64,000 nucleotides of DNA, from NCBI RefSeq assembly GCF_037042905.1, contig NC_087245.1, forward strand, positions 1,798,001 through 1,862,000. The letters are read 5' to 3'. The DNA comes from Lytechinus pictus. Its lineage: Eukaryota. Of the stretch, positions 1-64,000 are shown one piece after another. The notes under the pieces are model-generated. The model had not been told where the DNA came from and made no database searches. It was given only the letters and a program-made list of their open reading frames with translations. Positions within the stretch are counted from its first letter, which is position 1, and every line of letters begins with the position of its first letter. Made by a program: the position numbers and the translations under genes.

Positions 1-13979: not shown

Positions 13980-16900
13980 TAACTGCATAGTGCTGTATAT
14001 CAATTTGAAAACAAAATTGCATAATTTGTATTTTTTTTTGCTTTACTGTACATGTTAGTACCAGCAACATCATTCCAGATGCTTTGATATCAACGCCTCT
14101 AGCACCCGAAAGATATACGAAAACATCGATGTGAATGGTCATATTCGTTAAGTGCGTTAAAAATAATATTTGCAATTCACTTAGCCACTTAACATCATGT
14201 TTAAGGACCATAACAAATGTCAATGATATGAAATAAGATATAAAGACGATTACAAGACATTTACGAATATTGAGAGGACTAGTCCGGCCATTTTTGATGT
14301 GCATGCATGGGCTGACGTTGAAAAATAAATGTTGTATGGCTTCATGAAATAAAATACTAAAAAGGATGCCGCACGTCTCGGAAACAGTAAGAAAATACAA
14401 CGTGCATGATTTTACAATAAAGCATCATAAACATCACACTCTTCAATCAGAATAGGGCAGGATTATTGAAAATTCAACATCAATAAGCCATCAAGAGAAT
14501 AAACGGCAGCTGCTATCAAAATTGATATCATAATATCCCATTTATATATGGTTTTGAATGCATCATGAAATTACTATGCATTAAATCATCATGTGAAGAA
14601 TTTATAAACTGACAGCTGCTCTGCTGAAACCAGTGTTATATGCTCCATGGTGATTTTTTCTTTAGCTTTAGATATTTCCAACTACAATGGAGTGAGTACA
14701 AGAAGCAATATGAGAAAAAAAAATTAACAAAAAATCAAATTGGATGAGGCAAAAATAATAATGTTTTCACTACGATGACATGTTTGCAAGCCAAATTGTG
14801 ACAAATAAGCGCATTATTTTACATGAAATAGTAATAGTTTTCCTTAAAGTATGGTGGCATAACACAAAAAACTGATATCTGATTCTGTTAAAATGTTTAA
14901 TGACGTACTGCAAGTGAAGTTAAGTGTAAATGCCTAATATTCTGCTAATATTCGCTATATCGACGAGATTACGGAAATGTATCATACAAATATCACGATA
15001 TGATTTATAACCTTCGGTGAATTCATTTCGAATTTATCTAGTAACCTTTGACAGATACATGTATATGAAGTCGAATTGAAACACTCGGGATTTTAGCATC
15101 GGTGACAATATCCCTAGTTTCACTTATAAATTCAAGCGCATGCATGCACGCATGATTTTGGGTGTATGCTACTGTTATATAGTTCGTAACACAACATCGC
15201 GCAGACAAGAATCGACAATTATATAAAACTTATACAGCCTAAATTAAGATATGGTTGTTCTTTAAGAGTTTATTTTAATCTAATTTTTAAAAATCAAACA
15301 TTTTCACAGCAATTTAGATCTTTTAAGCAATAAATATCATTAATCGAATATTGCTGTTTGAATCTTAACAATATCTTATCAGTTCATAGTAGACAGGGTG
15401 TATAAAGCGTTAAGATAATTTAAAAAATCTCTCTAAGGTTCAACCAAAGAAACGTCATTAAGCTGACTTGAAATTATCATCTAAAATCATAATTTTCATT
15501 TGATGGAACTGATATACAATTAAGCGTTTGTAGGAACGGTCGAATGAACGACAATGAATTTCTTATTCTCTTATACACCTTCTTATTTCCCTTTATCACC
15601 ATTCCGTTTCCTCTTATATTTATTCCTTTTCTTCTTCTTCTTCTTCCTTTGTACTCCTAATTATTCTCATTATTTTCCTTCTTAACTTTCATTTTCCCTC
15701 CTGCTTGTGTTCTCTTGTTTGTTTGTTTTGTTTTTGTTTTCCTCTTTCGCTTTTATATATTTTCTTTTGAAGAAGACTTTTTAAGATGATGATCGGACAT
15801 AGGTTGAATCCATTAGGTAAAATACATCCTTCACTTTGCTATTAGTTTCCATGGAAATGTGACAAATCTCTAGTCTAGAAATGTAATTCTAAGAGGAACA
15901 AAGAGTACAAATACAAGAGAATCTTTGGCTTCACACCAGATACTGTTACGCTATTCTATCGCACAAATGTAATAACAATAATAAACATGTAGACCGTGGG
16001 ATATTCGGCAATCTTTCTGATATTATTTTTGGTTTGGAATTACTTTACTCGTTCGATATAATATTGCATTTTTTAAGAATATCATTTGCTGTCTCGGTCT
16101 AAATCCTATATAATCATCATAATGTATAGGATAATTTGGAGACCAAACATATATTTCTTTCTGAGAGCTGATATTTCATTCTCTTACTTCTCTAACCGGT
16201 TTGATGTGTATATAGTACGATGATAGGAGAAGGAAGAAATATAAAGAATGTGCGATACAGGCTTACATAAGGAAAAGAGGAGTGTAGCTTTCGGAGCTGG
16301 TGAAAGCACATGTTTTCACTCGTATTCTTTCCATTAACGTGATATGCATTACCATATATTAAAACCCCAATATCAATTATAATTTGACTTTAATATAACG
16401 AAACGAAAATGTAAGGTACATGTATACCCATAATAAGGATTGGAATACTCATGAAATAATTTGTCATGATTACAGACAAAATACCATCCACGAAACGGTC
16501 CGATATGAAGCCTCATACTAATGGGAAAGGGCTCGGTAACAGGGGTCAATTAGACACATTCGAGAACTCCTATCTTGGCCATTAGTGTAATGATATCTAC
16601 TTTCACTTGTATCACACTATAATGCATTTCCTGCCATGATCATCACAGAATGATAATTGTTTGAAGTAGTTATAGTTATTATTCATTTTGTAATTATCCT
16701 TGTTATTGTTTGAATATTTTTTGTGTCTTTACATGTATTACCTTGTGAATACATCGCAATTCGGCCTTAGCCGCGATGATGTCTTGATTTTTATTAATAA
16801 ACCATTTTATCTATCTATCTATAAAGTGCACAGATAATTTCCAACCAAAATAAATTTAGTTTAAACCCTAAAATTGTCACGTTCAATGACTGTGTCGTTT

Positions 16901-17440
16901 TCCAATTTTCATTTTCCAATATTTATCCTCACATTCATCAGTTATTTGCTATTATCTGTAAATGTCATGATGTCCTTGGGGAATTGGCAAATTAATATAA
17001 ATAAGTTATTTCATACTATTTTCTAATCGTGATACATGGAAAGATTTTTTGGTGTGGGATTTCAACACATAAAACTTAATGTGTTTGAGCAAAAATAGGC
17101 GATGGTGCATTTGCTCTATATCTTATAAACATTAATGTACAAAATAAATATTATACAGTAAACTATTTAATGATTTATTAATGACGTGGTAGTCATAGTG
17201 CTTATTGCATTCTATTTGTAAGCGTTTTACAATGCAATTATTTTTTGTATTCATGAAATACATAGATTTCCATGCAAAGTAATTTCCATAATTATTGATG
17301 CCATTCAATCTTTATGCCACAAATTATATTTACTGTACTTGTTATTTTATTTTTTTAACTTTGTATTGATATTGTAAATTGACCCATCAGCCTTGCTGCC
17401 GGTCAATATATGTGCATAAATTATACCAATAAATAATAAA

Positions 17441-17630
17441 CAAGAGTTCTAAGACTCAATTGTTATAGGCATATAGGCTTTCACATCTTACCAGGCACCC
17501 ATTTAACACATTGGTGGAGAGTGGCAAAGTGTGGATTGACGCCTTGCCAAGTGACGCTATAGACTGCGGTGGGATTCGAACACACGACCCTCTGATTACG
17601 AGAATCTGAACCACTACACCACGAATCTCT
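17441..17630 (-). mobile_element. 5' part of a tRNA-derived SINE
   Basis: Minus strand reads gtggtgtagtggttcag (A box) ... gggtcgtgtgttcgaatccc (B box); body matches 36850-37040. Confidence 0.75.
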
Positions 17631-20600
17631 CACTTGAATCATAACAAATCATTCGATTCTGTACATGAAAAATAGCAAATACTGCCGGAGAGAGCTCAGT
17701 GTTTGTAAATTGTTAGCTTGCCTTGAATGAACAATCTGCCAGTGAGGCTACATTTTACTTACGGCATTGCATTATCAATCAACAATACACTTATTACATT
17801 GATATGGTAATATGATTAAAGTTCGTGAAAATTAAAATTGAAATTCTCACATAGACTGATAGATAAGACATAATAGTTTAGGACTCAGAAGCTTTAGAAA
17901 TTGTTTTGCAAATTTCAATGAGAAAGTCAAGAGAGACTCATAGATAATTGATTACAATCGAATGATTGCGAGGTCTACCGACACCCAATGAATTTCAAAT
18001 CGAGTTTATTGTGCTGGTATGCATATCTACATTATTGCCAATTGTCAGATAAAACAAAAATTAAACACTGAAATATATATATCTTAATGATTGAGAAAAT
18101 CAAGCAGTTAATGTCTGAGTTAGTTTAGAGGAAATTGTTGTCGTTTAATGAGAATATAATTTTTCATGTAAACAGTAAAGCTACATGTAAAGATATGTCG
18201 ATATTCGTATGTCTTTAAGAAACATTTTCTACAGTTCCCGATATAGTAGAGAACCTCACACAATTTGAACTGTTTATTATCGGTAAGAGCTCTATGTAAG
18301 TAAACATTTATTCATAGCGATATAATGACAGCGTAGTCATACACAACACAGATTATTCGGATAATACAATTCGTTTTGATAGAATGCAGTTTACACACGC
18401 AGTTGTAATTCAAAATAGTTGCTCATCTCATGCACTTAAGACCATTTGTAACAGGAAGACTCTGTTATGGGGGGGGGGGTGTTTCTTATTTCACAGTGGC
18501 TTTAATGAACATTTTACAGTAATATTTTTTCTGATCACATACAAAATAATCCTATTTTGACCAATGAATCATTTACTTATATAAACTTTTCATCCGGGTG
18601 ATTTCTCTTTTTCCTGTCTGTGATTCTCTGGCTATTTGGCTGAAGGTTAAACATGAAAAGTATCACATAGTGCCTTTAATCACGTCTCGGTTAATTGCTG
18701 GTCCGATGCATCTCTCCATACACAAGGATTGTAATTTAATTAAAAACCTCTTTTGTCGTTTGGTGTCATCTAATCTTTGCTCTTAACATGGTTGACACAT
18801 CGTATCAATCACAAAGACTCGACGTCATAGCTAAGCGTTAAGTCTTTACCATTCACTTTGCTTTCATCTAATTCATTATTCATTCTCTCTTCTCATGACA
18901 CTGGGTTGATTATTACCTCCCATCCCTCTGCTCCATACGTCTCAAATAATTTTAAACACTATTTGCGTAAATAAATGTCAAAACATAATTACGACAAATT
19001 GTATGTGGTGTTGATAAAAATACTCACTTATAGTTATAACGCTATTACAAAAATACAACGGACGGTTTTTATATACAAATTGGATATTGGCTCTTCTGTT
19101 TCCATGCATAATAAGATAATTACGATATATGGCTTAATTTTATTGCTTGTACGTGCTCAAACCACCATCTGAAAGACAACCCCTGCATTTTAAACTCAAT
19201 ATAGGCGTACAATTTCTTAGAGACACCATTCATGATTATGTACATGCGGTTATAACATTCAATAAGAATGTTTACGATGATGATGCTTTGACATTAGATT
19301 TACCCGTGCCATTGTCAGCTTTCTAAAAACAAAAATTGCATAGATAATGGTTGCAATATACACTTTATGAATGTATCTTCTTCTGTGTTACTATATGCTG
19401 CCGAGAGTGAAAAAAGAAGTCGTTGGTTAATCCCACCTGTCTTCATCAGATTGGAGCTTAAGTAGTAAATAATTACAAGTAAATTGCTTGGCCAGCCCTT
19501 GTCGTTGGTTCAGTATCTCAACGTGTCATCAGGTAAGGCTAACACAACTGCAAAATCATTTGCTTTCCAATCTCCTATATGTTTTTCTCTTCCTCGCCGT
19601 TCGAGTCATTTATGAAGATAAACGATTCAACAGGCATTAATTCTCAAGCGGTGTAATTTTGGCGTTTCTGTTGGAATTTATAGCCTCTTTATTGCTTTTG
19701 ATGACAGTCTCATGTGACGTCATCGTCAAATGAATTATTAGATTTTGCATACAGTGTCGGATATTCAGAGAGAGAATGGTACATAACTACAATGAATAGA
19801 GATGGTTACATCCAGCAAGTAGAGATTAATAATATATATTCAGCATGTAAAGTCGATATTTTTGCCATTTTATCATGTTTATAGCCCTATTTTTTATTTT
19901 ATGTCATGAAATTCAACAACTATAGTGTCCATTGACATTTTTTTGTCATTATAGTTCTGCAAACAGATATTTCAAATGAATTATCGGAGTGTAGTGGTTT
20001 CATTTTTAATACATTGTATTCAGAAGCATAAACATAGTTTTGTTTAAACTGACAGTTTATTGCAGTAAATAATATGAATTCTCTCAATTATTTCATTATC
20101 CCTAAGTGAAATTTATGTTTAGTTTGAAGAAATTAATTCGTTCGTTCTTAACATGACATTTAGGAGTGCTTGTTTTTTAATCTTTCATGTCGTTCTTTAT
20201 AATATTGAAGCACGAACGATTAGGGCATACATACAGATAATATCTAATGTATATATCTTCGGGCAACGTTTTCCTTTCCATTTTTAAAGCTTTGATGCCT
20301 ATCGACAATCAAATTTATTTGTTTTGCCAGGAAATGCTCAGAAAATCTATTTAAGCGGGAGGAATGAGTTTATTGATGCGTTTCATATGGCGGGTTCTAC
20401 TCACTTTATGTACTTTATGGTAGTGCACTTTGATTTAGAAGGAGTACAAAATGTCAAAGCAGGCAATGGTCTTTTAAAGGCATCCGTCGTGTAATTTAAG
20501 CAAACTGTGCATTCATTTCGTCAAATTTAATTAAAAAAAACTTTACCGGCAGGCAAAAATTGGTTCAAAATTTAAGATTTTCTTCTTTTTACAATTTTTT

Positions 20601-21640
20601 TTACTCTTGTAGAATATTTTGATGCAGTACTCAAGTCTGTGTGGTCCGAGTATTTTAGTATCACTCCTGTCTTTCGCTGGATTTCCCCATTGAATTTGTC
20701 TAAAATCGAAGACTACATCCAGTCTGTCTATCTTGAGTAACATTGTGAATCAAATGAAATTGCAATCTGATGACCTTTTCATTCTTGTACGAATTGATTT
20801 TAGCCCGATCCAAGCGAGCATGTAAACGCCAGAAAAACTGCTGAGAAATTAGATTGTCCCCAATCGGTTGGTTCATAAACGTACTGATTTGCTTATCTAG
20901 GTTATGATGCGACGCAGGCGGCGTCTCCTAGTGGTAAGCTGTATCCTATTTAAAAAAACAATAACAACAACAACAATATTAGAAATTGGAGTTTGGCATG
21001 GTTGGTACATTTTATATGTCATTTTACACCTTTTTTTCCTCTTTATTTAAGATGTTTTTAAAGCTTGCTGATATACTCGTTGACCTTTTAAAATACCTCC
21101 CGAAGCAAACGCTGTTACAATCATGACAATTAAATTGTATGCTATTATCAAGGAGATGTTGGTATTCATAAGTTTTTTAAAGTAAAAGTTACACTGGGTT
21201 ATCGCTGTAATATGGAATATATAACTCAACATAAATAGTAGGTTGTCACGGGGGGACGATTGAAAATTGACATAACTTTTTTCGCTTAAACTGATAGCCT
21301 TCGTCAATATCAAGATATTTATTCGAAATTTTATAATTTGATTTTGGTTTATGCACAAAGAGTCTAACATGATAGTTTTAAGCTTCAAAACGGTGTTTTT
21401 TTATCACAAAGAAAATTCAATGCATCTTATCGTATAGATCGGCAGACTGACCACTAACCGATGTCAAAAGACCGTTCTTCTGTCTCCTTGCACATGTTTG
21501 TGTGTTTGATTTATTCAATGAATGATTGCATGATTTAAAAAAAATGAGATTAATTACCTTGCTCAAGGGCATATAGTTCCTTGGTATAAGCATGAACCTA
21601 TTAATAGGTCCATGGTTTCAGGAAGGATCAATCTGATCTG

Positions 21641-21907
21641 GACCCCGTCTTACAAAGAGTTACGATTGATCTGATCAATCTCAAGTATATAGAAATCCAT
21701 TAATGTCATAATTCTTTCTTCAGAAAAGTTGCTCAACGTCCTTTGACAACAAAGAGACGCATTCTGAATTGTCAAGAAAACAGTGAATGTATGAATATAC
21801 GTTATTGAAGAAAGTACTTTGAACAACCATGTATTTTAGCTGTTGACTTTGCTGGCTTTCCATAGTTGCAAGCTCGGATCAATCGCAACTCTTAGTAAGA
21901 CGGGACC
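21641..21907. mobile_element. 267-bp Harbinger-type MITE with CTG TSD
   Basis: CTG|GACCCCGTCTTACAAAGAGTTACGATTGATC...GATCAATCGCAACTCTTAGTAAGACGGGACC|CTG; TIR related to the 11152 MITE. Confidence 0.8.
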
Positions 21908-22619
21908 CTGCGATATCAGAATAAATAGAATGTCCAAGTGAGATCTTTAGAACATATCCTGAAGATCTCATTCCCATCATTTTGTCGGGGACGGGATTTA
22001 ACATCAGTTATTCGTTGATAAGTATTATTACACGGTGAATGTAAAATTTTATCAAAACCTAATAAAACTATAGCAATATAAGGCACAAAAAGCAAAATTC
22101 AAATACGGTCATTATCATTCGTTTATCTAAGGGCCTACATTTACTATTATCCCTGGTCACTCCTGCCCAGATTGTACATAATATTCCCGAATATACGAAA
22201 TAATAATGTTCATGTAACATGATCTTCCACACATTAAACGTGTCTCAGTTGATAAAATGATAGATTTTAGCTTAGCTTTTAGCTTTAAAACAATCCCATC
22301 CTCACCAGTAAGATAGCGAAGAGAAACAGAGAAGATGACATTCTCAAGAACTTGAAAGTTTCTAGATTTATGGGAACACTTGGCAAGGACGCATGGCGAC
22401 ATTATATTAGACAAGTTAGATCGGTCATGAGAAATAAGATGAAGCCACATTAAAAGTGTTTCTAAGAAAAAATACTTTAAAGTAAAGACTCTCTGACAAA
22501 GGATTGTCGGGCGGTTGTATGTTTTCTTGTCATATTCTTTATTATTTCAAATTTAGTCGGTTCGCCTTTCGACAAATAGCCTTGAAATATACATGGATAA
22601 AATCTCAGCCAGTGTGTAG

Positions 22620-22775
22620 TTTCCTTCAGCAAGAATTATTTTCCAGATGGTGCTGCACTCGATCCAGGTGAGGTAAATGGCTACCTAGTAGGAATTAATT
22701 GAAGTGGATTGCGCTGTGAGTAATTTGATATGCGGTATATATGAACTGTTTATTATTATCATTTTTATCATAAAT
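22620..22775 (+). mobile_element. Degenerate SINE body fragment (same family as 58240-58452)
   Basis: ttccttcagcaagaatt...tgctgcactc.a.ccaggtgaggt.aatgg shared with the 58240 copy. Confidence 0.6.
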
Positions 22776-23168
22776 CGACAGGTGATTGGCTTGGTTCACT
22801 TTAATAACAAAAAACATTTTAAAATTCCAATATTATCAAAATATATCGGCGATGTCTTTTTGAGCTTAACATACATCGTTACCAAGTAAAAACATTCCTG
22901 CAAACAATGAGGTACTCTACTTTTCTTTTCTTGATGGGGCTCACAATGTTGAATAAACTACACTATGATTGTTTCATCCTAGATTTTACAGAAAAAATAA
23001 GAGTGGAATTGGCACTGTTATTGTCGAAATCGGACTTGCTATTGTGTCAGCTCGAGGGAGGTTTTACACAAAAATATATTTATCGTAAAAAAAAAACGTC
23101 GACAGGAAGAAATCTAGAGAAATATGCTTAACTGCAGCCAAAACCTTGATTATACATGAGTGCAAGTA

Positions 23169-23358
23169 CACACTTAAAATGTTGGGCAACATACTGTCCA
23201 CGGTGTTAGGTAATGTATATATATACTGGGCAATTATTATCCACTTGAACAAATTCATCACCCAATTTGGACAGATTTAAACCATTAGTTGTGTGGACAG
23301 TATGTTGCTCAGGGTCGGTCAAAAGTTGGGCATTTTTTGCCCAACTATTTTAAGAGTG
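23169..23358. mobile_element. CAC-terminus MITE with 2-bp TA TSD (family of 48602-48797)
   Basis: TA|CACACTTAAAATGTTGGGCAACATA...TTTTAAGAGTG|TA. Confidence 0.7.
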
Positions 23359-23464
23359 TAAAAGCGAAAAGTATGAGAAGTCTTTGCCTAATCCATCGTT
23401 CTTGAAAAAAAATGCAAATCATCTTAATCCATTAACTTTACTGTCCATGATACAGTGATTACAA

Positions 23465-23637
23465 AACTGCGCTCATTATTGTATTTTTTAAGTTCACACC
23501 TATTTACAAATAATGCGTAAAGCATTTCCATTTATTTGAATGCAGGACAAAAGAGCATAGGTGCCGTGGCCGGTGATCGAACCCCGGACTTTCCATGTAT
23601 AGCCAGGTGCCTTAGACCACTCGACCGCGGCACCTCC
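23465..23637 (-). mobile_element. tRNA-derived SINE
   Basis: Minus strand GGAGGTGCCGCGGTCGAGTGGTCTAAGGC (A box) ... GGTTCGATCACC (B box) followed by a non-tRNA body; no complete cloverleaf. Confidence 0.7.
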
Positions 23638-25107
23638 ATTGTGCTGATTCACGATACCATACATGTATATCGCATGTTGTGTATGAATACATGCATCAAT
23701 TAGATTGCCTACAAGGCACAGCTGCAAATATGAACACAATTTTATATACATCACTTTGTTAATAAATGTTGCTTCGAGCAATATAGGCCTACTACCATTT
23801 AGAAATATTGTACTCCTAAATTCATATTTGCATTGGTCCCTTCAGGTCCAAATAAAAGAAAGTATAGAGGTGCCATATCTCAGAAAAAGAGTGCTTCTTT
23901 TCGTTTTAGATAAAATTATGTAGGACTCTTAGTGATTGTCTTTGATTTATTCACTGATATTTTTTTAATTTCGGTTCAAACTGACCGAATGGAATTGAAT
24001 TGAAAATTTGAAGAAAAAAATAATGATAAACTAATTACATGTAATAAATAAAATGACATTAAAAATATTAGAAAACAGAAAAGTTAACATTCCTGAATTG
24101 GTATGAAAAATTATAGGTTTCCATTTAGAATGATTTCCACAACATCTCTTTACCCACTCATATTTTCATATAGGCTAAACAGCTCAATGCTATTTTACCT
24201 GATAGCTACGTGTGTTGTTTTAATGGGTTGAGTACGCTAAATATTTGAAATTTTATTTTAGCACAAATTAGAATATCAAATGCACAAATAGATAGAATAT
24301 TGCTGCTATCTCATAATACTTTGCTGATTCGTAATGTTTTTTATCCAGTTATTTTTTTGTAAAAGAGGAGAAGTGCAAACACTTTCCTACATTATGTTAC
24401 TGATAAAAGGAATATAATTATAAACATGTGCGCACCCCGCACACCTGCACACCAGTATACATATAATGCTCATGTTGTAATGGGTTTTTTAGAACAATGT
24501 CATTGGTTTTGTGTTAGCAACACTTTCTTGCGTAATTAAGGTTCTAGCTGTTTTCATGTAGCATTGGATTCTCTACAAGCCAAAATAAAATAGAGCGTGG
24601 GCTTACACACGTATAGAATATCTCTTGAGTACAAGAGGATCCCCAAAGTAAACAAAGAAAACCTCGAAATTCATTGCCTCCATTAGTTTAAAGACAAGTC
24701 TCTAAAAACTAGAAGTGCTTCAAATGTGATGGTCTACTTTTCTTGTATATGTGCCTATTTTTTGAAATGTCGAACATGATGTTTTCCAGTTTTGTTTCCT
24801 ACGTGTGTCTGCTGCCAAATTTGCAATGACATGCGATGCATGGTAAATAATCACATTCTCGTGGATGGAATGGTGATTGAATATGGTGAGCACGTCCCAA
24901 ACTGCTGTCTTATTCTAGTCTTCAAAACGTGTTAAGAATTTACGAAGATGATAATAATGAATATCGAAGCGCTTACCAATTTCTCCAATGAATATCCCTT
25001 GATCCACGGACCGAAATGCTATGTTTGATACAAGCATATTGGGCAGTATTTCTTATCATATCCCACCACCCCCTCCCCTTTGCAAAAATGAAATGAATAG
25101 AAATTAA

Positions 25108-25268
25108 TACCTTGGTCACATTGCTCTACGGCGGCCGGAAGGCGAGTCGAAAACAGCCGTTTTATTCATTTTAATTCAAACCACCTATATGCAGCTGGTA
25201 CAAAAAATGTTAAAACGGCTGTTTTCGACTCGCCGTACGGCCGCCGTAGAACAAATGTGACCAAGGTA
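25108..25268. mobile_element. 161-bp PIF/Harbinger-type MITE with TAA TSD
   Basis: TAA|TACCTTGGTCACATT...AATGTGACCAAGGTA|TAA; ~55-bp near-perfect TIR. Confidence 0.8.
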
Positions 25269-25950
25269 TAAGTGTATATTAAGAAAAGGAAATTTCTTTT
25301 TAACTAATTAGGTTCTTGAATAGAAACATACTATTTACATCTGTATTATATTGGAATTGAGATACCTTCGTTATCTGCCTTGCGGAGATATCCTTATTTC
25401 CAACCCCCATTTTACAATTCAAATAAATTCTATCATTTCGCAAGCTGCTAACTGCATCCTTGCTATGCTACACTTGGTTGCAAAGTTTCTCTTAAAATAT
25501 CACTCTACTTTACCTTTGCTTCCTAACCATGCTTCCATCATATATCTAAATAATAAGAGTTGCTAATAGCTAGAGGTTGAGACAATCTATACATTTATTG
25601 CCGAGGCTCAGACATTTCAAGAATAGAAGCAATTCAAAAAAGAGCAAACTGCTTCTATTTTTCTCACGATGCGCTCGGCATAAATGCATTTTAAAGTTTT
25701 CACCTCAATTTTAGGGGCCGGACGAAAATAGCCCCTAGAGCACGAGGCAATAGAAGGCAGAAATCAATATGGAAACCGTGCATTAAAACTAGTGACATGA
25801 TTCCCTTTGGGTACAGAAAAAATATCTAGACTTGTTACCAGACCAACCTTGGTTAAAATCTTTAATAACAGACATGAAAAATTGAAATTGAATTGAATTG
25901 AAATTGAAAATAAAGGAGAGCTATGATCTGGGGCCTATTTCATAAAGGTA

Positions 25951-26175
25951 CAGCGTCAGCGTCAAGTCCCAAAACAGCGTCAAATCTTCACTTGCAGCGT
26001 CAAATTTAATATTTGACGCTGCAGCGCATTTCATAAAGAGTTGACGCTCCAGTAGGAGCGTCAACTCTTTACTGGAGCGTCAAGTATGGTTACTGGAGCG
26101 TCAAATAGGGTTAAATATCTGACGCTGGTCATGGGGGAGCGTCAAGTTGACATTGTAAGGGTTTTTCAACGTCAA
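25951..26175. repeat. Left subterminal motif array (11 x AGCGTCA, both orientations, with hairpins)
   Basis: Copies at about 25952, 25958, 25976, 25996, 26015(rc), 26042(rc), 26057, 26076, 26097, 26120(rc), 26138; 17-bp stem taaagagttgacgctcc/ggagcgtcaactcttta at 26034-26071. Confidence 0.9.
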
Positions 26176-26189
26176 GTTCATTGTTCAGA

Positions 26190-29100
26190 ATGGCGTACGT
26201 TGTGCTGTTGCACGCACAAAGAGCTCTGAGGAGAGACAGAATTTTTAGGGATCGTACTCAGCCTTTGGAGATATACGACGACACTGATATGCTCAAGAAA
26301 TATCGTTTCAACCGACAAGGAGTTATTTTTTTAATAGATTTTCTGCGAGAAGAACTAGCTCATCCGACAAATAGGAATCACGCTATTCCACCAACCTTAC
26401 AAGTATTCATTGCACTGAGGTTTTACGCTACTGGCTCAGTCCTTGACAATAGTGCTGTGCACCATGGTGTAAGCATATCAACGGCTTGCAGGATAGTAAG
26501 AGCTGTCAGCTGTGCACTCTCCAATCGGAAAAATGAGGTAATTAATTACTTAGTTAATGTTAGGCTTCGGTTTGCATTTTAAAATGACTCAACTCCTCTC
26601 ATAATCTCAGACTAAAATCTGCATACATTTGATTAAGTGGGGCTGGCTTCAGGGCTTGGGATGGTTTTAACCAAGTTTAAACTCTGCTTCTGCTTACATT
26701 ATTACCTCGTTCGTAGGATGAGTGCTTCTGGCTAGATTCACAGCAACTGACTCATTTGGTATTTATTAATGGTAAAGGTTTTTGAAAATCCAAAATTCAA
26801 TAAAAATAAAAATAAATCACTCTGACAATTCACATTTCCAGCTATACGATATCCTGGGCCTTGGGTGTATATGAAGACCCATTTTACCCAGGGAGCTCCG
26901 GCCCGCGAAGCAGTGGCACAGTGCGTAACTCCCTGGCCTGGGATAATCTATCTAGTCTGTATTTACGCCGGTAATGACGGCTTGATCTATTCTAGAATCT
27001 AGGCCTTTTCAAAGTCGAGCCTTGAACCTACCCATAATCCATATCAAATCATTCAATAAAAAAAAAAGTCATGACAAATGTACCGTATTTACAGTTAACT
27101 TAAATGTCGACGAGTTTATAGGCGGCCATAGGCATAAATTCACTCGTTGACGGTTGAGCTCGATCGCTGCAACTTGTTCCTAATCCTAGTCCCACACGTA
27201 ACAAATGCTGTAGCCATCCTGGGGCAAAGTCTGCAATTCCTTTTCAATGTTGTTCCAGGGGCCACCAAGCCTCGCCAATCCTTGTAAGTCACATAAATAA
27301 TCAGAACAATATTGAAAAAGCTGCATCCAAAAGCCTTAAGTAGATTTACTTACAACTTTTTGGTAAAGAACTTGGCTTAGTCTAGCTGAACTCTAACTTA
27401 CTCTCTAGTCTAAACGTTAACTCTACCGGCGGCTGGCCCACTAGTGAAATGAGATGGCGCTTGTGACTTGCTTGTGTACGATCAACAACCTGATAAATGA
27501 AGGAGTCTTTTTTTTTGTAATGCGAAGCCGTGATTTGGGGGGGGGGTGAGGCATATCAAGCCCCCGATGGTATGGTATAGATACAAAACGAATGACAATA
27601 TTTGTTATGTTTTGTCGGTAGGAAAAGTCAATTGCCTGATACAGGGGTGGGTTGCATGCCGGGGTTGCATGCATGCATAATTTTCCAGGGGGGGGGGGAT
27701 TTTCCCCGAAGAAAATATGACAAGCAGAACAAGAAAAAAAAATAATGAATAAGATTATCACCCCAAAATTGAAGGTCATTTCCTCCACGCAAAATTTTGG
27801 AAAAAAAAGTTCTCACTCATGTAGGAAGGGCAGCATATCCCATGAAAATATGCTGTGACTTTCAAAGGAGGGGGTGGCGAATTTATATTATAATCATGGC
27901 TCTTAAATGGATAAGTGCAATGTTTGATAAATTTCAGGGGCGGATCCAGCTTTCGCCATGAGGGGGGCCGACAAATATTTTCATCAACATTTTTCTCGAT
28001 TGGCCGCTATAATCTGATTTTTTGTTGTTGGTTTTTTCAGGGGGTAGTCCTAACAAAAGGCTGAAGTTTTAAGTATGTTAGTTTTTATTGTTATAAACAA
28101 GATAAGGTATATCATGTGGTCTTGATATATAATGCGAGCACGAAGCGCGAGCTAGAATTCTTTGATATTTTATGGCCTTATATAGGACTGAAGATTCTGA
28201 GCATTTTTTATAATCATGAACAAAGATAAGTATCCAACTAAAAAATGCGAGCGCAAAGTGCGAGTCGAAATTTTATTAGAGTTACGTGAAAAGGGACTCA
28301 ATTAGGACTGTTTTAGTGATTAATGAAGAGGATACAAGTATCACCAATTAAATAATGAGAGTGCGAAGCGCGAGCTCAAAATTTTTGATATTCCGACCTG
28401 AAAACTGGACAGTCTAAGCGCGTTTTAATTTGAATAAAGAACAAGCTGTTGTCCCTAACAGTTAAATGCGAGCGCGATGCACGAGGTTAATTTTTTGATA
28501 TACTGACATGATAAAGGAGCATTTTGACAAATTTTGGAAAGAATTTCCAAAGAGGATAGGTATCTCACAAATCAAACAATGCGATCGCGCAGCGCGAGCT
28601 GAAAATTTTGATATAACAATTTGTGTAAATCGAACAAAATAATTGAAGCTTGATGTGCGAGCTAAAATATTGTGTGCGAATTTTATTTCAGAACTGGATA
28701 TATTAAGAGTCATTTAATCCTCTTGATTCATTACACGGGCAATGCGAGCGCGAAAATTTTTATTATAGGTCTATTTTCCAATTCTTCCCCTCACCTTTTT
28801 CTTGTTTCCTTTCGGGATCGGGCCGGCCGTTACGAGTCTGTAAATGACACATCATGGGTATAATACCTTTCTTACTTTTCTTTCTGTTTTTCGTATCAAG
28901 TTAAAGAGTACACTTTTTTCTGCAGTATTTGAGTATGATCCAATATACGTGGATTCTAATCAATACATTTTGATACTTGAAAATAAGGGGGGGGGGACTG
29001 AATGTGCCCCTGGATCCGCCATTGGCCTGATATATTTTACAAATGAATGATGCCAAATAAGGTATATTACTAAATTCCTATCAATTTGGAACAAGCTGGT

Positions 29101-32100
29101 AATGGGGGAGAAATATAAGGAGCCTTTACTAACTTTTTTTTAAAGGAGCGTAAAATAAGTGTTGTACTCGATCTTCAGCATTTCTTACAGTTTAATTGCC
29201 AGATTTGTGCATTTACTCTCGGTGAAATGATTAAAAAATTTTAAATAATCATTATTCTTATTTATTTTATTTTTATTTCATTTATTTATTTATTTATTTA
29301 TTTATTTATTCATTCATTTTTTTTATTTTTTTTTATTTTTTATTTTTTATTGCTGCTATTTAGAGTCGATTATGCTCATGATTCTGCTGTCAAATTATCA
29401 TATGTTGAATAAATACTCACTGTCAATAGGCAAATGCATTACAAATACTCAATATATATTCCTAACGTTTCTTTGTCGGGAGGAAAAATCCATTATTTAA
29501 ATGAATACTTGGAATATGAAGGCCACAATTATACCTTTGTTATATATCATGCTAAATCTTTGGCTGATATTTCGATCATTTTCTCTTGAATGACCAAACA
29601 AATACCCCAGAAATAAATATCCCATTCTGGCATCTGTCCAAATATAAATATTCATGAATAATATGCATTATTTCATTGCTAACAAGTTCTAAGTTTAATA
29701 TGTAAATATATAGCTTGTATATTTAATAACATGATTAATATTGATCTCCATGTGCTATATTAATTTCTTTATTCTAATTTAAATGAAAACATTGCCATTG
29801 CCGGTCTTATACCCATCTTTTTCACATCCCCAAACACTTTCACTGTGGGATCCGATGATAGAAACTAACACACAAACTATTTCTAATCAATGTTTTCAAA
29901 GGCTTAGAGGAGTGATGTCATTTCTGTAAGATTCTTGCATTTATTTCTCATTTTGTTGAACTGATTTTAAATCAGTTTCAGAAAAAGATCCCCTACTTTA
30001 TTCTAAATTCTATTTGAAAAATATAAAAAAAGAATCTTACGAAACCCGGCTTACTCATATTTCCAAATTCTTCCCTATTATATATTGAAAGAACTCAAAG
30101 ATTTTCTTTTAACCATCAGCTATCATCAGTCTGCAATAGACAATGGAATTTAAAGTACATAAAAATATGCATATTTAAAATATTTCATAGGTCAATAATT
30201 TAATTTATTTAAATGCAATTTTATACACTTTACAATATTTACATCACATGTAGTAATACTTATATTAATTTATCAATAAGTAATAACTTTGCATTAGATA
30301 TATTAAGCATTTGATTACACGTTGATACCAAATATACAAAGAATTGGTCAAAAATATTCATAACAAAATGATTTTTAGAGTATGATGGAATGTTGCATTT
30401 TCTAACATGGCAAATAAAATACCAGTAAGTGTAATTTTCAAGATATTTCGAGAAGAATGTTCCGCAATTATTGACTACAGTGGCACTTATAATATTGTCA
30501 TCATCTCTAAATTATCATTTCTTACTGCAGTTCATCACATTCCCCACAACACCGCACAAAATAAGGGAACAACAGAATAAGTTCTACCACATTGCACAGT
30601 TTCCAAAGGTGATTGGTGCGATTGACGGAACTCACATCTATCTACATGGAGCACCATTGGGACAGGATGAGTACCTGTACACCAACAGGAAAGGGCGGTA
30701 CTCAATAAACGTCCAGCTTATCTGCGATGCAGATTTCCGAATAATCAACGTGGTAGCTAGATGGCCCGGGAGTACGCATGACTCCAGAATTCTCCAGGTA
30801 ATATACAACAGATTATTTTATTTGCTTTTGCATAGTTAATTCGTCAAATATTTAATATTTTGTATCAATATATACCATTCTAGAATTTGACGTTTAACCT
30901 GTTGACAGATAATGGAGCAAAAAAACTGCCAAACTTCTATTTTTAGGATTTTGATGAAATTCAAATTCAAATTTTACTTTACAAAAAAGAAAAAGTAGAA
31001 TGGCAAGCTAGTAAATGAATTGCACGTATATCTCCCAATTTCTTCATGAACTTAACTTTTTTGAGTTGTTGAAAGTTAAGTCATCATTACTTTTTTAGCA
31101 TCGATATCTTTGTGTTTATTCATTTGTTTTACTATTTGCAGCACCCCTTGACACACATGAAATCAATTATTGTGGTTTAATTTTTACAGAACAGTGTAGT
31201 TGGACAGAACTATGCCAATGGACGTTTGCATGGCATTCTCCTTGGAGATTCAGGCTATGCCCTGCACCCTTGGCTTATGACTCCTATCCTGAACCCCCAA
31301 AATCAAGCACAGAGAGCGTACAACCAGTAAGTAGTATTCATATTTCTTAAAGTTTGGAACACACATTCTATCTTCATCCCCCTTGAGCTGGTTGGCTGAT
31401 GACTTATACACTGTGAAAAACAAATCAGTGTTACATGTTTATCATCAACAATGTACTTTACATCTAGATAAAGACGACCACTGAAAAACACTTCAAATAT
31501 CAATCCTTTTCTTTTTTGTTAGTGGACATTCACAAATACCATAAAATCTATCATAAGAATGAGACACTTGATATGAAACAGGTAGGGAGTTACTTTTTCC
31601 AACAGTGTGAAAAGCAATATTCAATAACAACATTCTATGCATTGTACAATTAGAAATGTGTCCACTGTCCACACCATGAAAAGAAGAAAACAAGTGGTCC
31701 TAACATTTTTTAAATCTAATAACCATCATATATATATTTATGTATATTTCAATGTTTTTGCATTTCTTATAAAGATATCATTTCTCAACATTTTATTTTA
31801 AATATTGTTTCTTTCATGTTTGACCCTACATGTAGTTCTCCCGGGGGAGGGGGGGGCCATAATGCCCCACCCTGACAATTTTCGCGATTTATCTGCTGCG
31901 CAAAATTTTAATTTCTTAATCTTCATGAATTTTACAGATCTCACTGCCGCACAAGAGCGCTCATTGAGCAAGTTAATGGGCAATTAAAGAACAAATTTAG
32001 GTGCTTAATTGGACAAGGACTCCAAATGCGGCCTGACAGAGCCTCCAACGTCATCTTGGCCTGTGCTGTGCTGCATAATATCAGCAAACAACTTCGGCAG

Positions 32101-32211
32101 CCTGAAGTTCTCTTCGACGTGGAAGCAAATGATGACATAGTTGAGCAAGTAGATCACGCCCCCAATGGTGTAGAAGCACGGAATGTTATCATTGAAAATC
32201 ACTTTTCATAG
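26190..32211 (+). CDS. Harbinger DDE transposase (HARBI1-like), 341 aa; exons 26190-26537, 30531-30797, 31190-31326, 31938-32211
   Basis: All three introns are GT-AG (phases 0, 0, 2) and join into one 1026-nt ORF. N-terminal KYRF..LQVFIALRFYATG HTH region; catalytic motifs IGAIDGTH, RWPGSTHDSRI, LLGDSGY and HCRTRALIEQVNGQLKNKFRCL; also ACAVLHN. Confidence 0.95.
27935..29024. mobile_element. Inverted copy of the 3164-4243 element nested in transposase intron 1
   Basis: Starts caggggcggatccagctttcgcc, the reverse complement of 4221-4243; collinear inverted similarity over ~1 kb; ends ctggatccgccattg; no clean TSD. Confidence 0.8.
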
Positions 32212-32271
32212 TATAATATTGTTTTTGGTGTAGTTGCTGGCAAAATTATGAACATTCTGATATCAATTATT

Positions 32272-34088
32272 ACAAACTATCAATCTAGTGTCTTTTCAAA
32301 TTGGACAATTTTATGTATGTCCAAGGGTTGTATGCTGTTATACAAAAAAGAAACAAACTATCAACCTAGTGTCATTTCAAATTGGACAGTATATCCAATG
32401 GTTGAATGTTATTTTACAAAAAGAAACAAACTATCAACCTAGTGTCATTTCAAATTGGACAGTATGTCCAAGGGTTGTATGCTGTTATACAAAAAAGATA
32501 CAAACTATCAACCTAGTGTCTTTTCAAATTGGACAGTATATCCAATGGTTGAATGTTATTTTACAAAAAGAAACAAACTATCAACCTAGTGTCTTTTCAA
32601 ATTGGACAGTATATCCAATGGTTGAATGTTATTTTACAAAAAGAAACAAACTATCAACCTAGTGTCATTTCAAATTGGACAGTATGTCCAAGAGTTGTAT
32701 GATGTTATACAAAAAAGATACAAACTATCAACCTAGTGTCTTTTCAAATTGGACAGTATATCCAATGGTTGAATGTTATTTTACAAAAAGAAACAAACTA
32801 TCAACCTAGTGTCTTTTCAAATTGGACAATTTTATGTATGTCCAAGGGTTGTATGCTGTTATACAAAAAAGATACAAACTATCAACCTAGTGTCTTTTCA
32901 AATTGGACAGTATATCCAATGGTTGAATGTTATTTTACAAAAAGAAACAAACTATCAACCTAGTGTCTTTTCAAATTGGACAGTATATCCAATGGTTGAA
33001 TGTTATTTTACAAAAAGAAACAAACTATCAACCTAGTGTCATTTCAAATTGGACAGTATGTCCAAGAGTTGTATGATGTTATACAAAAAAGATACAAACT
33101 ATCAACCTAGTGTCTTTTCAAATTGGACAGTATATCCAATGGTTGAATGTTATTTTACAAAAAGAAACAAACTATCAACCTAGTGTCATTTCAAATTGGA
33201 CAATTTTATGTATGTCCAAGGGTTGTATGCTGTTATACAAAAAAGATACAAACTATCAACCTAGTGTCTTTTCAAATTGGACAGTATATCCAATGGTTGA
33301 ATGTTATTTTACAAAAAGAAACAAACTATCAATCTAGTGTCTTTTCAAATTGGACAGTATATCCAATGGTTGAATGTTATTTTACAAAAAGAAACAAACT
33401 ATCAACCTAGTGTCATTTCAAATTGGACAGTATTTCCAAGAGTTGTATGATGTTATACAAAAAAGAAACAAACTATCAACCTAGTGTCTTTTCAAATTGG
33501 ACAATTTTATGTATGTCCAAGGGTTGTATGCTGTTATACAAAAAAGATACAAACTATCAACCTAGTGTCTTTTCAAATTGGACAGTATATCCAATGGTTG
33601 AATGTTATTTTACAAAAAGAAACAAACTATCAACCTAGTGTCATTTCAAATTGGACAATTTTATGTATGTCCAAGGGTTGTATGCTGTTATACAAAAAAG
33701 ATACAAACTATCAACCTAGTGTCTTTTCAAATTGGACAGTATATCCAATGGTTGAATGTTATTTTACAAAAAGAAACAAACTATCAACCTAGTGTCTTTT
33801 CAAATTGGACAGTATATCCAATGGTTGAATGTTATTTTACAAAAAGAAACAAACTATCAACCTAGTGTCATTTCAAATTGGACAGTATGTCCAAGAGTTG
33901 TATGATGTTATACAAAAAAGATACAAACTATCAACCTAGTGTCTTTTCAAATTGGACAGTATATCCAATGGTTGAATGTTATTTTACAAAAAGAAACAAA
34001 CTATCAACCTAGTGTCTTTTCAAATTGGACAATTTTATGTATGTCCAAGGGTTGTATGCTGTTATACAAAAAAGATACAAACTATCAA
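32272..34088. repeat. Tandem array of 24 units (73/74/81 bp) with three unit types and a 374-bp higher-order period
   Basis: Constant part ACAAACTATCAACCTAGTGTC(T/A)TTTCAAATTGGACA...TACAAAAA(A)GA(A/T). Variable part A gtatatccaatggttgaatgttattt, B attttatgtatgtccaagggttgtatgctgtta, C gtatgtccaag(a/g)gttgtatg(a/c)tgtta. Order BACAACABAACABAACBABAACAB. Confidence 0.95.
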
Positions 34089-34434
34089 ATCGGGTATTAA
34101 GACAGCTTTAAGGGCCTCAAATGTTTTTTTTTTAATTTATATATCATTACTTATGCCTTTACTGGTCTTGAAGTGTTTGAAGGATATTCACATATGTTGG
34201 AATCTTTCTTTTTACATCGAAAAATATTTGCCACATTTGATACACAATGGTATTCCCTTGGTAAAGAAAAGAATATTCATTAAAATACATGTATAAAGAG
34301 GTCTGAATTATAATTCTATAACTATAAAACCATGGTAACAATATATAGTGTGTCAATATAAAGGTCAGCTAGATCATCTGTGTTTTGTAATCTCTTTACA
34401 TCATCATTACCATAAACAAAATTAATTTGACCAT

Positions 34435-37400
34435 TTAATGTAGCTTATCCCTAATCTCCTTCAAGACCATGAGGATCCCCTGCAAGGCCTCCACCTTTTG
34501 GTCCTCCTTCTCTAAAAACCTTTCGTGGAAAGATATAAGAGATGCCTGGTGAGAAGTTCGGGGGAATGTTTCTGCTGGCTGCTCTCCTCCTGTGGCTCCT
34601 GTATTTCAAAATTGATAACAAAATGAATAATGATTAAGAATCAATGAAGCATATGAAATTGGTGAAGATTCATGACAGTTAAATTTCATGGAAAAGTGGG
34701 ATCAAATATAAATTTTCATATAAAATAAGAGAAATATAATAAAGAATATTTCATCATGAACATTTTGCAGACTACCTCACTTCCTACCATCTACAAATTG
34801 TCAGTGCAATCGGGTAATCCCAGTCAAGTTCTAAAAGCTCACCCCCCCCCCCCCTTTCATGGAGGATGTTCAGAGGAAATAGCTGGGCACTATAAGGGAT
34901 AAAATTTTAAATTGTATAGAAAACGTTTTGCATTGTAAATGAATGAATGAATGAATGAATGAATAATGAATGAATGAATGAATGAATGTTAGAAGGAGTG
35001 AATGAATCTGGGAGTGATGGGATGAATGATGGAATGAATGTATTGGAATAACGAATGCATGTATGAATGATTGAAATCTAATGTGATTTTCATTTATTTT
35101 TTTCATTTCAAAATGAATAAATTTGTGTAAAGACTATCAAACACAATATTCTGTCTTCCCATTTGTTATGTACTTTTTATAACAAAAAATAAGAAAAAGT
35201 TAGAAATGATGAATCTTTAAAAGTACTAAATGATCATAAATAAATATGAGTTAACTTGATGGTGGAAAGTGGTAAATGCTCAGAGGCATGAGCCCATCTT
35301 TAAATTTCAAAGACCAAGAGATACAGATGAGGTTAGAATAAAAATAAGAGAGAAAATCTATCAACCATAATAATAATGATAATAATATAGGGTATTTATA
35401 TTGCGCACATATCCACCTTGTTATAGGTGCTCAAGGCGCACCTATGTAACATGCAACATGTTGAGTCAACTATTATTTCTTTTACCACTGGCAAATAATT
35501 GAAATTGTAAAAGTTAATTCTATAGATTTCCTTTTGTTAATTGATTCATCAGGACCACACCAGACAGATCTCTTTCTTACCTTGTGGTATTTCTTCCCCT
35601 TGAACGATTTCCTCCTCCTCCTCCATCATATTCATAAGGAGTGCTGCTGCAGCGTCATTCTGACTTTCAGTCTGTAATTGAAAAATGAGATATAATACAT
35701 GAATAAAAGTTCAGTAATAACTTACAGAGAATATAGCATACCAAATATCTCCCAGAGAATATACCACCTCAAGTATGTCCCAGAATAGATCTCTCTTCAT
35801 TCCTCTTCCATCTACTAGATCCCTTCATTCATCATTTTCCTCTAAATCAACCTACATTTTACCTCCTTTGCATGAAGACCCAATATAGTGATCACATGTT
35901 TGCTGTAATTGCTCGTGCCCTCTGGAAAAATCTCCCAATTCAAACCATATCCAAAATGTTTCTTCCATAGAAATATCAAAATCCTTACTTATTACCTCAT
36001 CTTATTATTATAATTACTATCGTAACATATAACATAAATAAGCATTTAATCTTTCCTTTCTCAGTTCAAGAGCACTTTAAAAACCTGCCTTTTTAATATT
36101 ATATATATATGCTATATTCTTATTTAGATCAAGTGCATAATTAAGTATTAAATACTATGCGCTTAATAAATCTAACATTATCATTATCATAATAAATTAT
36201 GAACATAAAAAATTACCAATGGCAAGTCAGCCTCCACAGAGGTCTCTCCCTCCAGCCCACAAAAACCATCAAGGGCCTGTGGCGCCAGTGCCGCCAGTAC
36301 TTCTTCATACTTCTTGTTATATTTCACTGGTCCACCTCCTGAAAAAAAAATTAAAAAAATAAGTTTGAATTATTGATTCCAATAAAACCTCTATTTCTTT
36401 TCCTCTGGGTTTTCTTGTTTATGGTTAAGTGCATATTATAATTTTTGTTCCGAGAGCAATGACTTATTAATGAAAACATGAACAACATTTATAATTAACA
36501 TGGATCGCATATTACATTTTAAAGAATTGCTTTATTCATCAAAGCATGCACAACATAAGCAATGTGCGGGTGGGAGAACCAACGCTATAATTCACTCACT
36601 ATTTCTTATATTTATAGTATTAATCCCTAGAACCAAATGAATTATTCTCTCAGTGCAGTATGTTTCCAGATTTATTGTTTGTTTTATCCGAAAAGAATTT
36701 AACATAACAATAGTAGTTACATTTATATAGCGCTTATTATACTTTGTTTCTAAGCGCTTTACATTGCAATTATTATTACCCCGGTCATCGGATCCTGACG
36801 TGCCTGCACACAATGTATGCACTTTCTCCACTCCCTGGGGAGCATTCCAACAAGAGTTCCAAGACTAAATTGCTAGGCATACTACATAGGATTTTGCATC
36901 TTAACGGGTACCCATTTAAAACCTGGGTGGAAAGTGGCAAAGTGTGGATTAACGCTTTGCCAAGGGACGCTTGGCCGTGGTGGGAACACACGACCCTCTG
37001 ATCGCAAGGCGAGAGTCAGAATCGCTACACCATGATGATTCCACGATAAACCATAATATAAATAAAATTAAAATGAGCATGTGATATCATTTATTTAAGT
37101 TGTATGTCTTCTACGTCCAAATTTACAAACAAATAAAGGTAAACAAATTTTCATCCAATTAGCATGAATTTATCGTAATTTTTCAGTGGTTACAATTTTG
37201 ATATTGTTAGGATGAACTTGACATTGAACAAAAGAAGCCAAATTATGTTGTAATACCTGTTGCCATCCTTTGCAACCTATACTTTTTAGCTTTGCTGGAC
37301 CAGCTATTCCAGCTGGTCCTCAGATCCTTCCAGGACCTCCCTTTCGGGAGGCCCTGGGCCTCCATCTCCTGGAGAAGCTGGTTCCAGGTCCGCTCCTTCC

Positions 37401-38099
37401 TCTGCTGGACCTAATACATAATAATAAACGAGAAAACATGAAACCGATTACCAAAACCAACATGTAATATAATCGTAAATAAATCCTTTATTATGGTTCC
37501 TCTTATGTCCAAGTTTCATGAACTAGATCTATAAAATTTCAAAGTTATGATGACAATTCCACAAATACCCACATGGCCAAAGTTCGTTGACCCTATAAAG
37601 TGACCTTTGATCTTGGTCATGTGACCTGAAACTCAAGTAGGATCTTAAGTAATACACTACTACCCTTATGTCTAAGTTTCATGAACTAGGTCCATAAACT
37701 TTCAAAGTTATGATGACATTTCAAAAGAAAAACCTTGATTAAGATTTTGATATTGATTCCCCCAACATGGTCTAAGTTCATAGACCCTTAATGACCTTTG
37801 ACCTTGGTCATGTGACCTGAAACTCAGGCAGGATGTTCAGTAATACTTGATTACCCGTATGTCCATGTTCCTAAATGAGGGAGATTTGGGAGCAGTAACC
37901 ATTTCTGTTCTTGTTGGCTTGTCATTTTTTAAAGTTTATTCTCAGGGCCTTGAAAAAAAAATGTAGGCGAAATTAAACATACCCTCACACTGCAATGCCC
38001 TGCCTTTCCAAATAATGGCTCTCGATGCGCCCTAACAAACTCTGCCATGTGGTGGACCTGCTCTTCAGACAGGTTGCCCTGCCTGTTTTCTTGATTCAT
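34435..38099 (-). CDS. Myb/SANT-like (trihelix) DNA-binding protein of the Harbinger element, 215 aa; exons 38099-37983, 37410-37257, 36338-36217, 35671-35581, 34598-34435
   Basis: Four GT-AG introns (phases 0, 1, 0, 1) give a 648-nt ORF: MNQENRQGNLSEEQVHHMAEFVRAHREPLFGKAGHCSVRVQQRKERTWNQLLQEMEAQGLPKGRSWKDLRTSWNSWSSKAKKYRLQRMATGGGP, then an acidic linker and a C-terminal helix KVEALQGILMVLKEIRDKLH*. The Trp spacing and TGGG motif are typical of Harbinger ORF2/NAIF1/MSANTD proteins. Confidence 0.9.
34938..35070. repeat. (TGAA)n microsatellite in the last intron of the Myb-like gene
   Basis: Direct reading. Confidence 0.85.
36712..37045 (-). mobile_element. Near full-length tRNA-derived SINE in a Myb-like gene intron
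   Basis: Minus strand: tggtgtagcgattctgac (A box), partly deleted B box, body shared with the 17441 and 6513 copies, tail aagcgctatataaatgtaact. Confidence 0.75.
37500..37870. repeat. Two ~165-190-bp tandem units with TGACCTTTGA(C/T)CTTGGTCATGTGACCTGAAACTC motifs (interspersed repeat remnant)
   Basis: aagtttcatgaactag..tttcaaagttatgatgaca occurs at ~37511 and ~37674; the tgacctttga motif at 37601 and 37792. Confidence 0.7.
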
Positions 38100-40429
38100 C
38101 TGAAAGAAGTGTCAATTTCTCTTTAAATTTAACTTTTTCCCAATTAAAGTGATACAGACAGTTTCTTTCTTTCTTGTTTATAAATTACTTCTTAAACCAC
38201 TCTTGAGAAAGTAAATACTTTGGGAAGGCATTTCATTGATATGAAATGTGAATTTTTCCAACATTTTGGCAAATATACTAGGGAAGGACTTTTCTCACAC
38301 TTTTTTCCAGATATAACTTTTGCCATTTTCTTCTTATTTTTTTTTACAGTGGTTAAACCATTTATACCCCTTCCCATTGAATATGCCTGATTAAAAAATA
38401 TGTTTCTACTGAAAATAAAATAATACAAACTAAAGGATATAAAAATAGAAATGTGCCATTCCCAGAAGGTAAGTGAAAATTATTTGCTTGGCTTTTAATT
38501 ATATTCCAGTCAGAATAGACTGTTGCCACAGCTGTTAACAAATATTCGTAATGGCTTCTTAATTTTCCCCTTTTCCCCATGTTTATATTAATTTTGTTTT
38601 ATTCATTTTTCTTTCACTTTCTTTTCTTTTTTCCCTGTTCTTTGTTTTTTCTTTCTTTTGTTTTATTTCACTTATTTCTTTTCTTTTCTTTTTCTTTTTG
38701 TAATATACTTTTTGAAAATTATTTTCATTTGTTTCCCCCTTTTATGCATTGTTCTAATTTTGCAGAATATTTTTCTGTGATTTTCTCCTGCTATAATATA
38801 CTGCAAAAGGGAAAACAGAAATAAAATGGATTTGGGGCCTGCATAATCTAGGTTTTAGGATTCAAAGAGGAAGAAATGAAAAACCATAGTTTTGTACATC
38901 TATCTGTGTTTGCTATGCACTATTTATTTACTTTACCATTATGAGTGTGTGTGTCTATACAGAGATTTAAAAAAAAGTCCACACAACCTGGGAACAATAA
39001 AATTCATTTATTCTCTTTCAATCATTTCATTTTTACAATGATAGAAACAATTTATATTTTACCACAAGCCAATTAGCAAAGTAAAATAACAGCAAACAAG
39101 GTTTACATACAAGATGATAAAGTGGAAGTAACTTAGTGGTAGTGGCTGCAGAATTAATATTTCAGAAGTTTGTTTTATCAATTTTTAATGTGTTTCTTTA
39201 TATTTTTCGGGCCACCAAACTTTAATATCGGGCCACCAAAAAAAATTATTTGATGGTTTTGGTGGCCCGAACAAGCCACCACCAAAAACAGTTAATGTGG
39301 AGCCTTGATTACTAAGATATTACCAAAAAAATTTATGAACAGAGATTATAACATAGGACTATGTTAAATATTCCTTTCTGATTTCAAAGTATACAGTACA
39401 AGAGGCCTACATGCACAGGGTTCTGATTGTTCACTGAGACCACAAAACTAAGTAAATGAAGTATGCAGGCAATTGAGAAAAAGGGTATGTGTTCGCTGGA
39501 GTCTGTTATCCTAGTTTATAATTTCACAAACGGTCAGTAGTACGAGCAATTTGAGAATTTTGAGAATTTTAAAATTTTCTGGTAACTTTTTTGGTGGCTG
39601 CAGTTTCTGAATCCAGGGGCGGTATTCTGAACATTGTCTTTTCTCCATATTTTATCTTATCTCGGAGACAAAATTGGTATTCTGGTGGATGTCATAACTT
39701 TTGTCACAAAAATTGTCACAAATTTTGTCTCTTCTCTTTAGCGGGCACCAAAAATATGTGGCTTTAAATGGTAAAAAACTCCTCGAAACATATGGCTGCC
39801 AGCTGTCTAGGTTTTAACTAGATCGAAAGCTTCAGCCTCTATTATATTGGTTGTTCCGCTGAACTCAGCTCCGTTGGCTCCACGTACATCCATGTACCGG
39901 TACTCAGGAGTTTTTAACATTTTCAACATTTTTTTAATTTCTCCATTGTTAATGGAGAAATAAAAAATAAAAATAAAAAAATGTTTTAAAAACTCCTCAA
40001 AACTGATGGCTTGCCAGCTGTCTAGGTTTTAACAAAAAATTAAGGATATTTCGCCCTCGAAAAAATAAGCAAGCAAAAAAAAAAAAAAAAAAAACTTCAC
40101 TTTCAATTTTTTTTAATTTTACTTCTCCGGGGACAGGGGCACAGGCCGGCTGTGCCCCCCCCCCCCCCCGGATCCGCCAGTGCTTTCTTCCTAAACTTCT
40201 GACTTGAATTGAAATTTTAATTGTTTGATAAAATGATGGAAAGAAAAAAAAATCATAACATTGCATGTTAATGAATATGATAATGGTGAAATCCGGTTTT
40301 CAACTTCAACTTGCCACAGCACAGGCATAAACAAGGATTAGCTAACTTAATATAATTAGGTCTAGTACTAGTAGGCCTATAATATGGCACTTATCTAACA
40401 TTATATAAAAATTATTAAGATCTCCGCTA

Positions 40430-40960
40430 AGTGAGCAGGTAATTAACCGTAACCGTAAGGACACGGCTGCTTCACCGGAGCATCGGCCACCGGCGCGGCG
40501 CATCGGCCAGAGCCGCAACTCCGGGGTACTACACCGGTGCGGTATCGCCGTACAGTGCATGCGAAGGAACGCTCAACGAAGAAGCTACTGTCTGTGGGCT
40601 TGGCTAGCTACGCAGAATTCAAGTATTTTCCTTTACGAGTAAATATGGTAACAAAAGTCATTTCAAACCACCATTTCAATGAACCACGTGAATTAATTCG
40701 AACAAATTAATTATTAACGATTATGTCTTACTTTGCTGGAATTCTCCTTCGGCTTCGCGAGCGATCTTAAAGTTGAATCATCGAATTGAGTCTAACGTTA
40801 GTGGTGTTGTTACCGTGGGATCTAACTAGCTGACGTCACGTTTGTTTGTAAACAAAATTTGTTGGGTATTCCTCTGCGCGCCATGTGTGTCGCGCTCGCT
40901 CAGCTGATCGGCTGATTCAATCCGGATCGATCGGAGGCGGACACTGCCGCCGATTCGGGT
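40430..40960 (-). promoter_or_regulatory. CpG-rich putative promoter and non-coding first exon of the Myb-like gene
   Basis: GC/CpG-rich island just inside the right TIR; TGACGTCA at 40832; candidate minus-strand donor AAA|GTAAGA at 40731. The ATG at 38099 directly follows an acceptor (tttcag|ATG), which points to an upstream exon. Confidence 0.5.
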
Positions 40961-41023
40961 CACGTTGTAAAAAAAGTGGAGAGGAAGGGGATTTCCCCCT
41001 AATCAGCCTCGTACATGACTATT

Positions 41024-41190
41024 CAAATAATTCGCTGGAAAGTCAAATAATTCGCTGGAAAGTCAAGCTGACTTTCCAGCGAATGTGCTTTTATGAAATG
41101 CAAAGTTGCTATCATAGCAAGTTGCTAGCATAGCAAGTAAAAGTTGCTATCATAGCAAGTTGCTATGATAGCAACTTGCTATGATAGCAA
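41024..41190. repeat. Right subterminal motif array: five 15-bp palindromes TTGCTAT(C/G)ATAGCAA plus three copies of TTCGCTGGAAAGTCA
   Basis: Palindromes at 41106, 41122 (variant), 41144, 41160, 41176; ttcgctggaaagtca at 41031, 41051 and inverted at ~41069-41083. Confidence 0.9.
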
Positions 41191-41629
41191 CTCTTTATGA
41201 AATAGGCCCCTGGACATCAGTTTGGCAAATTCTTATTAATTTGTTTAATCAGTTGATTTTTTTTCATCAAGTCAGTATTTCATTGTAATTTGATTTTTTT
41301 TCCAGTCTCCCTTCTCGATTTTTCTTGTTATTTGTTATTCTTTTTTCTTTGCTTTCTTCTTCTTCTTCAATGCCTTCCTTTCATGAAGATATTGCACGAT
41401 AATGCTCGAACATATAGCTTGAATCCATTAGGTAAAATACACCCTTCACTTTCGTATTAGTTTTCATGGAAATTTGACAGGTCCCTCGTCTAGAAATATA
41501 TTTCGTAAAAAATGAAAGAAAAAAGACACAAAAGTATCTTTCACTTTGCACATCTGACACTATCATGCTTAATGACAAATGTGATAAAACTAATAGAAAT
41601 TTTGACCATGATTTCTTTTTAACAGTCGA

Positions 41630-41870
41630 TAATTATGATCGTAATAATGTTATTATTTTCAATATGATTATAGCTATTATCACTATTGCTGTTATTATTA
41701 TCATTATTGTGATTAAACTCATTATTATCATATTCATGACTATTCTTCAAAATTTTCTGGATAATACAACTATTATTTCCAAGATCAATATTTATTTTGT
41801 TATTAGCATTGTATTTTTTTTCATTCTTATTATAATTATTATTATTATCATTATCAAGATTATTATGATA
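41630..41870. repeat. Degenerate (ATT/ATC)n low-complexity tract
   Basis: Direct reading; explains the Ile-rich ORF 41565-41942. Confidence 0.8.
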
Positions 41871-43249
41871 TTTGTCTTCATGTGGATAGATTTGACACTT
41901 CTTATATGGATAATGAATTCACTGGTTATATCACTAAAATAATCAAATTAATATTTGACATGCTTTAGCATTGTAAATGAAGATATGCTTCTGCTCTAGC
42001 TGTATTTTTCTCACTCTCTTATTTTCTATAATCATTTCTCCATTTTGGCTTTCTAATGATGATTTGGGGGAAAGAAGGAAATAGCCAATTGTAGATAAAT
42101 TTCTTGAATCAAACCAGTGGTATCTTTCCTTTGTCGTGTATATTTTGCCAGTGTCATATCTTTCCAAAACTCCTTGATCTTTCTAATGCTAACAAAACGA
42201 AGTGCTACAGTATCCGGATTGAAAACAGCAAGAACAAAATGGCTACTCTCCCAACAGAATACTCAATATGCATGCGGGTAATTCTACACGTCTTCCGAGG
42301 TCGGACACCCTTAAAGAAACTACTCAGAGCTGTAATTAATAAACCTTTTCATGCAAGTGGCAAAAGAAGATGGTGATTTGGTTTAAGATATATCCCAAAG
42401 ACCAATACGAGAACCTCATTTGCCTTTTCATCGATGATGATGTAAAGACAAGAAGAGACCCTTACGACGAGTCAGGTGTTGCGTTAACGCAGAGACGTGC
42501 GATCGATTTATCTCTGGTCTCCCCCCCCCCCCTCCCCCGCCCGTCTCTCTCTTTCTCTCTCTCTCTCCCTTTCTCTCTGTTTCTCTCGGAAATCATCTCC
42601 GAGTATTGCCTAAGCCATCCACCGGGGCCAAAAATATATTAGCTTTATTACCTTCATTCAAAAATAGACCTTCATTCGTCTCTCTCTATTCCTCCTTCAT
42701 ACAACTTCCTACTTCAGAAGTGGTCGGCAGTCCGTTGAAAAAGAAACAACTTGCTACAGGCATGTATCCAGTGCCTTGCCTTACAGGGAGTATTAATCCT
42801 TGAAAATAGGATTACTTCATAATCCTGTTCTAGGCATCAATACATATCGCAATTCATATTGAGATGGGTGGTGCTAGAATGGTTCAAATAGATCGAGTGT
42901 ATACAATCAGGCCACACTGCGGATTGGCATTTTGGGAGTTATTCATATTTCTATCCAAAATGAAATGAAGAAAACATTCATGCCTTCATTTCGTGTGAAT
43001 GAAAGAAAAATCGGTAATCTGGCCAAAAAGAAAAATACTGTGACGTAAATAACGTGACGTAATTCTGTTTTTTTTTATTGCACTACGGGCAAAAAGGGAA
43101 AGTATACAATGTGAGAATACATACAAATACGTAGTAAGGCTGATAGATTCAAACTCTGTTCGTGATTAATTTTAAGACATTTTGAAAGAATTCTTTTTGC
43201 ATTCGACTATACTGTATTCTCCCCATCATGAAACCGATTTGAAAGTTAA

Positions 43250-45770
43250 TATACAAATATTCAATGTTGATGAGTGCGATCGTTCCGAATATTGCATGAG
43301 TGTGCAAGTTGAAACAGTCTATTCAACGACGCGAAGCGGAGTTGAATAGGCTGTATCAACTTGTAACGAATGTAATATTCGGAACGTCGCACGAATACAA
43401 CATTGAATATTTGTTTTATACAGCACCGATAGCTTACACTTTAGACTAGATCTAGATAGGCTAGATCTATAGGTGTAGTATAGATGACTAACGCGCATTA
43501 GGTCTTATTTTGCTTACAATGTTGTCTTTTGAGCGTCGAGTAGATTTACTCCAGTAATCCCAGGAGAGTCAAGTACTTTCAACATAGATCCATAAAGTCA
43601 TAGATCCATGAAGTCTAATTTGTGAATGAATTCCATAAAACCCAGAAGGAAACCCAGAAGGTACGCAGCCGTACCCTGGGAATAATTTGCTTAGCAACGT
43701 ACGTACGCGCATTGTGTTCAGCTTAGCAACGTGTATGCGCAGTGCTACGTACATCGGTCAGAGATATACAAAAACGTGATTACGCGCGTATACCGCTAAT
43801 TCACTTAACGTGTACGGGGCTATCAATGGGTTCAGTGTGCCCAGGGATCTTGCAGTCCTGGCTCATTTACTTAAGCGTGCTATAGTCGACTAAAGCACGA
43901 GCGTGCAATAGTCGACTATAGCACGGCTAGCATATCTTAGCGTGCTATAGCTGATTCCTCTGAATGTCATGTGACACACTTTCATCCAATCAGCTGTCAA
44001 GGATCTATACATGTGTTGTATAATATACAAATAATGAATGTGTATGCGTGCAATGGGAAGAATATTTTCATGAGATGAAAGATGTAAAGTTCCATTCAAC
44101 GAGGCGTTAGCCGAGTTGAATGGAACTTTTAATCTTTCATCGAATGTAAATATTCTTTCCATTGCACAAATATTTACAATCATTATTTGTTTTATATAAC
44201 TCATATAAGTTACAAAGTTTTTAAAAATGTAAAAAAAGGAATAAAAAGATAAAGATTAGGTTGGCCTATTTCCAGCAACTAATTTTTCTCTGATAATTGC
44301 TAGTCGGTGGATAACACCATGTATCGACAGCTCATCAGCCCTTTGCTTTCATGTTTGTGACGCGCATTGCTTCATGGATCTGAGTCGAGTGCGCACAGTC
44401 AGTTTGATCTGCGCTAACTTCATGCGCGCGAACACACACACACACACACATACACAATAAGTAGACATACACATGATTATACTGAGGGAGCGCTAGCGCG
44501 CGTACCGTGCAATGGGAAAATAAAAAATGCACGGTCACCGTGCAATGGAAAATTACAAAATGCACGCAGTAAAAAATGGACCAAATATTGAACACCTTTC
44601 AACCAATCAGATGGCAAGAATCTTCGTTTGAGTTATATAACATAGATTATATATGACACCTAGATAGATCCTTGTGATTTGATTGGTTGTTTGATATCGT
44701 TCATTCAGCCCATTTTGCAATGACGTCATCAACCGTGCAATTTTGGATCCATTCATCGTGCAATTTTAGATCCATACTATTTTGTCTATTGCACTCGCGC
44801 ACCGAGACTGCAGCTCATGCACGTCGCACCAGCAGTGCGCATGTTGTAATGACGTAACAATCAACAGACCGAACTCGCACTGCATGAGCATGTTTTGCAT
44901 CGAAATTCATGAATTACATATGAAAACATTCATTTGTTAGGTGTCATATAAACCAAATAATGATTTTTTTTTTTCATTCGTGCAATGGACAGATGAAATA
45001 ATGATCCATTCAACTCGGCTACGCCTCGTTGAATCCCGGGGAGGGGCCACTTCCATTGACGGGTGGATACCATGCGCGACCACGGGGTCTTGAAAAGCAC
45101 CCTAAACACGTATTTTCCATATTCTGAAAATGCACCCCTTAACAAGTATTGGCGTGTGAAACCCTACCCTTAACAAGTATTGGCAAGTATTCCCAGAATT
45201 GAGCCCCTAAACAAGTACAGCGATGTATTTTCAATATTCTGAAAATGCACCCCTTAACAAGTATTGGAAACAAAACGATACTCTTGGCAAGTATTCCCTG
45301 AAATGAACCCCTAAACAAGTACAGCGATATTTTATTGTTATGTCACGGGTCCGTCCGATCGTCGGTTTTACGTTACACACCATTATTTTGGTTTAGTAAG
45401 GCCCGACCTTCCACACCTCGCGCAAATCGGACTCTAAACACGTAGTGTTGGGGCAAAAAGGACATCCTTTATGAAAATTTTTTATTTTGTTTTATCATCC
45501 CCGCATATTTGACCCTAAACACGTATATTTTCCGAGCGAAATAGATACCCTTTTTTCAATATTTCTGTGTTTTTGACACCCTTATCACGTTACGTACGTA
45601 ACGTGCCCTATCTTGAAAAAGACATCCTTTTTACGTGTTTTTTGGGTCGCGCATGGTATCCACTCGTCAATGTAAGTGGCCCCCCCCCCCCGGGCGTTGA
45701 ATGGATCATTTGATTTTCACCTCATGAAGTATTCTGTCCATTGCACTCATAAACATTTTTTATTTGTATA
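43250..45770. mobile_element. Cluster of three related non-autonomous elements with a ~170-bp hairpin head (43250-44023, 44024-44640, inverted 44650-45770)
   Basis: Each starts TATACAAATA and has a palindromic head centred on TTCAACGA(G/C)GCG..GC(C/G)GAGTTGAAT. The body is bounded by an 11-13-bp inverted repeat, with CCAATCA near the tail. Confidence 0.7.
45035..45694. mobile_element. 660-bp non-autonomous DNA transposon with CCCGGGG termini and 8-bp TSD
   Basis: TSD CGTTGAAT (45027-45034, 45695-45702); ~45-bp TIR CCCGGGG..GGGGCCACTT(C/A)CATTGACG(G/A)GTGGATACCATGCGCGACC; internal ccctaaaca/cccttaaca repeats. Confidence 0.9.
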
Positions 45771-46652
45771 CTGTTCCCAGTCTATCCCACAATTAGTATA
45801 TTACATGTCTTCCTTGACATACAGTGGTGTTAATGTCATTATATTGATTGCAACTCTGTCTTAACTCTAAACCCAGTCCAGCTTGGTGTTTGTGTTGCCA
45901 TAGGGATTTTTGAATGGCGTATCGCGGGTCAGACAAGTGTAATGCGTGAAATATTGACGCAATAATTCTGCTTCGCCGAAAGCGCTAAAACGCTATTTTG
46001 AATTCCTTATACAGGGTAAAAAGTGGACTTTATTATAGGCACTTGCATATGGAAGGTAAAAGGAAAATCAGTTTAAGAGGGGGAAATTTAAAATATATCT
46101 CAGAAGATTCATCAGGTTATTATTACACCGGAATCTAACAACTCCATGTCTCGACTCGTTTATGTTTCTTCTGTTATTCAGTTCTTTAACGGGGTCTCCC
46201 GTTTCATTTTGTATTTATGTATATTTAATTACTTTGTTACCAATTATGTATTTTTCTGATATTGTACCTTGTGTTTTTATTAATGGGATTTGAATAAATT
46301 GAATTAAATTGAATTGGAATCAATTAAATATAAGTATTTGTATCAATTGAGGCAGTTTTCATTTCTTTTTTTGGTCACCTGTTATTTAGTTCTTCAATCT
46401 ATACCATTCAACAACAGCGGACTTCATTCAATGTGAAATTTATTTTTTCGGTGTTTTAAGGCATGTCATCGGCACTCGTCTGACTCCCTTCTCTCTTGGT
46501 GATAAATCCCTACGCTCATTATCAAGATATTCTACCCCGCCCCCCCCCCCAAAAAAAAGTGTTCAACTTATAAACAACAAACATATTTTAAGGCACATTT
46601 TATGGGTATAATCTTGCTCCTTTTTTGTCTGAAAGGTGCAAAGTTACACCTA

Positions 46653-46817
46653 CACTGTAAAAAATGAAGTGCTAATTTAGCACTTACATTGCTTGTATAG
46701 TGACTGCACTACGAGTGCTGATTTTCTAGTTAAATTTGAACTAGTAAATCAGCACTCGTAGTGCAGTCACTATACAAGCACTGAAAGTGCTAAATTAGCA
46801 CTTCATTTTTTACAGTG
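46653..46817. mobile_element. 165-bp near-perfect palindromic MITE, CAC termini, TA TSD
   Basis: TA|CACTGTAAAAAATGAAGTGCTAATTTAGCACTT...AAGTGCTAAATTAGCACTTCATTTTTTACAGTG|TA; ~79-bp arms. Confidence 0.9.
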
Positions 46818-48601
46818 TATGAAGAAAGGTGCAGAGTGACACCTTTTTAAGGTTCTCCACTGTGGCATTGAGCTGAATCTTCTAAAGGCGCAGAGTTGAA
46901 TTTTTTTCTTAAAGTTTGACCATGATCTAGCTTCAACCGGAGAACACGTGAGGGTGAATATTTACCTTTATCGATTGCCTGAAATTAATCCCAATAAGGT
47001 GAAAAAGACCTCTGTCGAGGTATGGTTACCACGCGATTGAATCACGTGACCACATTGAGGGTTTGTCAGTTTCCCGCCAACGCTCATCAATAAGACTCCA
47101 TTGAATTTACATCAATAAATTCATTCGTTTAATGTTCATGTATGTCTCAACACATTCTTTTCGACTAGTGTATCGTATTTAGAATTCGAATTACTCTTTG
47201 GCTGCCTTCGTTCAGTTGACCCTAATCATGCTAATTATTCTAATTTGAGACTCCAAAAATTTTAAATAGGAAAAAGAGTTTGTACTGATGTGAGTGTGAA
47301 TTGCAAGGAAATTTCCAATACTTTACATCAGGAAAATATTAACACTGCGTCGCCAATGTAAATTTTGGAATGATTAGGCTTCATAAATAAGATCATTCTA
47401 TGTAATTCATTCGAGAATTTGTATTTTAGTTATTCACCATGTTTAATGATGCCATATGTTTTTGTTGTATAATTTATTTTATTGTGTGTGACCAAGTCGT
47501 GTTTTCTTGCACTTTTGACAAAATAAAGAAAATAAAATTGAAATTTGAATTTCTTAAATGTCATATCTCAGCTTTTTTTAAATGCTTAACTATGATTATC
47601 ATATGGTAGGTTGACATTTATGACATACCTTGACAGAAAAGGAGACTAGACCATACTTGATTATGAAATGTTAAAATATGCTAAATAGAAATAAAGAAGT
47701 CATTGTATACATCTTTCATGGACATGATGAATAATCATTGTGTGAAGTTGTCTACTCTGACGACATATGTCTATCTAATCGCTTCGTTGCTAGTGCGACG
47801 AAAGTTATATATGGACGGCAACAGTTCAAAGAATTACACAAGTAATTCCAAGGAAAGTAGGCCTCCTCATCGCTTGTGGTATCAGTAAGGCAATCAGAGC
47901 TTTGATTATGCAAACCTAACTTCACCTTAATTGTGAACAGTTGTATAACTCTGGCAGACCTACAGGCTAATGAAGAAATTCAAGATGTTTGGCCAATCCT
48001 AGTTATGACCCTTAAAGGTAGGTAACAATGGCGCCGTTTCATTTCACACTATTGTCGAATATTAGATACACCACAGCAGAAGGTAAAATAATTACATTTT
48101 GAAGTAATACTTGTCATTCCACACTGTTCAGCCATTCTATGTCCTGAGGGACGAAAAATCTTTACAATATGGTAAACACACACCGACACCCAGGCCCACA
48201 CTTCTTTAACAACACACACTCTCATTCTCCCTCATAATCAAATACAGACTATATAAAATATCATGTGTGTAGATATTTTTGAGTAGTTATATACTGATTT
48301 TTTTTGTACTGCCTATTGCGAATAGAATTTGGAAGCAGCTGTGGTTTCCGATTAATTGTTGGTGTAAAAAGGGAAGAAATTATTATCATAAGAGCTTTCA
48401 GAACTTGTCTATTTCAAAGTTTCTAGGTAAAGCCTAAGCCGACGGGCATGGGTAATTTAAAGGAAAATAATTATTGGAAACAGAATATTTTTGAATAAAA
48501 ATGACAATCCGATGAATAGGGCAGAGCAAAGTGAATAGAAACGTGTTTTAAATGCATTGGTCTGTTGGAGTTTTTTTTTTTAGAGTTGCGATTTAACCCT
48601 T

Positions 48602-48797
48602 CACTCTTAAAAACGTTGGGCAACATACGGTCCACACAACAATTGGTTAAAACTTTATCAAATTCTGAGTAGCTTTAAACCAATAATGTGTGCTTTTGGT
48701 GAAAACTACACAGTATTGGTTGAAAACTACCCAGAGTTGGATAATGTTTTAACCAATTGTTGTGTGGACCGTATGTTGCCCAACGTTTTTAAGAGTG
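48602..48797. mobile_element. 196-bp CAC-terminus MITE with 2-bp TT TSD
   Basis: TT|CACTCTTAAAAACGTTGGGCAACATACGGTCCACACAACAATTGGTTAAAAC...exact reverse complement|TT. Confidence 0.85.
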
Positions 48798-51700
48798 TTG
48801 TTTACCGACCTTACAAATCTGTTTTGACGGCAGTTTTTAATGTGACATTTCCAATCAATCAATTCCGAATGTGAAAGTCTGCAAGCATTTCCCACAAATA
48901 GTCCTGGGATTTTGGTTTTTTGATGGGCAATATGAGTCGATTACCCCCTATATTTCATTTATAGCATATTTTACATGCGTCTTTCAATACACCGAGTCAC
49001 CAACCAGTTCATTTTTAGATCATGCATAGTTATTATGATGGGATTATGAGTCAATTGGGCGTTGCTCTTTATCAATCATGTTCTGTACGTCACAAGAAGG
49101 AAACATAAAAAATGACGTTGTTTGATTGTTCATTTCAATGAAGAATGGAGATTATCTTTATGCCAAAACTTTAGTTATGAATTCATCCAAATTATAACGT
49201 CAAGCCCTGATCAAACGCTAGCTTAATATATACTTAAAATAACAACCTCCCAAGCAGGTTACGTATTCGTTTGTCTTTGCTTTATTCCATTAATATGTCC
49301 ATGGTTAGAATCTTATTATTTCATTTCCTTATTTTTTCTTATCATTGTCTGCTCTCACTCTCAGTCTCCCAATCTAAATACTAACCTGGCAAGTAAAATG
49401 TATCTATATTTAATACAGATATTGAAATGAAGAGCGGATGCATGTCAAAAAAACTTTTTGGTGTAAATTTTGTCCAGTAGAAAGGTCATTTTATGTTAAA
49501 TAGAAAGATCCATACATTTCTTGTGTGTCTTTTCCATTTATGTATTGGCAAAAGAAACAGAGTATTGTTTTTCTTCCCCGTCTCAACCGAAATACGATGG
49601 AGGGGAAAGGGAATGCATAATGTCTAGCGACAGAGTAAGCGGTCGGCATGAAACTTGTCTCATTTTATAAGCAAAAGAAACATACATATGCGGTGACTTG
49701 CCTTCCTCGAGTGCATGGTATGGCGCAAATTACCATTCACTTTGCATGCATTAATGATTAGGTCGTTGTTGGCACAAAGGGAAGTGTTTAAGCAAGGGGG
49801 AGGTGGTTATTTCTCTATTCTATTTTGTCATAGGAATCATTAAACCAGGATTTTAATGTTCGGACAACTTCATTTTTCAAGCATTTTTTAAGCTTTTTAA
49901 CGAGTATGATACATTTTAACCTACATAAACTTTTTTTTCGAAACTTATGGATGTTTAACAACAAAGAAGGGTTTTATATCTTAGTTGAATTCTTAGCATT
50001 TCGAGTATTAAAAAAAATCGAATGTACTGCATTTTTTTTGGATTTTTTTCTATCTGCCTCTAAATTACATGGTGTTTTGCTAAGAATAACCACAGACAAG
50101 GTGAAAGGAAGAGACTCGAGATTTGGTTACTTAAATCATTGGTATCATATTACATTAAATTCAATGATTGTTTTCAAAACAAATCAGGATTTCGGCGAAA
50201 ATGGCGAATGGCATAAGGTTAAAAAGTCTAAAACATTGAAATATTCGTTTTATAAGTATACCATACATCAAAATGAAAATCTCATGAAATTAGTCATATT
50301 TGTGCGGTACATCATTCGGTGTAGTTAGTTCTATTGAGGTATCATATACATTTTCTTTTCAAACGAATGTCAATACAATCGTTTAACAGAAAATGTGATA
50401 TCTGATAATGTTCACTATATTCATGATTATTTTGATATTTACAGCAATTCAAATATCGTAGGAATTTTGAACTCATTTCATTCTTGACTGGTACAATATT
50501 GTGTTTTTCTTCATAGGTTCGAGAAGATTTATAACTGAAATGACTCCTTTTTTAAATAGATATCACAACACTTTGACATGTTATAACTGTTGATCAAATT
50601 GTAACCAATTTGATATTATACAAACTAATACATGCACACTCTTGAGCTTCAGCTTTGTTGGACTTTATTTTCCCTTGATCATTACCTCGATTTCTACCTA
50701 GGTTCAAACTATTTATGTCAACATGATGTATTGTTGTTTAGAAGGAGAAGGTGGTGGAAATTATAAAAGGAAAGTACTACAATGATAATATGACAAGTGA
50801 TTTTAACTTTTCTGTCTTTAAAGATAACATACCGATATGACGATATGCATGGGAATAATAATTTGTCAGGTAAATCAGAATGATGTATTTTCATAATTGT
50901 TGGGTATAAGCTATTGACTTATTATTCCTCGCTTGGTAAATGTTTCCCAAGCATTTGTATATATATATATATATATATATAATTGTTTCGTAAAACAATA
51001 GCTTATATTATTTCGTTTTTGTAATATTTTGGATTAGCAAGTATGAGTAGAAAGGGGAAATCGATGCTATGTATTTTTTTCTGCTAAAAACGGTTTCTGT
51101 GAAAAACGAAATGTTTACTTTTCAGATTAATAGAATATTAATGTTTCTCTAACTCAAAATAACCTTTTTCAATGCAAATATCTATTTACTTTCATTATGT
51201 TCTTCCCTGAATGCAAGTTTGATTTCATATTGATGAAATGAGCCTAATTTAAATTTTGATATTCATGGCTCGAGTATGGCAAAACCGCAAAAACAGCATT
51301 TATCCCAGATATAATCCCACTGTAGAATATCAGAGAATTTTTAGTTTGCAACATGTGAAAGGCACATTTAAATGTAACTCACGATATCAGAAAATGCTTT
51401 ACATGTATAGTTTTTAAAAGGCACACCTTACGAGATCGAAAGAATCACAAAATTTGACTCCGGTTCATTTTTATCATTGTGAGTAGGGAGTTTTTGCAAC
51501 CGTGACGCAGGACGAATTCAAGAATATAATAAAATGTTCCGGAAATGCCCGTCAAACGACAATAAAATGCTGGGAGGCCTTTGTCGCAAATTATTGAACC
51601 GGAACTGCAGTAAGTGCAGTTTCGTCCTAAGTTTGTTCATTTTCATGAAGTACATTTGACAATACATTTTCTATGTTCTTGAATCCATCGCGCGTCATGG

Positions 51701-54700
51701 AAACGAATACTCCGTTCAAACGATGTGAACGGAGATCACAGAGGCGTGTTTAATAATTTCTGAGCTACCTTTTCATAAGGATTACTTACGATGGACTACA
51801 GCGATGTCAGCATTATTTTTTGTTTTACTTATTAATGTGACATTGTATCAATACCTATTGGGATACTTTGTGCGACTTTGAGATAGAAGACACGATGCGC
51901 TCAGCGTAACAGGTTTATATGCACTTTAATGTTAGATATATAGCTGGATAAAAACCATCCACACACACACACACCACACCCCACCGACGCGAACACACAC
52001 TCAGTAGACTTGTTACAGAAACACAATCACATGTTTTCATATATATTTGATTTATTCATCAAAATATCTTCTCACAGGATAACATATTGGCAACATATTA
52101 TGATACCTAATTGAATCCATTAAAGCAGCAAACAAAAATGTAATGCAAATATCATTCAATATAACATATTGGATGATTCCATTAAATCTAATGTTCAATA
52201 AATTAAGGGTGTTTTTTTTATGTTCATCACTAAATATTCCGCACTGAAACCCTAATCTATGCTGCATTTAACTTATTTTCACCAAAATATAATGAGGTTC
52301 ATTCTATTACATGTATTACGTGGAATGTGCTAGTTATCTCAGAGGTTATCATATTCTCATTTGGTGAAGTACCCCCGTACTCTATACGCGAGACCGGTGC
52401 GTCGATTTTAATGAGTGATGTGACATAACGTGTTAATTATTCATATTCAGAATATTTGATGGAAACACTCAAATATTCTATCAACAATTACTCCTTTATT
52501 TGACAGGTTTCATGATTACTTATTTATTCTAATATATCTCGATTTAGACCTGAGGAATTTTATCTGTCTTTCTGCAATCGCAAAACATATACATTGTACA
52601 TGTACAATGGATTCTGTAAAAGTCATTAACAACAATGTTACGATGTACTTTTGTTTCTGTTAGCAATTTATATTCCTTAAATATGATGCTGAATACAATA
52701 ACCTTTGTTTATCTTGCCGTCTTTCTTCTGTCATTCATCTCCACTTTCTGAGAAATCAAAATAAATATTGACAGTTTATGTAACCTTCAAGGCTTGTTGT
52801 TTACCTCATTATTGATTTTGAGGGTAACTTGGTTGCCTCCACAACATTTCTCCATCTCGTCCTGTGGTTAACAATCATGTTTTATTAGTTCTAAAGTCTG
52901 TTTGTTACCCTTGAATGCTGATGGTCATCCGCATGTTTGCACGTGTATCTTGTTGACATGTCGGGAAATCAAGTAGGAGAACGGATAACACTATCTAGTC
53001 CCATGGTCAACATTCCTGACATGATTTTGGTTCATGGCCACAATGTTCAAGTTCCCGCTCCAAAATTTTAGTTGAATACTGAGAAGTATGCTGACTATTT
53101 GTCTCTATGTTTATAGTCATGGCGTTTCAAAGTCATGAAACTTAATTTATTATAAGGAAATTTATATATGTTATTTCTATTTCAACTCAACGTATTTGGT
53201 GGTGTATTTATTCCGTTTCTCTATATTGGATCCTTACATAGTCAGCGGATAGTGATGTATCACAAACTGTGTAACACTGTACAGATCCACTTGTATCAAA
53301 TGTGAAGCAGGAATATCATTTAATTTATCGTTAAATAACGCATAAACATAGGTCTGAATGGTTACTTGCATACAATATACAAAATACTGTCAAGCTATTA
53401 GGCTTGTACTAATGTACTTTCCAATAATTTATACTTTGAAAAGTTATTACACCTTTGGGTTGAACGTAGTTGACAATATTTTTCATCTTGTACATTGCTA
53501 GCGTCTATACTTTTTCAATACTGTATGACAAACTCAATTTCACTTGGTTGTTGTGGTGGTGCTTTAAACACATGAGTTGTACTTCGCTGTCGCCTTGATA
53601 TTTGGTTTCTCCTTTCAATCTTGTTCTTTGAAGGGGAAATAAAATTTCTATGCACACTTCATTAACGGATCTAATCATCCCCTCAAACCTTGTCAACAGT
53701 CCCATGCACTGATTTCCGCTGCATGAGAATGTCATTCATGCATCCCTGGCGTTTCGACCTGGCATGCCTGACTTTCTATTCTTTGAATAGACCTTGCATG
53801 TGAATCCCTTTGTAAAAATTTTAAAAATATGAAATATAAAAAAGTAATAAAAATGAAAACAATATATATATATATAAAACCCTTTGGAATCATCAAACAT
53901 TGTTAAATAGTTGTTGCTGGAAGCATTTCTCATGAAATATGATCGTGATAGATTGACGGTGTGGTGATAAATCTGGAATAGGCGTGAAATTTTAGGGCAC
54001 TTAATTAACATTTTTCATTTTTTTCAAAATAAAAAATCTGAACCTATTGGAAGATACCACTGATAGTCACAATCAGCTGTTACCTCGTTGAAAGGTGTAA
54101 GTCAATTTATTACTGTTCGCTAATAACACTTTGTCTTATGATTAATTGTTTTTATGTAGGGAGTATATAAAAAAGTAATAAATTAACCAGCACCCTTCAA
54201 ACACTTCATCTATACAAAAAGCAAATAAACTAATGAAATAAAGATAAGCCAGATTTCTTTTGAATTTGTATGCGGTTATTACATGAAGCCGGTTGCAATG
54301 TAGAAGTAAAAAGAATGTCAGAGTTTGCAAGATTTCAGAAATTATATCTTAGTCGTTGTTTATTCCAAATTTCATGAATTTACTCGTAAAGAAGATGTCC
54401 TTTCTAGATGCGGATACAATAAATTATACAGAAACAGTAATTCAATTAAGCACTATCATGTGCTTGTATCATCAACTTGTCTGGCATGTCTGCCGCTAAT
54501 CTAAAGGGCAACCATTTGCCCTCTGTTTTCTTCATCCATTCACTATTGTTTTGTTTCGTATTTACATCTCATTTATCTAAAATCTAACATCTTTAAAGAA
54601 AGTTGATATTAATGAATTTCTACTCTCAAAAGTGAATTATGGATTTTTTTATAAGGTGATACTTTTGGAATTTACATTTATTTAGACACATATCAGTAAT

Positions 54701-56065
54701 CGAATTGATACGCTTTTGGAGCTGTCTGTGTATATTAAGTATAAAAAAAGCACTTTGATCCGTTTACAAATGAGTTAGCCAGTTTCTAATGAAAACATCC
54801 TTATCTTTCCCATCGCTTATATTATTGCAGTTTTGAGCAGACATTGGCTAACAGAGCGTAGTTTTATACAACAGCTCCCAAGGTGCGAAAATATATAAAT
54901 CTTTTCGGAATTTCCTCTATTTCAGTTGAACTGTACTGGTTCTTGCATTCCCTCATATTTCCTCTTTTTTACGTTCTCTCGGTCAACAAAATTTTCTCAG
55001 TGCTCCAGTCTACAGTTTCGTTTACATCGTTTCTGCTTTCACAAATAGAGTCGTTAGACACCGACCGGTATTGGTTGAAACCCAGCCCTCATTTTAAAGC
55101 ACATAAGATCTTGAAAAAGATCTAGCTTTGGTCAGAGTCCCATGTGCATGATTACGAATAAGAATATTCTATGGACGTTATATGTGTGAGATATGTTACA
55201 TCTTTCTCATGGCTGCTTTTTTTCTCCGGCTAATTTTTTTTCATCGCAAACGCACGAATCTTTAGATGGTTATGGCGACTAAAAAACTCACTTTCTAGGT
55301 CGTATCTACGCACGGTATCATCCAAGAAGTTACAGATTGTACAGTATATAAAAACATGTTTGATATGCTAGTGCTTATTAATAACATCATAGTTACTTTG
55401 GTAAATATATAGATTCACCCGCATGTAATCAAACTCAACATAATATAGAAAATGTGCAATCATAAGGATATCATGGTATTACTGATAATAATACAATCTG
55501 TACAAAGATGTTTTTAATCCAGTAAAATCATTAACCACAGTAATCTATCCCTTATTAAAAAAAAATAGTGTCATGATATTGAGTAAATGTATTAAGCATT
55601 CTAGTGCAACTAGAAAATAATGTTGTAGTTTAAGTCATTATTGATTAAAAAAAAAATTACCATTGTTTATGCATTTTTCTTCTGATCCAGTTATATGGCA
55701 TGGCCATAATTCGGATTCATAATTCCCTATTCTTAGTTTGTATGCAAACATATTTTGAATGTGCAATTCTTTCACATCAATATAAGAGTTTTATCGAGGG
55801 ATATATAAAATCCAAAATAGGAGAATAAAAAAATAGAAGATGATAATTACTTAAGAATAAATTTAATTCTTTTCAGCCTGCACATTGTTCTGACACTAAT
55901 GAACCGTATATCAATCCCCCTTTTTCCGGTAATAATTACTTTTAGAAGTTTGAAGACAGTTACAGAAAAGAAATATCGATCTTCGGGCAGGAGTGACACC
56001 AGAGTACAGTTTTTAGGTAAATAAGCTGACATAAGGTGACTCCGTTTTTTCTATATGAAAGAGGT

Positions 56066-57490
56066 ATTCAATTCAATTCAATTCAATCATGGTTTATTTC
56101 GTATAAAAACAATACATGTTACACAGCCAGAAGGCTGAAATTAGCATGTTTACAATAAAACGTTCACAAGTCATGGATAAAAGCTATCAATTACAATTTA
56201 AACATGTACATAGATAATAAATAATTTTTAAAGAGCAAGTGTACATAAATATTCATTAAATATAATAAAATAGAATGGAAAAAGAAACTATGTAAATACA
56301 ATATTAAAAGTGATGAATATTAGACAATTAAAAATTCAAATATCAATTGGATTAAAATGGAGACTAAAACAATGGCAAAAAATTGAGTTGATTTCAAGGG
56401 TATGAAAGTAAAAATTTATTTAGAATTTAGTAAATCAATGAAATTTGCAAAGTGCAAATTATTGCACTTTTTCTAAAACGATCTGTTTTGCATTTTATCT
56501 GAGCAAAGTTTGGAACACTTCTTAATGAGATTGAGACATTTTTCCTTTTTGGTAGCCAGTTATTACAGTGAGGGTTTTTTAAAAGAGATTTAGCAAATTC
56601 CATACACAGTTTTTTCGTCTTCTTTCAAGACATTCTAATCCACATTTTGTTAGTGCATTTTCATAGTCTATATAATCTGAGCCAAGAATTATTTTGCAAA
56701 CTCTTTTTTTTTGTATTTTTTCAAAGTTCTTTACCTGTTTAGCAGTTAGTGCTCCCGGTACACAATACTCCAATATTGGACGAATATATCCAATGTAAAT
56801 TTGAACAATGTCTGACATAGGGAGTTTATATTGTTTGACAAGTCTGAGCATATACAATTTTTTGTTACACCTTTTTATAATATCTGAAATATGTTTATCC
56901 CATTTTAGGTTTGACTGAATATAAACACCAAGTATTTTAACAGTTTTTGTATATTGCAGAGAAGTGTCACCAATATGCAAAAGACTAGGTAATGGTGGAT
57001 TTTTTGAAAAAGTAACTCTGATTACATTGCATTTATTCGGATTTAGTTTCATATGATTATCAGATGACCAGGTAACGAGTGCATTGAGATGACATTGTAA
57101 TACAGAAGGAGTTTGTATTGAACGATTTTCAACTATAGTGAGATCGTCAACATATTTAAAGTGCGGTAAAGATTCATTATGACATGAATCATTAAACATG
57201 ATCAAAAATAATATCGGGCCTAATTTTGTGCCTTGAGGCACTCCAGCATGATTTGTAATATACGAAGACAATACGCCCAGATATTTAACAGATTGTGAAC
57301 GATTTTCTAAAAAATTAACTATCCACTCAATTATGCAAGGTCTTACGTTAAATTCAATTAATTTTCGAATCAGAATATTATGGTCAAGTCTATCGAAGGC
57401 TTTGGAAAAGTCTGTGCAAACAATAGTGGATATTGATTTAGATTTTTCACAGTTGTCCAATACACAATGCAATAATTTACATAATAACGC
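56066..57490 (-). pseudogene. 5'-truncated LINE (CR1/L2 group): reverse-transcriptase fragment, 3' UTR and (TTGAA)n tail
   Basis: ORF 56579-57472 has DFSKAFD, GVPQGTKLGPILF, YVDD, MKLNPNKC, LGV and YIRPILEY motifs. Small deletion/frameshift near the C-terminus; minus-strand AATAAA at ~56093 and attca repeats at 56066-56087. Confidence 0.92.
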
Positions 57491-58239
57491 AAAGGTTTTT
57501 TTTAATAGATATTTCTTGTGTCCATTTTGATCACGTTGGTATAGTTACCCTTATCCTCTTGAGTGTTCTCACTGTCTCCAAGGATAAGGCTTTACTTGTG
57601 GGATTACAGGTAAAATAATTTAGACTCAACCATTCCAAGAATGTCGTCGTCCTCGCCATTAATCAGTCTTAGAGGATATATTCCATGAGTTTAAATCTAA
57701 TATTACACATTCAGACGTAAAAACCCATAAAGTAGGATATTGAACTACGTTTGATGTCACTGCACGTCCATTAACAAATTGGAAAATAGACTTTTGAAAA
57801 GATATTAATTTTACTGATATTTCTTTATAGATTTATTGGAGTTCCATTCTTGAATTAATATGTCTTTACCATGGAGGTATTAAACACCATGTTTTTACCT
57901 AGATGTACAAAGAGACCATATTATGGAGACCTTATGATATTATGAAATAATATCATTTAATCATTGTTATTATTATCATCACTATCACCATCAACCATAT
58001 TACCCATTTGAGATCATTAGAAATTTGATTACAGATTGAGGGCGCGAAAGAAAGTAATCATCGAAAAGAACAAAATTAAAATACCTACCTATCGCTGGAA
58101 TTGTATTAAATTGAAAATGTATTGTTAGAGGAAAAACATTTCAAAACATTGCGCCTCTCGCAGTTCGTTCAGCTTTCTTCAGAGTATCAAGCCCGATATC
58201 CTTAAAATATTTTTTCATGAATTGGATTTACATGATATA

Positions 58240-58452
58240 ATTTCCTTCAGCAAGAATTTTATCCACATTGTGCTGCACTCAACCCAGGTGAGGTGAATGG
58301 GTACCCAGCATGATTAATTCCTTGAATGCACTGAGCGCTGAAAGGCAGCTCGAGTTTAAGCCGGGGTAATAATAATACTAACAATGCGCATCGGAATAAA
58401 TTATTTCTAGATAGATGACGCAATATAAATGCCTATTATTATTATTATTATT
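58240..58452 (+). mobile_element. SINE 3' portion with (ATT)n tail
   Basis: tttccttcagcaagaattttatccacattgtgctgcactcaacccaggtgaggtgaatgggtacc...gccggggtaataataa...tataaatgcct(att)n. Confidence 0.7.
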
Positions 58453-61400
58453 AAATCATATAAATTCAACCAAGTGGATGAAAAATCTAAAATCCATGAC
58501 ACAAAACATATAAACAGTATCCCAGTTGGTACCCACTGTTCACCTCTTGTTATTTATACTTTTAGTATTAACGAAAATTCTAAGTGTTCATTTTTGTTAT
58601 CAATGTTTATTATTTTTTTACAGTAAACACTTTCTCTAAGTGAATCTGAAAAAAAATCATAATTTTACTCAGTTGTGATTCACATATAATTCAATCCCAA
58701 TTCAATTTGTTCCACTATATTTCAGGGCCTTTTAAGAGCCTGAACAGAGGTTAGACCGATTTAAATTTTGATAAAAAGTCAAGACAAGTTAATCAACAAT
58801 ATTATGTTAAAATTTTGCAACCTCATTTATTCTTTGCAACTTCGAATGTAATGAAATTGATGGAAGAACAACTAATTTCCATTCATGATATGCCTCGTGG
58901 GTATCTTTTCGAAGCCTTGCAAAACGAGGGACCAGGCGACAGCTCAGTAGAATCCGACCTGGGATGATTATACATGCGTGCGTCATACACTCGCTCGCTT
59001 GATAAAGCCTACCTACCAAAATAGCTCTTGCCGCCAAAAATAGTTCTTCCTTTTCCCCTCTCTTCTAAAAACTGAAGTGCTTTTTCGGATCCCGTTACCG
59101 CGCTTTTATTTTAGGGCGTGTATGGTTATTTTTAGCTCTGGAGAATGTTTTTTCAACAATCTCTTGTTGATTTTAGTCTTCCTAAAATGGGTTGCACTTA
59201 TCCAAATCTAATGTTTTACAATTAATATAAATCGTTTCATTTCCATTGATTTTCAAAAGTTCCTAAAACAGGAGGCTCCCAATAGTCCTTTTTGTCCATT
59301 AAAATATATTGAGAGCTTTATATACCTCCCGACCCAGCCCATTTGAATTTAAGAGTGTTGTGTACACTCCCAAAGCCGTCAGTACAATACACCTAGCGTT
59401 TCGCTCCACATATATTTTGTATCAAGTTATATTTTTTCTGGAAATATCTATCTTGTTATTTTTTCCGTGATTTCTTTTTGTTGTTTTCATGGTTTTCTTA
59501 CCACCAATGTTGGTTATACAACTTTTTTTTTACATCATTCCCACGTATTGTTTATGTCTTTGTATTATCAGCGGGTATAAATATGTATCATATTAAGTAA
59601 TAATCAGTTAAATTGTTTGTAATGATTTCATTTCGCTGTACGACTAAAAATAACTGATGTATGGTGAAGAAAGGGAGATGCTGGAAATTTGTTCATATCA
59701 GCGATAGAATAGATGTAAGTAATATGTATATCTGTGAGCTCAATATACAATAATGTATATGGGATTTAATATTGCTGTATAATATATGTATTATCTAATA
59801 CGCCTACTACATTTTCGGTATAGCGTAAGTAATTGTGAAGACGTATGCGTCTCAATCAAGCCCTTCGCCCAATTCTCAAATGCATTTCATGCTTGTCAGA
59901 ATCATTGGGATATAGAAAGAGTCAAACTTTTCCTTTCACATCCCACTTCTCTCATATTTATACATTCATCACACATGTGTATAACAGGCGATGCATAGTT
60001 CAGGAGAGTTGGACAATTTTAACGCCTATTCAACTGGGACAATACGCATCCTCAATAAGTTCACGTTGCAATCCGATAGTCTACACTCTCTGTATTGTGA
60101 CGTCAAGTCTGAGACCGAGTGCCTTAATTACCCGGACACACAAAATGAATAGCATGCAGACCACATGTGACCCAATGAAAATGAGATTATTAACAAGCCC
60201 CTGTAGCGTAAAAGAGGATAGTCCAAGCCATATACTCTGATAACCAACAAGTATGACGTCAAACACCACAGCAGTTTATCAGTTGTAGGTTTTTAATTGC
60301 AAAGTTTGGGAATGTTATGTAATGCTTTCCTCATCAGTATGTCCCTTCATGGCGATGAATAGATGGAATAGTAGACATGGTATAAAGTTCGTAGAGAAAT
60401 GTCTGATTACATATTTTTCCCCAATTTACAATAATTGTTTTGTTTTATTTTCTCTTTCTAATTCTCCACTCGTCTCTCTCTCTCTCGATACCCCCTGGTT
60501 GGAAATTTGTATCAGATCCATGAAATACTTGATTGAGCATATCTATATTTTCAAATACACTTCTCTTGTATTTCAAAATCACCAGAATAGGAAGGAAATG
60601 GGTCATTTAAGAATGGTGTAACTGTTAATGAATAGCCTACTTATTATGTCTATTTTACTCTTCCATTTTTACTCTTACATAATACACATTATAATCCATG
60701 TATGTTAGGTGAAGTAATGTGCAATACAAACACATCCATAATCTTCTTGCCGTCAGTCACAACACCATACAAAGTAATATTTTGATTTAAAAAGGCAAAA
60801 TATTGAAAATTTTGAACACAATAAGCGAATACAAATAGAGAGTACATGTAGTTTCACTAATGATCTAGACATTTTTTTAATCGTTGACATCTAATGATTC
60901 TATTCTTCAAACATGAAGAAAATAAATCATATATACGACCAAGGCTGCCAATCGGGGCTTAATCCTTACAATCATTATCCTCCAATATATGACCAGCAAT
61001 TTAAAAAACAAGGAATATATCTATTCCTTTGTTAACAAGACCTTGAACCACACTGCTTTCAACTGTCCTAGAATTGTATCTGTGTGGAGAGAACTTATAT
61101 TTTAACAATTTTCTCTGTCGCTGTGGAAAATTAAGGTGAATTTCTGACGAATTATTTCCTTTTCTGTACAACCTTGAAATTGTTGATCTGATTTGCAATC
61201 CTTTGTAAGTAAGTACAAATTGAGGTATATACAGGTCTCTGCTTTTTATTCTATAAGTTCAGATCTCCGTTAATATCAGGATGACGGAGGCAGTACATGA
61301 TATCTACAAGGCCAACATTATTTGATATAGCATAAACTGAAACAAAGGGGCAACCAACAATGCAAGAAGGTTTACGTGACGTTGGAGTTAGCGGGAGACA

Positions 61401-61713
61401 TTTATCTTCAGTAAAATTTGATTTATTTTCTCGGAACAAAATACGCGTTCGTAGAAATATTGGGCGTTTCAGATTTTTCCATTTATTTCAATCTGATGTG
61501 GCAGAGTGCGTGGGTGCTCCTTTTATACATGAAAGCCATATTTTAGCGGGAAACTGGAAACATATAACATAGAATATTATTATATAAGAATTTACCACAA
61601 GTAAAAATAGGTTCAAATCATTGATTCATTGATGGACAGAAAATGATTTCTTACTCGTTGAATTAATGATGGAATTCATATATGGCTTAAAATCTTGGAA
61701 GGAAGTCATTTAA

Positions 61714-62649
61714 GGACGTTCCACAGTTAAAGTGAAATCCATGTCATTTTCACCAAACTTTGCACATAGATACTTTAGAACCTTAATATTCGAAATATGC
61801 AAAAATTAACATAGGTCCATGTGCTTGATTTTTTGCTATAGAACTTCAAAGTTCACCCAAATTGATGTTCTTAAGAATTGCTCATTCAAAAGAATTTGGC
61901 ATTTTTAGACCGCCCAAGATTACTACAATGAGTTTAAACCTGTATTACTCAGTCAAAATACATGAAAAAGTCATCAAATTTCGCAAGAGAGTTAATAATT
62001 GTATTGTTAGAATGGAGAATATATTTATAGTGCTATTTGTTTGCAATTTTAACTTTAACAGCACTGTCAGTTCTTAAAAATGGCGTAAAAGATAACAAAA
62101 TCCCAATCTAAAAAATGTGAAATTTCAGTAACAAACTACAATAGTACAATAAATGCTGCACTTTATTCAAAATCCATGTCATTTTCACCAAAATTTGTAG
62201 AGTTGTAGAGGAAGGTATACCTAAGAGGAACAAACATTAAAAAATAGGGGTTCATGTGCTTGTTTTTAAACTATCAGTATTTTTATTAGAGCAAATGTGA
62301 TTTTTAAAACACCAAAAATGCGCAGAATGCTTTATATCTATGTGAAGAAAAAATCAAAACCACTCTACCATTTATTCAAACTCGGGGTAATATTCGTGAT
62401 TCTTGGCAGCACTGCAGAGTAAAGTATCTTGAAATTGTAGAGAATCTTTTTTTGAATTGTCCATGGAATAATTCAATTTTTTAGCTTCATGAAATAACGC
62501 ATCGGATCTGCAGCTAAAGTGCAGGAGATGAGAAAAATCAGCACATACCCGCAGCTAATTAATCACCTGTTTATCCATTGTGACGTCAGCGCGCAGAGTG
62601 TAAACTATGCGCAGATCATAATGCGCACAAACATAACTGTGGAACGTCC
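61714..62649. mobile_element. 936-bp non-autonomous Kolobok-type DNA transposon
   Basis: TTAA|GGACGTTCCACAGTTA...TAACTGTGGAACGTCC|TTAA (perfect 16-bp TIR); internal repeat aaatccatgtcattttcaccaaa at 61735 and 62170. Confidence 0.85.
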
Positions 62650-64000
62650 TTAAGTATACAAAAACTCTTAAACGAATCCAAATGTATAAATATAATATCC
62701 AGAATGAGAGGGAATTATCAAGTCTAAATTTATGGCGTGAAATTTATCAATCCCATCAAGTCACATCATACTACTTTCATATCTTCTGTAGATCGTAATA
62801 AGTCACAAACACGTAATTATGGCCGTTTCCCTTTGAATTGTTGAGTGAACAGGACCTTTGAGGCGGTGGTCGATACATTCAACATGTGGGTATAGATAGA
62901 ATATGAATCCACGCTCTCACTCGCTCGTCTTTCTTCACTCTATGCTTGTGTCTCTTGAGACTCTAATGACTCGCTAGGCAAGATTTATTTACGTAGTGAC
63001 GCCGCGCCAGCCGAACCAAAGATCCCTCTGTACACGGCTAAATCACAGAGCTGAATGATGAAAGGCCATGTTCACACCACAACATTTAACTCCAAGTTCT
63101 CTCGATCTATAAAAGTAGATGCTCTTCTTAAATTTGCCTTGTATTGTTTGGAAATTTGAACGCTTGCGTGTTTAATGAGAAAGTACGAATATGCTGGATG
63201 TCTTTAAAATTGTTTTTTTCTACTCTCTAGTTACCAATCTGGAGCATTATACAATGAAGGATATGAAATTGATCACTCATTGTCGGCGGCTTCAATTTTC
63301 ATATTGATATGCATGAAAGAAGAACACATGCTGTTCAACATGTTGCCAAAATAACATTAGATACATTTTTTTAGATTACGGAATGATGCCTCATAAGAAT
63401 TGCATATCATTAGCAATATCAGGAAGTAATCTTCTTTGATCTATCCTTATTTTTGTGCAACTTGCTTGTGTATTCATCTTTTTTTTTTTTTTATATTCTG
63501 CATTTTAGCACTTTTTTGTCGTTCGTGGGTTTTTTTTACGAAATTCAAATTGGTAATAAAATGAGATAATCATGTGCTCCCATATTTTTGAAAATAAAAT
63601 AGTTGTGCTCGCTATAATGACTACTAGTCACTTGACATAGATAATAACCGCATTGAAAGTTGATTATGCTAATTTGCATAATAGACACGTGGGAATGTAG
63701 CCTACACAAACAGACCAATCACCTTCCCAATACATTGAGAATAGTAGGTCTTTGTATTTATTAATTTCGTTGAGCCACATTCAATAAAAAGTGTATGCAC
63801 ATCAAAAATTCAAAAAAAAAATTCGACTTTGAAATTTTCTAAAATACCATTTTATTTTTACAATTTAGTTTTTAAACTTTTTTTTTACGAGTGAACATCA
63901 TGATTTTAGGGAAATGGTGTTGAAGCAGGGAAAAACTATACGAATAGTCCTTGAATCAAAATGTTCCCTACAAGAAAACGAGATAAGAAAAGAGATCCAG

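Follow-up and report, generated by a model that had tools for sequence, protein, structure and literature searches.

Between short inverted repeats in the genome of the echinoderm Lytechinus pictus lie a predicted transposase gene and a predicted Myb/SANT-like gene, which raises the question of whether this locus is a DNA transposon that can still move, a dead copy of one, or a gene pair domesticated by the host. We analysed a window of 64,000 nucleotides around it (NC_087245.1, positions 1,798,001 to 1,862,000, forward strand); all positions below count from the first letter of this window. Runs of N are present in the window at 8530-9184 and 9290-10191.

The segment 25931-41209 is very probably a single PIF/Harbinger DNA transposon of the CWG-targeting ("NuwaI") type, complete in structure. 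The element is a clean and very large example, in an echinoderm, of an already known transposon type. A more valuable lead than the element itself is that the two target-site duplications that flank its relatives frequently differ in their central base.

Structure of the element and its two genes

The element is 15,279 bp long and contains seven introns (Table 1). The initial annotation had claimed perfect 17-bp terminal inverted repeats with CTG on both flanks, a 341-aa transposase in four exons with a D-D-E triad, a convergent 215-aa Myb/SANT protein in five coding exons, and seven in-phase GT-AG introns without stops or frameshifts; each of these was recovered when we rebuilt the models.

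Table 1. Features of the Lytechinus pictus element, with positions in the window
Feature	Position	Strand	Support or remark
Left target-site triplet, CTG	25928-25930	.	flank read; paralogous empty sites of sister copies hold a single triplet
Left terminal inverted repeat, 17 bp, GGGCCTATTTCATAAAG	25931-25947	+	sequence and genome-wide end matches
Left subterminal motif cluster, AGCGTCA(A), 8 direct and 3 inverted copies	25952-26176	+	region kept in short partners
Transposase exon 1, 116 aa from ATG	26190-26537	+	similarity of relatives ends at the donor; P0013 spans the junction
Transposase intron 1, 3993 nt, GT..AG	26538-30530	+	mostly element-specific
Old interspersed repeat of ~200 bp in transposase intron 1	27680-27877	.	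copies elsewhere ~70-78% identical
Nested high-copy repeat of ~1 kb in transposase intron 1	27934-28925	.	at least 38 copies, 87-90% identity; in both long copies
Transposase exon 2, first catalytic D (DGTH)	30531-30797	+	DDE_Tnp_4 profile 1-60, 43.7 bits
Transposase exon 3, second D (GDSGY)	31190-31326	+	DDE_Tnp_4 profile 61-107
Transposase exon 4, catalytic E (IEQVNG) and stop codon	31938-32211	+	DDE_Tnp_4 profile 107-158
Tandem array, 73-nt unit, ~23 copies, between the two gene ends	32272-34088	.	
Myb exon 5 with stop codon	34435-34598	-	open frame and splice signals only
Myb exon 4, acidic stretch	35581-35671	-	open frame and splice signals only
Myb exon 3, begins GGGP	36217-36338	-	weakly conserved in sister family
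Interspersed repeat in Myb intron 2	36709-37035	.	
Myb exon 2, second half of Myb/SANT-like domain	37257-37410	-	Myb_DNA-bind_5 profile 34-76 of 78, 27.6 bits
Interspersed repeat, two units, most of Myb intron 1	37489-37869	.	
Myb exon 1, ATG at 38099	37983-38099	-	conserved in sister family; alternative donor ends exon at 37989
High-copy repeat of 1155 bp, 55 bp upstream of Myb ATG	38154-39308	.	window copy only
Internal segment common to short partners	40047-40214	.	
Right subterminal cluster, four 15-bp palindromes (TTGCTATSATAGCAA)	41103-41190	.	
Right terminal inverted repeat, 17 bp, exact reverse complement of the left	41193-41209	-	sequence and genome-wide end matches
Right target-site triplet, CTG	41210-41212	.	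flank read

Spliced in silico, the transposase exons yield 1026 nt without an internal stop, and the introns between them measure 3993, 392 and 611 nt. The initial annotation had also called for profile searches with both proteins. The Pfam profile DDE_Tnp_4 was matched in order by exons 2-4, which together span it end to end and without a gap. Exon 1 gave no Pfam match; its junction with exon 2 agrees residue for residue with P0013, a homologue that is not interrupted there. A word search with exon 1, limited by its length filter, returned a best relative of 73% identity and no near-identical copy elsewhere. Identities of the relatives lie at 64-73%. In the Myb-like gene, exon 2 alone exceeded the cut-off of 21.7 bits for Myb_DNA-bind_5, and exons 1, 3, 4 and 5 had no Pfam match individually.

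A DDE_Tnp_4-type transposase with its D-D-E triad, a second gene for a Myb/SANT-like DNA-binding protein and terminal inverted repeats next to a 3-bp target-site duplication place the element in PIF/Harbinger. Because a CWG duplication, an inverted end starting with GGG and two open reading frames define the NuwaI group (PMC4482050), we assign it there: the duplication is CWG and not TWA, with CTG or CAG at 58 of 63 ends read by script, and the inverted ends start with GGGCC.

Copies in the genome

An assembly search found the transposase and Myb exons in only two genomic copies. The second long copy lies on another chromosome (C3:77960254-77973969, 13.7 kb) and is colinear with the window copy, introns included, with flanks that diverge exactly at the element ends. 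Three transposase residues differ between the two long copies, and the C3 copy has lost the Myb frame through a change at the end of exon 1. No other copy in the assembly has both reading frames open, so that the window copy is, as far as sequence can tell, the best candidate source of both proteins.

A genome-wide search with both ends, which had likewise been suggested, found, with exact patterns that include CWG, 87 left and 104 right ends; the reversed control pattern had 0 matches genome-wide. About 90-100 of the copies are short partners, ~2 kb long and non-coding, which share with the long element only its first 307 bp, the internal segment listed in Table 1 and its last 240 bp. Pairwise identity among the short copies averages 94.9% and reaches 99.5%. 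The family has been active in the recent past, and because some partners are 99.5% identical, a protein source existed very recently. Divergence of the short partners from the long element is 5% at the left end but 12% at the right, so that their cross-mobilisation by the window element is inferred rather than observed. The element is a candidate protein source for this abundant, recently active family of short elements.

Origin of the large size

The element had been called unusually large, which holds at 15.3 kb against a mean of 4.5 kb for CWG-type elements (PMC4482050). The accompanying explanation, that its introns had absorbed other repeats, stood only in part: recognisable interspersed repeats account for ~2.0 kb of the 8.0 kb of total intron sequence (about a quarter, which is a lower bound), but the 4-kb first intron of the transposase gene is for the most part element-specific, and a sister family is equally long. 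That family (~70% protein identity) measures 14,981 bp with a first intron of 3.6 kb; its exon layout matches, and its introns have no nucleotide similarity. Because so diverged a family is of this length too, the 15-kb size is, judged from these sequences, a lineage trait, and an intron-rich layout of 15 kb can last across diverged Harbinger families. Between the two long copies, the 73-nt tandem array differs in length (1817 bp in the window vs 696 bp in C3), and the high-copy repeat upstream of the Myb ATG stands in place of 72 bp that the C3 copy retains.

Discordant target-site duplications

Paralogous empty sites were found for three sister copies, each with one 3-nt triplet; no clean empty site could be recovered for L052, a nested insertion. 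Because these three sites hold a single triplet, insertion creates a 3-nt duplication, and both blunt insertion at CWWG and a 1-bp duplication were rejected.

Of 61 copies of the window element's family, 23 have a CWG duplication whose central base is not the same on both flanks, as do 4-5 of 18-19 in the sister family. Both outer bases, C and G, are retained at ~96% of ends, and the discordant copies are not older than the concordant ones. Mutation was rejected as the source of the discordance because the outer bases are kept and because at least 23 discordant copies in 61 would be expected with a probability of 8 × 10−9 at a discordance rate of 10%. Untemplated fill-in following an "A-rule" was rejected as well, since both types of discordant copy occur equally often (13 vs 10).

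A carry-over of donor bases is a tentative explanation, to which we give somewhat less than an even chance. Harbinger transposases would cut out the element along with a single strand from each of the donor's duplications, and the resulting 3-nt overhang would be ligated into the new CWG site without fill-in synthesis, as for piggyBac, leaving a W:W mismatch. Replication would then resolve the mismatch, so that one flank would keep the donor's base and the other the target's. A target with a degenerate central base would in that case expose donor carry-over in ordinary genome sequence. Our literature search found no earlier report of discordant Harbinger duplications, which does not prove their absence.

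For the reaction as a whole, Harbinger3_DR and Ping/Pong serve as models. By analogy with them, the Myb-like protein would bind subterminal motifs, for which the AGCGTCA(A) cluster provides candidate sites, and recruit the transposase, which would excise the element and insert it at a palindromic W-Y-CWG-R-W site with duplication of the CWG.

Alternative readings of the locus

The initial annotation had offered, as an alternative to a mobile element, a domesticated transposase/Myb pair under host selection, like HARBI1/NAIF1. The one point in its favour is that both frames have stayed open even with 8 kb of introns, and we regard it as extremely improbable. Instead of a single syntenic locus without transposon ends, we found two non-syntenic long copies, each with inverted ends and flanking triplets, accompanied by about 100 non-autonomous partners. 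The Myb frame is broken in the C3 copy. Nor was purifying selection on the coding sequence detected: exons differ between the long copies at 12 of 1674 positions (0.72%) and non-exons at 77 of 10,589 (0.73%; Fisher p = 1), a comparison of low power with only 12 exon differences. The same equal rate of drift is what would be seen if the window copy were complete in structure but dead, a recent fossil that supplies no working proteins now. This is possible, though we consider it rather unlikely. Its cause could be one of the few amino-acid changes, given the residues that distinguish the two transposases, or the 1.15-kb repeat that, with the loss of 72 bp, inserted close to the Myb ATG and could interfere with expression of the gene; in the C3 sister copy the Myb frame is already broken. 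Yet both frames, the splice signals and the catalytic residues are all intact in the window copy, and the near-identity of some short partners calls for a very recent protein source.

Whether the inserted repeat does harm depends on the gene model, as a splice-acceptor-like run (pyrimidines, then CAG) directly precedes the Myb ATG, and the repeat may sit harmlessly in a 5′ UTR intron. That run also suggests an unmodelled upstream exon and so bears on a further reading, in which the gene models are partly wrong and true transcripts use other exons, chiefly in the Myb 3′ half or as an upstream non-coding Myb exon. For exons 4 and 5 of the Myb gene there is no homology support, and a second in-phase donor 6 nt upstream of the modelled end of Myb exon 1 would give a protein of 213 aa. 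We nevertheless judge such an error improbable, since the reading phase is kept across all five Myb exons, whose splice signals match the consensus and whose product finishes with a plausible helical tail, and since the transposase model is fixed by the order of the Pfam profile and by P0013. A structurally complete transposon with two open genes stays our preferred reading.

Comparison with known systems

Within the PHIS (PIF/Harbinger-ISL2EU-Spy) superfamily, the element resembles the NuwaI group (Han et al. 2015) in its 3-bp CWG duplication, seen here at paralogous empty sites, in its GGG-starting ends, whose 17 bp fall in the NuwaI range of 12-61 bp, and in its two open reading frames, one for a DDE transposase without another recognisable domain and one for a Myb/SANT protein (PMC4482050). 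It differs in its length and seven introns, as autonomous NuwaI elements have a mean length of 4462 bp, and no echinoderm is among the hosts listed in that survey (PMC4482050).

The reconstructed zebrafish element Harbinger3_DR and rice Ping/Pong with mPing likewise combine a transposase with a Myb-like ORF1 and share short non-autonomous partners with common ends only and an extended palindromic target preference around the 3-bp duplication (PMC2836001). The target of Ping/Pong is TWA, unlike the CWG of the window element's family. According to the initial annotation, Harbinger3_DR targets CWG as well. The domesticated vertebrate pair HARBI1 and NAIF1 belongs to the same DDE_Tnp_4 and Myb-like partner families, but these are single-copy host genes without transposon ends, whereas the window element has ends, triplets, a second copy and many partners.

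To our knowledge, PIF/Harbinger is one of a small number of large DNA-transposon superfamilies in which cleavage and joining have not been characterised biochemically. In piggyBac integration, the element leaves with single-stranded donor overhangs, which are then joined to the new site with no fill-in synthesis. The discordant central base fits this chemistry and the staggered-cut excision model for mPing (PMC4561436), a resemblance of mechanism only and not a family relationship. When mPing left a donor site flanked by TCA/TCA, however, TTA or TAA was seen at 45 of 46 new sites and TCA at only one (PMC4561436), so that carry-over is almost absent there. If donor carry-over does explain the discordant flanks of the window element's family, natural copies would preserve in readable form one step of the Harbinger reaction, so far modelled only genetically, for mPing.

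Structure and coding capacity of the element

The initial annotation described perfect inverted ends with CTG on each side, a four-exon, 341-aa transposase with an intact D-D-E triad, a Myb/SANT gene of five coding exons (215 aa) and seven in-phase GT-AG introns, all of which were recovered. From end to end it measures 15,279 bp, and CTG lies directly outside both ends (25928-25930 and 41210-41212), its two flanks being concordant. Joined, the four transposase exons comprise 1026 nt without internal stops, and their introns of 3993, 392 and 611 nt are all GT..AG. When each exon was searched separately, Pfam DDE_Tnp_4 was tiled in order and without gaps over exons 2-4, and the catalytic motifs DGTH, GDSGY and IEQVNG were seen in the predicted protein. 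Exon 1 gave no match in the Pfam search; a word search found relatives at 50-73% identity. Because the similarity of the closer relatives ends precisely at the exon 1 donor, and because P0013, an uninterrupted homologue, spans both exons (its residues 5-117 align with residues 4-116 of exon 1, and 119-168 with residues 2-51 of exon 2), the first predicted splice junction is confirmed to the residue. No AATAAA was found between the transposase stop and the start of the tandem array at 32272.

The four Myb introns are likewise GT..AG; a second donor for Myb exon 1, also in phase and lying 6 nt further upstream, would yield 213 aa. Exon 2 by itself exceeds the Pfam Myb_DNA-bind_5 threshold. A pyrimidine run ending in CAG immediately precedes the Myb ATG. 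Its likeness to a splice acceptor suggests that the gene has a further, non-coding exon upstream of those modelled; the 1155-bp repeat would then be intronic. The motif clusters at the two ends differ, and both lie within end regions common to the long element and its short non-coding partners. By analogy with Harbinger3_DR, whose transposase is brought to the element ends by a Myb-like protein bound there (as summarised in PMC2836001), the clusters are candidate binding sites for the Myb protein.

Features of the long element (window positions)
Feature	Position	Strand	Remarks
Left terminal inverted repeat	25931-25947		GGGCCTATTTCATAAAG
Left motif cluster	25952-26176		AGCGTCA(A), 8 direct and 3 inverted copies
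Transposase exon 1	26190-26537	+	
Interspersed intronic repeats	27680-27877, 27934-28925, 35383-35445, 36709-37035, 37489-37869		
Transposase exon 2	30531-30797	+	DDE_Tnp_4 profile 1-60, 43.7 bits
Transposase exon 3	31190-31326	+	DDE_Tnp_4 profile 61-107
Transposase exon 4	31938-32211	+	DDE_Tnp_4 profile 107-158
Tandem array	32272-34088		73-nt unit, between the converging genes
Myb exon 5	34598-34435	-	open frame and splice signals only
Myb exon 4	35671-35581	-	open frame and splice signals only
Myb exon 3	36338-36217	-	
Myb exon 2	37410-37257	-	Myb_DNA-bind_5, 27.6 bits, profile 34-76 of 78
Myb exon 1	38099-37983	-	
Pyrimidine run with CAG	38100-38125		
High-copy repeat, 1155 bp	38154-39308		55 bp upstream of Myb ATG
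Segment common to short partners, 170 bp	40047-40214		
Right motif cluster	41106-41190		four 15-bp palindromes, TTGCTATSATAGCAA
Right terminal inverted repeat	41193-41209		exact reverse complement of GGGCCTATTTCATAAAG

Two long copies and many short partners

The transposase and Myb exons occur just twice in the 812-Mb assembly, in the window, which corresponds to C1:1798001-1862000, and at C3:77960254-77973969 (L061), where a 13,716-bp copy is colinear with the window copy, introns included. Because the flanks of the two copies show no relationship, even in the bases next to the ends, segmental duplication was ruled out and both copies evidently arose by transposition. Substitutions between them amount to 12/1674 in exons (0.72%) and 77/10589 elsewhere (0.73%), an equality that points to neutral drift, as transposon copies should show, and not to host selection. 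The initial annotation had left room for a domesticated, HARBI1/NAIF1-like gene pair; this alternative was rejected because the ends are intact, there are multiple copies and many partners, and the exons bear no sign of selection.

Since the split, the C3 copy has gained a 613-bp element in transposase intron 1 (L061:4084-4696). Its inverted ends are short (GGACAAGTCCACC), and TTTAAA flanks it on each side, versus one TTTAAA in the window; it resembles a recently inserted miniature element from a different family. The window copy has gained the 1155-bp repeat in place of 72 bp retained on C3, and its tandem array, part of the element in both copies, has expanded 2.6-fold (1817 versus 696 bp). 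In the C3 copy, a complex change of +1 nt immediately ahead of the Myb exon 1 donor leaves both candidate donors out of phase, so that no copy in the assembly other than that in the window has both frames open.

The same ends were matched 87 times (left) and 104 times (right) genome-wide, against 0 matches for a reversed control pattern, and the majority belong to elements of ~1.9-2.1 kb. Only the first 307 bp, the internal segment and the last 240 bp of these are also found in the long element, whereas their 1.2-kb core is unrelated. As 16 complete short copies are up to 99.5% identical (pairwise mean 94.9%), the family has moved recently. Two short copies, L012 and L073 (C17:16993944 and C4:8980204), were counted once, their flanks both being 96% identical, which indicates a single insertion later duplicated with its surroundings. 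At C5:46618669-46619402, a family left end lies ~600 bp ahead of a stretch that matches the beginning of transposase intron 1 at 78% identity, perhaps representing an older relative of the long element that has been truncated.

Origin of the large size

Coding exons account for 1674 bp (11% of the element), the seven introns for 8013 bp (52%), the tandem array for 12% and the region upstream of the Myb ATG for 3110 bp (20%). The initial annotation attributed the size to introns that had absorbed repeats, which holds in part: recognisable interspersed repeats in introns sum to at least ~2.0 kb, but the remainder of the 4-kb first transposase intron matches the C3 copy only. A sister-family element at C11:24514104-24529084 (L063+L064) reaches a similar size, 14,981 bp; its 18-bp ends (GGGCCCGTTTCATAAAAC) are perfect, CAG stands on either side, the exon order is the same and the first transposase intron is 3.6 kb long. 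It shows no nucleotide similarity to the window element outside one exon. Because this family has the same layout and size at a protein identity of 55-72%, the 15-kb intron-rich layout is a conserved lineage trait, which nested repeats explain only in part. Sister-family ends gave 112 genome matches, mainly in copies of ~5.6 kb.

Discordant flanking triplets

CWG adjoins nearly all family ends, the outer C being kept in 61/63 and the outer G in 60/63, and the surrounding bases suggest a palindromic target, roughly S-W-Y-CWG-R-W-S. The interspersed repeat at window 62150-62700 serves as empty site for the short copies L078, L082 and L084; this repeat is a hot target, its paralogues elsewhere carrying three independent short-partner insertions at different CWG-like sites. 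Genome-wide ends were paired by hand and cross-checked with scripted flank reading. Among the 61 resulting copies, the central base differs between the flanks in 23 (38%): left and right flanks read CTG..CTG in 22, CAG..CAG in 16, CTG..CAG in 13 and CAG..CTG in 10. In the sister family, discordance was seen in 4-5 of 18-19 pairs (a single duplicated locus may account for two of the five). The short copy L084 is flanked by CTG..CAG, and its paralogous empty site has CTG. A literature search of limited scope turned up no previous description of discordant duplications around natural Harbinger copies.

Three paralogous empty sites, two in the 62150-62700 repeat and one beside the C3 copy, hold a single triplet, so the 3-bp duplication is real; these sites exclude both blunt insertion at CWWG and a 1-bp duplication. 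Mutation was rejected as the source because it has spared the outer C and G, discordant copies are no older than concordant ones (mean divergence from consensus 1.8%, n = 5, versus 4.1%, n = 9, for concordant copies; not significant), and at a discordance rate of 10% the probability of at least 23 in 61 is 8 × 10−9. Untemplated 'A-rule' fill-in predicts one discordant class only, and both were seen.

In piggyBac, the excised overhang is ligated into the gap at the new target. Similarly, staggered cuts would leave the excised element with 3-nt overhangs, each a single strand of a donor triplet, which would be ligated into the 3-nt gap at a new CWG site. Unlike central bases in donor and target would form a W:W mismatch, and replication would leave the donor base in one flank and the target base in the other. 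We favour such carry-over tentatively, at a little under even chances. It would produce all four flank classes with a discordant share of at most half, and concordance above one half would reflect events that were repaired or filled in; the observed concordance is 62% (one-sided binomial P = 0.036). For mPing, excision by staggered cuts inside its duplications has been proposed from yeast genetics (Gilbert et al. 2015, PMC4561436), and the carry-over model takes that proposal as its starting point. However, 45 of 46 new mPing insertions from a TCA/TCA donor lay at TTA or TAA and one at TCA (PMC4561436), which counts against carry-over.

Relationship to known elements

NuwaI, a group of the PIF/Harbinger-ISL2EU-Spy superfamily, is defined by four features (Han et al. 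2015, PMC4482050): the duplication is CWG, the inverted ends measure 12-61 bp and begin with GGG, the DDE transposase has no other domains, and there is a Myb/SANT ORF. The window element shares the CWG duplication, has 17-bp ends starting with GGG, and encodes the predicted DDE transposase and Myb/SANT ORF. By these features we place it as a complete, unusually large new member of the NuwaI-type group, in keeping with the initial description of a two-gene Harbinger of unusual size. It differs from the known members in its length of 15,279 bp, compared with a mean of 4462 bp for autonomous NuwaI elements, and in its echinoderm host, a lineage not among the listed hosts (PMC4482050).

What the first reader, a model, noticed from the sequence alone, without database searches (positions are those of the whole stretch)
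32272..34088. Structured constant-plus-variable array with higher-order grammar between the two convergent transposon genes
Seen: 24 units begin 60 bp after the transposase stop and end ~350 bp before the Myb stop. Each has ~47-48 bp of constant sequence plus one of three variable segments (A 73, B 81, C 74 bp units), in the order BACAACABAACABAACBABAACAB. The block ABAAC (374 bp) recurs, matching the ORF offsets 32736/33110/33484. Copies are nearly identical, which suggests recent expansion or homogenisation. Inference: I see no AATAAA/ATTAAA on the + strand between the stop (32211) and 34279, so the array is probably transcribed as the transposase 3' UTR. It could be a regulatory RNA module, a small-RNA source, a protein-binding array or a nascent satellite carried by the transposon. 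I know of no such array as a standard Harbinger component.
Basis: partly seen in the sequence, partly recalled or inferred. Interest (0 to 1): 0.75.

Follow-up and report, generated by a model that had tools for sequence, protein, structure and literature searches.

The report
Minisatellite inside a Harbinger transposon
The array is a real 24-unit tandem repeat sitting between the two genes of a 15-kb Harbinger jumping gene, but it behaves like an ordinary, fast-changing minisatellite carried along by the transposon rather than a coded "grammar".

Summary

The "constant plus variable" reading does not hold. The three unit types are subfamilies of one monomer: A and C are 64/74 identical, and B is C plus a 7-bp insertion.

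The host is a complete PIF/Harbinger element at 25931-41209. It has TIR GGGCCTATTTCATAAAG, a CTG target duplication, a DDE_Tnp_4 transposase and a Myb_DNA-bind_5 gene.

- The genome holds exactly 33 monomers: 24 here and 9 in the only other full-length copy, on another chromosome, in a different order.
- More than 120 short non-autonomous derivatives share the element's ends but lack the array, so it is not needed in cis for transposition.
- DNA of a related species also holds the monomers.
- RNA-derived contigs reach the array from both sides. One is an unspliced RNA running out of the transposase region. The other is the spliced Myb mRNA. Strand and true ends are not resolved.
- The monomer has no relatives elsewhere, no convincing RNA structure and no known RNA family.

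Best reading: a passively co-transcribed internal minisatellite evolving by unequal exchange. Earlier notes of this scan cover only this same window.

The parts
32272..34088 (.). Tandem array: 24 units (13 A of 73 bp, 6 B of 81 bp, 5 C of 74 bp) plus a 12-bp partial unit. The higher-order block AACAB / ABAAC is 374 bp.
25931..41209 (.). Host element: a complete two-gene PIF/Harbinger transposon. The TIR is GGGCCTATTTCATAAAG at both ends. The 3-bp target duplication CTG lies at 25928-25930 and 41210-41212.
   Evidence: The second copy is G000:C3:77960253-77973974, 97-99% identical.
30435..32211 (+). 3' part of the transposase gene. Exons lie at about 30435-30810, 31190-31330 (LLGDSGY motif) and 31935-32211, with the stop TAG at 32209-32211.
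   Evidence: Pfam DDE_Tnp_4, E 3.6e-11 and 5.9e-9.
34077..38111 (-). Myb/SANT-like second gene. Its last exon and 3' UTR (34077-34597) reach the array edge. Spliced exons lie at 35580-35671 and further upstream.
   Evidence: Pfam Myb_DNA-bind_5, E 2.8e-6. Spliced RNA contig, record 10, with coordinates mapped.
32212..32271 (+). 60-bp unique spacer between the transposase stop and the first unit. It is crossed by the RNA contig record 8.
34131..34136 (-). The only minus-strand ATTAAA between the Myb stop region and the array. There is none inside the array.
34279..34284 (+). First plus-strand ATTAAA after the transposase stop. It lies inside the Myb 3' UTR, so the 3' ends of the two genes would overlap if it is used.
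41103..41190 (.). Right subterminal 16-bp palindromic repeats (AAGTTGCTATCATAGC, about 5 copies). These are candidate Myb-protein sites and are unrelated to the array monomer.
26055..26113 (.). Left subterminal 21-bp repeats (GGAGCGTCAAAT...), with further AGCGTCA copies at 25950-26005.

Best explanation
The array is a transposon-borne minisatellite. One ~73-bp monomer was duplicated in the non-coding spacer between the convergent transposase and Myb-like genes of a CWG-targeting Harbinger element. It diverged into three subfamilies (A, C, and B = C + 7 bp) before the two surviving full-length copies separated. Since then it has changed in unit number and order at each locus by unequal exchange or replication slippage. 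In the window copy a five-unit, 374-bp block was amplified recently, taking the array to 24 units against 9 in the other copy. The array has no poly(A) signal on either strand and lies between two convergent genes. It is therefore co-transcribed passively when the element is expressed, as a long 3' UTR or read-through. It is not needed in cis for transposition. Shown here: the anatomy, the copy-number difference, restriction to the two copies, absence from the mobilised derivatives, and presence in RNA contigs. Inferred: the exchange mechanism, neutrality, and passive transcription.
For: - Anatomy and higher-order structure.
- Units are subfamilies of one monomer.
- The second full-length copy on C3 has the array at the same place with 9 units in the order B A C A B C A B C. 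It shares the edge unit carrying the T variant and the commonest A unit letter for letter. The window-specific C variant (GAG..GATG) occurs only in the amplified part.
- A genome-wide pattern search with up to 3 mismatches finds exactly 33 monomers, 24 + 9, and 0 with the reversed control.
- Array units of the two copies differ by about 1-2 letters per unit. Flanking non-coding DNA differs by 1-2.6%, so there is no extra constraint.
- More than 120 candidate non-autonomous derivatives share the first 239 bp (96%) and the 3' end, have CWG duplications, and hold no monomer.
- None of 28 other Harbinger transposase loci in this genome has a comparable array within 1.5 kb downstream.
- No poly(A) hexamer inside the array on either strand.
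- RNA contigs of run X5 carry the window copy's letters and reach the array from both sides. The Myb introns are uncovered, so the run is RNA.
- DNA contigs of a related species (X14) cover the array bins at depth 149-729 against 60-115 in the flanks. One contig runs from the transposase 3' end 22 nt into the first unit.
- Internal tandem repeats that vary in number are documented in other DNA transposons, such as Tetris and Galileo: PMC4079207.
Against: - The array has been kept in both full-length copies and in a related species, which could also reflect selection.
- Each unit carries short inverted repeats (TTGGAC..GTCCAA and GGTTGA..TCAACC). Folding is slightly better than shuffles (z -1.8 to -2.5).
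- The monomer shares the hexamer CTATCA with the right subterminal palindrome, a post-hoc and non-significant match.
- Neutrality cannot be proven from two copies.
- The strand, ends and level of array transcripts were not resolved.
Confidence: 0.7

Rival explanations
1. Convergent-transcription overlap module. Neither gene has a poly(A) signal before or inside the array, so sense and antisense transcripts overlap there and form double-stranded RNA. This feeds small-RNA silencing, either self-limitation of the element or host targeting.
For: - The first + strand ATTAAA (34279) lies inside the Myb 3' UTR, and minus-strand signals lie only at 34131 and 34434.
- In run X5, RNA contigs approach the array from both sides at similar depth (17.2 and 19.9), and the array bins are covered.
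- The RNA over the transposase region is unspliced, as expected for an antisense read-through of the Myb gene.
Against: - The strand of the contigs is unknown, and no small-RNA data were available.
- Two ribo-depleted raw-read runs show reads on the Myb 3' UTR but none in the array.
- An overlap of 3' ends does not need a tandem array.
- The other copy manages with 9 units, and other Harbinger families in the genome with none.
Confidence: 0.12
2. Protein-binding array. The units are extra binding sites for the element's Myb-like protein or transposase, like the secondary THAP sites in the Galileo repeats. They would act as an internal enhancer or a sink for transposition proteins.
For: - Each unit has two short inverted repeats.
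- Each unit carries CTATCA, which is also part of the right subterminal palindrome GCTATCATAGC.
- The Myb-like ORF1 protein of Harbinger3_DR is known to bind element ends (PMC2836001).
Against: - There is no significant similarity between the monomer and the terminal 300 bp or any other part of the element.
- The hexamer match is post hoc, with roughly 30% chance.
- More than 120 derivatives that were mobilised lack the array.
- Unit number differs 24 against 9 between the copies.
Confidence: 0.07
3. Seed of a new satellite DNA. The array would be the first stage of a TE-derived satellite that is spreading in the genome.
For: The tandem, higher-order organisation with near-identical blocks is satellite-like. 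There is precedent in Tetris (PMC4079207).
Against: All 33 monomers in the 812-Mb assembly lie within the two element copies, and there is no free-standing array.
Confidence: 0.06
4. Assembly artefact. The array would be an expansion or mis-join produced by the assembler.
For: No long DNA reads could be laid on the window's array. The reads tool refuses stretches with more than 12 copies.
Against: - The same array with unique flanks occurs at a second locus.
- RNA contigs of an independent study cross both array edges with the window copy's letters.
- A related species' DNA holds the monomers.
- At 1.8 kb the array is far shorter than modern long reads (inference).
Confidence: 0.03

Closest known systems
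Internal tandem repeats of DNA transposons that vary in copy number (Tetris TIR-220 in Drosophila virilis; Galileo) - PMC4079207
   Same: A tandem array is carried inside a cut-and-paste transposon. Unit number varies between copies and is attributed to unequal crossing-over.
   Different: In Tetris and Galileo the repeats sit inside the long TIRs. In Galileo they hold transposase-binding sites, and in Tetris they also form free kilobase satellite arrays. Here the array is central, between the two genes. It shows no similarity to the ends and has no free-standing arrays.
Higher-order repeat (HOR) organisation of satellite DNA, such as alpha satellite
   Same: Monomer subfamilies are 86-99% alike and arranged in a recurring multimer (374 bp) whose copies are 99-100% identical. 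The edge units are less homogenised.
   Different: The scale differs: 33 monomers in the genome against thousands to millions. There is no evidence of a chromosomal role.
CWG-targeting animal PIF/Harbinger elements (Harbinger3_DR type)
   Same: The host element has a DDE_Tnp_4 transposase, a Myb/SANT-like second gene, short TIRs, a 3-bp CWG duplication and abundant non-autonomous derivatives. That CWG targeting is typical of this type is from my own knowledge; the scan note s1-324891 also speaks of CWG-targeting Harbingers.
   Different: The element is 15.3 kb with intron-rich genes and carries a 0.7-1.8-kb minisatellite in the intergenic spacer. I found no description of such an array in the Harbinger papers searched.

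Membership tests
PIF/Harbinger transposon (host element) | DDE transposase of the DDE_Tnp_4 type | tested here: met
   Pfam PF13359 on exons 30435-30836 (E 3.6e-11) and 31912-32208 (E 5.9e-9). LLGDSGY motif in the middle exon.
PIF/Harbinger transposon (host element) | Second gene with a Myb/SANT-like DNA-binding domain | tested here: met
   Pfam PF13873 Myb_DNA-bind_5 on 37246-37410 (-), E 2.8e-6.
PIF/Harbinger transposon (host element) | Terminal inverted repeats and a 3-bp target-site duplication | tested here: met
   TIR GGGCCTATTTCATAAAG at both ends. CTG/CTG here, and CAG or CTG in three non-autonomous copies. The C3 copy has CAG/CGG, one change.
Minisatellite / tandem repeat with higher-order structure | Head-to-tail copies of one monomer, with subfamilies arranged in a recurring multimer | tested here: met
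Satellite DNA | Long arrays and high genomic copy number outside a single host element | tested here: not met
   Exactly 33 monomers genome-wide, all within two element copies.
TE-derived satellite seed (Tetris-like) | The same repeats also form free-standing arrays | tested here: not met
Transposase/Myb binding-site repeats (Galileo-like, Harbinger subterminal repeats) | Repeats share the binding motif of the element ends and are kept in mobilised derivatives | tested here: not met
   No similarity to the termini. Absent from >120 derivatives. Actual protein binding is not testable here.
Known structured RNA family or miRNA cluster | Match to an Rfam covariance model at its gathering score, or a stable conserved hairpin | tested here: not met
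   The only matches are MIR394 at 23 bits against a gathering score of 60, E 0.13-0.19. Stems are 5-7 bp, with z -0.8 to -2.5. The variants give no compensatory change.
Transposase 3' UTR element | Present in the mature, spliced, polyadenylated sense transposase mRNA | tested here: inconclusive
   An RNA contig crosses from the stop codon into the array but is unspliced and of unknown strand. Raw-read RNA runs give zero depth in the array.

The most novel reading that the evidence does not exclude
The array is a selected overlap zone without poly(A) signals between the convergent transposase and Myb-like genes. Transcripts of both strands meet there and give double-stranded RNA and unit-phased small RNAs that tune or silence the element. 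Array length would then set the dose.
Probability: 0.1. Interest if true: 0.6.

Novelty: new member of a known kind. Interest (0 to 1): 0.2.

Why it matters
As it stands, this is a clear, well-bounded example of a minisatellite born inside a DNA transposon. It is caught with two copies that show how fast unit number and higher-order structure change (9 against 24 units at 1-2% flank divergence). That makes it useful as a marker for telling the two copies apart and for population typing, and as one more data point on how tandem repeats arise in transposons. It would matter more only if the array proved to be the place where the element's two convergent transcripts overlap and feed small-RNA control.

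Tried and rejected
As the tool suggested, I laid the reads on the second copy, which has 9 units. The window's own 24-unit array was therefore never checked with reads.
- I looked for the origin of the monomer by short-word BLAST against the window with the array masked, 28 non-autonomous copies and 28 other Harbinger loci. Only chance matches of 10-16 bp turned up.
- I looked for comparable arrays downstream of other Harbinger transposases in this genome and found none. The 27/45-bp repeats in L052-L056 are CAG/CAA-rich and look coding. The 52-bp array in L069 lies upstream of the matched exon.
- The Rfam scan gave only sub-threshold MIR394 matches, which are repeated because the DNA is repeated.
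- RNA folding of units, a dimer and a 374-bp block on both strands gave only small hairpins and modest z-scores. The sister note that each unit folds into a nested hairpin is therefore only weakly supported. A C>T change in the C3 units and a G>A change in the A units each weaken the stem on one strand, with no compensation.
- Three literature searches for tandem arrays in Harbinger elements found nothing specific.
- I did not use the large protein searches, because the claim does not rest on them.
- The N runs at 8530-9184 and 9290-10191 were left untouched.

Full report
**Observation.** Tandem Repeats Finder reports a single array at 32272-34031 with nested periods of 73, 220 and 374 bp and scores of 2525-2758. 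Cutting the sequence at the invariant start ACAAACTATCAA gives 24 complete units and a final 12-bp partial unit ending at 34088.

The array begins 60 bp after the transposase stop codon (TAG, 32209-32211). It ends 347 bp before the stop of the minus-strand Myb-like reading frame. A+B+A+A+C is 374 bp, and adjacent 374-bp blocks are 98.9-99.5% identical.

**What the units are.** The "constant plus variable" description overstates the difference between units.
- A and C align over their whole length with 64 of 74 identical positions. The supposedly variable 3' parts alone score 20 against a shuffle mean of -2.2 (sd 3.0), and none of 2000 shuffles reaches 20.
- B is C with a 7-bp insertion (ATTTTAT) after GGACA.
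- Fifteen distinct unit sequences exist in the two genomic arrays. The commonest A unit occurs 11 times here and twice in the other copy, letter for letter.

This is one monomer with three subfamilies in a higher-order repeat, the usual product of unequal exchange. The ORFs of 87-124 aa inside the array are mechanical. The 73-, 74- and 374-bp periods are not multiples of three, and the same peptide reappears in all frames.

**The host element.** The array lies in a complete Harbinger element.
- A second copy on another chromosome (G000:C3:77960253-77973974) is collinear with window 25930-41215 at 97-99% identity.
- Both copies end in the inverted repeat GGGCCTATTTCATAAAG. The window copy is flanked by CTG on both sides (25928-30, 41210-12).
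- Three short relatives show CAG or CTG duplications.
- Pfam finds DDE_Tnp_4 on two plus-strand exons and Myb_DNA-bind_5 on a minus-strand exon. The middle transposase exon carries LLGDSGY.
- The ends carry different subterminal repeats: 21-bp AGCGTCA-type units on the left and a 16-bp palindromic GCTATCATAGC type on the right.
- The first 239 bp and the 3' end are shared at about 96% with a family of 1.3-1.6-kb non-autonomous elements. The first look found 123 candidates.
- A search with the last transposase exon found only the two copies of this family. All other Harbinger transposases in the genome are 68% identical or less.

**Distribution of the array.**
- A DNA search with one 374-bp block found only the window and the C3 locus.
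- A 30-bp pattern with up to three mismatches found exactly 33 sites, 24 + 9, and none with the reversed control.
- The monomer is therefore neither a dispersed satellite nor part of the mobilised short derivatives.
- The C3 array lies at the same place, with 60 bp of the same spacer before it and the same sequence after it. It has 9 units in the order B A C A B C A B C.
- Both arrays start with a B unit carrying the same T variant (CAATCTAG).
- The window's amplified section uses a C variant (GAG..GATG) that C3 lacks. C3 has its own C variant (CCTCGTG, GGATAG). The three subfamilies thus predate the split of the two copies, and each array has since been remodelled.
- Array units differ between copies by about one to two letters per unit. 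This is the same order as the 1-2.6% divergence of the flanking non-coding DNA, while exons are 99.3-100% identical. I see no sign of extra constraint on the array.
- None of 28 other Harbinger transposase loci of this genome has a comparable array within 1.5 kb downstream.

**Origin.** Short-word BLAST of dimerised units found only chance matches. The targets were the rest of the window, the non-autonomous copies and the other Harbinger loci. No TIR or duplication around the array suggests a nested insertion. The simplest origin is local duplication of a spacer segment.

**Transcription.** The public-run search listed eight runs of the same organism whose assemblies are small, about 80-160 million letters. 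They hold 61-82% of the sampled words of 30400-35000. It also listed three raw-read RNA runs and DNA runs of a second organism holding about 20%.

I therefore laid four runs on the C3 copy (L012:2300-7900), whose flanks are nearly identical. Coordinates were mapped back to the window.
- **Run X5, Myb side.** One contig is spliced: window 34077-34597, joined to 35580-35671, joined to a further upstream exon. The Myb introns are otherwise almost uncovered. The run is therefore RNA, and the Myb-like gene is expressed and spliced. Its last exon extends to the first base of the array's terminal partial unit.
- **Run X5, transposase side.** A second contig of 1740 nt runs without interruption from 30576 to 32314. 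It passes through both transposase introns, across the stop codon and 42 nt into the array, at depth 17 against 20 for the Myb contig.
- **Which copy is expressed.** Both contigs carry the window copy's letters at the places where the two copies differ (L012 4197/4198, 4645, 4970). The expressed copy is therefore the one in this window.
- **Array coverage in X5.** The array bins are covered at depth 16-42.
- **What contigs cannot show.** They do not give the strand, so two readings remain. One is unspliced sense transposase RNA. The other is read-through of the Myb transcript across the array and antisense through the transposase gene.
- **Raw-read runs X21 and X22.** About 6% of each ribo-depleted run was sampled. 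The element is almost silent. Depth is about 1-1.5 on the Myb 3' UTR, with the first mate on the + strand as expected for a minus-strand RNA. Depth in the array is zero.
- **Poly(A) signals.** The + strand has no AATAAA or ATTAAA from 32211 to 34279. The minus strand has ATTAAA only at 34131 and 34434 and none in the array. If 34279 is used, the two 3' UTRs overlap.

**Related species.** DNA contigs of organism B (X14) match the transposase exons, the Myb last exon and introns at about 95% identity.
- One contig runs from the transposase 3' end 22 nt into the first unit. This is below the tool's 31-nt bridging rule.
- The array bins have depth 149-729 against 60-115 in the flanks.
- One contig shows a form shorter by 75 nt, about one unit.

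The array is therefore not private to this assembly or species. Earlier notes of this scan name the genome as the sea urchin Lytechinus pictus. I did not test that.

**Structure.** Each unit has two short inverted repeats, TTGGAC..GTCCAA and GGTTGA..TCAACC; the second spans the unit boundary.
- Single units fold with z-scores of -0.8 to -2.1.
- A dimer folds with z -2.2.
- A 374-bp block folds with z -2.5 on the + strand and -1.8 on the - strand.
- The subfamily differences weaken the first stem on one strand or the other, with no compensating change.
- Rfam gives only MIR394 at 23 bits against a gathering score of 60.

There is no case for a structured RNA.

**Interpretation.** The evidence fits a transposon-borne minisatellite. 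It is old enough to be shared by both full copies and a related species, and it evolves by unequal exchange. It is dispensable in cis for transposition, because the abundant derivatives with the same ends lack it. It is transcribed only because it lies between two convergent genes without a poly(A) signal.

Internal tandem repeats with variable copy number are documented for other DNA transposons. In Galileo they add transposase-binding sites, and in Tetris they seeded a satellite (PMC4079207). In Harbinger elements the Myb-like protein binds the ends (PMC2836001). Here the array shares neither location nor sequence with the ends and has no free arrays, so it is not a member of either of those special cases.

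I found no description of such an array in Harbinger papers. That is a statement about the library searched, not proof of novelty.

**Rivals.** The most interesting reading not excluded is that the array is the overlap zone of the two convergent transcripts and a source of double-stranded RNA. The similar depth on both sides, the unspliced RNA over the transposase gene and the placing of the poly(A) signals allow it. Nothing requires it, and the raw-read runs give no array reads. The protein-binding, satellite-seed and assembly-artefact readings are each contradicted by at least one test above.

**Verdict.** This is a real feature, correctly described in its anatomy and over-interpreted in its "grammar". 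It is a new member of a known kind, of modest interest.

Noticed in passing
window 25931-26170 and 40050-41209; loci L018-L043: More than 120 non-autonomous elements of 1.3-1.6 kb share the first 239 bp (96%) and the 3' end of this Harbinger and have CWG target duplications. Only two autonomous copies exist. The family has therefore been mobilised mainly as short derivatives.
   Followed up: partly
window 38155-39307 vs G000:C3:77971990-77972060: Just upstream of the Myb-like gene's first matched exon the two copies are unrelated: 1154 bp in the window against 71 bp in C3. It is a replacement rather than a clean insertion. It may change the Myb promoter of one copy, and the window copy is the one seen in RNA.
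   Followed up: partly
G000:C3:77963843-77964442 (L011/L012); the empty site is window 29501: The C3 copy carries a 600-bp nested insertion with inverted ends (GGACAAGTCCACC ... GGTGGACTTGACC) at a TTTAAA site. The window copy lacks it.
   Followed up: no
window 30576-32314: RNA contig of run X5 that is unspliced across both transposase introns, while the neighbouring Myb-like gene is cleanly spliced in the same run. It could be antisense read-through of the Myb transcript or intron-retaining transposase RNA.
   Followed up: partly
window about 31850-31900, 35206-35579 and 36701 onwards (L012 3796-3982, 6040-6413, 7536-7900): Short stretches inside the element's introns have very high depth in all RNA and DNA runs, with many loose ends. 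They are pieces of other, abundant and transcribed repeat families.
   Followed up: no
G000:C5:46618956-46619400 and G000:C18:6881772-6882213 (L016, L017): Two loci match element positions 66-698 at only 82-83% identity and have no transposase nearby. They are remnants of an older sister family.
   Followed up: no
window 8530-9184 and 9290-10191: Two runs of N (655 and 902 bases).
   Followed up: no
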